NCBI GenBank assembly: GCA_029776995.1 | Contig: JAKOTZ010000030.1 | Coordinates: 4,355 to 68,354, forward strand | Direction: 5' to 3' | From: Candidatus Hydrogenedentota bacterium | Lineage (GTDB): Bacteria > Hydrogenedentota > Hydrogenedentia > Hydrogenedentales > CAITNO01 | Length of the DNA: 64,000 nucleotides | Shown here: piece by piece, positions 1 through 64,000 of the stretch | Numbering within the stretch: position 1 is the first letter of the stretch | Layout of the letters: each line of letters starts with the position of its first letter | Program-made: the position numbers and the translations under genes | The notes under the pieces: model-generated | The model's database searches: none | Told to the model about the DNA's origin: nothing | Seen by the model: only the letters and a program-made list of their open reading frames with translations

Positions 1-2
1 CG

Positions 3-563
3 GTCGAGCTTGGGTTCCGCAGCGCGGGCCTGGCCGACCGCAAGGCAACACAGTACGGGTTCGGTTCTGCCGGAGATTTCGGCTTCACGCGAAGGGAGAC
101 CGGATACAGCGCCGACCGCGATAACAGCCTGGTTCTCGGGTTCTCGCTTCCCCTGCCCATATTCGACCGTAACCAAGGCCGGATTGCGGCCGCTGAAGCC
201 ATGATCTCAAAGGTGAGTGAGCAGCGGCGCGGCACAGAAGCGGCGGTGCACGCGGAACTGTCGTCGGCCCAGCAAGCTGCGTCTGGGGCCTACGCCAAGG
301 CCCACACGCTGCAAAAGGAAGTCATGCCGAAGGTCGACGAGACATTCCAGAAGATCCAACGAGGCTATCAGCAAGGCAAGTTCAGCTACCTAGAGGTGCT
401 GGACGCCCAGCGCACGCTCTTTGATGCGCGAAAATCATTCCTCGATGCACTGACCCGGTACCATCAGAGCATCGTGCGGTTGGAGCGTCTGACGGGGCAA
501 GTACTCGAAGAAAGAGACACTGAACTCGAACTCGACATGGAAGGAATAAGCCATGAGAAATAG
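3..563 (+). CDS. czcC: TolC-family outer membrane efflux protein (CzcC-like), 5' truncated by the window edge
   Basis: The frame is open from base 3 and contains SLPLPIFDRNQG, then GYQQGKFSYLEVLDAQRTLF; TAG stop at 561-563; overlaps the czcB start. Confidence 0.9.
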   Translation, partial: VELGFRSAGLADRKATQYGFGSAGDFGFTRRETGYSADRDNSLVLGFSLPLPIFDRNQGRIAAAEAMISKVSEQRRGTEAAVHAELSSAQQAASGAYAKAHTLQKEVMPKVDETFQKIQRGYQQGKFSYLEVLDAQRTLFDARKSFLDALTRYHQSIVRLERLTGQVLEERDTELELDMEGISHEK

Positions 564-1908
564 AAATCTAGCTTTCCCCGGCCGTCTACAGCTTGGCGCC
601 ATCGCGTTGTTGGCCATTGGCATAGCAACAGTGGCGGCCTTTTCGGTATTCCCCGTCAATCTGACAGGAATCGTTCAAGCTGCGGGAACAGCGGAAGAAC
701 TCCACGACGACGATCATTCAGCAGGCCCGAGTGACGGGCAGGAAGAAGCCGGCCATGAGGACCACGAATCTGGTCAAGAAGAAGGGAGGGGAGAGGAAGA
801 CCACGACGGCCACGCTCACGGCGACAATGAAGAGGATGAGCATTCCGAGGCGATGACCCTGACCCGGGCGGAGATGAATGAACTCTCCATCACACTCGCT
901 GAAGCAGGACCGGGAAAGTTGGATATTCAAGTGAGTTTACCAGGGGAAGTGCGGCTGAATCAGGATCGGCTGGCGCACGTCGTTCCGAAGCTCTCCGGGA
1001 TTGTGAGGGAGGTTCACGCGGCCTTGGGAGACAAAGTTCAAGAAGGCGACGTGATGGCTGTCCTGGAGAGCCGAGACTTGGCCACGTTGAAGGCGGCCTA
1101 CCTTGCGGCCCGTGAACGGGTCAACTTGGCACAGGCAACCTACGCCCGAGAGAAGGGACTTTGGGAAGAGAAGATCTCGGCGGAGAAAGACTACCTCGAG
1201 GCCAAGAACTCCTTGGCGGAAGCGCATATTGCCTTGAAAGCGGCCCAGCAACAGCTGGAGGCTCTGGGGCTGCCAGACTCGGACATCGCAGGGCTGACTC
1301 AACAGTCCGGCCGTTCGCTGACGCAGTACGAGATTCTCGCACCCTTCGAAGGTACCGTCATCGATAGGCACATCGCTTTGGGTGAGTTCGTCGAGGCGAA
1401 TGCGGATGTCTTTACTCTGGCGGATCTCAGCACCGTCTGGGTGGACCTCAGTGTCTATCAGAAGGACCTGTTAGCGGTGCGGGAGGGGCAGGAAGTAGTC
1501 ATATCGGCCTCCGGCGCCCTACCCGATGAATCGGGGAGAATCGCATACATTAGTCCCCTTGTTGGAGAAGACACGCGCACCGCTCTCGCTCGCATTGTGC
1601 TACCCAATCCCGAAGGTCTATGGCGCCCAGGTCTTTTTGTCACCGCTCGAGTTGCCATCGACGAGCTATCGGTTCCCTTGCGGGTTCCAAAGACGGCGCT
1701 CCACACCATCGACGGGAAGCCCAAAGTTTTTGTCCAACATGACGGAGCGTTCGAGGCAGTGCCTGTGGAGGTCGGCCGTGTCGATGCGAATGCCGCGGAG
1801 ATTCTGAGTGGACTCGACGCTGGGCAGACCTATGTGGCGACCGGTGGCTTCCATCTCAAAGCCGAGATGGAAAAAGAAGCGTTTGCAGGCGATGGACATG
1901 GACATTAA
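553..1908 (+). CDS. czcB: RND efflux periplasmic adaptor (CzcB/CusB family) with His/acidic-rich N-terminal linker
   Basis: N-terminal TM segment, His/Asp/Glu-rich tract, barrel-sandwich hybrid motifs (HVVPKLSGIV, APFEGTVI), LPNPEGLWRPGLFV. Confidence 0.92.
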   Translation: MRNRNLAFPGRLQLGAIALLAIGIATVAAFSVFPVNLTGIVQAAGTAEELHDDDHSAGPSDGQEEAGHEDHESGQEEGRGEEDHDGHAHGDNEEDEHSEAMTLTRAEMNELSITLAEAGPGKLDIQVSLPGEVRLNQDRLAHVVPKLSGIVREVHAALGDKVQEGDVMAVLESRDLATLKAAYLAARERVNLAQATYAREKGLWEEKISAEKDYLEAKNSLAEAHIALKAAQQQLEALGLPDSDIAGLTQQSGRSLTQYEILAPFEGTVIDRHIALGEFVEANADVFTLADLSTVWVDLSVYQKDLLAVREGQEVVISASGALPDESGRIAYISPLVGEDTRTALARIVLPNPEGLWRPGLFVTARVAIDELSVPLRVPKTALHTIDGKPKVFVQHDGAFEAVPVEVGRVDANAAEILSGLDAGQTYVATGGFHLKAEMEKEAFAGDGHGH

Positions 1909-1932
1909 CAGCCGATTTGGAGAAGAAAACAC

Positions 1933-4900
1933 ATGATAGACAAGTTGATTAATTTTTCTCTCCGGAATCGTCTGCTGACCATCGTGCTCGCGGTTCTTGT
2001 GATGGCTGCTGGTTACTACAGCTACACGCGTTTGCCGGTAGACGCTTTTCCGGACGTATCGCCTAATCTGGTTCAAGTCTTCACGGAAACGGAAGGTCTT
2101 GCGCCAGAGGAGGTCGAAAAGTTCATCACCTATCCCGTTGAGGCCTCTATGAACGGGCTTCCCGGTGTCGTAAACATCCGCTCCGTGTCGAATTTTGGAT
2201 TGTCTGTCGTCAATGTGTACTTCAAAGATGGCATGGACATCTATTTCGCCCGGCAGCTTGTTGGCGAGCGACTCCAGGAAGCGCGCGAGCAGATCCCGGA
2301 AGGCTTCGGTGAGCCCGCGATGGGACCCATTTCAACCGGAATGGGGCTAGTGCTCTTCTACTACCTGGAGGATACGACAGGCAAGTACTCACTCACCGAA
2401 CTGCGGTCAATGCAAGACTGGATCATCAAGCCCAACCTGCAGACCGTACCTGGCGTGACAGAGGTTCTGGGCATAGGCGGTTATGAAAAGCAGTATCATG
2501 TCGTCGTCGACCCGACGGCCCTTCTGCGTTACGACCTCACAATAAACGAGGTCATCGATACGCTGGAGGCGAACAACGTGAACGTGGGCGCCCAGTTCAT
2601 TGAGAAGAACTCCGAGGAGTACGTCGTGCGGTCGGTCGGGCTTGCCACATCCATAGAGGACATTGAGGAGATCGTCCTGAAATCCACGGATGGCACGCCC
2701 GTTCACGTGCGTGACGTTGCCAATGTGGAGATCGGCGGCGCTATACGACGAGGCCTGCAGACGCGCAACGGCATGATGGAAGTAGTCTCCGGACAGGTCA
2801 TCAAGCTCTTCGGGACTAATTCGTCTACCGTGATTCAGGCAGTAGAGCAACGCCTCGCCGAAATCAACAAGTCCCTTCCGGAAGGCGTCTACATCCGGCC
2901 CTACTACGACCAGAAGACACTGGTGGCGGCCTGCGTAGCCACGGTTACCAGCGCGCTGATACAAGGCATCGTTCTGGTAGTGGCAGTTCTACTTGTCTTC
3001 ATGGGCGGCTTCCGTCCCAGTCTTGTTGTCGGAATGGCCATTCCTTTCTCGGTCCTGTTTGCCTGTATTGCCATGGGCTATTGGGGAATCTCGGCCAATC
3101 TGATGTCCCTAGGCGGATTGGCCATCGCTATTGGAATGTTGGTTGATGCCACCATTGTGGTCGTGGAGAACGTGGATCGCGTGATGCACGAAGACGAAAC
3201 GGGCGAACGCCGAATCCATCTCGTACGGCGCGCCTGCGCCGAGGTGGGCCGACCTATCGCCTTTGCCACTGCCATCATCATCCTCGTTTTTCTGCCCCTA
3301 TTCACGCTTCAGGGAGTCGAGGGAAAGACTTTCCGGCCGTTGGCGTACACGGTGTCTCTCGCCATGCTGGGGTCATTGGTATATGCGATAGTCATAGCAC
3401 CGACCATGAGCGACCTCCTTATGCGGAGAAGGAAGGCGAGAGGCGCAGGCAAGTCGCGAGCGTCTCTTTTTCGTAGGGTCTTAGGCATTGCGTTTCCGCG
3501 TCTTAGACACGCATCCTCCCACAGGGGGGAAATCGAGAGCCGTGAGGCCCCGCGCGAGGTCTTACCGGTCCGGGTGATTCTGTTCTTCTATCGCCCGGTG
3601 GTCGATCTGTTCGTTCGAGCACGGATCCTGGCGGTGGCTCTGTCCCTGGCACTTGTCGTTCTTGGCGTACTTGTCTTTCCGCGTCTAGGTTCGGAATTCA
3701 CCCCCGAATTGGAGGAGGGCACTATCGTGGTTCGCCTGACAATGGCGCCATCAATCTCCCTTCGCTAGAGTATCGAGACCACCCAGATGATTGAACGTCG
3801 CATCTTGAAGGTCCCCGATGTGGTGGAGGTGGTGAGCCGTATTGGGCGTGGTGAGATGGGAGCGCACACGGACCCCATCAACTCGGCGGAAATGTATGTT
3901 CTGTTGAAACCTAAACGTGAGTGGATTTCGGCGTCGAGCCAAGAGGGGCTTGAGGACGTTCTCCGTGAAGCTATCGGAGAGGTGCCCGGAGTAGTCGCCA
4001 ACTTCACGCAACCCATCGCGATGACTATTGACGAGCTTCTGGAAGGAGTCCGGGCTGAACTGGCCATCAAGCTCTTTGGTGATGAACTCGACGAGCTGAA
4101 GAAAAGTGCCGATGATATTGCGGCCTTGGTTCAGAAAGTGCGGGGCGCGACCGACGTACAAGTGGACCAGGTCTCGGGGACGCCTCAACTCCTGATTCGT
4201 GTAGACCGCAAGGCCATCGCACGGTATGGCATCAACGTCAACGACGTGCAGCAGGTCATCAGGGCGGCGGTTGGCGGCGCGGAGGCAGGTCAGATCTTCG
4301 AGGGAATCCAGCGCTATGACATACTCGTTCGCTACGCGCCGGAGTATCGGGAGACCGCCGATGCAATTAGAGATGTGTTGGTCACCTCGCCCACGGGCGC
4401 GAAGGTGCCCCTTGCGGAAGTGGCTCTCGTGGAAGAAATTGTCGGGCCCCGCCAGATTACGCGTGAGAAAAACCAGCGCTTCATTACGATCCAGTGTAAT
4501 GTCGTGGACCGGGACATCGTTTCGTTTGTCGAAGAGGCTCAAGCGGCCATAGATGCAGAGATCGATCTGCCTCCTGGTTACTTTGTGACGTGGGGAGGAC
4601 AGTTCAAGCTGCAGCAGGAAGCCAACAAGCGTCTTGCGGTCGTAGTGCCGGTCACGCTTGCCTTGGTGTTCTTGCTGTTGTTCAGCAACTTCCGATCCCT
4701 GAAGAACGCCTTTCTCATAGTCCTGAATATCCCCTTGGCCTTGATAGGTGGCGTGGTCGCGTTGTGGCTCAGTGGGCAGAACCTATCCGTACCCTCTAGC
4801 GTGGGCTTCATTGCGCTCTTCGGCATCGCGCTGGAAAATGGCATGGTCCTGGTGGCGTACTTGAACTAGCTTCTCCGTGACGGAGTGCCGATAAATGAAG

Positions 4901-5157
4901 CGTCCGTTCGGGGTGCATGTCTTCACGTGCGGCCAGTCCTTATGACTGCTGTTACCACCGGCCTTGGGCTCTTCCCGCTGCTGTTTTCAACTGGGACCGG
5001 TAGCGAGGTCCAACGCCCCTTGGCGACGGTGGTCGTTGGAGGCCTTATAACATCCACGGTACTTACACTCCTCGTCTTGCCAGCCTTGTATAAATGGTTC
5101 GCCGTTGCGATTGAGCCAGAAAATGCAGGAAGTCAACCCGGAAAGGACTTGCCATGA
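1933..5157 (+). pseudogene. czcA: CusA/CzcA-family HME-RND permease interrupted by two in-frame TAG codons (3766-3768, 4867-4869)
   Basis: ORFs 1933-3768, 3787-4869 and 4885-5157 are all in one frame, about 1074 codons in total; LPVDAFPDVS, GMLVDATIVVVEN, GFIALFGIALENG, RPVLMTA, SEVQRPLATVVVGGL. Confidence 0.9.
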
Positions 5158-5492
5158 AGGAAGTACGAGCATACATAAAGCCCCACAAACTGCCTGAGGT
5201 GACCCTTGCGCTGCATCATGTTGAGGGTCTAACTGGAATGAGTGTTGTCGATGCACGGGGATTCGGCCGCGAATCAAGATCAGGTCATCACGAAACTGGT
5301 GAAGATGCATTCGATTTTGTTCCATGCGTCAGGGTGGAGATCGTGTGCGCCGATGAACTGGTAGATCCCATTGTAGAAGCCATTCAGAAGAATGCGCACA
5401 CGGGGCTCAAAGGCGATGGAAAGGTCTACGTTTGCGAGGTCCAGGATGCAATCCGTATCGGGACGGGTGAACGCGGTGAGGATGCTGTTTAG
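5154..5492 (+). CDS. PII-family (GlnB-like) protein associated with the metal RND cluster
   Basis: YIKPHKL, GFGR, TGLKGDGKVYV, DAIRIGTGERG; ATGA overlap with the czcA stop. Confidence 0.9.
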   Translation: MKEVRAYIKPHKLPEVTLALHHVEGLTGMSVVDARGFGRESRSGHHETGEDAFDFVPCVRVEIVCADELVDPIVEAIQKNAHTGLKGDGKVYVCEVQDAIRIGTGERGEDAV

Positions 5493-5564
5493 TCTCCTCA
5501 CCGCGTATGTGGCTTCAGGTGAGCCTTCTGAAGAAGTTCAGCCGCAAAAGAGGTTGTCCTGACG

Positions 5565-5816
5565 GTGTGCCCATCGAAGCAACATAACAAGAGTAGGAAT
5601 GTAAAGCCACAGAGAAAGGCTCCTCGACGCCAGAAGGTTAAGAGCGCCGTCATCTGGTTTCTTGCGGTACTAGCGGCCCTCGGTTTGACCGGAACTTTGG
5701 TGTACCACGGACTAGGTTCGTATGGACACGTTCACCTGCCCATGGCAATGGTGGTAGCCGTTCTTTGTGTTGTCGGCGTGGCTCTCTGGAAGATAGCGGC
5801 GATCTGGCTGGGATGA
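5565..5816 (+). CDS. Small hypothetical membrane protein (basic N-terminus, two TM segments)
   Basis: 83-aa ORF filling the gap between PII and cadA; two hydrophobic stretches; GTG start. Confidence 0.45.
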   Translation: MCPSKQHNKSRNVKPQRKAPRRQKVKSAVIWFLAVLAALGLTGTLVYHGLGSYGHVHLPMAMVVAVLCVVGVALWKIAAIWLG

Positions 5817-5847
5817 GCAAGGACTTGCTTCAGGGAGGAGACGAAAA

Positions 5848-6813
5848 ATGTCAGAGGTGAGTTTCAAGATTCGCGGAATGGACTGCGCTGAGGAGGTGGA
5901 CGCTCTCAAGCGCGAAGTGGGTACGCTTGTTCGAAGTGAGGAGCAACTCCTGTTTGACGTCCTGAATGGCAAGATGACCGTGGTCCTTGACGGTGAAGGC
6001 CCAGGACAAGAAGACCTTGTGGCCGCTGTCGCCAGGACCGGAATGCAGGCCATTCCTTGGCAGGACCATGTCCAACAAGAGGCCGAGGGGCAGACTCCAT
6101 GGGCGCAGCACGGTCGCAAGATCATGACGACCGGGAGTGGGCTGGCCCTGGCATTCGGGTTTTCATCCCATGCGTACGTACATGGTGTCGTTGATGCTCT
6201 AGCGGGAAGCGAGGCAACGGACCACACCTTTCCATGGTTCTCCATCTTGCTCTACGTCGGCGCGATCATCTCTGGCGGCTGGTTCATATTCCCCAAGGCG
6301 CTCTACGCCGCCAAGCGGCTGCGGCCGGATATGAACCTGCTCATGACCGTCGCTGTAGTTGGCGCCGTAGGGATTGGCGAGTGGTTTGAGGCGGGGGCTG
6401 TTGCCTTCCTCTTCGCTCTCGCCCAACTCCTCGAATCCTGGAGCGTGAGCCGGGCAAGAAGAGCAATCGGCGCGCTTCTGGATCTATCGCCCGCCACGGC
6501 GCGCTACATCTGTCCGACAGACGGAGGTGTCGAAGAGAAACCCATCGAAGACGTTCCTGTCGGCGCGACAGTCCTGGTGCGTCCTGGCGAGAAGATCCCG
6601 CTGGACGGCGAAGTCACCACAGGTCGTACCACGGTCAATCAGGCCCCGATTACCGGGGAGTCCATGCCTGTTGCGAAGGAGGTGGGAGACGAGGTCTTTG
6701 CGGGAACAATCAACGAAGACGGCGCCATCGAATTCCGGGCGACGAAAGCAGCGAATGACACGACACTGGCGCACGTTATTCGAATGGTGGAAGAGGCGCA
6801 GTCGCGGCGGGCG
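5848..6813 (+). pseudogene. cadA: Heavy-metal P1B-type ATPase (CadA/ZntA-like), N-terminal half only
   Basis: HMA GMDCAEE, PDMNLLMTVA, VRPGEKIPLDG, ITGESMPV, MVEEAQSRRA; similarity ends before the CPC/DKTGT motifs; the frame runs on to a stop at 6927 through unrelated sequence. Confidence 0.9.
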
Positions 6814-7325
6814 AGATCGAGAAGGTCGTCGTCGAGCAGCTGGGCGCGGTCTTCCGCACACCCACGCTGGTGGCCAGAACGTTCATGTCCGCCCGGAATC
6901 AGGAAGACGAGGAGCGCCGCCGCCTGAACGATGAACAGGCGCGGCTCAGGTCGGAATTGAAGGCGCTTCAGGACGAGGCGATCCAACTCGTGCGTGACGG
7001 CGGCGACGCCGACAGGATTATGGAACTGAACACAAAGGCATCCTCGGTCGGCCACGACCTCGACCGGATCGAGCGCGATCTGGCTGGACTCGGTCAGAGC
7101 AACGTCACCGAGCATGACGTCGCCGAGGCCTTCGGTTCGCTTGAGGAATTCTGGGAGGTGCTGTTTCCAACCGAGAAGCAACGTATCGTCCAGACGCTGG
7201 TCGAGCGGATCACGGTCTGGCCGGATGGACTCGATCTGAAACTGAAAGCCGTGGGTGTCGTGGGACTGGTCGCCGATCTGAACGCCTATGCCGACGAGGC
7301 GCGGCAGCGGGGAGGCCAATCATGA
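6804..7325 (+). pseudogene. C-terminal remnant of a large serine recombinase (integrase)
   Basis: AGEIEKVVVEQLGAVFRTPTLVARTF, a coiled coil, FWEVLFPTEKQRIVQTLVERITVWPDGLDLKL; catalytic N-terminus missing. Confidence 0.85.
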
Positions 7326-7741
7326 GCGAAGGCAAAGTCACGATCCGCTCCACCGCCGACGGGGGCCTGCTGATTCACGTGCCGATGCTGATGCGCAAAC
7401 GCTTCGGGCGAAAACTGATCATCGCTCCCGAAGGCCTCGATGGATCGAGCACCGGCGACCATCCCGCGAGCCAGGAACGGCTTGTCGCCATTCTGGCCCG
7501 CGCACATGCTTGGACCCGGCTTCTGGATGAAGGGAAGTACGGATCGACGAAGCAACTCGCCGACGCGCTGGGCAAGGACCCATCTTATGTCGCCCGCGTC
7601 CTGCGGCTCGCCACCCTCGCGCCCGATATCACGCAGGCCATCCTCGATGGCCGCGAACCCGACGGGCTTTCCTACATGAAACTGATCAAGGTCCTCTCCT
7701 ACGATTGGGACGAGCAGCGCAAAGCGCTTGGGTTCGTGTAG
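7322..7741 (+). CDS. Recombinase-associated HTH protein (possible directionality factor)
   Basis: VPMLMRKRFGRKLII, ARAHAWTRLLDEG, YVARVLRLATLAPDITQAILDG; this family typically lies directly downstream of large serine recombinases; ATGA overlap. Confidence 0.75.
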   Translation: MSEGKVTIRSTADGGLLIHVPMLMRKRFGRKLIIAPEGLDGSSTGDHPASQERLVAILARAHAWTRLLDEGKYGSTKQLADALGKDPSYVARVLRLATLAPDITQAILDGREPDGLSYMKLIKVLSYDWDEQRKALGFV

Positions 7742-8310
7742 TCGTCTCATCCCATTGAAATCTCCCTCGCCTTCGATGCCGGAAGCGCATACCGCGCCTC
7801 CGGCTTTTTGCTGTTCCGCGGCCATTTCGCGGTCACCGAGCGTGGGGCGGGCTTGCCGTCATGACGGCCACGAAAGGAAATTCTCTCAAGAAACGCTTCC
7901 CGACCCAGGAAGCGAATGTCAGGAAGGCTTCCAGGCGGATCGCGTTTTATCCTTTGTTTATGCGGGTTTCGTGAAACGGCTGTGGACTCGCGGTTCGATA
8001 AACGCCTTTGTGGGCCGTTTTTCGGGCAGGCCGTTCGGTGGCCAGTCACAAAACACGGAAACCAACGAACGCCAAAACGCCTTGAAATGGTGGGTGTTAT
8101 GCGAAATCGCCTCCTCGGACTGAGTCCACAGGTATTGGAGAGAACAGAGAGAATTGGGGAGAAATGTGGCCGAATCGGCAGGAAATGCAGGTTGGCAAGT
8201 CCACAGGTCGGGGGGCGGGAAACCGCGCAAACGCCCGCCAACAAAGGGCCGAAACGCAAAACGCCCCCACGGGCCAGTTGCCCGAGAGAGCGTGGTTGCA
8301 TTTTGGAAAA

Positions 8311-8663
8311 TGGTGGAGGCGGCGGGAATCGAACCCGCGTCCGGAAGTGCTTCCACGAGCGTATCTACGTGCGTAGCCTTTCTTTTAGGTCATCGCCACC
8401 GGCGCGCGCGTCAGGCGCGCTCACGCCGGCCGCCAGGCGGCTGAGCGTCCTTCCCGGGCAGCCGCCGTCATCCCGGGTCGGAGCCCGCTGTCGCCGTCCC
8501 GTTCCGCTAGCGGGCGGTCACGGAAGGGACGGGCGGCCGTTATTAGGCCGCCAGCGCCAAGTTGTCGTTGGCAGTTATTGATTTTCCCGCTTTTTACGAG
8601 GCCAGCGGGTCCTCGGCACGCAACACTCGCTTCTTCCACCCCCGTCGAAACCGGGACGCCCCC
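8311..8663 (-). ncRNA. ssrA: tmRNA (SsrA), proteolysis tag (A)ANDNLALAA
   Basis: 5' GGGGGCGUCCCGGUUUCGACGGG; 3' GGACGCGGGUUCGAUUCCCGCCGCCUCCACCA with a G3.U70 pair; tag frame GCC AAC GAC AAC TTG GCG CTG GCG GCC TAA TAA at 8572-8540. Confidence 0.97.
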
Positions 8664-8705
8664 ACGGGCATCGGCCAACGAGGCGCTCAGCGAATATCCA
8701 ATTAG

Positions 8706-8714
8706 ATTATACCA
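8706..8714 (-). promoter_or_regulatory. Extended -10 promoter (TGG TATAAT) for ssrA
   Basis: The minus strand reads TGGTATAAT about 43 nt upstream of the mature tmRNA 5' end. Confidence 0.6.
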
Positions 8715-8771
8715 CTGAATCCGCAGGAATCTGACATTTTTTTCGGTGGCGGAACGTTGGAACTGCCGCCA

Positions 8772-9281
8772 TTACTGGCCGGCAGGGGCTGCCTGGGCAG
8801 GAGGCTGCGCGGATTCGGCTCCGGCGGGCGCAGGCTGAATCACCACAGGCAGCGTTATCTGCATAAGCTGGACCGTGCCGTGTTTATCCCGAACCATGAT
8901 CGGCCGGCCGTCTTCCGCTATGGCGGTAATCTGCATGGTATACGAACCGGGAACCGCCTGACGAGGAACAACCACTGCCATGGACCAGGTTCCATCCCCC
9001 GCTTTCCGATCAGGCGGCTGCCCGTCATTACGCAGCCGGAAAGTCAGCCGCGGGTCTTCGAGAATAACGCCTTCGACACGTTTCACAATCTCCTGCCTGT
9101 CCCGGAGCTCAACCGTCAGCACGCCTTCGGTTCCAGGAAACAGCTGTTCGGGCGTAATTTCCGCCCGGCGCATCGCGGGCTGGCCGGACAGGGTATTGCA
9201 ACCGTTCAACAGGAACACGAAGCCGGTCAGCAAACCAAGCACAACCGGAAATAACCCGCAGCGTTTAAACAGACTCAGCAT
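8772..9281 (-). CDS. Putative lipoprotein with choice-of-anchor X-like domain
   Basis: Signal peptide ending LLNGC; LRNDGQPPDRKAGDGTWS motif; start chosen at MLSLFK. Confidence 0.65.
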   Translation of the reverse strand: MLSLFKRCGLFPVVLGLLTGFVFLLNGCNTLSGQPAMRRAEITPEQLFPGTEGVLTVELRDRQEIVKRVEGVILEDPRLTFRLRNDGQPPDRKAGDGTWSMAVVVPRQAVPGSYTMQITAIAEDGRPIMVRDKHGTVQLMQITLPVVIQPAPAGAESAQPPAQAAPAGQ

Positions 9282-9582
9282 GGCGCGTCTCCCACTCTGC
9301 AGCGGAACGCGATCCGCCCGCACAGAGTTATTGCCCTACAGCAGCATAAGCGTACCGCACCGCCTCGGTCCGGATCAATGCGGCCGAGGCAGAAACCGGC
9401 CACTACCGTACATACGCCGGATCGGGGGAGATAAAACCCTGAAATGCTCTCATCGCCCGGCAGGGCATCAAAAAGAGATTAAAAATCGCGGCCCTGCAGG
9501 TGTATAGTATTCATCGGAAGGGGAAATAGACATGGGAGTTCTATTTCCCGTGGAAAAAAACAACTAATGGGAGAAGTGTATT

Positions 9583-10626
9583 ATGCGTAAAAGATCCGGA
9601 TTTACCCTCATCGAACTGCTGGTAGTGATCGCCATCATCGGAATTCTGGCGGCCATTCTGCTGCCGGCGCTGGCCCGGGCCCGTGAAGCGGCCCGCCGTT
9701 CGTCCTGTCAGAACAACCTGAAGCAGTGGGGGCTCATTTTCAAGATGTACAACAATGAAGCCCGCGGCGCGTTTCCTCCCCTGCAGTGCTACCGGGACCG
9801 GAACGGCAACATCGACGATGCTTTCGCAGCCGGTCCGTCCGTGTATGCCATTTACCCGGAATATCTCTCCGACGTGAACATTGTGCTGTGCCCCTCGGAC
9901 GCGGAGTTGAGCGAACATCAGCGGCGGCTGTTTTTCCAGGCCGGAGAGACCGGCGGCCCTGAAGGCGCTCCCCGGCTGGCGTGGGATCCTTCCATGGTAG
10001 ACTGTTCCTATGCGTATCTTGGCTGGGTGTTTGACCGGGCGGAAGAGTGCCGTCTGGCCAATGAGTTCGCTGTTGTAGCCCTGCTGTCAGGTTCCAATCT
10101 GCAGCCCACGCAGCCGGTGCCGGCCCAGGTTGGCGCCGCGCTGGACGGCCTGTTCTTCCAGCACCAGCAGGAGGTGATTGCGCTGTTTGGCGAGGGCGGC
10201 ATCAACGCGGCGAATCTTCCGACCGTGCTGGCGGCCATCGACTCAGACGTTAACCTTAATTACACCGGCAGCCAGTGGACCGCTTACGGTAACGGCGGCG
10301 GCAGCACCATCTATCGGCTGCGCGAAGGCATCGAGCGTTTCCTGATCACCGACATCAACAATCCGGCAGCCAGCAACATGGCGCAAAGCACGCTGTGGGT
10401 CATGCTGGACGCGCTGGGCGCGGGTCCCTCGGGCGTGTATTTCAACCACGTGCCGGGCGGATGCAACGTGCTGTACATGGACGGTCACGTAGAGTTCAAA
10501 CGCTACATCGCGGTTCCCGGCATCGAGACGATGGATGCCGCCACGGCCACCCAGAAAATGTACGGGTGTGAATCCCCCGTCCTGCCGACCGTGGCTGCCC
10601 TGGTGGGTGCCCTGTCCGGCCTGTGA
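9583..10626 (+). CDS. DUF1559 / prepilin-type N-terminal cleavage-methylation protein with H-X9-DG-like C-terminus
   Basis: [46 protein letters not shown]; [19 protein letters not shown]. Confidence 0.93.
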
Positions 10627-10655
10627 TCTGAATTTTATAGTTGTTCCTTCTTCCA

Positions 10656-10689
10656 CCCCCGCTGTCCTGCCGCGGGGGCGGACTTTTTT
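10656..10689 (+). terminator. Probable intrinsic terminator
   Basis: GC-rich hairpin (CCCCCGC...GCGGGGG, or GTCCTGCC...GGCGGAC) followed by TTTTTTG. Confidence 0.55.
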
Positions 10690-10806
10690 GTTTAGGATAG
10701 GTACAGCCATGCTACGGTTTTAACCCATCCTTCGTAATGCGTTACACTGAAACAGGCTTCTGCCGAACGCGACGGTGAAGGTTCGTATCGCCAAAAGGAT
10801 AAGCAC

Positions 10807-11739
10807 ATGAAAACAATGGGAAGAAGGTCTTTTCTGGGTATGGCGGGAATGCTGAGCGCGGCGGGACTGGCCGTTTCATCCGCGAACGGAGCGGAAGGGG
10901 CGGAGTCTAATCAGCCCCCCTTCAAACTGAAGTACGCGCCACATTTCGGCATGTTTGAGAACCTGGCCGGTAAAGATCTGCTGGACCAGCTGCGCTTTGC
11001 CTGGGATCAGGGATTCCGGGCATGGGAAGATAACGGAATGCCGGGACGCCCTCCCAGGATGCAGGAAAAAATCGGCGCGGAAATGGCTCGGCTCGGCATG
11101 GAAATGGGCGTCTTCGTGGCCTGCGCCGACTTCGAAAACGTCACTTTTGTTTCTGATGATCCTGCTGTCCGGGAAAAATTGGTGGCGGATATGCGCAACG
11201 CCGTCGAGGTGGCCAAGCGGGTCAACGCGAAATGGTGCACGGTAGTTCCGGGACAGTACGACCGGAAGCTGCCCTGGGATTATCAGACCGCCAACGTGAT
11301 CGAAAACCTCAAATACTGCGCGGAGGTCTGTGAGCCCGCGGGACTGGTCATGGTGCTGGAACCGCTGAACCCCCACACGGACCACCCGGGACTTTTTTTG
11401 ACGCGCATTCCACAGGCGTACCAGATCTGCCGGGCGGTAAACAGCCCCTCCTGCAAAATTCTGGACGACCTGTACCACCAGCAGATTACCGAAGGCAACC
11501 TGATCCCCAACCTGGACCGCGCCTGGTCCGAGATTGCTTATATCCAGGTGGGGGACAATCCCGGGCGTAAGGAGCCCGGAACCGGTGAAATCAACTACCG
11601 GAATATTTTCCGCCACCTGCACCGGAAAGGATACGCCGGAATCGTGGGGATGGAGCACGGCATCGCCGGAGAAGGCCGGGAGGGCGAGCTCGCCCTCATC
11701 GCGGCGTACCGCGCGGCGGACGATTTTCCCACAACCTGA
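10807..11739 (+). CDS. Hydroxypyruvate isomerase-like TIM-barrel protein with Tat signal
   Basis: GRRSFLG twin-arginine leader; LEPLN, LDDLYHQQITEG, QVGDNPGRKEPGTGEINY, GMEH. Confidence 0.88.
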   Translation: MKTMGRRSFLGMAGMLSAAGLAVSSANGAEGAESNQPPFKLKYAPHFGMFENLAGKDLLDQLRFAWDQGFRAWEDNGMPGRPPRMQEKIGAEMARLGMEMGVFVACADFENVTFVSDDPAVREKLVADMRNAVEVAKRVNAKWCTVVPGQYDRKLPWDYQTANVIENLKYCAEVCEPAGLVMVLEPLNPHTDHPGLFLTRIPQAYQICRAVNSPSCKILDDLYHQQITEGNLIPNLDRAWSEIAYIQVGDNPGRKEPGTGEINYRNIFRHLHRKGYAGIVGMEHGIAGEGREGELALIAAYRAADDFPTT

Positions 11740-11768
11740 ATCCGGGCAATCCGTTGCCCCCTGGCGAC

Positions 11769-12386
11769 TTATGAACGGGCGGGTATGATGCCCCGGCTCT
11801 CGAGCAGGGATATCACGCTGCGTACGGATTCATCGACTGAAAGCGCCGCGGAGTCAATGACCAGTTCGGGATTCAGCGGCGGTTCATAGGGCGCGCTGAT
11901 GCCGGTGAACTCGGGAATCAGCCCCGCCCGGGCCTTCTGGTACAGTCCCTTGGGATCCCGGCTTTCGCATACGTCCAGGGCGCAATCGACATACACTTCA
12001 ATGAAATCCTCCCCGTTGATGGCGCGGGCCTGGTCCCGATCGGCCCGATAGGGGGAAATAAATGCCGTAATCGCGATCAGCCCCGCGTCCGCGAACAGTT
12101 TGGCGACTTCGCCGATACGCCGGATGTTTTCCTGGCGGTCCTCCGGCGAAAACCCCAGGTTTTTGTTAAGCCCGTGCCGGATGTTATCACCATCCAGTAC
12201 ATATGCGCGGATGCCCCGTTCAAACAGGGCTTCTTCCAGGGCGCGGGCGATTGTGGATTTCCCGGAACCCGAGAGGCCGGTAAACCACACGACCGCGCCG
12301 CGGTGGCCGTTCAGCCGCTCCCGATCCATCCGGGTGATATTTCCTTCGTGCCAGGTAATATTCGTGGCCTTCTGTTCACTGGACAT
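11769..12386 (-). CDS. cysC: Adenylyl-sulfate kinase
   Basis: [49 protein letters not shown]. Confidence 0.96.
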
Positions 12387-12563
12387 GATAAATCTCCTTT
12401 ATTTGATCGTAAAACTAATGAATTGTATCAAAAATTCCCCTCGATAAGGTAATTATGCGCTTCAAGTCAGGTTTCATCTTTCAAAATTTTCTTCCATACC
12501 TGCCGGAACCGTAAATGGCTGTCCGGCCGTTCCATTTTGTTTTTGGATAGCCGGGAAATATAA

Positions 12564-12593
12564 TTGCGGACCGGGATGGATTCAGGTTACAAT
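12564..12593 (+). promoter_or_regulatory. Sigma70-like promoter for the phoH operon
   Basis: TTGCGG-N18-TACAAT about 38 nt upstream of the ATG. Confidence 0.5.
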
Positions 12594-12631
12594 TTTACCG
12601 GAAAGATAAGGAGCGAAACGTAACTCAGTCC

Positions 12632-13708
12632 ATGAATGAACAGCATCACGCGCGTGGCGCGGATGTGCCGGCTGGAAAAAGCGTCCAGGAATACGCGCAT
12701 ACGCTAACACACGAATTCGAGTTGCACAGCCAGGAAGAGGCGCTTCGGTTACTGGGATTTAATGGTGAACTCCGTCGCCGTCTGCAGGATCAGGCGGGAG
12801 TCCGAATCGTAGACCGGGGCACCCGGGTGGTGATCATCGGGGAAGAAACGGATGCGGCGGTAGCGGGGATTGCCCTCCAGGGGATACTGGATGCGGTGAG
12901 GATGGGCCATACCCCAACAGTAGATGACGTGGATATCGCCGTGTCCGTGGCCCGGGACCGCGAGCAGCGCGCGCTGGGGCGGATGCTGGCAGAACGTCCG
13001 GCCGCCATACGCGCCGACGTGAACATACGCCCCCGCACCCGGGGACAGCACCGTTATCTGGAGGCCATACACCGCCATGACATTACGCTTGCGGTCGGTC
13101 CGGCCGGAACAGGCAAGACGTTCCTGGCCATGGCCGCAGCGGTATCCGCCCTGCTCAACCGTGAGGTCAAACGGCTGGTGCTGACCCGACCGGCGGTGGA
13201 AGCCGGTGAACGGCTGGGCTTTCTGCCCGGGGACCTGGAACAGAAGGTAAACCCCTACCTGCGGCCGCTGTATGACGCCCTGTTTGTGCTTTTAGACATG
13301 GAACGGGCGCGGCGCCTGATGGAACAGCAGTCCATTGAGGTGGCGCCGCTGGCTTTTATGCGGGGCCGCACGCTGGATCACGCGTTCATCATTTTGGATG
13401 AAGCGCAGAACACGACGGTAGACCAGATGCTGATGTTTCTGACCCGCCTGGGTACTGGATCAAGGGCGGTGGTCACAGGAGATATTACACAGGTGGACCT
13501 GCCCCGCGGCGTAGAATCAGGGCTGGGTCATGCGATGGGAGTCCTGGAAGGGGTTCCCGGCATCGGCGTGGTACGCCTGACAGGCCGGGATGTCGTCCGC
13601 CATCCGCTGGTACAGCGGATTATCGACGCGTATGAGACGGGTCCCAGATCCGGTAACGGGGGGCGTCCGGAACAAAACCCGGACGGCACGGCCACCGATG
13701 GACCGTAA
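12632..13708 (+). CDS. phoH: PhoH-family ATPase (YbeZ)
   Basis: GPAGTGKT, RPAVEAGERLGFLPGD, PLAFMRGRTL, ILDEAQN, GDITQVDLP, VVRHPLV. Confidence 0.95.
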   Translation: MNEQHHARGADVPAGKSVQEYAHTLTHEFELHSQEEALRLLGFNGELRRRLQDQAGVRIVDRGTRVVIIGEETDAAVAGIALQGILDAVRMGHTPTVDDVDIAVSVARDREQRALGRMLAERPAAIRADVNIRPRTRGQHRYLEAIHRHDITLAVGPAGTGKTFLAMAAAVSALLNREVKRLVLTRPAVEAGERLGFLPGDLEQKVNPYLRPLYDALFVLLDMERARRLMEQQSIEVAPLAFMRGRTLDHAFIILDEAQNTTVDQMLMFLTRLGTGSRAVVTGDITQVDLPRGVESGLGHAMGVLEGVPGIGVVRLTGRDVVRHPLVQRIIDAYETGPRSGNGGRPEQNPDGTATDGP

Positions 13709-16208
13709 CGGTCCGAATCCGCCGACCGATTGGCGGATCTGGGAGTCGATACCGGACGTGTATGCCCGGTTTACCGCCAGGCAGGCCCGGGTGGCGCGGG
13801 CAGGCGCTTTGGTATTGGCGTATGCGCTGTGCGTGGCGGCCCTGACGCGGGAACCTTCTTTCGACCGAGCGCTAACCGTAGACCTCAACGCTCCTGTTGC
13901 GGATCAGGAAATTCGGGCTGCGTTTTTTTTCGAATCCGTAGACCTGCAGCGCACTCTGGAAGCCCGCGAGGCGGCCATGGCCGAGGTTCCGGTGTATTAC
14001 CGGGTTGACGGAGCTGTCGTAAACGAGCAGATCCGAAAATTGCGGGAGCGCTTCGCGCTGGTCCAGCAGGCAAGGCCGGACGCGGAGCGTCGGATCCTGG
14101 AGCTTCTCCGGAATTCCACATCCGGCGACCAGGAAACAGATCTGATCAACCGGGCGATCACCCAGACCCTGGAATCCTGGCGGCAGAAAGATGAGTGGAA
14201 AACCTTGTCGGATTCGGACCTGCTGGCGCCATTCCTGATACCGGACCGGGCCAGCCTGCCGCGGCGGATATTCGAGCCGACGCAGGAACCGACAGACGCG
14301 CAGAACGCCGTTGCTGAAGATACCCGCCCCAGAAAAACTGTGAAGCTGGACCCGGACCCGCCCGCGCCCCTGACATTTTCCGACGCGGACCGACTGATGG
14401 CGCTGGCCGCTGATGCGCTGGAGCAGACCCTGAGTCAGGGGGTGCGGCCGGAACTGCTTCCGGCGGACGGTGATACCCTTCGCGTGGTTATCCAGCGCGG
14501 ACCGGGAAAATCCGCTGAGGCTCACCGTGACGTGGCGGAAACGCGGCTCAGCCAGATCAATGACCCGAAACAGGCGATGGAGGCATTCAGCAACCAGTTG
14601 ACCTCCCTGATCCGACAACAGGCTGGAACCGGCGGCGCGGAAAGCGGGCAATCCCAGTGGGCCAGCGGGCATGACGCGATACTTACTCTCAGCCGGGACC
14701 TGATCGTGCCTACGCTGGTGGAAGATAAGGTGGCTACAGCAACAGCGCGAGCGCGCGTTGCCGAAGGCACCCCTCCCGTGATGAAGGAGATCGAAGCGGG
14801 AGAAATCATCCAGGACCGGGGACGCCGGTGGACGGCCCAGTCCAGATCGGACGTGGAAACCTATCTGAAACTGCTGGCAGGAACCAATAAACCCTGGCAG
14901 CGCTTTACCGGAACGCTGGTGGCCAACGCGCTACTGGTGGCGCTGGCGCTGCTGGCCTGGTGGCGGATAACCTCTTTTGTGGGACGGGTTCCGGCATTGG
15001 TGGGGTGCGCGGGAATGACGACGCGGAAGTCCTTTGCCCTGGGCGTTACCCTGTTAACCGTGCTGCTGATCACGGCGCGGGTTTTTCTGTATTTTGAACC
15101 CAGCGGTTACCTGGTGCCGGCGGCGGCCGCGGCCATTCTTTTTGTCATCCTGGGAGGGCCTATCCGGGCCAGTATGTTTTCTCTGCTGGCGGCCGTGCTG
15201 GTTTCGGACCTGTTTCAGTACAACTGGCGGCTGATGCTGGTGCTGGGCGCGATGGCCTGTGCCGGAGGCTTCGCGGTCAGCCGGGTCCGCCGGCGCGGCG
15301 ACATGACCGCGGCGGCCGTGGCGGCAACCATTGCGGGGTTGGTGGCTTCGGTGGCGGTAACGCTTTCCATGGAGTCCCTTTTCAGCGAGAACTTCCTGCG
15401 GCGCGGCGGGCTGATTATCCTCAATGGAGGCCTGTGCGCGATCGTGGTTCCGGGATTGCTGTCGCCCCTGGAACGGCTGTTCAGGATCACAACCGACATC
15501 ACCCTGCTCGAATACTCAGACCTGAATAATCCGCTGCTGGGTCAGCTGGCAATGCGCGCTCCGGCCACCCATGCCCACAGCCTGATGATGGGGCAGCTTG
15601 CGGAAGCGGCAGCCGACGCCATTGGCGCGAACGGGCTGCTCGCCAGAGTCTGCGCCTATTACCATGACATTGGCAAAATGTCGCGGTCTGAGCTGTTCGT
15701 GGAGAACCAGAACGGCGTAAATATTCATGATCAGCTTGACCCGAAGGAAAGCGCCGCGCTGATTCGCAGGCACGTGCTGGAAGGTGCGTCGATGGCCCGC
15801 CGGTACCGGCTTCCGGAGCCGCTGGTGGATGGCATACTGGAACATCACGGCACCACTACGATCGCTTACTTCTACGCGAAGGCGCTGGAACGTTACGGGC
15901 AGGACAATGTAAATCCGGAGGAATTCCGCTATCCCGGCCCCCGGCCGCGCCGCGCGGAAACGGCCATCCTGATGATCTGCGACGCGGTGGAGTCCAGCGT
16001 GCGGACGCTGGACCATCCCACGCCGGAATCGGTACGGGCGCTCGTCCGGAAATTCGTGGACCTGCGGCTCTCCGAGGGGCAGTTCGATGACTGCGACCTG
16101 ACGCTGAAACAGCTGACCGCCGTGGTAGACGTGCTTACCCGCACGGTTATGTCCATGATGCACGCGCGGATGAAATACCCGTCCCTGCCGCCGGTAGCAA
16201 GGAGCTGA
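13698..16208 (+). CDS. pgpH: 7TM-HD phosphohydrolase (YqfF/PgpH family, c-di-AMP phosphodiesterase-like)
   Basis: 7TM region, then APATHAHS, YYHDIGK, EHHGT, FRYPGPRP, MICDAVES; start set at the ATG that overlaps the phoH end. Confidence 0.9.
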   Translation: MDRNGPNPPTDWRIWESIPDVYARFTARQARVARAGALVLAYALCVAALTREPSFDRALTVDLNAPVADQEIRAAFFFESVDLQRTLEAREAAMAEVPVYYRVDGAVVNEQIRKLRERFALVQQARPDAERRILELLRNSTSGDQETDLINRAITQTLESWRQKDEWKTLSDSDLLAPFLIPDRASLPRRIFEPTQEPTDAQNAVAEDTRPRKTVKLDPDPPAPLTFSDADRLMALAADALEQTLSQGVRPELLPADGDTLRVVIQRGPGKSAEAHRDVAETRLSQINDPKQAMEAFSNQLTSLIRQQAGTGGAESGQSQWASGHDAILTLSRDLIVPTLVEDKVATATARARVAEGTPPVMKEIEAGEIIQDRGRRWTAQSRSDVETYLKLLAGTNKPWQRFTGTLVANALLVALALLAWWRITSFVGRVPALVGCAGMTTRKSFALGVTLLTVLLITARVFLYFEPSGYLVPAAAAAILFVILGGPIRASMFSLLAAVLVSDLFQYNWRLMLVLGAMACAGGFAVSRVRRRGDMTAAAVAATIAGLVASVAVTLSMESLFSENFLRRGGLIILNGGLCAIVVPGLLSPLERLFRITTDITLLEYSDLNNPLLGQLAMRAPATHAHSLMMGQLAEAAADAIGANGLLARVCAYYHDIGKMSRSELFVENQNGVNIHDQLDPKESAALIRRHVLEGASMARRYRLPEPLVDGILEHHGTTTIAYFYAKALERYGQDNVNPEEFRYPGPRPRRAETAILMICDAVESSVRTLDHPTPESVRALVRKFVDLRLSEGQFDDCDLTLKQLTAVVDVLTRTVMSMMHARMKYPSLPPVARS

Positions 16209-16209
16209 C

Positions 16210-16686
16210 ATGGCGCACGAAATTATTCTGGAAATCTGCCACTGGTCCCGGCATAAATACCTCTACCGGAGAGCGGACCTGATATCCATTGCCCAAAAAG
16301 CCCTGGTGTACTGTAATCGCCCGAAACGGTCTGTTATCATCAGCATGATGATCTGTGACGACAATGATATTACCCGGTTAAACCAGATCTGGCGGAAGAA
16401 AAACGGTCCGACCGACGTGCTGGCATTCCCCGCGGCGCCGGTGCCCGGTCCCGGACCCGAGTTACTGGGAGATATCGCGATCTCGTTCGAAACCGTAATG
16501 CGCCGCCAGCAGGATGACCGGGTGGCGGCCCGGCGGGAAATCCGCCTGCTTTTCTGCCACGGTATGCTGCATCTTCTGGGCATGGACCACGAAACCGATG
16601 CGGACCGCGCGGCCATGCAAAAAGCTCAGGCCCATATACTGGGAATTCCGGAAGAGGACGCCTGGATTGCCGATGACGTCCATTAG
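16210..16686 (+). CDS. ybeY: rRNA maturation endoribonuclease YbeY
   Basis: LNQIWRKKNGPTDVLAF, LGDIAIS, HGMLHLLGMDH. Confidence 0.93.
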   Translation: MAHEIILEICHWSRHKYLYRRADLISIAQKALVYCNRPKRSVIISMMICDDNDITRLNQIWRKKNGPTDVLAFPAAPVPGPGPELLGDIAISFETVMRRQQDDRVAARREIRLLFCHGMLHLLGMDHETDADRAAMQKAQAHILGIPEEDAWIADDVH

Positions 16687-18136
16687 ACACGCCACTGGAC
16701 CGGTGAAGGGAATCCGTCGTCCGTCGGGCGGCCGCCTGGTGCTGGCAGTGCCGGCCGTGGCCGCGGGGATCGCCCTGGCCGGCGGGACAGGCTCTGGATC
16801 AGCCCCGGCTACGGATTGGGCGAACGCCGCGGTGAATTTGTTGCCGCCGGGAAGAGGGCTGGCCGCGCTGACGCTGCTCGCAGCATCCGCTTTTTTCTCC
16901 GCTTCTGAAGTGGCCTTTTTCTCTACCAGCCGCGTGCGGTTTCGGGCGATGCGGGAACAGGGGAGACCGCTGGCCGTGATAGCCGCCCGCCTGATGGATG
17001 AGCCAAGCGCGGTGCTGGCAACCATCCTGATGGGCAACAGCCTGGTTAACGTGCTGCTGGGCATTACCCTTGGTGGGACGCTGGCAGGACTGCTGGAGAG
17101 GTCTCTTTCAGCCTCGCCAGGCGTATCCTATATCCTTTCGACGCTGCTGACCACGCTGGTGCTGGTTTTCTTCGGGGAGATGGTTCCCAAGGCGCTTACG
17201 CTTCGTCGGGCGGAACGGTTCGCCCAGCTGGCAGCGCCGGGCATCTGGCTGGCCGGACTGGTGTTTCGGCCCGTTCGGGGAGCCGTGACCTGGATGGTCG
17301 GGCTGCTGTTCCGGCTGACCCGCATCAGCGAACTTCCTCCAGCCCCGTTTCTGACGGATGAAGAATTCTTACTGGTGCTGGAGGATGGCGGAGCGCCTGG
17401 CGTCATTGAGGAAGACGAACGCCAGATGATCCGCGGCATCCTGCAGTTCGGGGACAAAACCGTGCGGGACATCCTGGTTCCCCGGATGGACATGGTGGCT
17501 CTTCCGGACACCGCCACGGCGGCTGACGCGCTGGCGGTATTCCGGGAGCAGGAATACGCCCGCATGCCGGTGTACCGGGACAACCTCGATACCATCCTGG
17601 GCATTGTGTACGCGAAAGACCTGTTGCGGTGCCTGGATGACGGCCGGATGGAAACGCCCGTCACGGCCCTGATGCGGCCGGTTCATTTTGTGCCTGAGAC
17701 CATGACCCTGGCGGATTTCATGAAGCATGTTCAGCGGTACCACGCGCACCTGGCGGTAGTCGTGGATGAATACGGGGGAACCCGGGGACTGGTTACGCTG
17801 CAGGACGCGCTGCGTGAAGTTGTGGGGGACATCGGCGACGACAGCGAAGAGTCTGAAGAGCCCCAATGCGTGCAGGTGGGTCCGGGGGAATACCTGGCGG
17901 ATGGTTCGTACAGCCTGGAAAAACTGGAAGACCTGATTGGCATCCGCGCCGATGACGAGGAACACACGACCCTGGCAGGGTTTCTGATGTCGCGGGCGGA
18001 ACGGGTGCTGAGTCCCGGCGACCGGCTGGAACTGGACGGCGTGGTGTACCGGATCGAATCCATGAACGACAAACGGGTAACCCGGGTACGACTCTGGGTT
18101 CGGGAACATGCGGAGTCCAGGGAGGACGAAGCATGA
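16673..18136 (+). CDS. CNNM/CorB hemolysin-family protein (DUF21-CBS-CorC/HlyC)
   Basis: AFFSASEVAFFS, GNSLVN, FGEMVPKAL, MVPRMDMV, AVVVDEYGGTRGLVT, TTLAGF. Confidence 0.92.
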   Translation: MTSIRHATGPVKGIRRPSGGRLVLAVPAVAAGIALAGGTGSGSAPATDWANAAVNLLPPGRGLAALTLLAASAFFSASEVAFFSTSRVRFRAMREQGRPLAVIAARLMDEPSAVLATILMGNSLVNVLLGITLGGTLAGLLERSLSASPGVSYILSTLLTTLVLVFFGEMVPKALTLRRAERFAQLAAPGIWLAGLVFRPVRGAVTWMVGLLFRLTRISELPPAPFLTDEEFLLVLEDGGAPGVIEEDERQMIRGILQFGDKTVRDILVPRMDMVALPDTATAADALAVFREQEYARMPVYRDNLDTILGIVYAKDLLRCLDDGRMETPVTALMRPVHFVPETMTLADFMKHVQRYHAHLAVVVDEYGGTRGLVTLQDALREVVGDIGDDSEESEEPQCVQVGPGEYLADGSYSLEKLEDLIGIRADDEEHTTLAGFLMSRAERVLSPGDRLELDGVVYRIESMNDKRVTRVRLWVREHAESREDEA

Positions 18137-19416
18137 CGGGAGTCTTTACGGTCATCGCGTTCATTGGGTTGATGCTGGCCCTTTCGGCCTTCTTCTCCGG
18201 CTATGAGACCGGTTTTCTCTCCAGCAATCCGATTCGGGTTCGGCGGATCGCGGAAGAGGATAAAGATCCCCGGGCGCGTCGGATCCTTCAGTATTATGAC
18301 CATCCGGACAAACTGATTACCGCCATTCTGGTTGGCAACAACCTGACTGTCGTGGCCGGTTCAATCACCCTGGCCATCGTGCTGGGGGACGCATGGGCGA
18401 CGGTTGTGGGCGTGCCGCTGTTCCTGTTTTTTGGGGAGGTGGTCCCCAAAAGCCTGTTTCGGCTGCATCCTACCCCGTTCACGCTGGTATGCGAACCCCT
18501 GATGCACTGGTTTGACCGCCTGTTGCTTCCGATAGTGGTTCCGCTGCACCGGCTGACCCACGCGCTGTTTCCCCATCTGGGCGTGGAACGGGGAGGCGCT
18601 AAACGCCTTTTCAATTCGCTGGAGGAAATGCGCGCGCTGGTGGATGAAAGCGCAGACCGGGGTTCCCTGGACGAAGCGGAACAGGAGATGATCCACTCGG
18701 TCATCGATCTGCAAAAGATGCAGGCGAAGGATGTCATGGTTCCGCGGATCCGGGTCGTAGCGCTGCCCATAACCGCCACGCGGAATGAACTGATGGCGCT
18801 GTTCCGCCAAAGCGGCAAAACCAGGATCCCCCTGTACGAAGGCAGTGTGGATAAGATTGTCGGCCTGGCATCAGCGTTTGACCTGCTGACGGATCCGGAT
18901 CCGGACAACCAGGATGTCCGTCGGCTGGTTCGGCCGGTCCTGCATGTGCCGGATACCATGAAACTGGACGACCTGCTGGAGACCATGCGCCGCGAACGGC
19001 AGCATATGGTTGTGGTGGTGGATGAATTCGGCGGCACGGACGGCATTATCTGCATTGAGGATATTCTGGAGCAGATTTTCGGTGAAATACATGATGAGTA
19101 TGACGAACAGCGCGCCCAGATCCGCCGGATCGGACCGCACGCCTTCCTTGTTGACGGCTTGACCTCACTGGAGGAGTGCGCTGAAACGGCTGGAATCCCC
19201 ATAACTGATCCGGATGTCTCAACCGTGGGCGGCTGGGTGTGCCATCTGGCCGGCCGGATCCCCCGCCGGGGTGAAGTCATCCGGTCCCCCTTCGGCCTTA
19301 TAACGGTATTGGAAGGCTCGCCGACCCATGTCCGGCTGATCCGGCTCGAAATCTTCCCTGAAATGACACGGAACCTGCCGGACACGGCGCCGCCTTCCGA
19401 TTCTGGCAGGCCGTAA
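18133..19416 (+). CDS. Second CNNM/CorB hemolysin-family protein
   Basis: AFFSGYETGFLS, GNNL, FGEVVPKSLF, VMVPRIRV, VVVDEFGGTDGI; ATGA overlap. Confidence 0.92.
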   Translation: MTGVFTVIAFIGLMLALSAFFSGYETGFLSSNPIRVRRIAEEDKDPRARRILQYYDHPDKLITAILVGNNLTVVAGSITLAIVLGDAWATVVGVPLFLFFGEVVPKSLFRLHPTPFTLVCEPLMHWFDRLLLPIVVPLHRLTHALFPHLGVERGGAKRLFNSLEEMRALVDESADRGSLDEAEQEMIHSVIDLQKMQAKDVMVPRIRVVALPITATRNELMALFRQSGKTRIPLYEGSVDKIVGLASAFDLLTDPDPDNQDVRRLVRPVLHVPDTMKLDDLLETMRRERQHMVVVVDEFGGTDGIICIEDILEQIFGEIHDEYDEQRAQIRRIGPHAFLVDGLTSLEECAETAGIPITDPDVSTVGGWVCHLAGRIPRRGEVIRSPFGLITVLEGSPTHVRLIRLEIFPEMTRNLPDTAPPSDSGRP

Positions 19417-19454
19417 ATAATAAAAGGCGCCCACAGCGCAAAGCTGCGGACGCC
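19417..19454 (-). terminator. Intrinsic terminator between convergent genes
   Basis: Minus strand GGCGUCCGCAGC-UUUGC-GCUGUGGGCGCC (12-bp stem with two G.U pairs) followed by UUUUAUUAU. Confidence 0.8.
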
Positions 19455-19481
19455 GAATTTCTGGCGAATCAGCGCAGTCGG

Positions 19482-20366
19482 TTATTTGGAAAGCTCCTGC
19501 GCCATGGCTTCAAAAGCTTTTACGCACTCGGCGATTTCAGGCAGGGAATTGTCCCAGTTGTGTTCGTACTCGATAGAGAAATGGGCCTGAATGCCCTTTT
19601 CCTTCAGGTAACTCAGAATATCTTTCACGTTGCACACGCCTGTTCCCCACACCACATCGTGCGCTTCCCGATTGCCAAATTCATTCAGGTCTTTGAAGTG
19701 AAACGATATGATCCGGCCGGCATCGCCGATCGCTTTTACCGCTTCCACCGGGTTGATGCCGGAGCGGGGCCAGTGGCCCGTGTCACAGCAGGCGCCGATA
19801 TTCTTGCTGACCGACGCGGTGGCTTCAAGCAGCGTCTTGTAGTCGTAATATTTAGATGGCTTGGGGTGGTTATGGATGGCCACTTTGATGCCGTACTCCT
19901 GGGAAAGTTTATCCACCATGGGCAGGGCGGAAGGCAGCGGCTCGGAAACGATAACGCCAATGCCCATCGCTTTGGCGAAGTCAAAAACTTTCCTGGACTC
20001 CGCTTCATCTTTAGGCAGGTTGACCACGCCGTACGCCGCCAGCTGAACCCCTTTGGACGCCAGATAATCTTTGACCTGTTTCTGAAGGTCAGCGTTCATG
20101 TTGTGGTCAAAAACCACGTTTTCCGGCAGGTCTTTGCTCAGCCGCTGCCCCGGATAGGCTTCGATCCACTTGAGTCCGACCGCGGCCGTTTTATCCACCG
20201 CTTCATAAAAGGTAAACCGGTTGAAGCTGTATGCCTGACAGCCCAGCCGCCAGCCCAACGCCTCAGCCGTCGGCGCCCCGTCTGCCAGTTTAGCCTCATC
20301 CGCCACGGTTACGCCCGCGATGAGCAGCAGGCCCAGCGCGGCAAACACTCCTGTTGCGCTCCGCAT
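19482..20366 (-). CDS. Exported sugar phosphate isomerase/epimerase (xylose-isomerase-like TIM barrel)
   Basis: Signal peptide; LGCQAYSF, VAIHNHP, CCDTGHW, HFKD, SIEYE. Confidence 0.88.
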   Translation of the reverse strand: MRSATGVFAALGLLLIAGVTVADEAKLADGAPTAEALGWRLGCQAYSFNRFTFYEAVDKTAAVGLKWIEAYPGQRLSKDLPENVVFDHNMNADLQKQVKDYLASKGVQLAAYGVVNLPKDEAESRKVFDFAKAMGIGVIVSEPLPSALPMVDKLSQEYGIKVAIHNHPKPSKYYDYKTLLEATASVSKNIGACCDTGHWPRSGINPVEAVKAIGDAGRIISFHFKDLNEFGNREAHDVVWGTGVCNVKDILSYLKEKGIQAHFSIEYEHNWDNSLPEIAECVKAFEAMAQELSK

Positions 20367-20472
20367 ATCGAATCTCCTTGTTTTAGGGTTGTGTTTTCGA
20401 CCACCCCTTACGGGGACACTCCGTGAGTATCATACATGCCGCTTCGGCCCCATCCCAACTCAAACGCCCGGA

Positions 20473-22767
20473 TCAGGGGGCAATCCGTCGGGGCACCGCC
20501 AGCCCATCCACAGGACCATACAGGGCTCCTCCGGCGGCAAGGCGTCCCTGGGCCTGGCAGGAAAAGACCGCCCGATCCTCAGAAACAGCCGCGGGAGCTG
20601 TAATCCGGGCGGTAAACGTCAGGGGCAGCGCGGGCGGCGTAATCCACGCGAACTCCACTGCGCTGCCGTCAGCCCGGATGATGGGTGGCGCGGAACCGTT
20701 CAGGATACCGCCCCAGATCCAGCCCTCCGGCAGGGTGAGCACGGCGCCCAGCGCGGACAGCGCGGTACCGCCTGCCCGTGACAGGGTAATCGTAATCTGC
20801 TGATCCTCTCCCGGCGTAAAACACTCCGGCGATATAGCTGAAAGCTGCGCCGCGACCATCGTGTCCAGACCGCCCAGCGGGACCAGCCGGCTTTCAGCGG
20901 GAATACCGGCTCCGACAGACCCATCCGCAAATTGATATTGAACCGTCCCGGATATGGCAGGTATGCCGTTCACCTGAGCGGGCGGACTGATCCGGTAAAC
21001 GGCAGTAAAGGGAAACGTTTCAGGGGCTGTCCAGGAGAATACCAATGTCCCGGATGCGCCTATTTCGGGCTGAACTCCCGGGTCTCCGCCCGATTCCATG
21101 CCGGAGAATGTCCACCCCTCCGGAAGTGTTTCCTGGAGGGTAAGCGTACTGACCTGCCTGCCGCCGCGTTTGTCGAAAGATACGGAAATGGATACCGTGC
21201 CGCCCGGTTCAAAGGCAACCAGCGGAGAACGGCGCAGGTTGACCACGGTTTCCGCGGCATAATCCGTTTCCGGGTTGGCTGGCGGTCCCAGCGATACGGT
21301 CAGCAACACGGCGCTTCCCGGAAGAACGGATGCGCCGGCCGGAGGAAACTGCGCGGCGACACGATCCGCGGGCGTGTCGGTCCGGTGTTCCCAGAAGACA
21401 TCGCCCTGAACCAAGCCGGCACCGGCCAGCGCGGCGGACGCGGCATCCAGATCCAGCCCAGTAACCGACGGAACCGTAACCCGCGGGTCAGACGGATCGG
21501 TCGGCGCGGCCGGATATAAGGTTCCTACAAAAGGGCCGGAGGTTAACTCCGTGGCGATTGTCCTGAACAGAATCGTTCCCGTAAATCCTGCCTGGCCTGA
21601 AGCGTCCGGCGGAGGCCAGACCTGGTACGTAAAAGAACAGGGAAGCGGGGGAATATCAATCCAGGCGAATTCGGCATCCTGGCCGTTCTGCCGGAAGACA
21701 GGAGGCGCGCAGTCTCCTGACACGTTTCCCAGCGTCCATCCGGGGGGAAGGGTTTCCCGGATACCGATGCTGGAGAGCGGAAATATTCCCGTATATGCCG
21801 CCGTCAGGACAACTGTCACCGGCTCTCCGGGAGTGTAAACGCCGTCCGTGGAAAATTTCCGGATCAACATAGCGGAGGCATCCGTGCCGGTACTGCCATT
21901 GCCGGTTGTGGCGGGCAGCTCGCCGATTACCGGCCCATAACTCAGGCTGCCTGCGTCAAAACGGTAGAACAGCGTGCCGCTGAATACCTGGTTTCCGGAC
22001 AGGTCGGCGGGCGCCCGAACCCGATAAGTAAGGCTGACCGGGAAAGCCGGTATAGAGATCCACGCGAATTCCAGATCCCGGCCATTCTGGCGCGCATTAT
22101 CCACGGTCCCGGAGACGATTCCTTCAAAAACCCAGTCGGGAGGAAGGGTTTCCACCAGTCCCAGGGCGGTTATTGAGGCTGTCCCGCTGTACTCCAGGGT
22201 CAGTGTAATGTCTACCGGCAATCCCGGCGAGCAGGCGGACACGCTGAACGCGCGGGTGAAGCTTGGCTGAACTTCCTGGGTTCCACCTCCACCATCTCCC
22301 CCCCCACCATCTCCCCCGCCCCCATCCCCTCCGTCGCCCCCATCATCGCTTTCATCCGGCGCGAATACGCGCACAGTCTGTTCGGCGGAACGGCTGCCCA
22401 GCGGCGTGGACGCGGTCAGCCTGACGGTATATTCTCCCGGCTGTTCAAAGGTGTGGAGCGGTCCTGTTTCCGTGCTGTCCGGGGTTCCGTCTCCAAATTC
22501 CCACCGCCACTTTACCGCAAACAGCCCAAGGGGATACCGCTGTGGCGTCTGGTTCTGGCACAGCACTGTAAGAGGAGCTACTCCCTCCGCGGGATTCACC
22601 GTAAATTTTGGGTTTGGCGCGCCCTGCGGCCCGCAACTGACCGCGAACCACGCCAGAGACCCCATCAGCAGCCACAGCCATCCAGGCCACATAACCGGTT
22701 TTTCCTGCTGGGATGCGGGAGAATCGTCAGGAGGATTCCCCGGCTGTTGGAACCATACTGTATTCAT
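20473..22767 (-). CDS. Surface/lipoprotein: PKD domain, Gly-rich linker, four repeats of about 120 aa and a PASTA domain
   Basis: WRWEFGDG...HTFEQPGEYTVRLT (PKD); VPSVTGLDLDAASAALAGAGL (PASTA); repeats with (E/L)TLP.(G/D)W and (EF/FS)xW; exact start uncertain. Confidence 0.82.
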   Translation of the reverse strand: MNTVWFQQPGNPPDDSPASQQEKPVMWPGWLWLLMGSLAWFAVSCGPQGAPNPKFTVNPAEGVAPLTVLCQNQTPQRYPLGLFAVKWRWEFGDGTPDSTETGPLHTFEQPGEYTVRLTASTPLGSRSAEQTVRVFAPDESDDGGDGGDGGGGDGGGGDGGGGTQEVQPSFTRAFSVSACSPGLPVDITLTLEYSGTASITALGLVETLPPDWVFEGIVSGTVDNARQNGRDLEFAWISIPAFPVSLTYRVRAPADLSGNQVFSGTLFYRFDAGSLSYGPVIGELPATTGNGSTGTDASAMLIRKFSTDGVYTPGEPVTVVLTAAYTGIFPLSSIGIRETLPPGWTLGNVSGDCAPPVFRQNGQDAEFAWIDIPPLPCSFTYQVWPPPDASGQAGFTGTILFRTIATELTSGPFVGTLYPAAPTDPSDPRVTVPSVTGLDLDAASAALAGAGLVQGDVFWEHRTDTPADRVAAQFPPAGASVLPGSAVLLTVSLGPPANPETDYAAETVVNLRRSPLVAFEPGGTVSISVSFDKRGGRQVSTLTLQETLPEGWTFSGMESGGDPGVQPEIGASGTLVFSWTAPETFPFTAVYRISPPAQVNGIPAISGTVQYQFADGSVGAGIPAESRLVPLGGLDTMVAAQLSAISPECFTPGEDQQITITLSRAGGTALSALGAVLTLPEGWIWGGILNGSAPPIIRADGSAVEFAWITPPALPLTFTARITAPAAVSEDRAVFSCQAQGRLAAGGALYGPVDGLAVPRRIAP
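22283..22345 (-). repeat. Coding low-complexity repeat (GGD/GGGGD)n
   Basis: Encodes DDGGDGGDGGGGDGGGGDGGGG. Confidence 0.8.
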
Positions 22768-22772
22768 ACGGT

Positions 22773-24749
22773 TTACCTCGCGGGACCAGTTTCGTTACCG
22801 GGCGTATTTTCGTCCCGGGTATTCGGCACTAGCAACTGTATATCCGGCGGACGCTGCGGCCGGTACGTACAGTGTACATCAGGTTGGCGGAACTCGATCT
22901 TCGGAGCATCCAGGCGCACGGCAATTCCCGCCGCGTGATACGCCCACCAGGACCCCGGGGAACCGCCGGGAAGCGGTCCCGCCCACCGGTATGGCCGTTC
23001 ATCCTGGGAGGAATCCGCATCCTCCGGAGCAAACACACCGGAAGGCATCGCGGGACGGCATTCCACGAACCATCTGCCTGAAGCGCCCACCGATGCGTTG
23101 CCCGACAATACCAGTACATCCGTCCATCCTTCCTCGACGCGCGCCGCCAGGGCCAGTACTTTGCTTACACCGGACAGTTCCCGCGGCACCGGCAGTATCT
23201 GCAGGGAAGACCCTGTCCGCAGGGCCGCCCACAGCGCGTCCGGCGGCAGGGACTCCGGCAGGGTTTCCTCCGAAATATCCAGCAGCCAAACAACCAGGGA
23301 ACGCAGGGTATCGGAAGGTATCGCTTCAGGACAGGGCTCATCCCGGGTCAGCGCATCCAGCAGCGCCAGCGCCTGGGAATGCCGGCCCGCGGCAAACAGG
23401 ACCCGCGCCAGCGCCATGGTACCCCCGCCAGTTCCTTCCATGGTATGGACAGCCGCGCTGTCCCGCACGGCGTTCAGGAAAGCCTGAACTTCCTCCGGAC
23501 CGGGATGAGGAAAAAACCGCGGTGGCAACCCAGATCCACTCTGGCGCAGGGACCGGGCGGCCCAGTACGCCGCGCCATCCGGTTCATCCTGATACAGCCG
23601 AAGCCATGCCATCTGCCAGGCGGCGCGGCTTTCTTCCGGACACCAGGCCAGCACGCGGCGCAACAGGGTTTCCGCCTCATCCGCGCGCTGCTGGCGTACC
23701 AAGATATCCGCCCGCACCACGTAATCGCGGGGATCGCCGGGCAAAGGGACTGCCAGGCGGAGCAGGGCGAGGGCCACCGGCAACCCAGGCAGGACCCGCC
23801 ATAACCGAGAAGGTGGGCAGGCAGTGTCTCTCCCCCGGCTGATGGCCGGACCTGCCAGCATGCCCGCCGCTACCGCAAGCGGCACAGGTCCCGGCGTCCA
23901 GAGTATCGCCACAGGCGCACCTAAAAGGCAGATCAGCGAGGCCAGCACTAATTCCGGATCCCTGCGGACGCGGGCCGCCACAGCCAGTTTCGCTCCGATC
24001 CGCGCCGCCAGGTACAGTACAAGCAGGGTCGCCGGCAGCCGGGCCGGCGTGAACGCGGCGCCTGATGGCGTAACCTCCGCCGAACCCACGCCCAAAAACA
24101 GATACAGCGGGACCAATATGGCGGCAGAAAGGAAGGCCGGGATCAACCAGCCTGCGGCGGTCCAGTTGCGCAGCAGCAGCCCCCGGGCAGCAAGGATACA
24201 GGCCGAGCCGGCACAGATCAGGGTTGCGCCGGCCATAGATTCCGGATCGGGAAACCCGAGCAACGCCATTCCGGAAGGGCTCCAGGCTTCCGGAAAAAAG
24301 ACGCGCAGCTGGACCGCGGCAGTCAACAGCGGCGGTAACGGCGCGCACAGGGCACAGCAGGCCAACGCCACGCGGAATGCCCCGGCATGGCGGGTCGCGT
24401 GGGCAGCGCCCAGAAAGCCGGCCGCCATAACCACTACCATGCCTGGAGATATCCCTGCCGGTTGCAGGGGCGTCGGAACCAGTCCGATCACCGCCAGAAG
24501 CACAACCGGCCACACCAGCTCGAAAGGGACCCTGAGCCGATCGGCCCGTATGCCGGGCAGCGTGAACGCGCATCCGGCCAGCGCGAGAAGAGAAGCCAGA
24601 TCCAACCCGCCGGACGTAAGCTGCTGCAGGGTTCCCCAGGGCAGGGTCGCCGCCGATCCGACAAAGCAGGCGGTGGCCAGACGGTAGAGTTTTTCCGCCC
24701 GGCGCGCGCGCGCGGCCTGTTCAGAGTCACCCCCGGGGAGATCTGTCAT
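22773..24749 (-). CDS. Hypothetical polytopic membrane protein with TPR-like C-terminal region
   Basis: About 10 hydrophobic segments, then AETLLRRVLAWCPEESRAAWQMAWL; start at MTDLPG coupled to the upstream ORF by ATGA. Confidence 0.7.
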   Translation of the reverse strand: MTDLPGGDSEQAARARRAEKLYRLATACFVGSAATLPWGTLQQLTSGGLDLASLLALAGCAFTLPGIRADRLRVPFELVWPVVLLAVIGLVPTPLQPAGISPGMVVVMAAGFLGAAHATRHAGAFRVALACCALCAPLPPLLTAAVQLRVFFPEAWSPSGMALLGFPDPESMAGATLICAGSACILAARGLLLRNWTAAGWLIPAFLSAAILVPLYLFLGVGSAEVTPSGAAFTPARLPATLLVLYLAARIGAKLAVAARVRRDPELVLASLICLLGAPVAILWTPGPVPLAVAAGMLAGPAISRGRDTACPPSRLWRVLPGLPVALALLRLAVPLPGDPRDYVVRADILVRQQRADEAETLLRRVLAWCPEESRAAWQMAWLRLYQDEPDGAAYWAARSLRQSGSGLPPRFFPHPGPEEVQAFLNAVRDSAAVHTMEGTGGGTMALARVLFAAGRHSQALALLDALTRDEPCPEAIPSDTLRSLVVWLLDISEETLPESLPPDALWAALRTGSSLQILPVPRELSGVSKVLALAARVEEGWTDVLVLSGNASVGASGRWFVECRPAMPSGVFAPEDADSSQDERPYRWAGPLPGGSPGSWWAYHAAGIAVRLDAPKIEFRQPDVHCTYRPQRPPDIQLLVPNTRDENTPGNETGPAR

Positions 24750-24967
24750 GGCATGCCCCCCGCGCCTGACAACAGCCGGACAACGCCCGCCCCGTAAAAC
24801 AGCCAAAGCAGGGCGGCGCAGGCCGCCAGCATGCCCGTCAGGAAACGCAGGGCGAGCCGCCGTTCCATCCGGTTCCGCAGATCGGGATCCACTTCCGAAT
24901 TACGCCCAGGCTGAACGACATCGGTTTCACGCGGGGCCGGAACCACGGTCACGCCATCACTCGCCAA
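24746..24967 (-). CDS. Small single-TM hypothetical protein
   Basis: Fills the gap between the kinase and the membrane gene, overlapping both; start codon uncertain. Confidence 0.5.
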   Translation of the reverse strand: MASDGVTVVPAPRETDVVQPGRNSEVDPDLRNRMERRLALRFLTGMLAACAALLWLFYGAGVVRLLSGAGGMP

Positions 24968-27689
24968 GGGCTGCGCGGATCACGCCGCGCAGGTCCGTAA
25001 AATGATAGGGTTTCTGAATAAAGCCGGCAATACCCTTGCCCGCGAAACGTTGGCGGATTTCCTGTTCGGTGTATCCGCTGGCGATGATGGTAGGCAGGTC
25101 CGGGCGCACCTGACGGATTTCCCGGAATACCTCATCTCCGTCCAGGTGCGGCATGGTCAGATCCAGCACCACCAGCCGGAGCGACTGGACATGTTCCTGG
25201 AAAATACGCAGGCAGTCCCACCCATCCACCGCAGTAAGCACAGTGAATCCCATACGTTCCAGCATGCGCTGGCCGATGGCCCGGACGGTTTCTTCATCCT
25301 CCGCGAGCAGCACCAGTCCGTGAGAGGTCCATCTGCTTTCCGGGCGGGCGGCCACAGGCAGAATAACCGCGTCATCGGCGATAGGCAGGAGCACCTTAAA
25401 CGTGGAACCTTTCCCCGGTTCGCTGTACACTTTGATCGCGCCGCCATGTCCCCGGATGATGCCCTGTACGGCAGCCAGTCCCAGCCCGCGTCCCAGGAAC
25501 TTGGTGGTGAAAAACGGGTCGAAAATACGGTCGCGGTCCTGCGGCGGAATGCCGCATCCGGTATCCGACACTTCGATGTACACGTAATCTCCCTCAGGTA
25601 TGGATTCGCTGACAAAAGTGCCCAGGAGATATTGCCGGTCGCAGTTCATGATGCCGGTTGAGATCAGGATTACACCGCTCTTGTTGCCGATAGCCTCCGA
25701 CGCGTTCAGCACGAGGTTCATCAGCACCTGCCGAAGCTGGCTGGAATCCCCCTTGACCGGCGGCAGTCCGGGAAACAGATTCTGACGGATAACCACTTTT
25801 TTAGAGACAGAGATTTCCAGCAGGCGGGTCATGCCCTCGACCAGGCTGTTCAGGTCGACGGTACTGACGTTGATCTGGCCTTTTCCCGCGTAGGCCAGCA
25901 ACTGCCTGCACAGGTCCGCGGCGTGCTGGGAGGCTTTTTCGATTTCTTTCAGGTATCCGATCACTCCGGCGGAGGGATCCAGTTCCTGCATGGCCAGGTC
26001 GGTATTGCCCAGGATGGTCATCAGCAGGTTGTTGAAATCGTGGGCGATGCCGCCGGCCAGCACCCCGATGCTTTCCAGTTTCTGCACGTGCTGCATCTGG
26101 GACTGCCGGCGGATCTGGTCTGTAATATCCCGCAGCATCACGGCATATCCGGATACGCGGCCCTCCGCGTCGCGGACCGGTGTCATTTTGACTTCATCTG
26201 TACGTTTATCCCGGGACGCGGGATCCTGACGCAGGAAAATCCCGGTAAAGGAATCCACTGTTTCCAGCGCATGCGCCAGCCGGCTTAGGTTTTCCGTATT
26301 TTCGGGCGACTCCAGCAGGCTGGAAACAGGCTGCCCCTGCACGTCTGTCGCGTACCGCCGCGCTGCCGCCTGGTTGGCATACTGAATCGACCCGTTCGCG
26401 TCCAGCAGCAGGAACCCGTCTTCCGACTGTTCCAGCGCGGCGGCCAGTGACGCGCGTTCCTGTTCCCGGACACGGCGCGCGGTGACGTCGGTAGCGAACG
26501 CGGCCACCTGGTCCGGATTCAGGCGGAAGATCCGAACAGAAAGCCAGCGTTCCAGGCGCCGGGCGTACTGTTCCATTTCCCGCGGCGCCCCGGTATCCGC
26601 AACGTCCCGCAGCGCGTTAAACCACGCCGGATCGGCCCCTGGAACCAGTTCCATAAAACTGCGGCCTATGATATTTTGGGGAAGCAGCCCCAGATGCTGC
26701 TCTACCGCCGGATTGGCGCGGCTTACGGTGAAATCCACCACCTGGCCGAAACTGTCCCGCACACAGTCCAGCACGCCCATGGCTACCGGAATCTGCGTAA
26801 ACAGGGATCTCAGTTCGCCCTCCATACGCCGGTGTTCGGAGATGTCCCGCAGCACGGCCAGCATGGTCTGCGTCTTTCCCTGCGCCGAACGCTCAGGCAC
26901 TACGCGGCAGTTAATGGTCCGTGTGCCGACCGGGAGAGGCAGGGAAAGTTCTATTTCCACGGTCCGGTTTTCTCCGGCGGCCGTTTCCAGCGCCTGACGA
27001 AACTGTAACAGGGATTGCGGATGAGATATGAGGCTTTCCGGCGGTCCGTTCAGGTACTCTTCGGTGCGCCTGCCCGTCAGCCAGTAAATGTTTGGACTGA
27101 CGTACTGGATGCGCAGGTGCTCGTTGAAGCGCACAATGCAGTCCGGAAGGTTTTCGATCAGGCGGGTATACTGCTGTTCGCTCTGCCGGGAGATGGCCAG
27201 CGCCTGTTCGCTGGCGGAAGTGTCTTCGAACCGGATCTGCGCGTAGATGCGCCCGCCGTGGTACAGAGCCGAAATAATCACATTCCGGGCAATAATGCGT
27301 TCGCCCTCTCCGCAGGAAAAATGAAGAGTTGCCTCGTTGTGCCCCCCTTCAAGCACGCGCCGCGCGGTCTTCTCCAGCATGTCGGCGCGGGTCTCCAATA
27401 CTTCCGGACGCTGGCGCAGGTGAGGGCACTCGCTGGACAGCACTTTCCGGAAAAGGTCGATTCCCCGGTCCGACTGGCGGCAGGTCATGTCGCACAGGGC
27501 GTTACAGGTAACCAGCGACAGCTGGTCATCCACAATCAGCATGCAGTGGCGCAGGTTCCGCAGGGCAAGCCGGATAAGTTCCGCGGCAGAACCGTCCGGT
27601 TCCCGCGGCAATGCTTCCCCCGGCGCGTGACCGTCCGGCCTGCTCACCTGTCCCCCTTTATGCCGGGACTCCATGGGAACATCCTGCAT
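24957..27689 (-). CDS. Multi-PAS hybrid sensor histidine kinase/response regulator
   Basis: PAS repeats; GGIAHDFNNLL (H box), QVLMNLVLNASEA, DTGCG, FDPFFTTK, GRGLGL; receiver LDLTMP, QKPY. Confidence 0.93.
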   Translation of the reverse strand: MQDVPMESRHKGGQVSRPDGHAPGEALPREPDGSAAELIRLALRNLRHCMLIVDDQLSLVTCNALCDMTCRQSDRGIDLFRKVLSSECPHLRQRPEVLETRADMLEKTARRVLEGGHNEATLHFSCGEGERIIARNVIISALYHGGRIYAQIRFEDTSASEQALAISRQSEQQYTRLIENLPDCIVRFNEHLRIQYVSPNIYWLTGRRTEEYLNGPPESLISHPQSLLQFRQALETAAGENRTVEIELSLPLPVGTRTINCRVVPERSAQGKTQTMLAVLRDISEHRRMEGELRSLFTQIPVAMGVLDCVRDSFGQVVDFTVSRANPAVEQHLGLLPQNIIGRSFMELVPGADPAWFNALRDVADTGAPREMEQYARRLERWLSVRIFRLNPDQVAAFATDVTARRVREQERASLAAALEQSEDGFLLLDANGSIQYANQAAARRYATDVQGQPVSSLLESPENTENLSRLAHALETVDSFTGIFLRQDPASRDKRTDEVKMTPVRDAEGRVSGYAVMLRDITDQIRRQSQMQHVQKLESIGVLAGGIAHDFNNLLMTILGNTDLAMQELDPSAGVIGYLKEIEKASQHAADLCRQLLAYAGKGQINVSTVDLNSLVEGMTRLLEISVSKKVVIRQNLFPGLPPVKGDSSQLRQVLMNLVLNASEAIGNKSGVILISTGIMNCDRQYLLGTFVSESIPEGDYVYIEVSDTGCGIPPQDRDRIFDPFFTTKFLGRGLGLAAVQGIIRGHGGAIKVYSEPGKGSTFKVLLPIADDAVILPVAARPESRWTSHGLVLLAEDEETVRAIGQRMLERMGFTVLTAVDGWDCLRIFQEHVQSLRLVVLDLTMPHLDGDEVFREIRQVRPDLPTIIASGYTEQEIRQRFAGKGIAGFIQKPYHFTDLRGVIRAALGE

Positions 27690-27759
27690 GAGTAAACTTC
27701 CAATTCGCCTCCCAGCAAATGCACCAAGGCCTGCATGCTAAAACAGTAAAGCCCGTGAA

Positions 27760-27788
27760 ATAATACACCAATTCCTGCTTACAGTCAA
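27760..27788 (-). promoter_or_regulatory. Sigma70-like promoter for the hybrid kinase operon
   Basis: Minus strand TTGACT-N17-TATTAT. Confidence 0.55.
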
Positions 27789-27889
27789 CAAAAACATATA
27801 CAGAAAACATTTACCGCGCCTAGCCTTGAAATGCTCCCTGCAAAGCACTCAGCCAACGTCCTGGAAGATCGGTTGGAAAACCACAAACC

Positions 27890-30826
27890 TCAGGGTATCG
27901 CTTTGCCGTTGAATACCACGCGCAGCCCATCATGCGTCGGGTTGGGCGCGTAGCGAAGCGACACCCCTTCCGGCGCGGACGCGGTGATGTGAAGGGTATC
28001 GTTATCGAGCCGCCAGTCCACGGAAACCACGCCTCCCGCCAGCGCGGAAGCGCCTTTGGCCCAGGTCAGGCCGGTTATCCAGGGACTGACGCGCACCGTC
28101 GTACCCCCCGGATTTTCCGGGACAATGCCCAGCACGATCCGGTTCAGGAAGTGAATGGGCGCGGAAGACCACGCGTGGGTGTGACTTCTGGTGGGGAAGC
28201 CTCCGCTGCCGGTTGTTCCGCTCGGGAAGCTTTCCCACACCGTGGTGGCCCCGGAATCGACCATGGGCCCGTAATATTCGCGGATGGCGTTCAGGATAGC
28301 GTCAATTTTGCCGCATTTTTCCAGGGCTTCGAACTGATACATGGCGGCAAAGGGCGATCCCAGGCGGGTCACGTCTTCGCCAGGATTCAGGATAATGTCC
28401 AGCAGCCGTTCCCGGCGCTCCTCCGGCGCAGCGTCGTACAGGAGAGCAAGGAACGCCGTGTGCACGCAAGTCTTGGGACTCAGGGTTCCATCGCCCCGCA
28501 CCGCGTCGGGATAGGCGCCCCTTTCGGCATCCCAAAGCCCCTCCACGGCATTTCGCAGCTGTTCCCGGTATTGGCGCAGCCACGGCAGATGTTCCGTATC
28601 TCCGATGGCTTCCCCAACCGTAATGGCCGCGTCCGCAGCGCCGATGGCAAAAAGGCTGTTGTGGGTAACCGACGCGTGCCCGTCGTCGATGCCGGTCCAG
28701 TCAAACATGTTCCAGAAGGGCGCGCTGAAAAGCCCCCGGCTGTCCGTAAAATTGGCCGCGCCCCGCAGATTCTTCACCATCCAGGGATAGGCCCAGCGGA
28801 CGAAGTCCAGATCTCCCGTGTAGTCATAATAATCCCGCACCATGACGCTCCACAGGAAACTCCACGCGGGCAGCAGGGTTTCCCAGGTGGAAGGGACCTG
28901 GCACAGCACGATGGGATGTTTTTCCAGGGACCACGCGGCCAGCCGGATACAGCGCCGCGCGATGTCCGCCGCGCCAAAAGCGGTATAGGCAAACACCGCC
29001 TCGTTGCGCGCGTCGCCCACCCACAGCGTCTGTTCATACAGGGGGCAGTCGGTGAAGGTGTCTTCCATGCAGAGTTTCAGGGTACGGGCCGAAATCTCCC
29101 AGGTTTTGGTAAAAAGCGGGTCGCTGCAGGCGAAAGACCCCAGGGGCTGAACCGGATAGGTGGATTCAATCAGCCGGATTCCGCGCAGGATGGCCGGCCG
29201 GGTCTGGTTCCGCAGGGTTACAAACAGGTACCGCTGGGACCGGCGGGTGAGGCTGGTAAACGTCTGCCGGCCCTCCCGGCAGACATAACGCATCGCGTTC
29301 CGGTAGGATCCCGTGTGCTGTACCCTGCCGTCCGGGGCGATGTATTCCACTCCGGCCAGGTCAACGACCAGCCCGCTTTCCGCTTCCAGGTCCAGGCTGT
29401 AATATCCGACATTCTGCTCCCCGAGGTCGAATACCAGTTCCACGTCGCCATCAGACTGGGGCGGGATTTTCAGCGGCGCGTCTCCCGACAGGAACGCGTT
29501 GGTATCGCCCAGGGTGTCCGTGATCTGCCGAACGGGCTCCCGGGAAGTGAACAGCCAGTGTACCGCCTCGGTCCACTCCTCCGGGCCAATCAGCCGGCTG
29601 CCTTCGGGAAGCGGCTTTTCCCGGAAAGATTCCGGCCGGCTCCACGTTTCAATGGCCTGATCCAACCCTTTTTTCAGGCGGTTTTCCACTGCCGCGCGTT
29701 CCGCGTCGGACAGCAGGGCCCATTTCCAGTCGGATTCCAGGTATTTTCCGTCCGGCGCGGGGATGTAAATCCAGGGTTTTTCCGCACTGCCGTCCACGGG
29801 GGATACCAGGCGGAACGGCTGATCACACCGAACACGCACCTCGGTGTCGTAATGCCAGTGGCTGAACCAGCGGGAAAGGGCGACATTGAGCAGATGGCGC
29901 CCTGCCTCCAGCGGCATGCCTCGGGAGGGAACCCGTTTGCCGTCCACCAGGGCGGTCTGCGCGCCCGCGTCCACCTGAAGCGTGCCGGGCTGTTCCAGCT
30001 CCACGGCAACGGCATAGATGCCCGTGACCGCGGAATGGTTGTTGGTGGGCACCACCGCGCTGTACAGCCACGGCGCGGTGGGGAATATAAAGGTATGCCA
30101 GTCGCTGCGGCGGACGACGGAGGCCGCGCTCAGGGATTTAAAATGGCGCGGAATCCGGGTCAGCATGGGCACGTCGCGAAGCCAGAGGTTCTTCCAGGGA
30201 CTCTGGCCGGCCGGATATTTCTCGGCAGCCGGCTGAAACTCGCCGGATCCTTCTTTTCGGGCATCGTAGATCTCAAACAGGCCCATCTGAACGGATTGTT
30301 TGGGTACCCAGCGCAGCCATTCCGCGGCTTCCCGCGCCTCCCAGGAAGCATCGGTTACGATCCGGATCGGCGGGCGGGCGGAATCTCTGGGCGCAGCCTC
30401 CAGCGTGGCGAGCAGTCCCGGCTCCTGGGGCAACTGGTGGAAGGTGCCGATGCCGAAAAATTTCGCGATGACAATCAGTTCGTTTTCCCCGGCGCGCGCC
30501 TGGCCGGTTACGTCTATCCGGTCGTACTGGTAGTGGTCGGGCCAGCTTCGGGCGGGGCCGTCTCCCACCCATTCGCCGTTGAGCAGCGCGCGGTACGCCG
30601 TATCCGCCGTAATCCGAAGGGTTACCCGCGCCGATTCCGGCAGGGAAAATACCTTCCGGAAAATGACCGTGTCGTTATAGGGAAAAAATCCCTCCGGCAG
30701 CGCCCGCCAGATCCATTTGGCGCCCTCCCAGCTGAAGTCCCGGTCCGCCTGCAGATCATCCGCGGAAGTCAGGGTTCCCAGGCAAAGTACAGTAAGTCCC
30801 GTTAACAGGTGATGGGGCAGATACAT
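27890..30826 (-). CDS. Exported alpha-L-rhamnosidase-like glycoside hydrolase (GH78)
   Basis: Signal peptide; ITADTAYRALLNGEWVGDGP, DCPLYEQTLWVGD, GATTVWESF, SHTHAWSS; SD AAGGAAG upstream of the ATG at 30826. Confidence 0.85.
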   Translation of the reverse strand: MYLPHHLLTGLTVLCLGTLTSADDLQADRDFSWEGAKWIWRALPEGFFPYNDTVIFRKVFSLPESARVTLRITADTAYRALLNGEWVGDGPARSWPDHYQYDRIDVTGQARAGENELIVIAKFFGIGTFHQLPQEPGLLATLEAAPRDSARPPIRIVTDASWEAREAAEWLRWVPKQSVQMGLFEIYDARKEGSGEFQPAAEKYPAGQSPWKNLWLRDVPMLTRIPRHFKSLSAASVVRRSDWHTFIFPTAPWLYSAVVPTNNHSAVTGIYAVAVELEQPGTLQVDAGAQTALVDGKRVPSRGMPLEAGRHLLNVALSRWFSHWHYDTEVRVRCDQPFRLVSPVDGSAEKPWIYIPAPDGKYLESDWKWALLSDAERAAVENRLKKGLDQAIETWSRPESFREKPLPEGSRLIGPEEWTEAVHWLFTSREPVRQITDTLGDTNAFLSGDAPLKIPPQSDGDVELVFDLGEQNVGYYSLDLEAESGLVVDLAGVEYIAPDGRVQHTGSYRNAMRYVCREGRQTFTSLTRRSQRYLFVTLRNQTRPAILRGIRLIESTYPVQPLGSFACSDPLFTKTWEISARTLKLCMEDTFTDCPLYEQTLWVGDARNEAVFAYTAFGAADIARRCIRLAAWSLEKHPIVLCQVPSTWETLLPAWSFLWSVMVRDYYDYTGDLDFVRWAYPWMVKNLRGAANFTDSRGLFSAPFWNMFDWTGIDDGHASVTHNSLFAIGAADAAITVGEAIGDTEHLPWLRQYREQLRNAVEGLWDAERGAYPDAVRGDGTLSPKTCVHTAFLALLYDAAPEERRERLLDIILNPGEDVTRLGSPFAAMYQFEALEKCGKIDAILNAIREYYGPMVDSGATTVWESFPSGTTGSGGFPTRSHTHAWSSAPIHFLNRIVLGIVPENPGGTTVRVSPWITGLTWAKGASALAGGVVSVDWRLDNDTLHITASAPEGVSLRYAPNPTHDGLRVVFNGKAIP

Positions 30827-30989
30827 GACGACTTCCTTCCATAACGGTTGAATGGATACTAGCCTGCATTGTGGAGCATCCATAGCGCCCGGCGCAACCC
30901 GTCACCGGGTTCACGCGACTCGCAGCCGGCCGGTATCCTTTGCCGTTTCACTCCCTGCCATGCCATGTCGCACCAGCTCCGCCTCGCAT

Positions 30990-31019
30990 TTGCGGCATAA
31001 GGGCGGAGCGGATTATAAT
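30990..31019 (+). promoter_or_regulatory. Sigma70-like promoter for tRNA-His/hisS
   Basis: TTGCGG-N18-TATAAT, 16 nt upstream of the tRNA. Confidence 0.65.
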
Positions 31020-31035
31020 AAGCCCGCTTTTGGGT

Positions 31036-31112
31036 GCCGGGATAGCTCAGTTGGTCAGAGCGCTGGATTGTGGATCCAGAGGTCCTGGGTTCGACCCCCA
31101 GTCCCGGTACCA
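31036..31112 (+). tRNA. trnH: tRNA-His (GUG); no encoded G-1; G1.U72 pair and A73; CCA encoded
   Basis: Cloverleaf GCCGGGA/TCCCGGT, D-stem GCTC/GAGC, anticodon stem CTGGA/TCCAG with GTG at 31070-31072, T-arm CTGGG-TTCGACC-CCCAG, then A CCA. Confidence 0.96.
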
Positions 31113-31186
31113 TTTTCTATGGGGGCGCGCCGGAGCCGCCCGCGGTGGAGGGGGCGTTGCGCGGCGGCCGGTGGAAAGGGTGCTTC

Positions 31187-32623
31187 GTGCCGGGAATCGT
31201 TCCGCAAACACTGAAGGGATTTCAGGATCTCCTGCCGGATGCCATGACGGTCCGGGAGGCGGTGGTGTCCATCATCCGGGACACGTACGCGCGGTTCGGC
31301 TTTCAGCCGCTGGAAACCCCGATACTGGAACGGCTGGACACGCTCACCGGCACCACAGAGGGAGAAACGGGAAAACAGATTTTTACCCTGGAAACGCCCG
31401 AATCTGAAGCCGCGGCTTTGCGCTTCGACCTGACCGTACCCTTCGCGCGGGTGGTCAGCCAGTACCGGGACCGGATCCGGCTGCCGTTTCGGCGGTTCCA
31501 CATCGGTCCCGTGTTCCGCGCGGATAAACCGGGGCCGGGGCGGTTCCGTCAGTTTACCCAGTGTGACATCGACATCGCCGGCGCGCGGGGCGTTGACGCG
31601 GATGCCGAGATCATCGCGGCGCTTTGCGAAGCTTTTCGGGCGCTGGGCCTGGGCGGACAGCCGCCGAAGTATCAGGTTCGGGTCAGCAGCCGAAAGCTGG
31701 TGGACGCGCTGCTGCAGGGATACGGGGTCACGGAGCCGGCAACGCTGAAGCATACCCTCCGGGTGATGGACAAACTGCAAAAAGTGGGGCTGGAGAATGT
31801 GCGGCTGGAGCTGGGACCGGGACGGATAGACGAATCGGGTGATCCGATCCCGGGCGTAGGACTGGAAGCCGGCCTGATTGACCGCATCGCGGATTTTGTG
31901 GGCATCAGCGCGCCGGACCGAAAAACAATGCTGGCCTTACTTACGGAACGGCTGCCGGATACCGAATCCGCCCGGGACGCCCTGGCGGAAATGGCGGAAC
32001 TGGACCGGTGCCTTGAAGCCCTGGGACTGAGCGATGAAGAAGTCTGTTACGACCCCAGCCTGACCCGCGGGCTGGATTATTACACGGGACCGGTGCTGGA
32101 AGTGGCGCTTCCCGGCGCGCCGGAATTCGGTTCGGTAGGGGGAGGCGGGCGGTACGACGGACTTTGCGACCGTTTCCTGGAAGAACCGATCCCCGCGACA
32201 GGGGCTTCCATTGGTTTGGACCGTTTAGTGGCGGCGCTCGTTCACCTGGGACTGGCTCCCGCGCCGGACCGGCCGATCCACGCCTGCGTGGTCACGGTTG
32301 GTAACGTGCCGCGGGAGGAGGTGTTGCGCCTGGCGGCGGAATTGCGCGCCGGCGGATTAAATATTATTACGTTCCCGGGCGCGAAAAAAGGGCTGGGGGC
32401 CCAGTTGTCGCTGGCGGACCATTACGGCATACCCGCGGCCGTCGTACTGGGCGAGGACGAACTGGCCCGGGGCGTGGTTGCCGTCAAGGACCTGGCCATG
32501 GGAAAGGCGATCCGCGAAAACATAGCGGACCATGACGCCTACCGGCGGGCAGGGCGGGAAGCCCAGGTTACCGTTCCCCGGAATGAAGCCGCGGAACGGA
32601 TCCGCCGGATCACCGGCGCGTAG
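31187..32623 (+). CDS. hisS: Histidine--tRNA ligase, alphaproteobacterial-type variant
   Basis: KGFQD, ALRFDLTVP, FRADKPGPGRFRQFTQCD, LTRGLDYYTG, GGGGRYD, GASIGLDR; GTG start with SD GGAAAGGG. Confidence 0.95.
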   Translation: MPGIVPQTLKGFQDLLPDAMTVREAVVSIIRDTYARFGFQPLETPILERLDTLTGTTEGETGKQIFTLETPESEAAALRFDLTVPFARVVSQYRDRIRLPFRRFHIGPVFRADKPGPGRFRQFTQCDIDIAGARGVDADAEIIAALCEAFRALGLGGQPPKYQVRVSSRKLVDALLQGYGVTEPATLKHTLRVMDKLQKVGLENVRLELGPGRIDESGDPIPGVGLEAGLIDRIADFVGISAPDRKTMLALLTERLPDTESARDALAEMAELDRCLEALGLSDEEVCYDPSLTRGLDYYTGPVLEVALPGAPEFGSVGGGGRYDGLCDRFLEEPIPATGASIGLDRLVAALVHLGLAPAPDRPIHACVVTVGNVPREEVLRLAAELRAGGLNIITFPGAKKGLGAQLSLADHYGIPAAVVLGEDELARGVVAVKDLAMGKAIRENIADHDAYRRAGREAQVTVPRNEAAERIRRITGA

Positions 32624-32645
32624 CGCCCAGACGGGCTCGGGCTGG

Positions 32646-33977
32646 TTATTCATCCGGGGGCTGACGGGCTTCAATCAGTTTCCGCGCCAGGGCCAGGCCC
32701 GCTTCGCGGGTGGAAAAGACTCCTTCGATCTGCCGTTCGTGCAGCATCTGCAGCAATTCCCGATAAGCCGGACCGGGCGGCAGGCCAAGCGCTTTCAGGT
32801 CGTCCCCGGTAATCAGCGGCGGCGGCAGCGGCTGGGCGGGCGGCTCGTGCGACAGGTATTGCCGTATCCACTCGATGACACTCGTATCGCCGTGGCTCGC
32901 AAGGCTGTCCAGCCGGCCCAGCTCCACCAGCAGCGGAAAATCCGGTTCGCGGGAAAACCGTTTGCGTTTCCCTTCGCGCATATCCGGAAACGCGGCCAGC
33001 CGCATGTGGTTGCCCACCAGCCAGGCGATCCGCTCGATCCGGCGGTTCGGGAATCTCAGCCGCCGGCCAATGCCGTGTACCATCTGTTCACCGACTTTTT
33101 CGTGGTAGTGGAACCGGATCCGGTCCGCGTAAGTGATTGTGCGCGGCTTGCCGCAATCGTGGAGCAGCGCCGCCCAGGCCAGCTCCACGGGGGCATGCGG
33201 CGGCAGCAGGTCCAGCATGCGGAGGGTATGTTCCCATACGTCCCCTTCGGGATGAAAGGCTTCCGGCTGGGGCACTCCCTTCAGGTCGGCGATTTCCGGC
33301 AGAATCAGGCTCAGCAGGCCCGACTCGGAAAGCGCTTCCATGGCCCGCCGGGCGCCGCCTTCGGTGAGCATGCGGTCAAGCTCTTCCCGGATCCGTTCAG
33401 CGCTCACCCCCTGCAGCCCTTCTTCCGCGGTGACCTGTTTCAGGGCATCCCAGGTTTCCGGGACAATGCGGAAATTCAGGGCTGAGGCGAATCGAATGGC
33501 CCGCAGCAGCCGCAGCCGATCCTCCAGAAATCGTTCCCGGGGATTGCCCACGCATCGGATAACCTGGTTCCGCAGGTCTTCCAGCCCGCCGGTAAAGTCG
33601 AGCACCTGGTCCGTGGCAGGATCCAGGAATAAGGCATTGATGGTAAAGTCCCGGCGCATGGCGTCTTCGCGCGGGGCGGCATAGGCCACGCTGTCCGGGT
33701 GGCGGCCGTCCTGGTACGCGCCGTCCCGGCGGAAGGTAACCACATCGATTTCTTCCCCGTCCTGCAGCACTTTAACCACCCCAAAGGAAAGCCCGACCGG
33801 CACAATGCGGGGAAACAGGGCGCGGACCTCTTCAGGCGTGGCGTTGGTGGCCACGTCATAGTCCTTGGGCGACCGGCCCAGCAGCCTGTCGCGGACGCAC
33901 CCTCCCGCGAACAGGGCCATAAAGCCATGCCGCCGAAGCGTGTCACATACTGTCAGCGCTGAGGACAGGGTGCTCAT
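32646..33977 (-). CDS. cca: CCA tRNA nucleotidyltransferase / poly(A) polymerase family with HD domain
   Basis: GGCVRDRLLG, DYDVAT, RRDFTINAL, EDRLRLLRAIRF, HPEGDVWEHT, LLHDCGKP. Confidence 0.9.
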   Translation of the reverse strand: MSTLSSALTVCDTLRRHGFMALFAGGCVRDRLLGRSPKDYDVATNATPEEVRALFPRIVPVGLSFGVVKVLQDGEEIDVVTFRRDGAYQDGRHPDSVAYAAPREDAMRRDFTINALFLDPATDQVLDFTGGLEDLRNQVIRCVGNPRERFLEDRLRLLRAIRFASALNFRIVPETWDALKQVTAEEGLQGVSAERIREELDRMLTEGGARRAMEALSESGLLSLILPEIADLKGVPQPEAFHPEGDVWEHTLRMLDLLPPHAPVELAWAALLHDCGKPRTITYADRIRFHYHEKVGEQMVHGIGRRLRFPNRRIERIAWLVGNHMRLAAFPDMREGKRKRFSREPDFPLLVELGRLDSLASHGDTSVIEWIRQYLSHEPPAQPLPPPLITGDDLKALGLPPGPAYRELLQMLHERQIEGVFSTREAGLALARKLIEARQPPDE

Positions 33978-35395
33978 GCCGGGGAAGATTCCGATGATGG
34001 CCGGGGTTCAGGATCCTGGTCCTGGGCGGACGGCAGCAGCCGCGGCATAAAACGGTCCGCGACCACCCCGGGCAGCAGGCTGACCGCGGCCAGCAGCATG
34101 CCGACCGGAAGGGCGTGGGCGCACCAGTGGAATACCAGCAGCCCCGCAGCCCACCCGACCCGGGACGCGGGCTTCCGGAACAGCGCCGTGAGCAGCGACA
34201 TCAGCGCGCTGGCCGCAATCAGCGCGTTCAGCGCGGTTGGCCACGGGCTTACCAGCGTGACCATACGGGTAATCACAAAGCCCGCCGCCGCCCACGGGAA
34301 AAAATCACTCCATATGGAGAGACTGCGCCGCCAGATCAGCAGATACATCCCTCCGACCGAGAGGGTAACGGCAGCCAGGAACACGAGCGTCAAACTTGTG
34401 CCGTCGGGAACCCATGGATTGAGCGGGGAGTAATAGAAGTCAAGGAGTAGAATGTCCCTGCCGCTGAGATCCAGCAGGACGGCGCCAATCAGCGGTCCCC
34501 ACCACATGATCCGGCCGATCCAGCGCAGTACGGGGGCCCTGGCGACCATACCCGCAACGGTATACGCCCCGCCGACGATCAGGGTGGCCAGCAGCAGGCG
34601 TCCGATATTGTCCAGTCGGCTGTCGTTCAGGTCAGGCGCCCACAGCCATACCGGCGCCAGCATGGGTATCAGCCCGCGCCAGAAGATAAAATCCCGAAAC
34701 GGGTACTCCCTTTCCCGACTGAGCGCGTATTCCGCCGCGATGAACAGCAGCAGCCCGCCCGCCAGCACCCACGGTCCGCCGGATCCGGATACATAGGCCG
34801 CGGGCAGCGCGCCGGAAAGGGCCAGCAGCCGGATCAGCAGTCCTCCCAGCGCGGGGACCAGCGCGACCAGCGCCGCCTCGGGAAGCCCCAGGATCATCCG
34901 CCAGCCGGTCATGTACAGGCCGACAGCAATCAGGTATTTCCCGGTATCCGCCTCGGAAATTCTCAGGCCGGTTTCCACCAGTAGGGGCAGCGCGGCCAGG
35001 CCGGCAAGCATCATCGCGGCAGGATGCCCGCCGGAATCGGGCAGTCTCAAAACAACACGGCCCAGCACAAGGGCCCACGCCGCCAGCAACAGCGGCACGG
35101 TCCAGCCCGGGCCGGTTGGCTGCTGCCAGGCGGGCAGCAGCAGGCACCAGAAAGACAGGCTCAGCAATCCGCGGCGAAGCAGCCGCAGATACCAGCGTTT
35201 CGCGGGAATCAGTCCGCCCGGCAGGCAAGCGCCGGCAACCGCGCTGCCCCAAAAGCCCGGTAACAGGCTGGCCGCAAATGCCGCTGCCAGAAACAGAAGG
35301 ACTGTGAGCGCGCGCTCCGGCAGGCTGCCCGACCCTGAACCCTGATGTGTTTCAGTACTTCCGTCCGCCAATCTCTTATCCTTAAGTGACGTCAC
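33974..35395 (-). CDS. Hypothetical polytopic membrane protein
   Basis: More than 12 hydrophobic segments; sits between engB and cca, with an ATGA overlap to cca. Confidence 0.7.
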   Translation of the reverse strand: MTSLKDKRLADGSTETHQGSGSGSLPERALTVLLFLAAAFAASLLPGFWGSAVAGACLPGGLIPAKRWYLRLLRRGLLSLSFWCLLLPAWQQPTGPGWTVPLLLAAWALVLGRVVLRLPDSGGHPAAMMLAGLAALPLLVETGLRISEADTGKYLIAVGLYMTGWRMILGLPEAALVALVPALGGLLIRLLALSGALPAAYVSGSGGPWVLAGGLLLFIAAEYALSREREYPFRDFIFWRGLIPMLAPVWLWAPDLNDSRLDNIGRLLLATLIVGGAYTVAGMVARAPVLRWIGRIMWWGPLIGAVLLDLSGRDILLLDFYYSPLNPWVPDGTSLTLVFLAAVTLSVGGMYLLIWRRSLSIWSDFFPWAAAGFVITRMVTLVSPWPTALNALIAASALMSLLTALFRKPASRVGWAAGLLVFHWCAHALPVGMLLAAVSLLPGVVADRFMPRLLPSAQDQDPEPRPSSESSPA

Positions 35396-35434
35396 GGAAC
35401 CATTTTACAGAAAAATACGACTGGAAATTTCCTG

Positions 35435-36058
35435 TCAGGGCGGCGTTTCGCCGGCGGCATCCGAAAACGGCTCTTCCGCCAGGCACATTTCCAGCGTTTT
35501 CCACAGCTCAGGAATGCCCGCTCCGGTCTGGGCCGATACCGGCAGCAGCAGCGCGTCAGGGTCCAGCCCCAGCTCCGCGCGCATGCTGTTCAACCGTCCC
35601 TGCACATGGCCCCGCGCGATTTTGTCTGATTTTGTGGCGACCAGCAGCGCCGGAACCCGGGCGTTCTCCAGCAGATCCAGCATGTCGTGGTCGAGCGGGA
35701 AAGGGTCATGCCGGATGTCCAGCAGGACCACAACCGCCCGCAACTGTTCCCGGCCCGTGAGGTAGGCGCGCATCAGGGCATCCCACTGCCTTTTCAGCGT
35801 CAGGGGAGCCCGCGCGAAACCATATCCGGGCAGATCGACCAGCAGAAAACGCCGGTTGACCTCAAAGAAATGTATCGCCTGGGTTTTGCCCGGCGTGGAA
35901 CTGGTCCGCGCCAGGTTGCGGGAACGGGTCAGCGCGTTGAGCAGGGACGACTTGCCCACATTGGACCGGCCCGCGAAAGCAAGCTCCGGCAGTCCCGCCG
36001 ATGGAAAATCCGCGGCGCTCCGTGCCGTCTTCAGCAGGCGAACCGTTTCAATCCGCAC
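35435..36058 (-). CDS. engB: Ribosome biogenesis GTPase EngB (YihA/YsxC)
   Basis: GRSNVGKSSLLN, TPGKTQ, VDLPGYG, TKSDK; GTG start overlapping the lon end. Confidence 0.95.
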   Translation of the reverse strand: MRIETVRLLKTARSAADFPSAGLPELAFAGRSNVGKSSLLNALTRSRNLARTSSTPGKTQAIHFFEVNRRFLLVDLPGYGFARAPLTLKRQWDALMRAYLTGREQLRAVVVLLDIRHDPFPLDHDMLDLLENARVPALLVATKSDKIARGHVQGRLNSMRAELGLDPDALLLPVSAQTGAGIPELWKTLEMCLAEEPFSDAAGETPP

Positions 36059-38501
36059 GATTCTCTTCCTGTCGGGGCGCTTTTTTCCGTTTCCTTGCGG
36101 CGCCCTTTGTTTTGGAGCCGCCCTTTTTCGGCTTCCGCACACCCGGCAACGCGATATCGATCACCTGGTCCACCGTATCCACCAGATCAAACTGAATTTC
36201 CCTGAGCACCTCTTCGGGCAGGTCCGGGAAGTCCTTCTGGTTTTCCCGGGGCATAATGACCCGGGTAATGCCGGATCGGCGGGCCGCCAACACCTTTTCC
36301 TTTATTCCGCCCACGGGCAGGACCCGGCCGCGGAGCGTAATTTCGCCGGTCATGGAAAGGGCGGGCACGGGCGGCGTTCCGGTCAGGGCGGACAGCATGG
36401 AAATCAGGATCGCCACGCCGGCGGACGGGCCGTCTTTAGGCGTAGCCCCTTCCGGGACGTGCACATGGATGTCGTAATTTTTGTAGAAATCGGCCGGCAG
36501 GGGAAACTCGTCCGCGTGGGCCCGGATCCAGGTGAACGCGGCGGCCGCGGACTCTTTCATCACCTCTCCCAGCCTGCCTGTGAGCAAATGGGTTCCCTTG
36601 CCTTTCATCAGGCTGGTTTCGATGCGCAGCAGATCCCCGCCCGAAGCGCTCCATGCCATCCCCAGCGCGACGCCCGTTTCGCTTTCCTTTTCAATGGAGG
36701 TGGAAGGATAGGGGGGCGGTCCCAGCCATTCTTCGGCCAGCGCGGGAGAAATCTCCGGGTTTGTCGCGCCGTTGCCTTCCACGATATGCCGGGCGGTTTT
36801 CCGGCAAAGGGCGGCGATGGAGCGTTCCAGCTCGCGGACTCCGGCCTCCCGGGTATACCGCTGGATGATGTGGCGCAGCGTTTCTTCGGGCAGGATAAGT
36901 TGATCCGCCTGCAGGCCGTTTTCGCGCACCTGGCGGGGAATCAGGAATCCCCGGGCGATCTGGAGTTTTTCCTCGAGGGTATACCCCGGCAGTTCCACGA
37001 TTTCCATCCGGTCGTGCAGGGGTAGTGGAATGGCGTATTCGTCATTGGCCGTGGTGATGAAGAACACCTGGGAGAGGTCATATCCCACCTCCAGGTAGTG
37101 GTCGCTGAAATGGGCGTTTTGCGCGGGGTCCAGCACCTCGAGCAGCGCGGAAGAGGGATCCCCGCGGAAATCCATGCTCATTTTGTCCACTTCGTCGAGC
37201 ATGAACACCGGATTGACCACCTTGGCCTGTTTCATGCCCTGCAGGATGCGGCCGGGCAGCGCCCCCACATAGGTGCGGCGGTGCCCCCGAATCTCCGCCT
37301 CATCCCGCACGCCGCCCAGGGAAACCCGCACGAATTTGCGCCCCATGGCCCGGGCGATCGACTGGCCCAGGGACGTTTTCCCCACGCCGGGCGGGCCCAC
37401 CAGGCACAGAATCGGCCCTTTGGCGCCCCGGCTCAATTTGCGTACCGCAAGGTATTCCAGAATCCGCTCTTTGACCTTTTTCAGCCCGTAATGATCTTCG
37501 TCCAGAATCTGTTTCGCCCGGTCCAGGTCTATTGCTTCTTTCGTGCTTTCCCGCCACGGCAGGTCCAGGATCCAGTCAATGTATCCCCGGACCACGGAAG
37601 ATTCGGGGCTCATGAAAGGAATCCGCTGCAGCCGCGCCAACTCTTCTTCCACTTTTTCCCGGACTTCCCTGGGCAGTTTTTTCCGTTCAATCTTCTTTTT
37701 CAGGTCGTCTACGTCGCCGAATTCCTCATCCCGTTCGCCCAGCTCCTGCTGGATCACTTTCAGCTGTTCCTGCAGGTAGTGCATCCGCTGGCTGCGTTCG
37801 ATCTGTTCCCGGACCCGGCTGCGCACTTTCTGTTCGATCCGGGCCAGTTCGATTTCCCGCTCAAGCAGCAGGGCGATCTGTTCCAGGCGCCTGGACACGT
37901 CAATCGCTTCCAGCAGCGCCTGGCGCTCGTGGACCGCCACGAAAAGGAACGCGCATACGGTATCCGTAAACATGTCCGGATCCGTCATGTTCTGGATGGA
38001 CATGAAGATTTCCGGAGCCACCCGCTGGGTCAGGCGGACGTATTCCTCGAACTGATGGAGCACCGCCCGCATTTTTCCCTGCAGTTCCCGGTCCTCGGGA
38101 TAAAAGCTTTCAACAGGGGTTATCCGCCCCCGCAGTTCCGGCCGGTATCTCATGTCCTCCAGCGTGCCCCGCCCCAGCCCTTCGACTACAATTTTCATGT
38201 TGCCGTCCGGGAGCCGCAGTGCGTTGACAATCTTGGCAATCGTCCCCACCCGATACAGGTCGGACAGGGTGGGTTCTTCAACGTCCGGATTCTGCTGGGT
38301 CACCAGAAAGATGGGGGAGTTTTCCTCCAGGCTGACTTCCACGGATGCCAGTGAACGTTCCCTGCCGATGAAAAGCGGCACGACCATTCTTGGGAACACC
38401 ACGGCATCTTTCAGCGCGAGCATCGGCAGGGTAACCCGCCCCGATGTTTTTCCTGCCTGTCGGGGGGCTCTATCCCGTGGTTTTTTTTCCTCGCTGACCA
38501 T
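36048..38501 (-). CDS. lon: ATP-dependent protease La
   Basis: LON N-domain, DEDHYGL, GPPGVGKTS, DEVDKM, ALLEVLDP, PKDGPSAG, GGIKEKVLAA. Confidence 0.97.
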   Translation of the reverse strand: MVSEEKKPRDRAPRQAGKTSGRVTLPMLALKDAVVFPRMVVPLFIGRERSLASVEVSLEENSPIFLVTQQNPDVEEPTLSDLYRVGTIAKIVNALRLPDGNMKIVVEGLGRGTLEDMRYRPELRGRITPVESFYPEDRELQGKMRAVLHQFEEYVRLTQRVAPEIFMSIQNMTDPDMFTDTVCAFLFVAVHERQALLEAIDVSRRLEQIALLLEREIELARIEQKVRSRVREQIERSQRMHYLQEQLKVIQQELGERDEEFGDVDDLKKKIERKKLPREVREKVEEELARLQRIPFMSPESSVVRGYIDWILDLPWRESTKEAIDLDRAKQILDEDHYGLKKVKERILEYLAVRKLSRGAKGPILCLVGPPGVGKTSLGQSIARAMGRKFVRVSLGGVRDEAEIRGHRRTYVGALPGRILQGMKQAKVVNPVFMLDEVDKMSMDFRGDPSSALLEVLDPAQNAHFSDHYLEVGYDLSQVFFITTANDEYAIPLPLHDRMEIVELPGYTLEEKLQIARGFLIPRQVRENGLQADQLILPEETLRHIIQRYTREAGVRELERSIAALCRKTARHIVEGNGATNPEISPALAEEWLGPPPYPSTSIEKESETGVALGMAWSASGGDLLRIETSLMKGKGTHLLTGRLGEVMKESAAAAFTWIRAHADEFPLPADFYKNYDIHVHVPEGATPKDGPSAGVAILISMLSALTGTPPVPALSMTGEITLRGRVLPVGGIKEKVLAARRSGITRVIMPRENQKDFPDLPEEVLREIQFDLVDTVDQVIDIALPGVRKPKKGGSKTKGAARKRKKAPRQEENRAD

Positions 38502-38615
38502 ACTAACTCCTGTTAAGGTCTCAGTTTCGGGCTTTTATTGACAAATCCGGAGCCTGCAATTCTCCATCTGGCGCGCCCCGGGGGAAAATCGGTGGAACCA
38601 TCAAACCGGGCAGAT

Positions 38616-38624
38616 ATTATAACA
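38616..38624 (-). promoter_or_regulatory. Extended -10 promoter (TGT TATAAT) for lon
   Basis: The minus strand reads TGTTATAAT about 115 nt upstream of lon. Confidence 0.5.
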
Positions 38625-38658
38625 GGTATATGTCTCGTTTTTTGGTGCTTTGCCAAAA

Positions 38659-41328
38659 TTATTCCGGCTTAAAAGCCTTCAGCAGCCGCAGTTCAACGGG
38701 GCCGGCCAGGCCGGAGGGGACAACCGGCCAGGTCGAGGCGTCCAGCGGCTTGTAGTGTATGTCCACGATGTTGGCGTTGTCCATGATTTTCCAGGACGCG
38801 CCCTTGCGGTCCAGGTCCCGGATCGCGTTGGCTCCGGTACTGAACACCGTGATCTCCAGCGTGTGTTCCCCGGGGGCGGGCGGCGGGTCCAGCATTACGG
38901 CAAACGGCAGGCACCACGCGGCCGCGCGGTCCTCCCGGTCAATCCGTATCCGGGCGGCGTGGCGCACGTCTCCAAGGCTCAGCGCCAGCATCTGTCCCGG
39001 TTCGAGGTTTGGCACCTGAATCTGGGTCCGGTAGGTGGCGGCGCCCGAAAAACGCCGGCAGGCCGGGTCATCCAGATCTGTCCAGAAACAGAGTTCCGAA
39101 AGGGTCTGGTCGGCCGGAAGGGCATCCAACACCCCCGTTTCAAAATGCAGGGTCCAGGGTTCGGATCCGGCGGGCAGGGCGGATATGATTTCGTGGTATG
39201 GCCACGGATCCGGTTCCCCCTGGATAACCTGGTCCGGGAATGCCACGAAAATGGACTGTCCGGGGGACAGCTGCAGGTACACCTCTGCGGCATCATCCCC
39301 GGAACCTTTTCGCAGGGCGCCCCGGCCGATCTTTCCGCTTACGGGGTCCATCAGCACAGCCGCACCGCCGCCGCGGTTAAAGGAAACCCAGCCGGCCACT
39401 GGCCGATCCCGCAAACAGGCGAGGTAATACAGGGTCCCCCAGGACGCTTTTCGCCGGATCCAGGTCAGCCCGGTATCTCCCAGGGTTTCTGGCCGGCCGT
39501 CCCATGCCCGCAGCAGCGCTTTCATCGGCCCCAGCAGCAGGCTGCCGCTTCCCAGGTGGACCCGCCGAACTTTTTCTCCTTCCATGCCAGCCGCCCCCTT
39601 CTGATCCGATACCCGCCGCCGCTGCTGCTCCAGCTGCTGTTTTCGTTCTGTTAGATGCCCCAGTCCCGGCACGGTTTCCGGCAACTGCTCCATAAGTACA
39701 GCTGCACCCTGTTCAGTAAGGTCGAGGATACGCCCAAGGGTTTCCGGACGCATCCGGATGGTCCGGGGCACAACCAGCGCGCGCCAGCGGCCGCCGGGGA
39801 GCCGGATGGAACCGCCTTCCACGGACGCCGTTTCCAGGGCCAGGTCCGACAGGTAATCGACGCCGAATCCACGCAAGGTAAGCAGGCGCGCGGCCTCGCC
39901 AAACGGGGTATCCAGCGCCCAGGAGGGATCATGTACCGTGAACTGCGCCACGGGGCGGTCCGGCTTAAAATCGGTCAGCGCGTCGTCGAAGGGCCAGAAC
40001 AGCAGCAGGTCATTATCGGGCCGGGACTGCTGAAGCAGGGACTGCGCGCGGGCAATCCACCCAAACATGTCGACAAATGCGGGCCACAGCGGATTTCTGG
40101 GATTAAACTGCTCCGCCGCGTAAAAATACCATCCGGGCCAGGGCGCTTCCCGCGGAGAGAAACACCAGCCGTGGAATACCACGTGATTGATCCCCGCGCA
40201 GAACAGTTCGTCCAGGAAAGGTTTTATGTCTCCCGGGGAAGCGTGCCAGTGGTTCCGGATCCAGGTGCAGGTCTCGCATGAGACCAGTCTCTTGTTTCCC
40301 GCGTGCGCGGCTGACGCGGCGAAACGCCAGATCAGCGGCTCCGGAGTGTCCTCCCGGCGCGCCGGGTCGGCCTGGCGATCCCGGTATCCCGGGATAGGGT
40401 AGTCCCGGGCGCCAAAAGTTTCCATTTCGGGGATATCGGAGGCGCCGTACAGGTCCAACAGGTTTGCGGGCGCGCCGTGGGCCTGTTCCCGGGCCAGAAA
40501 CCCCATCTCCGCGCACCAGTCCCTCCACGCGCGGACATAAGCCAGGTGCTGTTCCGCCAGAAAAAGCCGGTAGTCGTACCGGGCGCGTTCCTGCTGCTCT
40601 TTTTCCTGCGGACCGGGATCAAAGATCAGCCTAGCGGCCTCTTCCAGCGGATACCCGAACCGCTGCTCAAACCGCGCCGGCAGCGCCGGCGTCCAGGAGG
40701 CCTCGTAATACTCAAACGAATCGTGCGTCTGGCAGCGGATCCGTCCCCGGGGAATTTCGGCCAGCCGGTCCGTGAAATATTGCAGATAACGGGCCAGCGC
40801 CTCCGGATCAAACGGATCGAGTACGGGACCTTCCCCGCCTGGCGCGGCCCGCTTCACCTGCTGGCCGGTGGGGAGAAAGCCACATCTCCCGCCGGCCCAG
40901 ATGATTTTTTTGGCGGTGTCTTCGGGTTTGACCCAAGGACCGCCGAACGGCCAGCCGGTGCCGGTGCACATGTCGAAACCCATGCCCCGGGATGCGGCCG
41001 CTTCCGTGGCGGCCTTCAGCGTTTCCAGGTAAGGCGCGGACAAGAAGGGCCGAAAAGGCCGCAGTCCGTCCCGGGACCCGTAAATCGGGGTCAATTCCAC
41101 GCCGCCCAGTCCCGCGGCGGCCATCATTTCCATCTCCCCGCGGGCGTCCTCAGTGGTGGGGGCATTTCCCGGCCACCACCATCTCATCCAGGGTTTTGCC
41201 GTGCTGTCGGCTTCCGGCCATGCCGCCGTAAACTCAGGGAGCGGATCCGAAACGGCATTCAGGCAGCCAACCGACGCGCAAAGCGCCAGCACAAGTATGG
41301 CCAGGTCCGATTTTACGCGCATGGGCAT
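38659..41328 (-). CDS. Exported glycoside hydrolase, GH106 alpha-L-rhamnosidase-like
   Basis: Signal peptide; KPWMRWWWPGN, GLGGVELTPIYG, HDSFEY, AGINHVVFHG, WCLPF, SGLAGPV. Confidence 0.82.
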   Translation of the reverse strand: MPMRVKSDLAILVLALCASVGCLNAVSDPLPEFTAAWPEADSTAKPWMRWWWPGNAPTTEDARGEMEMMAAAGLGGVELTPIYGSRDGLRPFRPFLSAPYLETLKAATEAAASRGMGFDMCTGTGWPFGGPWVKPEDTAKKIIWAGGRCGFLPTGQQVKRAAPGGEGPVLDPFDPEALARYLQYFTDRLAEIPRGRIRCQTHDSFEYYEASWTPALPARFEQRFGYPLEEAARLIFDPGPQEKEQQERARYDYRLFLAEQHLAYVRAWRDWCAEMGFLAREQAHGAPANLLDLYGASDIPEMETFGARDYPIPGYRDRQADPARREDTPEPLIWRFAASAAHAGNKRLVSCETCTWIRNHWHASPGDIKPFLDELFCAGINHVVFHGWCFSPREAPWPGWYFYAAEQFNPRNPLWPAFVDMFGWIARAQSLLQQSRPDNDLLLFWPFDDALTDFKPDRPVAQFTVHDPSWALDTPFGEAARLLTLRGFGVDYLSDLALETASVEGGSIRLPGGRWRALVVPRTIRMRPETLGRILDLTEQGAAVLMEQLPETVPGLGHLTERKQQLEQQRRRVSDQKGAAGMEGEKVRRVHLGSGSLLLGPMKALLRAWDGRPETLGDTGLTWIRRKASWGTLYYLACLRDRPVAGWVSFNRGGGAAVLMDPVSGKIGRGALRKGSGDDAAEVYLQLSPGQSIFVAFPDQVIQGEPDPWPYHEIISALPAGSEPWTLHFETGVLDALPADQTLSELCFWTDLDDPACRRFSGAATYRTQIQVPNLEPGQMLALSLGDVRHAARIRIDREDRAAAWCLPFAVMLDPPPAPGEHTLEITVFSTGANAIRDLDRKGASWKIMDNANIVDIHYKPLDASTWPVVPSGLAGPVELRLLKAFKPE

Positions 41329-41360
41329 TCTCCGGAAATGTATAGGCGTACGCGCCTTCT

Positions 41361-41378
41361 GAACATGGTATCATGTTC
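41361..41378. promoter_or_regulatory. Perfect inverted repeat GAACATG-N4-CATGTTC overlapping a TGG-TATCAT -10
   Basis: Seen directly in the divergent GH106/mtaB intergenic region. Confidence 0.45.
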
Positions 41379-41478
41379 GTGGTCTGGGGACAGGCAGGAA
41401 CCGGGCGGCACGATCTGAAAATGCCGGTTCCGCGGGGGCGGGCATACGGCGGTTCAGTGCGGAACACGGCCACGGATC

Positions 41479-42858
41479 ATGAAAAAACGCGTCTCTATAC
41501 ATACGTTGGGCTGCAGGCTGAATCACGCGGAAAGCGCCCTGCTGGCGGACCAGCTGCGGGAAGCCGGCTACGAAGTGGTGCCGTGGGGCGAATCCGCGGA
41601 CATCGGGGTCGTGCATACCTGTACCGTAACCCGTGAAGCGGACGCGAAATCCCGGCAGATGATCCGGAAGTTCCTGCGGAAAAATTCCGGATCCGCTGTA
41701 GCCGCCCTGGGTTGCTACGCCCAGCGGTCCGCGGACGCGCTCCGCCGGATCGAAGGCGTGCGGCTGATCCTGGGCAATGCCGATAAAATGGATCTGGCCC
41801 GCCATCTGTCCAATCTTGAAAATGTTGCCGGAGGTGAGCCTGTAACGTTCCAGTCCACGCCAAAACGGGAGGTTTTCCGGCTGCCGTGGACAGACAGCGG
41901 GGATCCGGTAGACCGCCGCGCGGACCTCAAGGTGCAGGACGGCTGTGACGCCATGTGCGCCTTTTGCGTCATTCCCTTCGCGCGGGGCCGCTCCCGGTCG
42001 CGCTCGGCCGGTGACGCGGCGGCTGAAGCAGCCAGCCTGGCCCGGCGCGGAGCCCGGGAACTGGTGCTGACGGGCGTCAATCTCGGGGAATACCATGACG
42101 GCGAAATGGATTTGGCCGGCCTGCTCGATCTGCTGGCCCGGCGCGCGCCAGAAGCCCGGCTGCGGATCAGCTCCATCGAACCCACCACCGTTACGCGCGC
42201 CCTGATCGAACGCATGGCAGACCCGAACCATCCGCTGGTCCCGTTTCTCCATATACCCCTGCAGTCCGGTTCGGACCGGGTGCTGGCCGCCATGAAACGG
42301 GGCCACAGCGCGGCCCTGTTTCTGGAGCTGCTCCGCGCGGCTTCGGAAAAGCTCCCTTTGGCCGGTTTCGGCACCGACATCATGGCCGGATTTCCCGGAG
42401 AGACCGACGAAGACTTTGAGGAGACGCTGGCCCTGCTCGAAGCTTCCCCCGTGGATTACGCCCACGTGTTTCCCTATTCGGAACGGAACGGCACCGCCGC
42501 TTCCCGGATGGCGGTTGAACCGGTGCCTCCGGAGACGGTGGCGCGGCGGGTGGATATTCTGCTGGACTTTTCCCGGAAACGCCGCCGGCGGTTCATGGAG
42601 CGCATGGCCGGCGCGGAATGCTGCGTGTTATTTGAAACCCTGGAATCCGGGCACTGGGTCGGATACGCGGAAAATTACCTCAGGGTCGCCGTTCCGGACA
42701 CCGGACAGAACCTTCGCAACCGGTTCGGGCGGGTCCGTGTTCAACGTCCCGGCAGCGAATGGGCGCTTGGAATGTTGCTGGAAGTGACGGAAACCTGGAA
42801 TAAACCGATCCTGTCTGCCTATACCGTTCCTGAAGGCATAACAAGGAATAATGCATGA
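41479..42858 (+). CDS. mtaB: tRNA t6A methylthiotransferase MtaB (radical SAM)
   Basis: TLGCRLN, HTCTVT, LKVQDGCDAMCAFCVIP, RISSIEP, HIPLQSG, DIMAGFPGET, C-terminal TRAM domain. Confidence 0.9.
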   Translation: MKKRVSIHTLGCRLNHAESALLADQLREAGYEVVPWGESADIGVVHTCTVTREADAKSRQMIRKFLRKNSGSAVAALGCYAQRSADALRRIEGVRLILGNADKMDLARHLSNLENVAGGEPVTFQSTPKREVFRLPWTDSGDPVDRRADLKVQDGCDAMCAFCVIPFARGRSRSRSAGDAAAEAASLARRGARELVLTGVNLGEYHDGEMDLAGLLDLLARRAPEARLRISSIEPTTVTRALIERMADPNHPLVPFLHIPLQSGSDRVLAAMKRGHSAALFLELLRAASEKLPLAGFGTDIMAGFPGETDEDFEETLALLEASPVDYAHVFPYSERNGTAASRMAVEPVPPETVARRVDILLDFSRKRRRRFMERMAGAECCVLFETLESGHWVGYAENYLRVAVPDTGQNLRNRFGRVRVQRPGSEWALGMLLEVTETWNKPILSAYTVPEGITRNNA

Positions 42859-43688
42859 ACACCGCGGCGCCACATTACCCGGATCCCACGCCGGAACAGC
42901 TCCTGAAAGAATCGCGGCTCGTGGAACTGTTACGGGAAATGGAGTCGGTTGCGGTGGCCTGGTCCGGGGGGACGGACTCTACCTACCTGCTGGATGTTGC
43001 CCGGGAAACCTTGAAGGATAACTGTCTGGCTGTACTGGCGGATTCGCCCAGCCTGCCCCGGGATGAGTTGCGGGAGGCCCTGGATATGGCCCGCGTTCGG
43101 GGGTGGACGGTGGAGGTGGTCCAGACCCGCGAATTCGATAACGAAGCATTCCGGAAAAACGACGGGACCCGATGCTATTACTGCAAGCAGGAGCTTTTCG
43201 GGACCATGGAGGGGATCGTCCGGAAACGGGGCATCCGGTGGATCGCCTACGGCGAACTGGCGGACGACGCGCTCGACCCCACCCGCGTCGGGTCCAGAGC
43301 GGCCCGGGAACGGGGGGTCCGCGCGCCTTTGGCGGAAGCGGGAATCACGAAGGAAGACGTGCGCGCCCTCAGTCGGGTGCGCGGGCTCAACACCTGGGAC
43401 AAGCCTTCATTTGCCTGCCTGGCGTCACGGGTCCCGCGGAACACGCCGGTAGACCCGGAAACCATGCGGCGCGTGGAGGCCGCCGAAGCCTGCCTGCGCG
43501 CCCAGGGATTCCGCCAGTACCGGGCAAGGCACCATGGAGACCTGTGCCGCATCGAGCTGGAACCGGAGGATCTCCCCCGCCTGCTGGATCCGGCCGTACG
43601 GACCGCGGTGCTTGCCGGCATTGCCGCGGCCGGGTACCGCTACGTGACCGTGGACCTGGCCGGTTACCGCACCGGGAGCACCGCCTAG
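42855..43688 (+). CDS. larE: LarE-family ATP-dependent sulfur transferase (PP-loop, TIGR00268-like)
   Basis: WSGGTDST, RCYYCK, KPSFACLASRV, YRARHHGDLCRIE, GYRTGS; ATGA overlap with mtaB. Confidence 0.88.
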   Translation: MNTAAPHYPDPTPEQLLKESRLVELLREMESVAVAWSGGTDSTYLLDVARETLKDNCLAVLADSPSLPRDELREALDMARVRGWTVEVVQTREFDNEAFRKNDGTRCYYCKQELFGTMEGIVRKRGIRWIAYGELADDALDPTRVGSRAARERGVRAPLAEAGITKEDVRALSRVRGLNTWDKPSFACLASRVPRNTPVDPETMRRVEAAEACLRAQGFRQYRARHHGDLCRIELEPEDLPRLLDPAVRTAVLAGIAAAGYRYVTVDLAGYRTGSTA

Positions 43689-43761
43689 GCAATGGATTGT
43701 CGTTCTCTTTGAGCACTGCGCGTATCAGGACAGGCTCTTCCGCTATCGATGAAGGACCTGG

Positions 43762-46287
43762 TCAAAAGGCATCCTGCGGATCAACGTCCACGCGAAGCTG
43801 AATCGGGCTCTCGGCGGACGAACCGGCAGGAGGGGAGGCATTCCAGGAATCGACCAGGTGGCGGACAAGCCGGTTCAGGGTCGATGCCGGCAGACCAAGC
43901 ACCGCCAGGGTCCACCGAAACCGGTTTTTTACTTTCCGGATCACCGCGGGGCTGGGGCCGATAACCCGCAGGGGGGCTCTCCGTTCCTGAATCCAGGCCC
44001 GGGCCAGGTTGCGCAGCCGCAGCGCTTCCCGCTGCACGAGCGGTTCAACAGGGCCGTCCAACACCAGCCGGGCCATCCGGACTGCCGGGGGAAATCCGGC
44101 CCGCTGGCGCCGCGCGAATTCCTCTTCGAAAAAACCGGGATAATCGTGCGCGGCTGCCCGGGTGATGGCAAAGTGTGTCGGCCGGGCCGTCTGGATCAGG
44201 ACTTCACCGGGCCGGTTGCCCCGTCCGGCGCGTCCAGCCACCTGGCAGAGCAGCTGGAAGGTGTTTTCGGCGGCGCGGAAGTCTGGGATGGCCAGGCCGT
44301 TATCGGCATTGATGACGCCTACCAGGGTGATACCGGGATAATCGTGTCCCTTGGCCAGCATTTGGGTGCCGATCAGGATATCGATCTGGCCGGAGGCAAA
44401 CCGGCTCAGGATCCGTGCATGCCCGCCTTTCCCTGAAGTGGTATCCGCGTCCATGCGTTCGATCCGCGCGCCGGGAAATACCCGCGCGAGATAATCCTCC
44501 AGGCGCTGGGTGCCCAGTCCGATATAAAGCACCGGACTGAAGCCGCACTGGCCGCAGTTGGAAGGAACAGGTTTTTCTTCGCCGCAGTAGTGGCATTTGA
44601 GGCGGGAATCCGCGCTGTGATACGTCATACTGACCTGGCACTGTCCGCATTCGGCGATCCAGCCGCACTGGGGGCACAGCACGTAAGGGGCAAAACCGCG
44701 CCGATTCAGCAGGAGGATAACCTGTTCCTTCCGATTCAACCGGTCCCGGACCGCATCCTCCAGCTCGCGGGACAGCATCAGCATGCCCGGAAGTTCCCGC
44801 ATTTCTTCGCGGGTGTCAATCACGCGGACTTCAGGCAGGGAAGCGCCGGTGGCCCGACGGTTCAGTTCGAGCAGGACGTATTTCCCGGATCGCGCGTTGG
44901 CCATGGATTCCAGCGACGGCGTGGCGGAGCCGAGCACGCACACCGCGTTTTCCTGGCGCGCCCGCATAACCGCCACATCGCGCGCGTGGTACCTGGGGAT
45001 GTCGCCCTGCTTGTAGGAATTGTCGTGTTCTTCGTCTACCACGATAACCCCCAGCGGCCGGACCGGCGCGAATACGGCCGAACGCGCGCCGACCACAATC
45101 CGAACCTGGCCCCGGCGAACCCGCCGCCACTCGTCGAAACGCTCCCCGTCGCTGAGGCCGCTGTGCAGCACGGCGATCTGTCCGGGGAACCGCGCGTAAA
45201 ACCGGGCGGCGGTCTGAGGGGTCAGGGAAATCTCAGGCACCAGAATAATCGCGCCCAGGCCCCGTTCCAGGGCATGTTCAATCACCTGCAGATAAACTTC
45301 CGTCTTTCCGGATCCGGTGATGCCCCGCAGCAGAAACACCTGAAACCGCTGCCGTTCCATCGCCTCGGCTATCACGTGTCGGGCGGCTTCCTGCTCTTCG
45401 TTCAGGGTCAACCGCGTGGTGACGGACATGTTCTCCGCGGTTTTTGGGACGCGGTACACCTCGCGCTGTTCCAGACGGATCCATCCTTTTTTTTCCAGCG
45501 CCCGCAGGGTGGCCAGGTCGGTTTCATGCCGCGCGGCCAGTTCCGCCGCGGGCTGTTCCGGATCGCGCTGGGACAGGTCCAGCAGCACCGCGGCCTGACG
45601 CGGCGCGCGCCGCTGCAATTTAATGATGGTTTCCGGATCCGGCAGGTCGTGGGGGACCAGTACGGCCCACAGGCGGCGCAGTATGGAGGATTGGCCGTCC
45701 CGTATCTGGATTTCCCGGGTGATCAGCCCCTTGCGGCACAGCGCCAGCAGGGTATTGCTCAGGGCTCTGCCGCCCGCGGCTCCGGCCAGTTGCGCGGCGG
45801 TCTGGGGGCCTTTCTGCTGCAGCAGAGCCACAATCTTCGCCTGCCGCTCCGTAAGGTGCCCAGGCGCGGCGGCATGCTCGACCAATCGGTAAACCATGGA
45901 CGCGCTGTGCCGGAGCACCGCAGGGAGGGCCGTCTGCAGGGCCTCCCCCCAGGAACAGCAGTAATAATCAGCTATCCAGCGGCACAACTGCAGCATCGGC
46001 GGATCAAACACTGGCTCTTCATCCGGCAGATCCAGCAGAGGTATGGTGTAGGGAGCCTCCGTTTCACGGGCAAGGTCCACCACGAACCCGGTCAGTACCC
46101 GGGAATTCAGCGTCGCCGCCGCGCGCATGCCGATACGGATCCGGTTCCGCAGGGCAATAGGAACCTCGTATGTGAACGGGCGGTCCAGCGGCAGCGGAAA
46201 AACAACCTGGGCATACAGCGGGGCGGCATCCGCCGCGGATGCCGGGGAATCAAACAGGAATTGCTCGGTATCCCGAATGTCAGCCAT
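43762..46287 (-). CDS. priA: Primosomal protein N'
   Basis: PLPLDRPFTY, GITGSGKTEVY, DEEH, GSATPSLE, CPQC/CGQC/CHYC/CGQC zinc motifs, QVAGRAGRG. Confidence 0.96.
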   Translation of the reverse strand: MADIRDTEQFLFDSPASAADAAPLYAQVVFPLPLDRPFTYEVPIALRNRIRIGMRAAATLNSRVLTGFVVDLARETEAPYTIPLLDLPDEEPVFDPPMLQLCRWIADYYCCSWGEALQTALPAVLRHSASMVYRLVEHAAAPGHLTERQAKIVALLQQKGPQTAAQLAGAAGGRALSNTLLALCRKGLITREIQIRDGQSSILRRLWAVLVPHDLPDPETIIKLQRRAPRQAAVLLDLSQRDPEQPAAELAARHETDLATLRALEKKGWIRLEQREVYRVPKTAENMSVTTRLTLNEEQEAARHVIAEAMERQRFQVFLLRGITGSGKTEVYLQVIEHALERGLGAIILVPEISLTPQTAARFYARFPGQIAVLHSGLSDGERFDEWRRVRRGQVRIVVGARSAVFAPVRPLGVIVVDEEHDNSYKQGDIPRYHARDVAVMRARQENAVCVLGSATPSLESMANARSGKYVLLELNRRATGASLPEVRVIDTREEMRELPGMLMLSRELEDAVRDRLNRKEQVILLLNRRGFAPYVLCPQCGWIAECGQCQVSMTYHSADSRLKCHYCGEEKPVPSNCGQCGFSPVLYIGLGTQRLEDYLARVFPGARIERMDADTTSGKGGHARILSRFASGQIDILIGTQMLAKGHDYPGITLVGVINADNGLAIPDFRAAENTFQLLCQVAGRAGRGNRPGEVLIQTARPTHFAITRAAAHDYPGFFEEEFARRQRAGFPPAVRMARLVLDGPVEPLVQREALRLRNLARAWIQERRAPLRVIGPSPAVIRKVKNRFRWTLAVLGLPASTLNRLVRHLVDSWNASPPAGSSAESPIQLRVDVDPQDAF

Positions 46288-46702
46288 CAGTATTACGGTT
46301 CTCAGAAGCGTTCCAGGCTTCCGCTTCGCGCCGCAGCGCGATAGACCGCTCAAACCGCTGAAGGGCCGTGTCGGCGGACTCCTCAGGCACAACTGAAAAT
46401 AACCGGTCCAGCTGGGTAATCTGGAATACCTCAAAAATCTGCTTTCTGACCCCGCACAGGCGCAGTTCCCCTGCCCGCTGTCGGCAGTACTCATTGATCC
46501 GGAGCAGTTCGGATATGACGGCGCTGCTCATAAACTTAACCGATTCGAAGTTGAGCAGCACGTTAGGTTGGGGGCACTGGCGCAGGCAGGTCATGACGCC
46601 GTTTGAAAAGGCCTGGATGTTCCGGTCATCCAGCATGTCCGCTTCGAGCACTGTACCCAACAATATGTTTCCCCGCTCACTGAAAATAACCTGTACACTC
46701 AT
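46280..46702 (-). CDS. STAS-domain anti-sigma-factor antagonist (RsbV-like)
   Basis: LLNFESVKFMSSAVISELL, LRLCGV, EVFQITQLD. Confidence 0.85.
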   Translation of the reverse strand: MSVQVIFSERGNILLGTVLEADMLDDRNIQAFSNGVMTCLRQCPQPNVLLNFESVKFMSSAVISELLRINEYCRQRAGELRLCGVRKQIFEVFQITQLDRLFSVVPEESADTALQRFERSIALRREAEAWNASENRNTDG

Positions 46703-47136
46703 GGTGTGTTTCCACCGCTAAGGGGAAGGTCCCCCGCGTTTCGCCTGACGCGTTCCATAACCAGGCCGCCCAGCTCCGGGTCATACGCCAGCCGATCCAT
46801 GTAATGGCGGATGAGGCAGATGCCCCGCCCGTCCGGACGCCGGCAGTCCGGCAGGGTTACCCGGTCCGGATCGAATCCTGGACCGTTATCCCGAACAATA
46901 ATCCGGACGCGTTCCACCGTATCCTCGATTTCCAATTCGACCATTCTCGACGCGTCGCCTCCGCACCCGTGCTTGATCGCGTTGGACAGCGCCTCTTCGA
47001 GGGAAAGCCAGTAAGCAAACCGGTCCGACTCGTCCCGGATCCACCCCCGCTGCTCCAGCAGGCTTATGGCCTCTTTACGGAGCTCGCAGGCCGCCTCGCA
47101 TACGGCAGGAATGCATTTCCGGTATACTGTTGCCAT
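46699..47136 (-). CDS. RsbW-like anti-sigma factor / Ser kinase (HATPase_c)
   Basis: EEALSNAIKHG, VRDNGPGFD, GRGICLIRHYMD. Confidence 0.85.
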   Translation of the reverse strand: MATVYRKCIPAVCEAACELRKEAISLLEQRGWIRDESDRFAYWLSLEEALSNAIKHGCGGDASRMVELEIEDTVERVRIIVRDNGPGFDPDRVTLPDCRRPDGRGICLIRHYMDRLAYDPELGGLVMERVRRNAGDLPLSGGNTP

Positions 47137-47270
47137 CAGGTTGTTTCCCCGGAACGCGCCGGATTTCAGACCGGTGAGCCGGTGTCAGTTCAGCCCACGC
47201 GCCATTAACATAACATTTTTAAACGGTTGCATGCATCCGGTGTCGCGGATGAAGGGAGTTGGCTGCACAC

Positions 47271-47819
47271 ATGAACCGTAAACCCTTGCCTACCTCTGAA
47301 TCCTGTTTTATCTGCGGCGAGGAAAACCCCCATGGCCTGCGCGCGCGGTTTTACGCGGAAGATGAGTGGACGGTTCTGCCGGTTCAGCCGGACCCGCATC
47401 TGTGCGGATACTCGGGCGTGGTCCACGGCGGTGTGGTCGCCGCCATGCTGGATGAGTGCATGGGCTGGGCGGCCGCGCGGGCCATCGGCAGAATGTGCGT
47501 AACCGCTGAACTTACCGTCCGGTATCTTCGGAGAACACCGGCCGGCGTTCCCCTGGAGGTCCGGGCGCGGTGTGAACGCGCCAGCCGGCTGCTGGCTTTT
47601 ACGCAGGCGGTGCTGGTAGACGACAAGGGCACGGTTTATGCCCGCGCGTCCGGCAAGTTTATGCCGCTGTCCAAAGAGGAAACACTGCAAATCGACGACG
47701 GCATGCGTTACCGGGGAGATGAACTGCGGGTGTTTGATCCCTTGCGCTGCCCACATCAGCCGCCGGACACGGAACAGTCCCCAACCCCAACAGGATATGA
47801 TCTCCGGAAAACGGATTAA
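47271..47819 (+). CDS. PaaI-family thioesterase (hotdog fold)
   Basis: CFICGEENPHGL, GVVHGGVVAAMLDECMG, TAELTVRYLR. Confidence 0.88.
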   Translation: MNRKPLPTSESCFICGEENPHGLRARFYAEDEWTVLPVQPDPHLCGYSGVVHGGVVAAMLDECMGWAAARAIGRMCVTAELTVRYLRRTPAGVPLEVRARCERASRLLAFTQAVLVDDKGTVYARASGKFMPLSKEETLQIDDGMRYRGDELRVFDPLRCPHQPPDTEQSPTPTGYDLRKTD

Positions 47820-47841
47820 CGGTTCAGAGGAGAGATTCGGG

Positions 47842-49812
47842 ATGGACTATCGGCGGGAAAACGGCTGGAGCAGGCGTGAGTTTCATGCCGCCCTGGCGGC
47901 AGGGCTGTATGTTCTGGCTGGAAAAGCGCGCTCGGATACAAAAGACCCTTCCGGCACAGGAGGCGGCCTGGATACGGTTCCCCTGGCGGTATCGGATACC
48001 CTGCGCCCGCTCCCGCCAGGCTCGGTGAGGTTCACGGGACCGCTCAACCGGTACATCAGACGCTCCCTGGAGCGGTGGAATATGGGGGTAGTCCCTTACG
48101 GCGGCTTCGTCCGGATGTTCAGGGAAGGCCGAAAAATGTTCGCCCAGGGCGAAATGTGGGGAAAAGCGGTACGCTCGGGCAGCCTGTTTTACCGGTATAC
48201 CCGGGACGCTGGCCTGAAAGATATCCTGCAGAAAACGGTTGCCGATCTGCTGGCCTGTCGCCGCGAGAACGGCAGCATCAGCTGTTCCCCGGTTGCGTCG
48301 CAGCCTGACGGCCCGGGCGGGGATATCTGGGAACGGAAATACGTCCTTCTCGGGCTGGATGAGTACTACGAACAGGTGGAGCGCGATCCGGCGGTGCTGG
48401 ATGCCATGGTGGCCCAGGCGGACAGCGTGCTGGCCCAGGTCGGTCCGCCCCCAAAAGTCCGCATCGTGGACCTGGGCTGGAGCGCGAATCATATTGAGTC
48501 CAGTACGATTCTGGAACCGATACTCCGCCTGTACCGCCGGACGGGCTTCTCCCGTTATCTGGATTTCGCCCGGTACATCATCGAAGAAGAAGGCGGCGCG
48601 ATGGGATACAACATCATCCGGGAGGCGCTTGAAGGCCGGGATCCCGCCAAAATCGGCGGCCCATATCCCAAAGCGTATGAAATGATGTCGCTGTTCGAGG
48701 GGGTGGCCGAGTATTACCGCGTCACAGGAAATGAAACCTGGAAAACCGCCCTCATGAACCTTTATCGGGGAATTATTGAAAAAGAACTGACCCTGATCGG
48801 AAACGGGGGCGGCGACCAGCCCCACAGTCCCGCGCTGTACGGCGAAGGATGGGACTATACCGCCCTCGAGCAGACCAATCCCGCCATCCAGCGCATGATG
48901 GAAACCTGCGCCGGCGTAACCTGGCTGAAACTTTGCGGGCACATCCTCCGGCTGTTCGCGGATCCGACCGCCGCGGATTGCGTGGAACGGTACGCCTACA
49001 ATGGGTTGATCGGCGCCATGAAACCGGAGGGAGACGGTTTCAGCTACGTCAACCTGCTGAACGGGCGCAAGACCTGCGTGGAAGGCTGGGGAGATACGAT
49101 TGACGGCGTTTACGTAACCTGCTGCAACCTGAATGGCCCCATGGGCCTGGCCTCGCTGCCGTGGCTGGCCGCCCTGCAGGCAACCGACGGGCCGGTATTG
49201 TGCCTGTACGATCCCGTGCGGATCGCCGCCAAAACCCCGGCCGGCCACACCGTAGCGATAGCCGTGGATACCGATTATCCGCAGGGCGGTATTGTCCGGA
49301 TAAACGTCGACCCTGAACGGGAAGAAAAATTTTCACTCCAGTTGCGCATTCCGGCGTGGTCTGTCCGGACATCCCTGAAAGTAAACGGGGAAACCATACC
49401 GGTACAGCCGGGCAGTTTCGCGCGGGTGGACCGGATATGGCGTCCGGGTGACCGGGTGGAACTGGAACTGGACATGCGCGCCCGGGTGATTGATGCCCCG
49501 CGGGGCAGCGACCGCCGGGGGGACCGCTTCCGTGCCGTGGTGCGGGGACCGGTCGTGCTGGCGCGGGATGAAAATATAGATCCGCATTTTGACCGGCCGG
49601 TTGACCTCGCGCGGGATTCGGATGGGTATATTGAGGCTGAACCGGTTTCCCCTCCCGGGCCGGATACCCTGGTGGCAGTACGGGTGCCGACCGCGGACGG
49701 GCCGATAACGCTGGTGGACTACGCATCCGTCAACTGCTGGAACGGCAAACGGATCTGCACCTGGCTTCCCATGAAAACCCTGCCGGATGAACCGATGCGG
49801 GGGCAAAGCTGA
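47842..49812 (+). CDS. Tat-exported GH127-like beta-L-arabinofuranosidase
   Basis: SRREF Tat leader; GEMWGK, KAYEMMS, ETCAGVTW, TCCNLNG, LRIPAWS, RGPVVLA. Confidence 0.82.
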   Translation: MDYRRENGWSRREFHAALAAGLYVLAGKARSDTKDPSGTGGGLDTVPLAVSDTLRPLPPGSVRFTGPLNRYIRRSLERWNMGVVPYGGFVRMFREGRKMFAQGEMWGKAVRSGSLFYRYTRDAGLKDILQKTVADLLACRRENGSISCSPVASQPDGPGGDIWERKYVLLGLDEYYEQVERDPAVLDAMVAQADSVLAQVGPPPKVRIVDLGWSANHIESSTILEPILRLYRRTGFSRYLDFARYIIEEEGGAMGYNIIREALEGRDPAKIGGPYPKAYEMMSLFEGVAEYYRVTGNETWKTALMNLYRGIIEKELTLIGNGGGDQPHSPALYGEGWDYTALEQTNPAIQRMMETCAGVTWLKLCGHILRLFADPTAADCVERYAYNGLIGAMKPEGDGFSYVNLLNGRKTCVEGWGDTIDGVYVTCCNLNGPMGLASLPWLAALQATDGPVLCLYDPVRIAAKTPAGHTVAIAVDTDYPQGGIVRINVDPEREEKFSLQLRIPAWSVRTSLKVNGETIPVQPGSFARVDRIWRPGDRVELELDMRARVIDAPRGSDRRGDRFRAVVRGPVVLARDENIDPHFDRPVDLARDSDGYIEAEPVSPPGPDTLVAVRVPTADGPITLVDYASVNCWNGKRICTWLPMKTLPDEPMRGQS

Positions 49813-49863
49813 TGTCCCGCGCGTGCCCGTGGAAAAGCGTGAAATGAATATCTTACGTGCGGC

Positions 49864-49878
49864 GTTTACTGGTAAACT
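49864..49878. promoter_or_regulatory. Palindrome GTTTAC-TG-GTAAAC overlapping a TGG-TAAACT -10 of the nitroreductase gene
   Basis: Seen directly 32-46 nt upstream of the ATG. Confidence 0.4.
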
Positions 49879-49909
49879 GTATGTTGCCGCTGAATGAGGA
49901 GGGTTTTTT

Positions 49910-50515
49910 ATGCACGTTTTTGACGCGATAGAACAGCGCCGCTCTGTGAAAAAATTCGATCCGGCCCACCGGATGCCTGAACCGGAACTGCGCCGGCTGC
50001 TGGAGCTGGCTATGCTGTCCCCCACCGCGTTCAATATCCAGAACTGGCGGTTTGTGGTGGTGCAGGATCCGGAGCTTCGCCGGAAGATCCGCACCGTAGC
50101 CTGGGACCAGGCGCAGGTGACCGACGCCTCCGCGCTGATTATTGTCTGCGCTGATCTCAAGGCCTGGGAAAAGGATCCGGGGCGGTACTGGAGGAACGCC
50201 GCGCCCGAGGTGCAGCAGATGCTGGTCGGCATGATCGACGCCTATTACCGGGGCAAAGACCAGGTGCAGCGGGACGAAGCCATGCGGTCCTGCGGCATTG
50301 CGGCCCAGACCCTCATGCTCGCGGCAAAAGCCATGGGGTATGACACCTGCCCCATGGACGGATTTGATTTCGACGCGGTGGCGGAACTGATCGGGCTGCC
50401 CCCCGACCACGTGATTTCCATGATGATTGCCGTAGGCAAGCCCCTCGCCCCGGCCTGGCCGCGTTCCGGACCGATCGCCTACGAAGAGGCGGTCATCATT
50501 AACCGGTTTGCCTGA
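49910..50515 (+). CDS. Nitroreductase-family protein
   Basis: AIEQRRSVKKFD, SPTAFNIQNWRFVV, GYDTCPMDGFD. Confidence 0.92.
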   Translation: MHVFDAIEQRRSVKKFDPAHRMPEPELRRLLELAMLSPTAFNIQNWRFVVVQDPELRRKIRTVAWDQAQVTDASALIIVCADLKAWEKDPGRYWRNAAPEVQQMLVGMIDAYYRGKDQVQRDEAMRSCGIAAQTLMLAAKAMGYDTCPMDGFDFDAVAELIGLPPDHVISMMIAVGKPLAPAWPRSGPIAYEEAVIINRFA

Positions 50516-50744
50516 ACTCGACGGGAAGGCGGATCGCTCCGGTAAAAGCCACGTCAGGGCTGTCTCCCCATTCATGCCCGCGGCTTTCGCTCGCCTGCGG
50601 TTGGGGTTCGTTTTTTCCGCGCCGGTTGAGCCTCTATTCACAAGGCAAATATTTTGAATTGCTGTTTCATAAGGCTCTAAGATGAGACAGGAAACTGGCG
50701 GGAGGGTTATATTTTCCCTTCGGTTCAAGCAAGGAGACAAAACG

Positions 50745-51965
50745 ATGAAACGCATGGTCATGGTGGCAGCAGTTCTGGCCGGGATGGCCGCATTGGCCGC
50801 GGGCGCCCAGGAAGCCGAAGATATCACGCCGACGACGGATCTTTCAGGGTGGCAGGCTTTGGGCGGACAGTGGACCGTCAAGGACGGCGTGGTATCCGGG
50901 CTGGCCCGTAAAGATGAAAATGCCTGGCTGCTCTGGACCGCCCGTGAACTGGCGGATTTTGAGCTGATTCTGGAATTCCGCACGCCGGTTCCCACCAACG
51001 GAGGCGTCCAGTTCCGGTCGCACTGGCTGCCGCGCGTTCCCCTGAAAGAGGGAGAAACCGCCGATACCGCCCCGAAACAGATGTATGGGTATCAGGCTAA
51101 TATTGAGACCCGCCAGCGGGCCGCCACGGGACGTCTGGTCGATGAAAATGGGCGGGGTCCCCTGGCGGAAGCCGACGAAGCAGCCCTGAAAACCCTGAAG
51201 CAGAAGGACTGGAACACGATGACCGTCCGCGCGGTGGGTAACCTGCTTGAAATCAGCCTGAACGGAGTGCCCGCCGTGAAGTACGAAGATGAGGCATTTA
51301 TCGGGGGATATCTTGCCCTGCAGAGTTTTGCCTGGGACCTGCAGGGAGAAAGCGCCGCGGTGGAATACCGGAACCTGAAACTGCGCGATTTGGGCCGTAC
51401 CGGGAACTGGCGCGCTCTTTTTGACGGGAAATCCTTCGACGGATGGAAGAAATGGGGAGAAGAAGAGTGGTCTATTGAGGACGGAACGATCGTGGGCCGG
51501 TGCGGCCCGAAGAAAAGCGAAGGATATCTGGCCACCATCGAAACCTGGAAGGATTTCCGGGTCCGGGGCCGGTTCCGCATGCTGGGAGAAGGTAATTACG
51601 GGCTGTTTTACCACTCCACCATAACGCTCCGGGAAGATGGCTATCCTGTCATCGCCGGGCTGCAGGGGGAAGTCGCGCCCGAATATCCGTCACCCACAGG
51701 CTGGGTTTACGAAAGCTACAAGCGCGGCTGGCTGGAAAAGCCGGATATGAACCGCCTGGCGGCCTGGGCGCTGCGTCCCGGCGCCTGGAATGAGATTGAA
51801 ATCCGATCCCAGGGAAACCGGGTTACCACCTGGGTCAACGGCGTCCGGGCGGTAGATATCACGGATCAGGGCCAGCAGCTGTTTGAAGGTTCTTTCGCGC
51901 TGCAGCTGCATACGGGTGGCTCTGCAGGCATCATGTGGAAAGACCTGTACGTCCTGAATCCCTGA
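50745..51965 (+). CDS. Exported tandem DUF1080 (3-keto-disaccharide hydrolase-like) protein
   Basis: Signal peptide; two domains with DLSGW/LFDGKSFDGW, NGGVQFRS/NYGLFYHS, WNTMTV/WNEIEI, GYLALQ/GSFALQLH. Confidence 0.85.
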   Translation: MKRMVMVAAVLAGMAALAAGAQEAEDITPTTDLSGWQALGGQWTVKDGVVSGLARKDENAWLLWTARELADFELILEFRTPVPTNGGVQFRSHWLPRVPLKEGETADTAPKQMYGYQANIETRQRAATGRLVDENGRGPLAEADEAALKTLKQKDWNTMTVRAVGNLLEISLNGVPAVKYEDEAFIGGYLALQSFAWDLQGESAAVEYRNLKLRDLGRTGNWRALFDGKSFDGWKKWGEEEWSIEDGTIVGRCGPKKSEGYLATIETWKDFRVRGRFRMLGEGNYGLFYHSTITLREDGYPVIAGLQGEVAPEYPSPTGWVYESYKRGWLEKPDMNRLAAWALRPGAWNEIEIRSQGNRVTTWVNGVRAVDITDQGQQLFEGSFALQLHTGGSAGIMWKDLYVLNP

Positions 51966-51989
51966 TCCAGATCGGACCCGGAAGGCGGA

Positions 51990-52448
51990 TTATTTGGCGG
52001 GAGATGGCGCCGCGGCCGATTTCGGCGCGGTCTCATTCTGAGAACGCATATTGCGGTCCCACCAGTCCGGACGGGACACCGCTTCCCAGTAGGACCGCTC
52101 TAAGATCATGGAAAATGACCGCAGGCTGAACGGTTTGCTCAGAAATCCGTCCGCCCCTGCCAGCAGCGCGTCCGCCATGGGATATTTCCCTTCGTAGGCG
52201 GTCATCATAATGATGCCGAGATCCGGGTAGGACTTCCGGGCATGCCGAATCAATTCCAACCCGTTTATGCCCTCCATTTCGGCATCAGTGATCAGCAGTT
52301 GAAATTGCTCTTGCCGCAGTGCCGCCAGCGCTTCCGTGGCGTTGCCGCAGGGGACCACTCGGTGCCCCATAGCCGCCAGGTGTCCGGCCAGCGACTCCAG
52401 CACGCACGGATCATCTTCAACAATCAGAACGTTTATGCAACGGGCCAT
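51990..52448 (-). CDS. Stand-alone receiver-domain response regulator
   Basis: LIVEDD, LITDAEMEGINGLEL, MMTAY, LSKPF. Confidence 0.9.
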   Translation of the reverse strand: MARCINVLIVEDDPCVLESLAGHLAAMGHRVVPCGNATEALAALRQEQFQLLITDAEMEGINGLELIRHARKSYPDLGIIMMTAYEGKYPMADALLAGADGFLSKPFSLRSFSMILERSYWEAVSRPDWWDRNMRSQNETAPKSAAAPSPAK

Positions 52449-52834
52449 GCCCTAAAGCTCCCAGGGTTCGGTCAATTTCAGCGGTGTCCTCAATATTAGT
52501 ACAAATCCGGCAAATGAATGCAAGTTTTCACCGCTGTGTGTATCTTCAACACTTCTGGAAGCTGAATGAATAACACTGTTGGACGGCATTTTATTCTTCC
52601 TTCAGCTTATCCCATGCTTCAACGCCTGATTTTTATTTTCCGGTCCACTCAGAAGTTTATACGGATTCCTGTGTTTCACCTAAGCAGTATACGGCCGATT
52701 GATGCCGCGGTTACGGACGTAAATTTCAAGGGACTGAGGCTGGAGTCAGGGCGTTGCCGAGTGGAACGAACGGTAAGTATACGCTGTACCCCCCCTGTTT
52801 TTTTCATATTAAGCAGAAATCAGGATTTAAACTG

Positions 52835-52864
52835 TTGACTTTGACGGATCGCGTGGTGTAAACT
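52835..52864 (+). promoter_or_regulatory. Sigma70-like promoter for the V/A-ATPase operon
   Basis: TTGACT-N18-TAAACT. Confidence 0.55.
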
Positions 52865-53002
52865 AATCCCGGTTTTATGCCGGGGAGCCGCTGAACGTTT
52901 TCAGCTGGAAATGCGCTGAGTCTGGCGGAGGAAATTCAGCAGGCAGGTTAGAACCGGCTGGATATCGCATGGATTGCATGCGGTGCGGAGAAAGGCGTAA
53001 TC

Positions 53003-53320
53003 ATGGCGCTGCGGATACTGGAGCAGGTGCTCGCGCTGGAGAAAGAAGCGGAGTCAATGGTCGAGCGGGCGCACGCGGAGGCCCGTGAGATCGAAAAGGA
53101 GGTGGCGGAAAAAATTGCGGCCATGCGCCGGGAAGCTGAATCCAAAGCCGAAATCCGCATTTCCGAGTACCGAGCCAAAGCCGAAGCGGAACTGAAAAAA
53201 TCCCTAGAAGAAGCTGAAGCAGCCCATAAACGGCAGCTGGACCTGATTGCCGCCATTCCCGCGTCTAAAATCCGCGAGCTGGCTGACCGTGTGGTAGCCT
53301 CGCTGGGTGAAGGAGCCTGA
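53003..53320 (+). CDS. ntpF: V/A-type ATPase peripheral stalk subunit G/H
   Basis: Charged coiled coil; first gene of the operon. Confidence 0.8.
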   Translation: MALRILEQVLALEKEAESMVERAHAEAREIEKEVAEKIAAMRREAESKAEIRISEYRAKAEAELKKSLEEAEAAHKRQLDLIAAIPASKIRELADRVVASLGEGA

Positions 53321-53326
53321 CGCTCC

Positions 53327-55375
53327 ATGGCTATTGACCGGATGAAAAAAGTCGTTGTCCTGTGTGAACGGGCATGCGTGGACCGGCTCTTCCGGGAACT
53401 GCACCGCCGCGGCATCATGGAACCGATAGACGCGGCGGCCTGGTGCGGCGATGCAGATTCGCTCCGCCACGGCGAAGTCAACACCGAACACGCGGATCAG
53501 CACCTTCAGAAGATTAATCTGATCCTCAACCTGATGGATAATTTTGCCCCGGAATCCCAGTCGTTTATCCAGGGCCTGGCGCCGGTTCCGTTGCTGGTGG
53601 AAGAAAAAGAACTGGAGGCGGCGCTCAACAGTTTCAACCTGGACGATGTCTACCGTAAAGCGCAGGAACTGGAAGAACGCTGGCGCGGCGCGGAACACCG
53701 CCGCGGTGAAATCCAGTCCCGGCTTGAAGAGTTGACGCCTTTCGAGGAAATTTCCATTCCGGTAAACGATCTGCGCCGTACCAAGTGGATCCGGATGCTC
53801 TTTGGCAAGATGAGCCTGGCGGCGCTGGAATCCCTGCGGAACGATCCGGAAACAGCGTCCGTAATGATGGCGGATGAAATTCCGCCGGGATCCATGCTTC
53901 GGGGTGGCGGAGGCGGCGCGCTTCCAAAAAACGCGCCCCGTTACGTGCTGGCAGCGTTTACTCCGGAAAATGAGGAAAAGGCGCGGAACCTGCTTGCCCG
54001 GCATGGCTTTGAAGAAGTCACCCTGCCGGACATTCCCGGCAAGGTGCGCGACCGCATCCGCGAATTGAAAGAAGAACTGGTAGACGTGGACCGCGCGGTA
54101 GCGGCTGTCCGGGAAGGGGTGCGGCAACTGGCCGGCCATCGCCGCGCGCTCAAAGTGCTGAAAGCGTACTGGGAAAGCGCCAAACGGCTGCAGCAGGCCC
54201 ACGGATACGCCCTGCAGGGGCGGTGGACTACCGTAGTTACAGGATACGTACGGGAACGGGATCTTCCGGCGCTGCGCGAGATGCTGAACCGGGATTTTCC
54301 CGGCGTCGAATGCATGGTGGATGATCCGGAGCCCGGGGAAGAGGTCCCGGTAAGCCTGACAGAAAAACCGGCGGCTCAGCCGCTCAAGCTGCTCACCCGC
54401 ATGTTTGGGTTGCCCTCCTACTGGGCGTTTGACCCTTCACCCTTCATGCTGGTGAATTTTTATATCTTCTTCGGGATCTGCTTCAGTGACGCCGCTTACG
54501 GGCTGATGCTTGCCGCGGCGGCGGCTTATATCGCGAAACGGACCAAGCCTTTCGAAGGGCTCAACAACTTCGCGCGGCTGCTGTTTTGGTCCGGGGTATC
54601 CACTACCGTGTTCGGCTTGCTGATGGGGTCGTTCTTCGGAGACCTCTACAAAGCCTCTTTCATGCCCGAAAACAACCCGCTGCGGACGTTCATGGAAGCC
54701 TGCACCGTATTGGATCTGCAGGCCAAAACCATCCCCGCCCTGATCATCGCGCTGCTCATCGGAATGGCCAACCAGTTCTATGGCATCGGCCTCAAGATGT
54801 ACGGGGCGATCCGGAACAATGACTGGGTAACCGCCCTGAGCGACGGCCTGACCTGGCTGATTATCCTGCCCGGCGCGGCGATTCTGGCGGTGGCGTTTTT
54901 GGCCGGGGTGCCCCGTCCGCTGCTGATGGCCGGTACCGTGATGTTTATCGTGGGCGCGCTGGGGCTGATCGCCACCCAGGGACGGGAAAGTAAGGGAATT
55001 GTCGGCCGCCTGGGGGTGGGCGTCATGAGCATCTACGGGATCGTGGGCTCCTACGGGCTTACCGCGTTCCTGGGAGACACCATGTCCTACTGCCGCCTGC
55101 TGGCCCTCGGGCTGACCACGGGCATTCTGGCGCAGTCGTTCAACATGATCGCCGGAATGCTTTGGGATGTGGCCGGGCCGGTTGGACCGATTCTGACCAT
55201 ACTGGTGCTGGTATTCACGCACCTGTTCAATTTCCTTATCAACGCGCTGGGCGCGTTTGTGCACTCCATGCGTCTGCTGTTCGTGGAATGGTTTGGCCGT
55301 TTCTACGAGGGCGGCGCGAAAGAATTCGAGCCGCTGGGGTTTGATTCTCCCGCGGCCATATTAAAGCGGAATTAA
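53327..55375 (+). CDS. ntpI: V/A-type ATPase subunit I
   Basis: FFGICFSDAAYG, DTMSYCRLLALGL, FVHSMRLLFVEWFGRFYEGG. Confidence 0.95.
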   Translation: MAIDRMKKVVVLCERACVDRLFRELHRRGIMEPIDAAAWCGDADSLRHGEVNTEHADQHLQKINLILNLMDNFAPESQSFIQGLAPVPLLVEEKELEAALNSFNLDDVYRKAQELEERWRGAEHRRGEIQSRLEELTPFEEISIPVNDLRRTKWIRMLFGKMSLAALESLRNDPETASVMMADEIPPGSMLRGGGGGALPKNAPRYVLAAFTPENEEKARNLLARHGFEEVTLPDIPGKVRDRIRELKEELVDVDRAVAAVREGVRQLAGHRRALKVLKAYWESAKRLQQAHGYALQGRWTTVVTGYVRERDLPALREMLNRDFPGVECMVDDPEPGEEVPVSLTEKPAAQPLKLLTRMFGLPSYWAFDPSPFMLVNFYIFFGICFSDAAYGLMLAAAAAYIAKRTKPFEGLNNFARLLFWSGVSTTVFGLLMGSFFGDLYKASFMPENNPLRTFMEACTVLDLQAKTIPALIIALLIGMANQFYGIGLKMYGAIRNNDWVTALSDGLTWLIILPGAAILAVAFLAGVPRPLLMAGTVMFIVGALGLIATQGRESKGIVGRLGVGVMSIYGIVGSYGLTAFLGDTMSYCRLLALGLTTGILAQSFNMIAGMLWDVAGPVGPILTILVLVFTHLFNFLINALGAFVHSMRLLFVEWFGRFYEGGAKEFEPLGFDSPAAILKRN

Positions 55376-55508
55376 GCGTGGAGGTCCGACGCACGGGCGG
55401 CGGACCGGAAACGCGGGCCGAATATAACAGGAAAAGGGCCCCGGGGCCCGGCAGCGCGGAGCGCGGCGTTGCGGGGTCGTGGCCGGAAAAAAGCGATCGG
55501 AGGTTGCA

Positions 55509-55976
55509 ATGGATCTTCAAGCGTTGAGCATGGGACTGACCGTGGCGGGCGCCGGACTGGCGGTGGGTCTGGGTTGCGCCGGGTCCGCCAAAGGCATCGG
55601 TACGGCAGCGCAGGCGGCCGGCGGGGTGCTTAGCGAAAAGCCCCACCTGTTCGGCCGGCTTCTGGTACTGCTGGCGCTGCCGGGTACGCAGGGATTCTAC
55701 GGCTTTATCACCATGATGATGATCATGGGCCGGATGAGTTCGCTGCCCCAGGACCTCAAGACCGGCGTGGCCCTCCTGGTAATGGGTTTCGGTGTGGGAA
55801 TCGCGCTGCTGGTGTCGGCCATCTGGCAGGGACAGGCCTCCGCGGCTTCCATCGCGTGGGTGGCCCGGCGCGAAGGCGACTTCGGTAAGAGCCTGCTGCT
55901 GCCCGCCATGGTGGAAACCTACGCCGTGGTCGGTCTGCTGGCCGGAATTCTCGCGCTGAACACCCTTGCTTCGTGA
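55509..55976 (+). CDS. ntpK: V/A-type ATPase subunit K (4-TM proteolipid, Na+ site)
   Basis: GSAKGIG, LPGTQGFYG, SAIWQG, AMVETYA; SD GGAGGT. Confidence 0.95.
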   Translation: MDLQALSMGLTVAGAGLAVGLGCAGSAKGIGTAAQAAGGVLSEKPHLFGRLLVLLALPGTQGFYGFITMMMIMGRMSSLPQDLKTGVALLVMGFGVGIALLVSAIWQGQASAASIAWVARREGDFGKSLLLPAMVETYAVVGLLAGILALNTLAS

Positions 55977-56026
55977 CGTGGAGCGGGATTCGCGCGACAT
56001 CCAAACCAGGTAAGGGATGCCCCGAC

Positions 56027-56611
56027 ATGGCAAATGATCAAAGCGTTCGCTCGGTACTGGACGCGGCCCGGAAAGAGGCCGAACGGATCGTCGAAAAAGC
56101 CCGGAATTCCGCCCAGGCCAAACTGAAAGCCGCGGAGGAAGCGATTGCCGCGGAAACCGAACGCCGGGTCCAGGCGGCATGCCGGGCTGTCGACGAGGAA
56201 TGCGCCCGGCAGCTGGGCAAAGCCCGGGGCGCCCACGGCAAAGCCCTGCTGGAAGCCCGGAACCGGCGCCTGAAAGACGTCATCTCCGAAGCGCGGAATC
56301 TTGTGCTGGCGGATGCCGCCAGGTATGAGGCGTTAATGGCCCGCCTGCTCGAGGAAGCTGCCGCCGGCGGCGTTCCGGGCCAGGTGCTCGTTCACGCTGA
56401 GGATCGGGCGCTGTTCAAGAAACTGCTGGATTCCCTGAACGCGAAGCGGGCCGCCTCGGCAAAACTCACGCTGGCCGAGACGGCGATTCCCGCGCGGGGA
56501 GGATTTATTTTCCGTACTGAAGCGTATGACGTGGACCGGACGCTGGACAGCCTGCTTGCGGACCGTGAGCGGGCTATGGCGCCCGAACTGGCTAAGGCAT
56601 TGTTTTCATAG
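56027..56611 (+). CDS. ntpE: V/A-type ATPase subunit E
   Basis: Coiled-coil N-terminus, GGFIFRT, DRTLDSLL; operon position. Confidence 0.85.
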   Translation: MANDQSVRSVLDAARKEAERIVEKARNSAQAKLKAAEEAIAAETERRVQAACRAVDEECARQLGKARGAHGKALLEARNRRLKDVISEARNLVLADAARYEALMARLLEEAAAGGVPGQVLVHAEDRALFKKLLDSLNAKRAASAKLTLAETAIPARGGFIFRTEAYDVDRTLDSLLADRERAMAPELAKALFS

Positions 56612-56653
56612 CGGCAAGGGTCGCGCCCGGGGCGCGCGGCCGCGAAAGGATAC

Positions 56654-57661
56654 GTGGCGGTGTTGATCACCCTGACAACGGAACAGCAGGCTTGGGGGTT
56701 CGTCTGCGGCCAGGTGGCCGTGCTGGAAGGCGGCCTCCTGCCTCGCGATTTTTTTCACGCCCTGGCAGGCGTTGAACGCCAGGATGACCTGCTTCACCGG
56801 CTCCAGGATACTCCCCTGCGTGAATACGTTACGCCAGGCGCGGGATGGGAAGAGTGGAATGATGTCATTGATCGTCACTTCTACCAGCAGATGCGGGAGA
56901 TCAGGGCGAACAGCCCTGTAGGCACCTTGTCAGCCATGTTCCTCCTGGGAGGAGATTACCTGAACCTGAAACGCGCCGTGCTCGGACGGCACGAATTTCC
57001 TTTTGAGAAAAGCCTGTTCACGGAAGAACGGCTGCACGCGGCGGCTTCCGGGGATTATGCCCTGCTGCCCGCGGAAACCCGCCAGGCCTTGATGCGGCTG
57101 GGCGGCGCCGCAGGCGCCGATCCCGCCCAGGTTCGCGCCCAGATTGATCTGGTCCTGGACGGCGCCTACCTGCGCCATATGATTCAGCTGGCGGACCAGA
57201 TGGCCGTGCCGCTGATCTCGGCCTACGTGTCGGATTACGTGCTGGCCAAAGGGGTTGCGTTGCTGCTGCGCCTGCACGCCCAGGGCGGCATACAATCCCG
57301 ACAGATCGAAGACCTGTTCCTGCCGGTGGGCGAGCATACCCATGTGCTGCGGTCGCTGGTGGCGGCAGGCGATCCCAAAAACTGGGCCAGTATCGTTCCG
57401 GGTCCGGTGGGCGATGCCTTCCGGGCGGTGCTGGAACAGCCGGAAGACCAATGGGCGGCCCAGTTCGAGCTGCTGGCGGCCAACCATCTGATGCGGTACG
57501 CGCGTCAGGGAAAACTGCAGACCATGGGGCCGGAACGGGTTGCCGCTTATTTCGTGGGGTTCCGTTCACAGGCCTATAACTTCAAGCTGGTGGTAAGCGG
57601 CCGGTTCAATGGGCTTGATCCCGAAGTGATCCGGCGGCGTTTGCGGGAGTGCTATGTCTAA
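56654..57661 (+). CDS. ntpC: V/A-type ATPase subunit C
   Basis: [43 protein letters not shown]. Confidence 0.88.
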   Translation: MAVLITLTTEQQAWGFVCGQVAVLEGGLLPRDFFHALAGVERQDDLLHRLQDTPLREYVTPGAGWEEWNDVIDRHFYQQMREIRANSPVGTLSAMFLLGGDYLNLKRAVLGRHEFPFEKSLFTEERLHAAASGDYALLPAETRQALMRLGGAAGADPAQVRAQIDLVLDGAYLRHMIQLADQMAVPLISAYVSDYVLAKGVALLLRLHAQGGIQSRQIEDLFLPVGEHTHVLRSLVAAGDPKNWASIVPGPVGDAFRAVLEQPEDQWAAQFELLAANHLMRYARQGKLQTMGPERVAAYFVGFRSQAYNFKLVVSGRFNGLDPEVIRRRLRECYV

Positions 57662-57974
57662 AGCGATCGTAGTGGGAGAGCGAAGCCTGATTCTGGGGTT
57701 CCGCGGCGTGGGCATGGAAGTGGTTCCTGCGGAAGACGCCGAGGGTTTGCGCCGGGCGCTGGGTCCGCTCTCGCGTGATGCGGACGTGGCCCTGGTGCTG
57801 GTAACGGAGTCTTTGGCGGCCCAGGCGCCGGACGCGCTGGATGATTTTCGGTCGGTCAGCCGGGCCGTGATTACCACCATCCCCACCCACATGGGGAGCA
57901 CCGGATTCGCTTTTAAGGAAATGCGGAGCGTCGTGGAGCGTTCCATCGGCGTGGACATGCTGGGTAAGGACTGA
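57654..57974 (+). CDS. ntpG: V/A-type ATPase subunit F
   Basis: [23 protein letters not shown]. Confidence 0.9.
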
Positions 57975-57978
57975 ACGT

Positions 57979-59745
57979 ATGACGAATGAACAACGCGGCG
58001 AAGTGGTAAAGGTCTCTGGTCCCCTGGTACAGGCCCGCGGGCTGGCCGGCGTGCGGATGTACGAAATGGTGCGCGTTGGCGACGCGCGCCTTTTCGGGGA
58101 GGTCATTGAAATCCGCGGCGAGGTCGTTTCCATCCAGGTATATGAGGAGACGGAAGGCATTGGACCCGGCCAGCCGGTATTCCGCACGGGGCAGCCGCTT
58201 TCCGTCGAGCTGGGACCGGGCCTGATCCGCTCCATTTATGACGGCGTGCAGCGTCCCCTGGACAAACTGGTGGAACAGTGCGGCGCGTTCATCCTTCGCG
58301 GCGCTGAAGCGCCCGCGCTGGACCGCTCCGTCGAATGGGACTTTGTCCCCGTGGCCAAAACGGGCGACAACGTCGTGGCGGGCGATGTGTTGGGCACCGT
58401 AAAAGAGTCCGTGATCGTCGTGCACAAAATCATGGTGCCGCCGGACATCCCGGAAGCTACCGTAAAAAAGATCGCGCCGGTTAAGGGAAATGTGGATACG
58501 GTGGTGGCGGTGCTTGAAACCGCCCAGGGTACCCGGGAGGTCCGCATGGCCCAGTCCTGGCCGGTCCGCATGCCCCGCCCGGTAAAAAGCAAAATGCCGC
58601 CGCAGGTGCCCCTGGTAACCGGGCAGCGCGTCATCGACATGTTCTTCCCCCTCACCAAAGGCGGAACGGCCTGCGTGCCCGGGCCCTTCGGTTCCGGTAA
58701 AACCGTGGTGCAGCACCAGCTGGCCAAATGGTCCGACGTGGACATCGTGGTGTACGTGGGATGCGGCGAGCGCGGAAATGAAATGACCGACGTGCTCATG
58801 GAATTTCCCCACCTGAAAGACCCCAAGACCGGGCAGCCCCTGATGGAACGCACCGTGCTGGTGGCCAACACGTCCAACATGCCGGTGGCCGCGCGCGAAG
58901 CGTCCGTGTTCACGGGCATCACCATCGCGGAATATTTCCGCGACATGGGCTATTCCGTGGCGCTGATGGCCGACTCCACCAGCCGGTGGGCCGAAGCCAT
59001 GCGTGAAATGTCCGGCCGTCTTGAAGAAATGCCCGGGGAAGAGGGATATCCCGCGTACATGGGTTCCCGCATCGCCGCGTTCTATGAACGTTCCGGCTAC
59101 GTGAAATGCCTGGGATCGGACGACCGCGAAGGAACGCTGTCCCTCATCGGCGCGGTATCCCCCGCGGGCGGCGACTTCTCCGATCCGGTTACGCAGGCTA
59201 CGTTGCGGGTAGTGAAAGTATTCTGGGGACTGGACGCTAACCTGGCCTACTCCCGCCACTTCCCCGCCATTAACTGGCTCACCTCGTACTCCCTCTACCA
59301 GCAGACGGTAGACAGTTACTGTAACGCGCACCTGCACGCGGACTGGGAGAAAAACCGTAAACGGGCCATGGCCCTGCTGCAGCGCGAAGCCGAACTGGAA
59401 GAGCTGGTGCGGCTGGTGGGCCTGGACGCCCTGGGAGCCGGCGACCGGATGACCCTCCAGGTGGCCCGCACGATCCGCGAAGACTTCCTGCATCAGAACG
59501 CGTTCGACGACCTCGATACGTACACGTCGCTGCCCAAACAGTTCGCGCTGCTGAAACTGATCCTGCATTATGAGGATGAAGCCCGGGCCGCCCTGGACGC
59601 GGGAGTCCAGCTGAACGCCCTGCTTAATCTGCCTGAACTGGAAAAAATCGCCGGCGCGCATCTCATCCCCGAAAACGAGATCGACCGGATCGACGCGATC
59701 AGGGAAGAAATCACCAAGGCTGTCGCGGCGCTGCCGCGCTACTGA
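57979..59745 (+). CDS. ntpA: V/A-type ATPase catalytic subunit A
   Basis: [39 protein letters not shown]; no intein. Confidence 0.97.
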
Positions 59746-59771
59746 GGCGCAAAACGAGAGAGTAACACGGC

Positions 59772-61160
59772 ATGGCTACAAGAGAATATCGCACCGCACG
59801 TCAGATTATCGGTCCCCTGCTGATGGTCGAAGGGGTCGAGGGCATCACCTACGGCGAACTGACGGACATTAAACTCGAAGACGGAAGCATCCGCCGCGGA
59901 CGGGTGCTCGAAGTCAGCGGCGACAAAGCCGTGGTTCAGGTGTTCGAAGGCACCAGCAACATGGACCCCGGAACGCTGACCGTCAAGTTCCTCGGAAAAC
60001 CCCAGGAAATCGGGGTCAGCGAGGATATGCTCGGCCGCGTGTTCGACGGCGGCGGCCGTCCCATTGACGGCGGCCCCAATATCATCCCTGAAAAATGGGT
60101 GAATATCAACGGGAACCCCATGAATCCTTACGCCCGGGACTTCCCCAATGAGTTCATCCAGACCGGCGTGTCTACCATCGACCTGCTGAACACCCTGGTC
60201 CGCGGGCAGAAATTGCCCATTTTCTCCGCGTCCGGCCTGCCCCATTCCCGGCTGGCCGCCCAGGTGGCCCGCCAGGCGACCACCCTCAAATCCGGCGAGA
60301 AATTCTGCGTCGTGTTCGCGGCCATGGGCATCACCTTCGAAGAAGCCGAGTTCTTCCAGGCCGACTTCCGGCGGACCGGCGCCATCGAACGCGCCGTGCT
60401 GTTCATCAACCTGGCCGACGACCCGCCCATCGAGCGTATCGCCATTCCCCGCATCGCGCTTACGACGGCGGAATTCCTGGCCTATGAAAAAGACATGCAC
60501 GTGCTGGTGATCCTCACCGACCTTACCAACTACTGTGAGGCGCTGCGTGAAATCTCCGCCGCCCGCAAAGAGGTTCCGGGGCGGCGCGGTTATCCCGGCT
60601 ACCTCTACACGGACCTCTCCACGATTTACGAACGGGCCGGGCGGATTAAAGGCAGGACCGGGTCGGTTACACAGATCCCCGTGCTGACCATGCCCGAAGA
60701 CGATAAAACCCATCCTATCCCGGACCTCACGGGTTATATTACGGAAGGACAGATCATCCTCTCCCGCGCCATCCACGGACAGGGCATCTATCCCCCCGTG
60801 GACGTGCTCCCATCTCTTTCCCGGCTGAAGAACAAAGGTATCGGCGAAGGGAGAACCCGTGAAGACCACGCCAACGTAATGAACCAGCTGTACGCGGCCT
60901 ACGCCCGCGGCAAAAACGCCAAGGAACTGGCCGTGGTGCTCGGCGAATCGGCGCTCAGTGAAATCGACCTCCTGTATGTCCGCTTCGCCGACGCGTTCGA
61001 AGACCGCTTTATCCGCCAGGGTGAAGAAGAGAACCGCACCATTTTCGAATCCCTGGAGCTGGGCTGGCAGCTGCTGGCCATGCTGCCGCGGACCGAACTG
61101 AAACGTATCCGGGAAGAGTATATCGACAAGTACCTGCCCAAACAGGAAACTACTGCCTGA
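59772..61160 (+). CDS. ntpB: V/A-type ATPase subunit B
   Basis: [39 protein letters not shown]. Confidence 0.97.
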
Positions 61161-61192
61161 ACCTATAAACCAGGTGAAGGGAGCCAAGCAAC

Positions 61193-61825
61193 ATGGCACA
61201 GCAAGTGATCCCAACCCGGATGGAAATGCTCAAACTGCGGCGGCGTCTCGCCGTGGCGAAGCGGGGTCACAAACTGCTCAAGGATAAACTTGACGGGCTG
61301 ATGAAAGACTTCGGCGCCTATGCCAAAGCCTACAAGGAAGCCCGTCAACAGGTGGATGCCCAGTTGCCCCCGATCCTGAAAGGCTTTGTGCTGGCCCAGG
61401 CTACGTCGTCCCGGATTATCACGGAAGATGCCCTGGAAAATGCCTCCCGCGAACTGGATATTCAGGTTAAGACCCGCCGGATCATGAGCGTTTCCGCGCC
61501 GGAATTCAACCTGCGGGTCGGCGAGTTCGCCGGCGGCTATTCGCGCGTGCATACCTCCCCGGAACTGGACGCGGCAATTGCCGGATTGACGGATTTCGTC
61601 GAGGGCATTCTCCGCATGGCCCAACTGGAGGAGACGGTGCGGCTGCTCTGCGCCGAAATTGAAAAGACCCGCCGGCGGGTCAACGCCCTTGAGCACACCA
61701 TTATCCCCCGGACCGCTACAACCATCGCCTACATCAAAAACCGGCTGGACGAGCAGGAACGCTCCAACATCAGCCGCCTGATGAAAATCAAAGAACAGCG
61801 CCTGCGCCAGGAAGAGGCAGGATAA
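61193..61825 (+). CDS. ntpD: V/A-type ATPase subunit D
   Basis: PTRMEMLKLRRRL, RGHKLLKDK, KTRRRVNALEH. Confidence 0.95.
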   Translation: MAQQVIPTRMEMLKLRRRLAVAKRGHKLLKDKLDGLMKDFGAYAKAYKEARQQVDAQLPPILKGFVLAQATSSRIITEDALENASRELDIQVKTRRIMSVSAPEFNLRVGEFAGGYSRVHTSPELDAAIAGLTDFVEGILRMAQLEETVRLLCAEIEKTRRRVNALEHTIIPRTATTIAYIKNRLDEQERSNISRLMKIKEQRLRQEEAG

Positions 61826-61954
61826 AAAAGGGCTATCAATCCCGCGAACCGGGCCTGGCCGATCGGGTAATCGGCTGAACGCACTTAAACAGGTCCTCCC
61901 GTGCTGGAAAATCGTTGCTTCGAGCACGAGCAATGGCACTCAGGCAGCAGGCTG

Positions 61955-63988
61955 TCAGGGTTCAACCACCAGAATATCGTAAATGCCAAGCCCGGGAAGT
62001 TTGGCTGTCAGCTCGCCTTCCGTCCAGGACCATTCCACCGCTTTATCCCCGGGAGCCACGAAACACCGGGACGGTTTTTTCTCCACCGGAATCCGAACCG
62101 TAAAGGGCCCGGTGTCAGGCACAGATTCGACGATATGGCGGTTCGGAGAAAGATATCCCCCGACACCGCGGTTGACTAGCTGGATCAGCAGGGTATCGCC
62201 CCGCTTCCGGGCAGCCATTTCGATCCACCAGGGACCTTCCATCCGCGCCAGTCCAGAGGGTTCCATCGCGGTGAGTATCCCCGCTATAAACCGCCGCAGA
62301 TCGGGGTAACGACCCTGATAATACGCGCGGAAAATCGGACCGGGAATTACGGCAACAGCTCCCTTTCCAACTCTGCGCAGCGTGGCTGCCGGTACGCTCT
62401 CCCGCCGGTTCAGATCGGGTTCCTGCTGGTACAGCGCGTGGGCCAGCACCGTGACGCCGCTGCCGGGAACCACCGGCCGGAACGCGCCCTGAACCGCCAC
62501 CGCCCGACCTTCCACCGGAAGCCAGTTCATGGCCGGCGCCTCCATGTCCGCAAAAGTGATTCCTGCCAGTTCTCCAAACATTTCGGCTGCTTCGCCGCCG
62601 CTGATCAGCAGGCGCCCTCCGCCCTCCACGTATTCAGCCATGGCCTGGCGGAATGCTTCAGGCAGCCGCGTGACTTCGGGTATGACGATCACGGGATATT
62701 GTCCGGCGCGTTCCGCGAGCGCGGTTTCATTGAGCAGGTCAACGCTCCATCCAGACTCCAGCAGCGCGAACAAAGCGCCTTCCATGGGCTGGTTGGCCCC
62801 GCCGAAATTGAACAGTGGGTCATTGCGGGTGTACCACGTGCTCTCGCTGTGCAGCACGGCAATTTGCGGAACCGTTTCCGTCCGGTGGCACCACGGCTGC
62901 CGTTCCCGGCAGAAACGGGCCACCTCGGCCAGCACGTCCATATGCCAACTGTTCAGCCGTCCCGACCGCTGGGGCGTGTCATAAATGAACACGGCGCCTC
63001 CCTGAGCCATAACGGTAGACACCTCCTGAGACAGGTGCGCCGCGTTCTTGAATGTCCACGGCTGATCTCCCGTTTTCAGAAAACTCCAGGTCATCAGGTC
63101 CCAGGGAACCCGCCGCGAAGCGATAAAACGCCCCTCAACCATAGCCCGTTCAGCGCCAAAAGACGGATCGTAATCCCCGCTGATGTAATCCAGCGGCACG
63201 TCCATGGCTTCTGGCATGCGTACGGTAAACGACCAGTTGCTGGTTACCAGGCAGGACGGCTTCTCAGCTTTCACCGCCGCCACGTACCGGGCCACGTATT
63301 CCTTGAACAGGGTGCGGTGGAAAGCCAGCCACTCTTCCCAGTGGGGATCTCCGGCCTTTTTGGGAATCTCGGCGATGCCCGTGCGGCGGGTGAATTCTGC
63401 CTGGCAGGCCGGGCTCCAGTCCGGCAGTGCCGCCCAGCAGTCGCCGTCTATCCACATCCCGTCGATGTCATATTCCCGCACGACTTCCAGCAGCTGCGGA
63501 ATCATGCGTTCGGTGGGGTAAGGGCTGAGCAGGCTCACGTAATTGGGGTGCCTGTTGCCGTGCGGGTCCATCCGGGCCCATTCCGGGTGTTCTTCCAGGA
63601 CACGGGAGTCCCATACGCCGGAATAGTGGATAGACAGGGGGATCCCCATTTCCCGGGTAACTTCCCGCCAGATCTTCAGGGCATCATTAATAATGCCGGG
63701 AGACGGTGCGCCCACTTTGGTCGGATATCCGGTGTATCCGGGATGTCCCTTACAGTCGTACTGGACAAAATCGGGCTTCACTTTCTCGAGCATCTCCCGA
63801 ATATGCTCCGCGGTTGTTTCCCGGCCCAGTTCCGTGTCGCCGGCATTGGGATGCAGGTCAAAATGTAGTCCAAAGAAGGCGTTTTCATGCCAGTTCAGCG
63901 GCTTTTCACCTGCATGTTCCGCGCCCGCCGCCCACAGGCACAGGCACCACCACGACACCAGAACTGCGCATAACCATTTCTTCACCAT
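61955..63988 (-). CDS. Exported glycoside hydrolase, GHL6/alpha-fucosidase-like TIM barrel with beta-galactosidase trimerisation-like domain
   Basis: Signal peptide; FFGLHFDLH, DCKGHPGYTGYPT, YSGVWD, DGMWIDG, QIAVLHS. Confidence 0.75.
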   Translation of the reverse strand: MVKKWLCAVLVSWWCLCLWAAGAEHAGEKPLNWHENAFFGLHFDLHPNAGDTELGRETTAEHIREMLEKVKPDFVQYDCKGHPGYTGYPTKVGAPSPGIINDALKIWREVTREMGIPLSIHYSGVWDSRVLEEHPEWARMDPHGNRHPNYVSLLSPYPTERMIPQLLEVVREYDIDGMWIDGDCWAALPDWSPACQAEFTRRTGIAEIPKKAGDPHWEEWLAFHRTLFKEYVARYVAAVKAEKPSCLVTSNWSFTVRMPEAMDVPLDYISGDYDPSFGAERAMVEGRFIASRRVPWDLMTWSFLKTGDQPWTFKNAAHLSQEVSTVMAQGGAVFIYDTPQRSGRLNSWHMDVLAEVARFCRERQPWCHRTETVPQIAVLHSESTWYTRNDPLFNFGGANQPMEGALFALLESGWSVDLLNETALAERAGQYPVIVIPEVTRLPEAFRQAMAEYVEGGGRLLISGGEAAEMFGELAGITFADMEAPAMNWLPVEGRAVAVQGAFRPVVPGSGVTVLAHALYQQEPDLNRRESVPAATLRRVGKGAVAVIPGPIFRAYYQGRYPDLRRFIAGILTAMEPSGLARMEGPWWIEMAARKRGDTLLIQLVNRGVGGYLSPNRHIVESVPDTGPFTVRIPVEKKPSRCFVAPGDKAVEWSWTEGELTAKLPGLGIYDILVVEP

Positions 63989-64000
63989 ATTTTCTGTCCT

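Follow-up and report, generated by a model that had tools for sequence, protein, structure and literature searches.

A 64,000-nt stretch of Hydrogenedentota DNA (below, the window) carries a tRNA-His gene directly ahead of hisS on the same strand. We consider it reasonably probable that this locus is a tRNA–mRNA unit holding both halves of a histidine identity system that does not depend on G-1, and that, as part of the same explanation, the G-1-independent pair became established at the root of the order and was passed on by vertical descent thereafter, with the linkage of the two genes kept in some genera and broken in most. The gene order tRNA-His to hisS is widespread, and probably ancestral, in one multi-phylum clade of HisRS.

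The initial annotation had described a layout of TTGCGG-N18-TATAAT, tRNA-His, a 74-nt spacer lacking a terminator, and hisS, followed by a cca gene converging on hisS; each of these features was found at its coordinates on the + strand, with the convergent cca-family gene lying, as described, 22 nt past the hisS stop:

30988–30998, + strand: −35 block ATTTGCGGCAT with the hexamer TTGCGG at 30990–30995; identical in G000 and in the same-genus genome G001
31011–31019, + strand: −10 block GATTATAAT with TATAAT at 31014–31019, 18 nt past the −35 hexamer; the tRNA begins after a further 16 nt
31036–31112, + strand: tRNA-His(GUG) (ARAGORN; Rfam RF00005, 71.4 bits)
31113–31186, + strand: spacer, 74 nt, G+C-rich; no terminator-like or promoter-like site in the scan
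31164–31185, + strand: conserved block GCGGCCGGTGGAAAGGGTGCT abutting the start codon, kept between G000 and G001; probable Shine–Dalgarno region (GGAAAGGG)
31187–32623, + strand: hisS, 478 aa, GTG start at 31187 (TIGR00442, E = 2e-101, 339.8 bits, above the curated cut-off)
32646–33977, − strand: class II tRNA nucleotidyltransferase (cca/pcnB family, HD domain; NF009814, E = 3.9e-68, below the curated cut-off; HDIG domain)

Both promoter blocks are kept in G001, a sister species, in DNA that has diverged around them. The hexamer TATAAT occurs only five times in the window; a second copy is situated, on the correct strand, just upstream of tmRNA, another stable RNA gene. Since TTGCGG agrees with TTGACA at just three of six positions, a generic promoter scan was silent at this promoter. 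Genome-wide, however, the pattern TTGnnn-N16-19-TAnnnT (mostly N18) was seen upstream of 23 of the 46 tRNA/tmRNA genes, against a background of 1.3% of random 70-mers. As the promoter is typical of the tRNA genes of this genome and conserved in the sister species, tRNA-His and hisS are likely to be co-transcribed. The promoter shared by the two genes, which had been claimed earlier, is thus plausible: a tRNA-type promoter is kept, and the spacer has no terminator or promoter-like site in either the window or G001. The spacer diverged in G001 apart from its 3′ end, and its fold shows no extra stability in comparison with shuffled sequences (z = 0.49). An Rfam search over 30700–31400 returned the tRNA alone, with no T-box and no other known leader; among the contigs of three metatranscriptomes from the study holding the organism's DNA, none fell on the locus.

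Possession of an additional G at the 5′ end is regarded as a nearly universal identity mark of tRNA-His. The one tRNA-His that ARAGORN found in this genome has T at position −1 (31035), so G-1 is not encoded; the gene has G1:U72, A73 and an encoded CCA (acceptor ends GCCGGGA...TCCCGGT-A-CCA). A search for Thg1/TLP (PF04446), the enzyme that adds G-1, gave no match in the 97%-complete genome, while a control genome was matched; judging from these features, the mature tRNA-His would carry no G-1. The T at −1 could pair with A73; therefore, U-1 may stay on the tRNA. Thirty tRNA-His loci extracted from the order all have the A73/G1 acceptor end; the −1 base is T in 24 of them, C in 3 and G in 3, with A73 opposite every time, and position 72 is C in genera g7 and g8.

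HisRS, also present in a single copy, has the motif-2 loop RADKPGPGRFRQF (KPGPGRFRQF) of the G-1-independent alphaproteobacterial type, as compared with RPQ[KR]GR in 72 canonical loci; the Gln-to-Gly signature in this loop has been described (PMC3937112). The protein groups in one clade with Caulobacter-type enzymes (SH-aLRT 97–100), and among the best ∼20 matches of an unbiased HMMER search all those with a readable loop were devoid of the motif-2 Gln. The G-1-less pair proposed in the initial annotation is, then, supported as to its type, and it is the only tRNA-His/HisRS pair in the genome.

With these elements, the locus could work as follows. RNA synthesis would start from the tRNA-type promoter ∼9 nt before tRNA-His and would most likely continue into hisS through a spacer with neither a terminator nor a second promoter. 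RNase P and 3′ processing would then free a tRNA-His beginning at G1, with G1:U72 and A73 and without G-1; the leftover RNA would be translated from the GTG at 31187, after the conserved Shine–Dalgarno block. HisRS, with Gly replacing the motif-2 Gln that reads G-1:C73, would charge the tRNA via A73, U72 and the anticodon, like the Caulobacter enzyme, with no need for G-1.

Within the order, the loop KPG[PVL]GR[FY]R[QE]F (mostly KPGPGR[FY]RQF) was present in all 38 genomes with extracted HisRS. A HisRS match at 47–87% identity was found in 126 of 133 genomes of the order and none in five; the only matches in the remaining two, G097 and G099, were at 35–36%, and both are canonical. In the two Hydrogenedentota genomes that fall outside the order, both HisRS and tRNA-His (G-1:C73) are canonical. 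The genes tRNA-His and hisS are adjacent in only 17–19 of ∼120 Hydrogenedentota genomes (at a distance of ≤300 nt in 17, from families f1 and f5), with the same order and strand in at least 11 genera. The HisRS tree of the order has three basal branches, and each of them includes linked lineages; for the Hydrogenedentota node Fitch parsimony gave the unlinked state, and the Mk model gave 0.45–0.55 with outgroups and preferred the unlinked state when fitted to the clade alone. We had considered linkage as a genus-level quirk; this idea was dropped, as motif scans gave the same gene order in many phyla and the phylum survey gave it in f5 as well.

One Hydrogenedentota sublineage, that of G097 and G099, has reverted to a canonical pair, again adjacent. 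The nearest relative of its HisRS is a Gemmataceae sequence (72% identity), and a G-1:C73 tRNA-His is located ∼90 nt downstream of the canonical hisS, with a native-looking promoter, TTGCGT-N18-TAATCT. The contig is native, as indicated by a flanking gene with a 65–82% identity gradient to congeners. A search for the donor of the pair found none; the nearest HisRS relatives have no adjacent tRNA-His.

Across phyla, HisRS of this type is monophyletic (SH-aLRT 97–100) with phyla intermixed: Acidobacteriota, Acidimicrobiia, Planctomycetota, Zixibacteria, SAR11 and others. Three of these phyla, Acidobacteriota, Planctomycetota and Zixibacteria, are each scattered over at least three positions in the clade, making the HisRS tree incongruent with phyla; the trees come from quick searches with SH-aLRT as the only support, and NCBI labels of metagenome-assembled genomes may be wrong. 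In a cross-phylum sample of loci picked by the motif itself, among the matches listed (120 per scan), tRNA-His was directly upstream of hisS in 71 of 119 scorable loci of the clade. By group, and again among the matches listed, this arrangement was seen in Acidobacteriota (37 of 43), Actinomycetota (14 of 16), Planctomycetia (3 of 3), Zixibacteria (3 of 4) and SAR11 (3 of 3), and most Acidimicrobiia loci show it too; the genes are placed in this order, on one strand, in at least eight phyla besides Hydrogenedentota. Over all 80 linked loci the median spacer was 50 nt, and a terminator-like site was present in six. At canonical HisRS loci outside Hydrogenedentota, on the other hand, none of 148 had tRNA-His within 1.5–3 kb. 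In 12 genomes of other phyla the G-1-independent type is the sole full HisRS. In a comparison of tRNA-His with HisRS alone, the two sets of distances were correlated (Mantel r = 0.59 for all pairs and 0.44 for between-phylum pairs, p ≤ 0.0005), and parsimony reconstructed a linked ancestor for a 126-row non-Hydrogenedentota clade. The spread of the clade over many phyla fits a pair that would have passed between lineages as one block.

The initial annotation had gone further and viewed the linkage as a cassette by which the system spreads between phyla. This view found support for an old arrangement shared by many phyla; a recent mobile element at this locus, however, did not find support. The unit is flanked by a glycoside-hydrolase-like gene and cca, its GC content (0.61–0.66) matches that of the flanks, and we saw at the unit no integrase, repeat, flanking mobile-element gene or compositional anomaly; with GC like that of the neighbours and no mobile-element gene alongside, nothing points to recent mobility here. 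The two surveys that had been proposed as checks each gave a divided answer, going partly against the idea inside Hydrogenedentota. Synteny showed linkage at depth in many phyla, but in ∼85% of the Hydrogenedentota relatives that have this type of HisRS the two genes are not linked, so that linkage is not required to maintain the system. In the HisRS tree phyla are mixed within the clade, but inside the window's own family the tree tracks family and genus labels. As to cca, G000 and G001 are the only genomes with it 3′ of hisS; we dropped it as a member of the unit, as a neighbour confined to the genus that looks incidental. The upstream neighbour of the unit differs between G000 and G001; flank synteny from clustering of all ORFs carried too much noise, these genomes being high in GC, to place the rearrangements in time.

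One could argue that the two genes are adjacent but separately transcribed, tRNA-His being an ordinary single-gene unit like that of most relatives, with an unrecognized hisS promoter residing in the 3′ part of the tRNA gene or in the spacer and with adjacency functionally meaningless here. Indeed, in unlinked relatives tRNA-His is equipped with a separate promoter and terminator, genera g7 and g8 keep a terminator-like hairpin with a T-run between tRNA-His and hisS, and in the window a run of four T's follows immediately 3′ of the tRNA-His CCA. Between the genes in G000 and G001, however, there was no hairpin with a T-run, and consensus scans (including one for TTGnnn-N16-19-TAnnnT) detected no promoter-like site at 31036–31186; such scans are weak evidence, as a weak promoter in the tRNA or the spacer could escape them. 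The sole conserved block of the spacer abuts the start codon and resembles a ribosome-binding site, and spacers in other phyla, mostly 25–60 nt and as short as 4–5 nt in SAR11, leave no room for a promoter. On balance, separate transcription seems quite unlikely to us.

Another possibility, to which we would give a minor though not negligible chance, is that linkage is selected for co-expression or autoregulation: hisS alone would have crossed phyla, and the resident tRNA-His would have adapted and been repeatedly recruited beside it. Pressure for co-expression in general does not bring the genes together, as the lack of linkage at the 148 canonical loci outside the phylum indicates; still, for Hydrogenedentota the reconstructed ancestor may have been linked or unlinked and the tree needs some gains of linkage, SAR11 is linked and yet nested among unlinked alphaproteobacteria, and in G097 and G099 both the unlinked Gemmataceae relative and the native-looking tRNA promoter are in line with hisS having moved alone. 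The covariation of tRNA and HisRS distances between phyla and the linked ancestor that parsimony gives the non-Hydrogenedentota clade speak against such a course of events, and a lone hisS of this type is expected, per the Caulobacter data (PMC3064791), to charge a G-1:C73 tRNA poorly. That adjacency in this genus arose by a chance rearrangement is scarcely credible. Rearrangements do happen around the unit, as both its upstream side and the genus-restricted cca show; however, recurrence of the same order and strand in so many genera and phyla, with no case at the canonical HisRS loci of other phyla, leaves little place for chance. By a rough estimate for random gene order, tRNA-His would be found directly upstream of a same-strand hisS in about one genome per several thousand.

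Returning to the preferred reading, a unit of tRNA-His and hisS with a long history in one HisRS clade, its recurrence in many phyla suggests that a histidine tRNA recognition rule can be inherited or exchanged as a block. A still broader statement, which we put forward tentatively and would not quite expect to hold in full, is that histidine tRNA identity is a swappable two-gene module: the G-1-independent unit would have entered the ancestor of the order as well as many other phyla and ousted the canonical pair at a single stroke, the lineage of G097 and G099 would later have swapped back, and alphaproteobacteria would be a late recipient rather than the origin. The placing of the tRNA gene right ahead of its synthetase gene offers a concrete solution to a long-standing puzzle, how a recognition rule of an essential tRNA/synthetase pair could change without passing through a lethal state: joint arrival of the two partners would make any intermediate unnecessary. 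Reviews assign the G-1-less system to alphaproteobacteria only (PMC9976931, PMC3245924), confining the bacterial exception to one alphaproteobacterial clade; the exception extends to the whole Hydrogenedentota order and to many other phyla, in most of which the tRNA-His gene is directly ahead of the synthetase gene. Many natural, potentially orthogonal HisRS/tRNA-His pairs thereby become available as compact units for genetic-code engineering.

Two known systems resemble the locus in organization. The pyrrolysine genes pylT-pylS, a tRNA with its dedicated synthetase, are inherited and transferred as a block; here, too, a potentially orthogonal tRNA/synthetase pair stands side by side with a patchy, transfer-like distribution, but pylT-pylS brings in an additional amino acid alongside the other pairs, whereas in the present case an essential resident histidine pair would be replaced. 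In the E. coli thrU-tyrU-glyT-thrT-tufB operon tRNA genes are co-transcribed with a protein gene, so that tRNAs at the 5′ end of an mRNA are freed by RNase P and 3′ processing, as would occur at our locus; the protein gene of that operon, however, does not encode the synthetase that serves its tRNAs.

The closest counterpart is the G-1-less tRNA-His/HisRS pair of the RRCH Alphaproteobacteria, which was reportedly recognized by Ardell and Andersson in 2006 and by Wang et al. in 2007. The two pairs share the lack of an encoded G-1, A73, G1:U72 and the GUG anticodon, and the enzymes share KPGPGR[FY]R[QE]F where canonical ones have a loop with Gln and belong to the same clade. The host differs, Alphaproteobacteria there and Hydrogenedentota here, and so does the gene order: 95 of 98 scorable alphaproteobacterial loci, among the matches listed, are unlinked, while in the window tRNA-His precedes hisS by 74 nt. 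In the HisRS trees the RRCH sequences are nested within the multi-phylum clade and not at its root. The Caulobacter crescentus type of this pair was characterized by Yuan et al. (PMC3064791), and the Caulobacter tRNA-His/HisRS pair is orthogonal (PMC3064791, PMC3875453). For SAR11, co-transfer of tRNA and synthetase was discussed by Wang et al. 2007, as cited in PMC3937112; the idea of joint movement is the same as ours, and in SAR11, too, tRNA-His immediately precedes a hisS of this type, with 4–5 nt between the genes rather than the 74 nt seen here.

The layout described in the initial annotation, a TTGCGG-N18-TATAAT promoter followed by tRNA-His, a terminator-free spacer and hisS, was found in all its parts, as was the cca gene said to converge on hisS:

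30990–30995, -35 hexamer TTGCGG, followed by 18 nt to the -10 hexamer
31014–31019, -10 hexamer TATAAT, ending 16 nt before tRNA-His
31036–31112, tRNA-His(GTG), found by ARAGORN (Rfam, 71.4 bits)
31113–31186, spacer of 74 nt
31187–32623, hisS, GTG start, 478 aa (TIGR00442, score exceeding the cut-off)
22 nt from hisS, converging on it, class II nucleotidyltransferase of the cca/pcnB family with HD domain

The acceptor end of the tRNA has T at -1 (31035), a G1:U72 pair, A73 and an encoded CCA. No terminator-like site was found in the spacer, whose fold did not stand out from shuffled controls (z = 0.49); the G+C content of hisS equals that of neighbour genes. The gene upstream of the unit is not the same in the window's genome (G000) and in G001, a genome of the same genus (g1). 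As cca lies downstream of hisS in g1 only, it is an incidental neighbour.

The motif-2 loop of the window HisRS is RADKPGPGRFRQF, as compared with RPQ[KR]GR[FY]RQF in the nearest canonical HisRS (72 loci). Change of Gln to Gly in this loop is a signature of alphaproteobacterial HisRS with no need of G-1:C73 (PMC3937112); the Caulobacter enzyme recognises A73, U72 and the anticodon (PMC3064791). Among HisRS structures, those from cyanobacteria, humans and archaea resemble the window HisRS in sequence more closely than the E. coli or Thermus type does. G000 (97% complete) has a single tRNA-His among 48 tRNAs and a single HisRS; a search of it for a Thg1 family member found none.

A generic sigma-70 scan reported no promoter at the locus, since TTGCGG matches TTGACA at just three of six positions. 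The pattern TTGnnn-N16-19-TAnnnT occurs within 70 nt upstream of 23 of the 46 tRNA and tmRNA genes of G000, compared with 1.3% of random 70-mers, and the tRNA-His promoter is a typical member of this set. In G001, with HisRS 87% identical to that of G000, promoter blocks ATTTGCGGCAT and GATTATAAT are identical and the 18-nt spacing is kept, while flanking DNA has diverged. Enrichment and conservation together support the predicted promoter as real. The G001 spacer (83 nt) shares with that of G000 only the final 21 nt, GCGGCCGGnGGAAAGGGTGCT, which abuts the hisS start codon and looks like a putative ribosome-binding region; a hairpin with T-run is absent from both spacers. With the promoter thus supported and the spacers free of such hairpins, the simplest reading is that tRNA-His and hisS would be co-transcribed in this genome. 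Metatranscriptomes linked to the sample holding this organism had no contig matching the locus. The tRNA promoters of G000 mostly have 18 nt between TTGnnn and TAnnnT, and an 18-nt spacer is one base above the E. coli optimum. Upstream of the tmRNA gene (8311–8663, minus strand; tag ANDNLALAA), at a distance of about 43 nt, stands a perfect TATAAT (8706–8711, minus strand).

In the order, KPG[PVL]GR[FY]R[QE]F, mostly KPGPGR[FY]RQF, was present in all 38 genomes with HisRS read, and G1, A73 and encoded CCA in all 30 extracted tRNA-His loci. HisRS matched at 47–87% identity in 126 of 133 species genomes; two (G097 and G099) had canonical HisRS only 35–36% identical, and five had no match. The phylum's two genomes beyond this order carry canonical E. 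coli-like HisRS (475–487 bits to TIGR00442) and canonical tRNA-His, in which position -1 is G and position 73 is C. Therefore, the G-1-independent system was fixed at the order's root or close to it. A same-strand tRNA-His at most 300 nt upstream of hisS was seen in these genomes:

Genomes of the order with linked tRNA-His and hisS
Family f1 (the window's): G000, G001 (genus g1); G007 (g7); G008, G013, G017, G020, G022 (g8)
Family f5: G037, G096, G083, G084, G088, G100, G101, G124, G125

Gaps are wider in G122 (363 nt) and G123 (539 nt); in the remaining genomes the two genes lie on separate contigs or are parted by 46 kb to 1.26 Mb. Within f1, the quick-search HisRS tree agrees with genus and family labels; in the order tree with extra f5 genomes, likewise a quick search, all three basal branches include linked lineages. 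Unlinked f1 genomes have tRNA-His with the same kind of promoter, then a hairpin with T-run; such a hairpin persists between the two genes in g7 and g8 and is lacking in g1 and several f5 genera. The Hydrogenedentota pair is old and vertically inherited, and nothing points to recent mobility; its linkage is dispensable and mostly lost, and some genera have a terminator between the two genes.

The HisRS of G098 (locus L395) groups with a family f3 genome, apart from its congeners G037 and G096, and f5 HisRS do not form one branch; these placements hint at possible hisS exchange within the order. Copies of the tRNA-His 3′ half lie 6–10 kb from the full gene in three genomes (genome:contig:positions):

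G046:C35:11097–11174 with 21457–21503
G134:C53:436–512 with 7160–7208
G003:C162:33887–33937

Such a layout is expected where putative islands have integrated at tRNA-His. By inserting at its 3′ end, such an island would part tRNA-His from hisS, which could explain the repeated loss of linkage.

For other phyla, DNA encoding KPGPGR[FY]R[QE]F was scanned in one genome per species, giving at least 120 loci, nearly all, among the matches listed, from the RRCH group of Alphaproteobacteria. A second pattern, leaving out alphaproteobacterial DAD and Hydrogenedentota xAG contexts, also gave at least 120, with Acidobacteriota, Acidimicrobiia, Planctomycetota, Zixibacteria, Coatesbacteria, Fidelibacterota, Ignavibacteriota, Myxococcota and others among the matches listed. 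Metagenome-assembled genomes keep the taxon names given by their submitters; by HisRS and genome-collection grouping, several records labelled 'Nitrospirales' or 'Sumerlaeota' belong to Hydrogenedentota. Linkage was scored as a same-strand tRNA-His with A73 and G1:U72 directly upstream of hisS, in fragmented assemblies only with at least 250 nt upstream present.

Linked/scorable loci among the matches listed, in samples picked by the motif itself
Acidobacteriota: 37/43
Actinomycetota: 14/16
Planctomycetia: 3/3
Zixibacteria: 3/4
Pelagibacterales (SAR11): 3/3, spacer 4–5 nt
Phycisphaerae: 1/17
Other Alphaproteobacteria: 0/95

Minus Alphaproteobacteria and Hydrogenedentota, 71 of 119 scorable loci of this type among the matches listed were linked, versus 0 of 148 canonical loci outside Hydrogenedentota. 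Across 80 linked loci, spacers have a median length of 50 nt, and only six hold a terminator-like site; outside Hydrogenedentota the unit can hardly be anything other than a predicted operon. In Pelagibacterales (L160, L208, L230), 4–5 A residues alone separate the tRNA-His CCA from the hisS ATG. Linked hisS is directly followed by another HisRS-like ORF, which may be hisZ or a decayed copy, in one genome each of Vicinamibacteria, Blastocatellia and Pirellulales (G135:C2:2138734–2139840, G145:C113:103457–104908, G142:C11:146430–147032).

In quick-search trees of the listed matches, HisRS of this type formed one clade (SH-aLRT 97–100 versus canonical relatives), with Hydrogenedentota as one branch, Acidobacteriota, Planctomycetota and Zixibacteria each at several positions, and alphaproteobacterial HisRS nested within. 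An unselected HMMER search over 1.8 billion representatives gave the same picture: all of the ∼20 top hits with a readable loop lacked Gln (KPGPG, KPDPG, KPNPG, KPGAG), the first canonical PQxG loop came at rank 21 and PQxG was the majority beyond about rank 30. By parsimony, the clade of 126 non-Hydrogenedentota rows was linked at its root; the result for the Hydrogenedentota node was ambiguous. This type is the sole full-length HisRS in 12 genomes of other phyla. Distances of linked tRNAs and HisRS were correlated (Mantel r = 0.59 overall, 0.44 for different-phylum pairs; p ≤ 0.0005), and in L304 (Planctomycetota) tRNA and HisRS are alike nearest to Blastocatellia.

Of 30 tRNA-His loci examined in the order (L111–L140; window position 31035), 24 have T at -1, which could pair with A73. 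In most Thermoanaerobaculia and Holophagae loci (within L269–L384) position -1 is G, facing A73; G at -1 opposite A73 is the eukaryotic arrangement. Linked tRNA-His of Planctomycetia L283, L316 and L334 read CCTGYCG...CGRCAGG-A, i.e. C1:G72 with A73, not G1:U72, a further acceptor-end variant inside the same HisRS clade.

A return exchange was seen in G097 and G099, which carry the genus label of linked G037 and G096; neither a G-1-less tRNA-His nor a KPGPG HisRS was found in them. At these loci (L401:1474–2954 in G097, L402:1474–2975 in G099) the HisRS has a canonical PQEG loop, WRGERPQEGRFREF; its closest outside relative, 72% identical, is from Gemmataceae. On the same strand, about 90 nt downstream of hisS, lies a tRNA-His that has C73, a G at -1 and its own promoter (TTGCGT-N18-TAATCT). 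The next gene on the contig is 82%, 73% and 65% identical to congener orthologues and 60–61% in other genera, therefore the contig is native and both partners were exchanged again, again side by side. The loci of the nearest outside HisRS have no adjoining tRNA-His. This case supports replacement of the pair together, ending up linked; arrival on one fragment is not thereby proven.

The tRNA-His–hisS unit is conserved across many phyla and specific to the G-1-independent system; it is the obvious vehicle by which a rule of recognition that functions only as a pair could move. The cassette idea of the initial annotation, that linkage would let both partners move in one transfer, is supported by this multi-phylum linkage, though not as a recent transfer in this genome. 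The synteny survey that it proposed found linkage in Acidobacteriota, Actinomycetota, SAR11 and others, and in 17 Hydrogenedentota genomes; in the tree comparison three phyla were scattered and f1 followed taxonomy. In the literature cited here, the G-1-less bacterial system is assigned only to some alphaproteobacteria (PMC9976931, PMC3245924, PMC3064791), and Wang et al. 2007, as cited in PMC3937112, considered a joint transfer of tRNA-His and HisRS into SAR11.

Follow-up and report, generated by a model that had tools for sequence, protein, structure and literature searches.

Do the hisS gene described here and the tRNA-His gene directly upstream of it form a histidine-charging pair that works without the extra 5' nucleotide G-1? 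The two genes lie in a window of 64,000 nucleotides, by which we mean the whole stretch of DNA that was analyzed and in which the tmRNA is one-piece. G-1 on tRNA-His is near-universal and among the most conserved of tRNA identity marks. The accessible literature places the G-1-less system in Alphaproteobacteria only, and the host of the present locus is a Hydrogenedentota bacterium, not an alphaproteobacterium. From the sequence features set out below, we consider it very probable that the two genes are matched to each other and make up a histidine-charging pair of the type that does not need G-1, and we infer its charging activity from the same features.

The hisS gene encodes a complete histidyl-tRNA synthetase

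The locus consists of the following elements:

31014..31019, + strand: TATAAT box, 16 nt upstream of tRNA +1, read from sequence
31035, + strand: tRNA-His position -1, a T and not a G, so that no G-1 is templated
31036..31112, + strand: tRNA-His(GTG), found by ARAGORN and scoring 71.4 bits with the Rfam tRNA model
31113..31186, + strand: tRNA-hisS spacer, 74 nt, with purine-rich GGAAAGGG just before the start codon
31187..32623, + strand: hisS, encoding a 478-aa histidyl-tRNA synthetase (HisRS) of the eukaryote/archaeal-like branch, G-1-less subtype

The frame at 31187..32623 (+) opens with a GTG start codon and translates into 478 codons followed by a stop. This start is supported because TTG occupies the same position in relatives that are 87% identical, and a longer 517-aa open reading frame (from 31070) was discarded as an artefact that crosses the tRNA gene. 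The product scores 339.8 bits against the hisS model TIGR00442 (cutoff 286.75), combines a HisRS core with an HGTP anticodon-binding domain (PF03129), and has motif 2, motif 3 (GGGRYD) and the histidine boxes all intact. An AlphaFold2 model of the protein has a mean pLDDT of 86.7. Among structures already solved, its fold comes closest to those of Nostoc 3net, Elizabethkingia 6nhi and human HisRS, with 32% identity for the top PDB match, and the T. cruzi and T. brucei HisRS structures are more distant structural matches. An earlier note on this DNA had described a 478-aa HisRS and quoted three peptides from it, each of which is found in the translation: FRADKPGPGRFRQF (residues 110-123), DKLQKVGLENVRLELGPGRIDESGD (195-219) and KDLAMGKAIRENIADHDAYRRAGREAQ (434-460).

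Four derived marks set the enzyme apart

Alignment of HisRS sequences identified four derived marks that the window enzyme has in common with the HisRS of Sinorhizobium, Methylobacterium, Paracoccus and Cereibacter:

31394..31408, + strand: G-1 pocket site T70-P71-E72-S73-E74, at the position of T. thermophilus Gly72'-Gly73'
31517..31555, + strand: motif-2 loop R111-F123 (RADKPGPGRFRQF), with G116 for E. coli Gln118 and P117 for Lys119
31823..31858, + strand: insert 1, residues ~213-224 (RIDESGDPIPGV), 12 aa in the insertion domain
32507..32563, + strand: insert 2, residues 441-459 (AIRENIADHDAYRRAGREA), 19 aa inside the anticodon-binding domain

The marks are absent from 15 signature-less HisRS, including those of Thermomicrobia, Bacteroides, Nostoc, human and E. 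coli, some of them from bacteria whose eukaryote-like HisRS are close relatives. The features of the window enzyme are kept in 64 aligned relatives as well as in 68 signature-bearing sequences. Because of this conservation, the features of the enzyme cannot be put down to chance. The resemblance to the HisRS of G-1-less Alphaproteobacteria, which the earlier note had pointed out, is borne out by the four marks held in common and by their absence from signature-less relatives.

The motif-2 loop has the 13 residues of its E. coli counterpart and reads KPG116PG where E. coli has RPQ118KG; RPQKGRYRQF, the canonical string used for comparison in the earlier note, is correct for K-12 hisS. Gln at this position of the loop contacts G-1:C73, and Gly marks the alphaproteobacterial clade that lacks G-1 (PMC3937112; PMC4338351). 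Some relatives have Asp or Asn in place of the Gly. The second mark lies in the G-1 pocket, which is formed by a Gly-Gly dipeptide; in Caulobacter a pair of Asp residues takes the place of this dipeptide and blocks the G-1 site (Tian 2015, PMC4357726). In the window HisRS, Gly-Gly has given way to Pro-Glu-Ser-Glu, with E72-S73 at the dipeptide itself. Signature-less HisRS read D[RHQ]GG here, with Gly at the first position in 12/15 and at the second in 10/15; the first position is acidic in 68/68 signature-bearing sequences (Glu in 64, Asp in 4).

The remaining two marks are insertions. Insert 1 is predicted to form a beta-hairpin (strands 212-214 and 220-222 in the AlphaFold2 model). It is present in the window clade, in loci from Acidobacteriota, Bacteroidota and Ignavibacteriota, and in four alphaproteobacterial sequences (GRKDESGDFTKGAG in S. 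meliloti), and the alignment places it in none of Thermomicrobia, Bacteroides, Vescimonas, Nostoc and human. Among library representatives in which the motif-2 loop could be parsed and contains Gln, insert 1 occurs in 0/58. Insert 2, which the model predicts as two short helices (436-443 and 449-457), has the same pattern of presence and absence in the alignment, and it aligns with an insert in the alphaproteobacterial anticodon-binding domain that has been proposed to read the anticodon (PMC3064791; PMC3245924). Judged by their sequences, the inserts are homologous beyond sharing a position (GPGRIDESGDPIPGVGL in the window, GEGRKDESGDFTKGAGL in S. meliloti). Two descriptions in the earlier note are narrowed by this comparison. 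Of the peptide it called an insert, residues ~213-224 are indeed specific to this type of enzyme, but DKLQKVG..NVR.EL is common to all eukaryote/archaeal-like HisRS; the peptide it called a C-terminal extension is present but belongs to an internal 19-aa insert (441-459), after which a conserved final strand and helix follow.

The tRNA-His gene co-varies with the enzyme type

The adjoining tRNA-His has features that match those of the enzyme. It has no templated G-1, its first pair is a G1:U72 wobble (G at 31036, T at 31108), and its discriminator is A73 (A at 31109), not C73. It further has C2:G71, C3:G70, G37, an encoded CCA, and a D-loop of 9 nt (AGTTGGTCA) with C, not U, at 20a. Taken with the enzyme, the window has T at -1, A73, Gly116 and Glu72, and differs at each from the canonical bacterial system, in which a templated G-1 pairs with C73, the motif-2 loop has Gln and the pocket is lined by small residues.

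Across genomes with a signature-bearing HisRS, G1:U72, C2:G71, A73 and G37 are found in 25/25 tRNA-His genes. Other positions are more variable: the 3:70 pair differs among genes, and the -1 base is not conserved, being T in 15, G in 5, C in 3 and A in 1 of the 24 genes with readable flanks. The combination of a 9-nt D-loop with U20a is an alphaproteobacterial mark; the window tRNA has 9 nt with C20a, and a 9-nt D-loop occurs in only 17/25 of the genes. The tRNA-His of S. meliloti has the layout of the window gene (no templated G-1, G1:U72, A73), and both it and that of M. bullatum have T at -1, as in the window. In Parabacteroides, a control with signature-less HisRS, the tRNA-His gene has a templated G-1, G1:C72 and C73.

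According to Wang 2007, as relayed in PMC3064791, the tRNA-His of S. meliloti lacks the extra 5' nucleotide. We considered whether U-1 might instead be kept in the window tRNA through a U-1:A73 pair, and rejected this because the -1 base varies among relatives and also because S. meliloti has T at -1 yet is described in that account without an extra nucleotide.

The two genes are probably expressed as one unit

Two relatives whose HisRS is 87% identical (L093 and L094) have a tRNA-His that is 77/77 identical to that of the window. The TATAAT box and its surroundings are also kept in both, where nearby bases diverge, and so is the spacer element GGAAAGGGTGCT. A consensus promoter scan of the tRNA-His/hisS region made no sigma-70 call, with a weak -35; because of this, we read the TATAAT box, a motif spotted by eye, as a possible -10 element of the tRNA-His/hisS unit.

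A terminator scan of the 74-nt spacer found no terminator-like site. Since the two genes are 74 nt apart on the same strand without an intervening terminator, they are probably co-transcribed and expressed as one unit. A structured leader or attenuator in the spacer was rejected, as the predicted fold is no stabler than that of shuffled sequences (z = 0.47). In raw-read data the locus is well represented only in DNA metagenomes; all that came out of four metatranscriptome runs was a single hisS fragment and a single tRNA-His contig, the latter of a different organism, and nothing usable over the window tRNA.

The pair occurs in several phyla

The nearest relatives of the window HisRS are in Hydrogenedentota MAGs. 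The best named relatives, from a tblastn search of a plasmid/chromid collection, belong to Shinella, Paracoccus, Sinorhizobium, Methylobacterium and Cereibacter, with 37-39% identity over 97-99% of the protein. Among the best 80 loci of a scan of species-representative genomes, those labeled Hydrogenedentota all have this enzyme type. The same pair, often with both genes linked, is found in Acidobacteriota, Bacteroidota, Ignavibacteriota, Verrucomicrobiota and Planctomycetota. Hence the system is not confined to the alphaproteobacterial RRCH clade, the window pair itself being from Hydrogenedentota. Systems of this kind are already known, and it is their distribution across phyla and the linkage of the two genes that appear to be new.

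Phylogeny was assessed with a neighbor-joining distance tree only. In this tree, the check that the earlier note had proposed, the window HisRS falls among enzymes of the G-1-less type and apart from the canonical ones; because of this grouping, the clustering with canonical HisRS that the note had named as speaking against its claim is not what the tree gives. The signature-bearing sequences form one clade with a bootstrap of 53%, within which the alphaproteobacterial branch is unplaced (bootstrap 37%). Because the clade has a bootstrap of only 53%, common descent is argued mainly from the shared inserts, and the values for the clade (53%) and for the alphaproteobacterial placement (37%) give no firm direction of transfer.

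Other routes to the same gene arrangement

The same genes could also be read as a eukaryotic-type system, in which the precursor is cut at +1, a Thg1-like 3'-5' polymerase adds G-1 opposite A73, and the HisRS is an ordinary G-1-dependent, eukaryote-like enzyme. We regard this as improbable. Although A73 without a templated G-1 is exactly the eukaryotic gene arrangement, eukaryotic tRNA-His has a Watson-Crick 1:72 pair (PMC4338351), and every tRNA-His paired with this enzyme type has G1:U72, a Caulobacter-type determinant. The window HisRS does fall in the eukaryote/archaeal-like branch, and human HisRS ranks with the structures that match it best, but where human and other eukaryote-like HisRS retain the Gly-Gly pocket, the window enzyme has Glu-Ser and all 68 relatives have an acidic residue, and the motif-2 loop has the Caulobacter form, not the longer eukaryotic NPAMTRGR. 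Watson-Crick G1:C72, the Gly-Gly pocket and the NPAMTRGR loop are thus all absent from the window. G stands at -1 in five relatives, yet the base is not conserved. Finally, while some bacteria have Thg1 homologues (PMC3245924), S. meliloti, with the same enzyme marks and tRNA layout, is described without an extra nucleotide (Wang 2007, in the account given by PMC3064791).

Alternatively, the linked pair could be an accessory or recently acquired copy, with a canonical G-1:C73 tRNA-His and a bacterial-type HisRS elsewhere in the genome doing the housekeeping. Linkage of a tRNA gene to the gene of its synthetase is what a cassette able to move between genomes would show, and it is seen again in phyla that are not related. 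The visible genome amounts to 64 kb only, so that a second tRNA-His, a second HisRS or a Thg1-like enzyme may be encoded outside it. However, the locus is flanked by ordinary housekeeping genes in conserved synteny (CCA-adding enzyme, GTPase, Lon protease, V-type ATPase), and gene calling near tRNA-His and hisS gave neither an integrase nor a transposase. Hydrogenedentota-labeled genomes among the best 80 loci all have this enzyme type, and the tRNA is unchanged (77/77) between relatives whose HisRS has diverged to 87% identity. We consider this reading slightly less probable still than addition of G-1 by a Thg1-like enzyme.

A third reading, in which hisS encodes no synthetase but HisZ, a HisRS-like protein that serves ATP phosphoribosyltransferase as its regulatory subunit, can be dismissed as scarcely credible, since, although NCBI gives this name to some fragments of its cluster and HisZ models do match it, these models score <=182.7 bits, far below their own cutoffs of >=271, whereas the hisS equivalog model exceeds its cutoff, the full anticodon-binding domain (PF03129) is found, and nothing is missing from motif 2, motif 3 (GGGRYD) or the histidine boxes.

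Discussion

We therefore favor a G-1-independent pair, and the following route to charged tRNA can be proposed for it. The tRNA-His is probably transcribed from its own promoter with a short leader. RNase P would probably cut it at the ordinary +1 position, leaving G1 as the mature 5' end, and because of this cut the mature tRNA would carry no extra 5' nucleotide. With Glu-Ser filling its pocket in place of Gly-Gly, and with Gly where other enzymes have the Gln that reads C73, the HisRS would no longer read G-1:C73. Most likely, on the analogy of the Caulobacter enzyme, it recognizes the acceptor end through the G1:U72 wobble and A73, and reads the GUG anticodon strongly through the two-helix insert in the anticodon-binding domain. 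Caulobacter HisRS charges tRNA without G-1, with an added G-1 making it 5-fold less efficient; it loses 91-fold upon U72C and 91-1000-fold upon anticodon changes, and E. coli tRNA-His is a 250-fold worse substrate for it (PMC3064791). It is from this enzyme that we infer the role of each insert, as well as charging without G-1, in the window pair.

Among known systems, those of Caulobacter crescentus and S. meliloti (RRCH clade; Ardell & Andersson 2006, Wang 2007, Yuan 2011) are alike in having a tRNA without templated G-1 but with G1:U72, A73, G37 and a 9-nt D-loop, and a HisRS with Gly for Gln, an acidic pocket residue, and homologs of both the 12-aa insert and the anticodon-domain insert. 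They differ in that alphaproteobacterial HisRS has 37-39% identity to that of the window, whose host is a member of Hydrogenedentota; the alphaproteobacterial type has U20a and a DDD pocket, whereas the window has C20a and PESE; and in S. meliloti tRNA-His and hisS are ~84 kb apart, whereas here the tRNA is directly upstream of hisS. The signature-less eukaryote/archaeal-like HisRS (Nostoc 3net, Elizabethkingia 6nhi, Parabacteroides, Thermomicrobia) have the fold and insertion-domain type (DKLxKxG...) of the window enzyme but keep the motif-2 Gln and the Gly-Gly pocket and lack both inserts, and in Parabacteroides such an enzyme is paired with a canonical G-1:C73 tRNA-His, unlike in the window.

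The HisRS of Trypanosoma brucei and Acanthamoeba castellanii likewise do not need G-1 to charge tRNA-His and depend on the anticodon (Rao & Jackman 2015, PMC4338351). Because nothing in them corresponds to the motif-2 Gly, and because the 1:72 pair of their tRNAs is Watson-Crick, unlike in the window, they represent an independent solution. The canonical enzymes of E. coli and T. thermophilus catalyze the same reaction with the same class IIa core and anticodon-binding domain. They differ from the window enzyme in Gln118, in a pocket of Asn-Gly (E. coli) or Gly-Gly (T. thermophilus), in an unrelated insertion domain and in weak dependence on the anticodon, and their tRNA-His has a templated G-1:C73 that is retained by an unusual RNase P cut. 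In the pylT-pylS cassette for pyrrolysine, a tRNA gene likewise has as its neighbor the gene of an unusual synthetase dedicated to it, and with this arrangement a self-sufficient pair can pass from one genome to another. Through pylTS a stop codon comes to specify a new amino acid; the window pair serves ordinary His codons.

The pairs described here are candidates from which a second histidine channel might be engineered. Only the analogy of the Caulobacter pair (PMC3064791) makes the window pair a candidate for orthogonality in E. coli, on which ground the earlier note had suggested it for genetic code expansion. Re-coding the window tRNA-His as a suppressor would probably fail because changes of the anticodon cost the Caulobacter enzyme so much (91-1000-fold losses). 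What has been proposed in print runs the other way, with the G-1-less pair serving His codons and the E. coli-type pair being re-coded; an anticodon-dependent enzyme fits retention of the His codons better than suppression.

For the biology of the system, the finding widens the known distribution, as at least half a dozen further phyla show enzyme and tRNA marks that co-vary in the same way, often with the genes adjacent. The many divergent natural variants can also help to establish which of the marks count: variation is seen at the -1 base, in the D-loop and in the 3:70 pair, and G1:U72, C2:G71, A73 and G37 are constant. The origin of the alphaproteobacterial G-1-less system becomes a question again. 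We tentatively suggest, as a possibility somewhat short of probable, that the system is not an alphaproteobacterial invention but a widespread bacterial pair (Hydrogenedentota, Acidobacteriota, Bacteroidota, Ignavibacteriota, Verrucomicrobiota, Planctomycetota, Sumerlaeota, Abditibacteriota), often a two-gene tRNA-His/hisS cassette, and that the RRCH clade acquired it laterally from one of these lineages (the enzyme at least, if not the whole pair), as opposed to an origin in a eukaryote after which the resident tRNA changed. If this is true, lateral acquisition would undercut the value of the trait as a marker found in the RRCH clade alone, for instance when SAR11 is to be placed.

HisRS identity and gene structure

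The window locus is best read as a self-contained histidine pair that would work without G-1, the extra 5' guanosine of tRNA-His. Beyond the gene structures listed here, the steps of this reading are drawn from sequence marks and published Caulobacter biochemistry.

8311-8663, minus strand: one-piece tmRNA, tag peptide ANDNLALAA (Rfam, 192.7 bits)
27890-30883, minus strand: GH78-type alpha-L-rhamnosidase, 997 aa, directly upstream of tRNA-His on the opposite strand
31014-31019, plus strand: TATAAT box, candidate promoter element, conserved in L093 and L094 (87%-identical relatives of the window HisRS)
31036-31112, plus strand: tRNA-His(GTG), 74 nt upstream of hisS on the same strand
31187-32623, plus strand: hisS, GTG start, 478 residues from ORF translation
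32646-33977, minus strand: CCA-adding enzyme/poly(A) polymerase family protein with HD domain (PF01743, PF12627, PF01966), convergent neighbor of hisS
33974-35395, minus strand: 473-aa ORF with no Pfam match, resembling a multi-pass membrane protein in sequence; downstream of the CCA-adding enzyme, conserved in L093 and L094

The translated hisS frame, which contains all three peptides quoted in the earlier note, matches the NCBIfam hisS equivalog at 339.8 bits, above its cutoff of 286.75, and Pfam identifies the HisRS core and an HGTP anticodon-binding domain. HisZ was rejected as an identity, given that this domain is found and that each HisZ model falls far under its own cutoff. By sequence, the nearest solved structures belong to eukaryote/archaeal-like HisRS, namely those from Nostoc (3net), Elizabethkingia (6nhi), and human; the E. 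coli structure is a much weaker match, split in two pieces. A fold search with an AlphaFold2 model (mean pLDDT 86.7) returned the same ranking. Three NCBI entries in the cluster of the related protein P0002 (HOJ69851.1, HPO31481.1, and HOJ69817.1) are HisRS fragments misnamed as HisZ, under "ATP phosphoribosyltransferase regulatory subunit, partial".

The start at 31187 is supported by the 87%-identical relatives, which have TTG at the same position, and comparison with them reveals a 2-nt indel that shifts the upstream GTG of the window into another frame. A 517-aa ORF from 31070 was discarded as an artefact, its first 14 residues being translated tRNA gene. Public hisS calls of 517-520 aa (window 31070-32623; database proteins P0001, P0002, and P0127-P0131) likewise begin within the tRNA-His gene and contain MDPEVLGSTPSPGT, a translation of the tRNA's 3' half; such a start is a recurrent annotation artefact of the window lineage.

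Four marks of a probable G-1-less enzyme

We aligned 83 HisRS sequences, comprising the window protein, 73 loci from a species-representative genome scan, four alphaproteobacteria (drawn from mislabelled chromosomes and chromids within the plasmid collection), Parabacteroides, Vescimonas, Nostoc, human, and E. coli K-12. Four marks split this alignment into 68 signature-bearing and 15 signature-less enzymes. First, the motif-2 loop reads KPG-PGRF(R)QF, as opposed to RPQ(K/R)GR in signature-less enzymes; the Gln that reads G-1:C73 is replaced by Gly116 in the window protein, confirming the loop divergence described in the earlier note, and by Asp in some relatives. Second, the G-1 pocket, formed by Gly72'-Gly73' in T. 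thermophilus HisRS (Tian et al., PMC4357726), lies in a D[RHQ]GG sequence in signature-less enzymes, and all 68 signature-bearing ones have an acidic residue for the first Gly, in the pattern [ST]-P-E-x-E (T70-P-E-S-E74 in the window). In Caulobacter HisRS, an Asp pair at this position blocks the G-1 site (Tian et al., PMC4357726).

The third mark, insert 1, consists of 12 residues within the insertion domain (window ~213-224), is predicted to form a beta-hairpin, and is clearly homologous in the alignment between the window (GPGRIDESGDPIPGVGL) and S. meliloti (GEGRKDESGDFTKGAGL). The stretch previously noted as an insert is only partly specific: its first 15 residues recur in all eukaryote-like HisRS. 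The fourth, insert 2 (19-24 residues; window 441-459), had been taken for a C-terminal extension but is internal to the anticodon-binding domain, with a conserved strand and helix after it. Predicted to adopt two short helices, it can be aligned with the alphaproteobacterial insert, a proposed anticodon reader (PMC3064791, PMC3245924).

In a separate check, the 150 top-ranking library representatives, each from a different 50%-identity cluster, were examined: none of the 58 with Gln in the loop (among those with a parsed loop) carries insert 1. The insert occurs in about 40 of the 150, which indicates dozens of divergent clusters of the G-1-less type. When the plasmid collection was searched with the window protein, the best named matches were Shinella, Paracoccus, Sinorhizobium, Methylobacterium, Cereibacter, and Ruegeria, at 37-39% identity and 97-99% query coverage; all of them outrank Vescimonas, Bacteroides, and haloarchaea. 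These matches and the four common marks bear out the likeness to HisRS of G-1-less Alphaproteobacteria that the earlier note had drawn.

In a neighbor-joining tree, the 68 signature-bearing enzymes, the window protein included, form one clade with no signature-less member inside, although with a bootstrap of only 53% (alphaproteobacteria 100%, window subclade 98%). The homologous inserts are a stronger argument than the tree for common descent.

Covariation and linkage of tRNA-His

Read from the sequence, the window tRNA-His has T at -1 (31035), a G1:U72 wobble, C2:G71, C3:G70, A73, an encoded CCA, a 9-nt D-loop, and G37. Alphaproteobacterial G-1-less tRNA-His is characterized by A73, G1:U72, a conserved C3:G70-type pair, and a 9-nt D-loop; the major identity elements for Caulobacter HisRS are U72 and the anticodon, and addition of G-1 lowers its efficiency 5-fold (Yuan et al., PMC3064791).

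The gene adjoins hisS in 21 of the 80 best scan loci, as well as in the window, L093, and L094. Nineteen of the 21 tRNA genes precede hisS on its own strand, mostly by no more than ~180 nt. Two in Bacteroidota loci (L051 5695-5769 and L052 5686-5760, both minus strand) diverge from hisS, so linkage is kept there without co-transcription. G1:U72, C2:G71, A73, and G37 are present in 25 of 25 tRNA-His (the linked genes, S. meliloti, and Methylobacterium), and D-loop length and pair 3:70 vary among those paired with signature-bearing enzymes. Parabacteroides distasonis, a negative control whose signature-less HisRS belongs to the same broad branch, has a templated G-1, G1:C72, and C73.

Across the 24 tRNAs with readable flanks, base -1 is most often T (15), followed by G (five), C (three), and A (one). 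The prevalence of T is consistent with ordinary RNase P cleavage at +1. The S. meliloti tRNA-His also has T at -1 and reportedly carries no extra nucleotide (Wang 2007, as cited in PMC3064791).

The five tRNAs with G at -1 opposite A73 (loci L010, L044, L057, L059, and L061) include all three from Vicinamibacteria; if the G were kept, they would have a eukaryote-like G-1:A73 geometry, although their enzymes bear the closed-pocket marks. Separately, a contig of metatranscriptome X26 aligning at window 31036-31113 is a transcribed tRNA-His that shares 90-95% identity with the window gene but has different flanks and a C at -1; its source is another organism, in a digester community.

Addition of G-1 after processing by a Thg1-like enzyme would suit A73 and the eukaryote/archaeal-like branch of the HisRS, but is improbable: the pocket is filled, the loop is of the Caulobacter type, and the G1:U72 wobble is invariant, all of which contradict it.

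Host and genomic neighborhood

The proteins nearest to the window HisRS are named Candidatus Hydrogenedentes/Hydrogenedentota. NCBI MBP9003613.1 belongs to the 87%-identical cluster, and its contig has the window order of tRNA-His, hisS, convergent CCA-adding enzyme, then GTPase and Lon; the first three keep this order in L093 and L094. Because the tRNA encodes its own CCA, no functional link with the CCA-adding neighbor is implied. The 64 kb are the visible part of a genome in which the tRNA-hisS pair might be an accessory second copy, but synteny with housekeeping genes and the lack of mobile-element genes nearby make this unlikely. The tmRNA is one-piece; that of alphaproteobacteria is usually two-piece. 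Anaerobic digesters and activated sludge are the sources of the sequencing runs containing the locus.

Discussion

For the self-contained pair, we propose that transcription of the tRNA-His/hisS unit probably starts from a promoter with the TATAAT at 31014-31019, a box that a consensus promoter scan of the unit did not call. In the spacer between the genes, a scan found no terminator and folding against shuffled sequence no stable structure, so the two are probably co-expressed. RNase P would probably cleave at +1, and the HisRS, its G-1 pocket closed, would recognize G1:U72, A73, and the anticodon.

Orthogonality in E. coli, as suggested in the earlier note, seems reasonable by analogy with the Caulobacter pair. 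If the enzyme is anticodon-dependent like that of Caulobacter, however, its tRNA would not be simply convertible to a suppressor; Yuan et al. (PMC3064791) proposed the arrangement opposite to suppressor use of the G-1-less tRNA.

The Caulobacter-type system is already known and biochemically characterized (PMC3064791), and the window pair has the sequence-level features of that family, except that its 9-nt D-loop carries C, not U, at 20a. Its host, however, does not fit the literature: the only groups named in a 2023 identity review are Alphaproteobacteria and protists, and our search, conducted outside subscription journals, found nothing tying the trait to other phyla. The species-representative scan returned at least 596 relatives, and among the best 80 the signature-bearing labels are Hydrogenedentota, Sumerlaeota, Omnitrophota, Planctomycetota, Verrucomicrobiota, Acidobacteriota, Bacteroidota, Ignavibacteriota, and Edwardsbacteria. 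These multi-phylum records are all metagenome-assembled genomes, with no cultured isolate among the named matches; several of the genes lie on contigs of 0.77-5.1 Mb, making labelling error from binning unlikely, and independent NCBI names agree (Ignavibacteria, Bryobacteraceae, Acidobacteria, Abditibacteriaceae, and Verrucomicrobiota). One hisS, on a 5.0-Mb Phycisphaerales contig (L055 6001-7466), is a broken ORF with 339 aa aligned, which may reflect a frameshift in a long-read assembly. The points of specialist interest are the spread of the pair over many phyla and the repeated linkage of its two genes.
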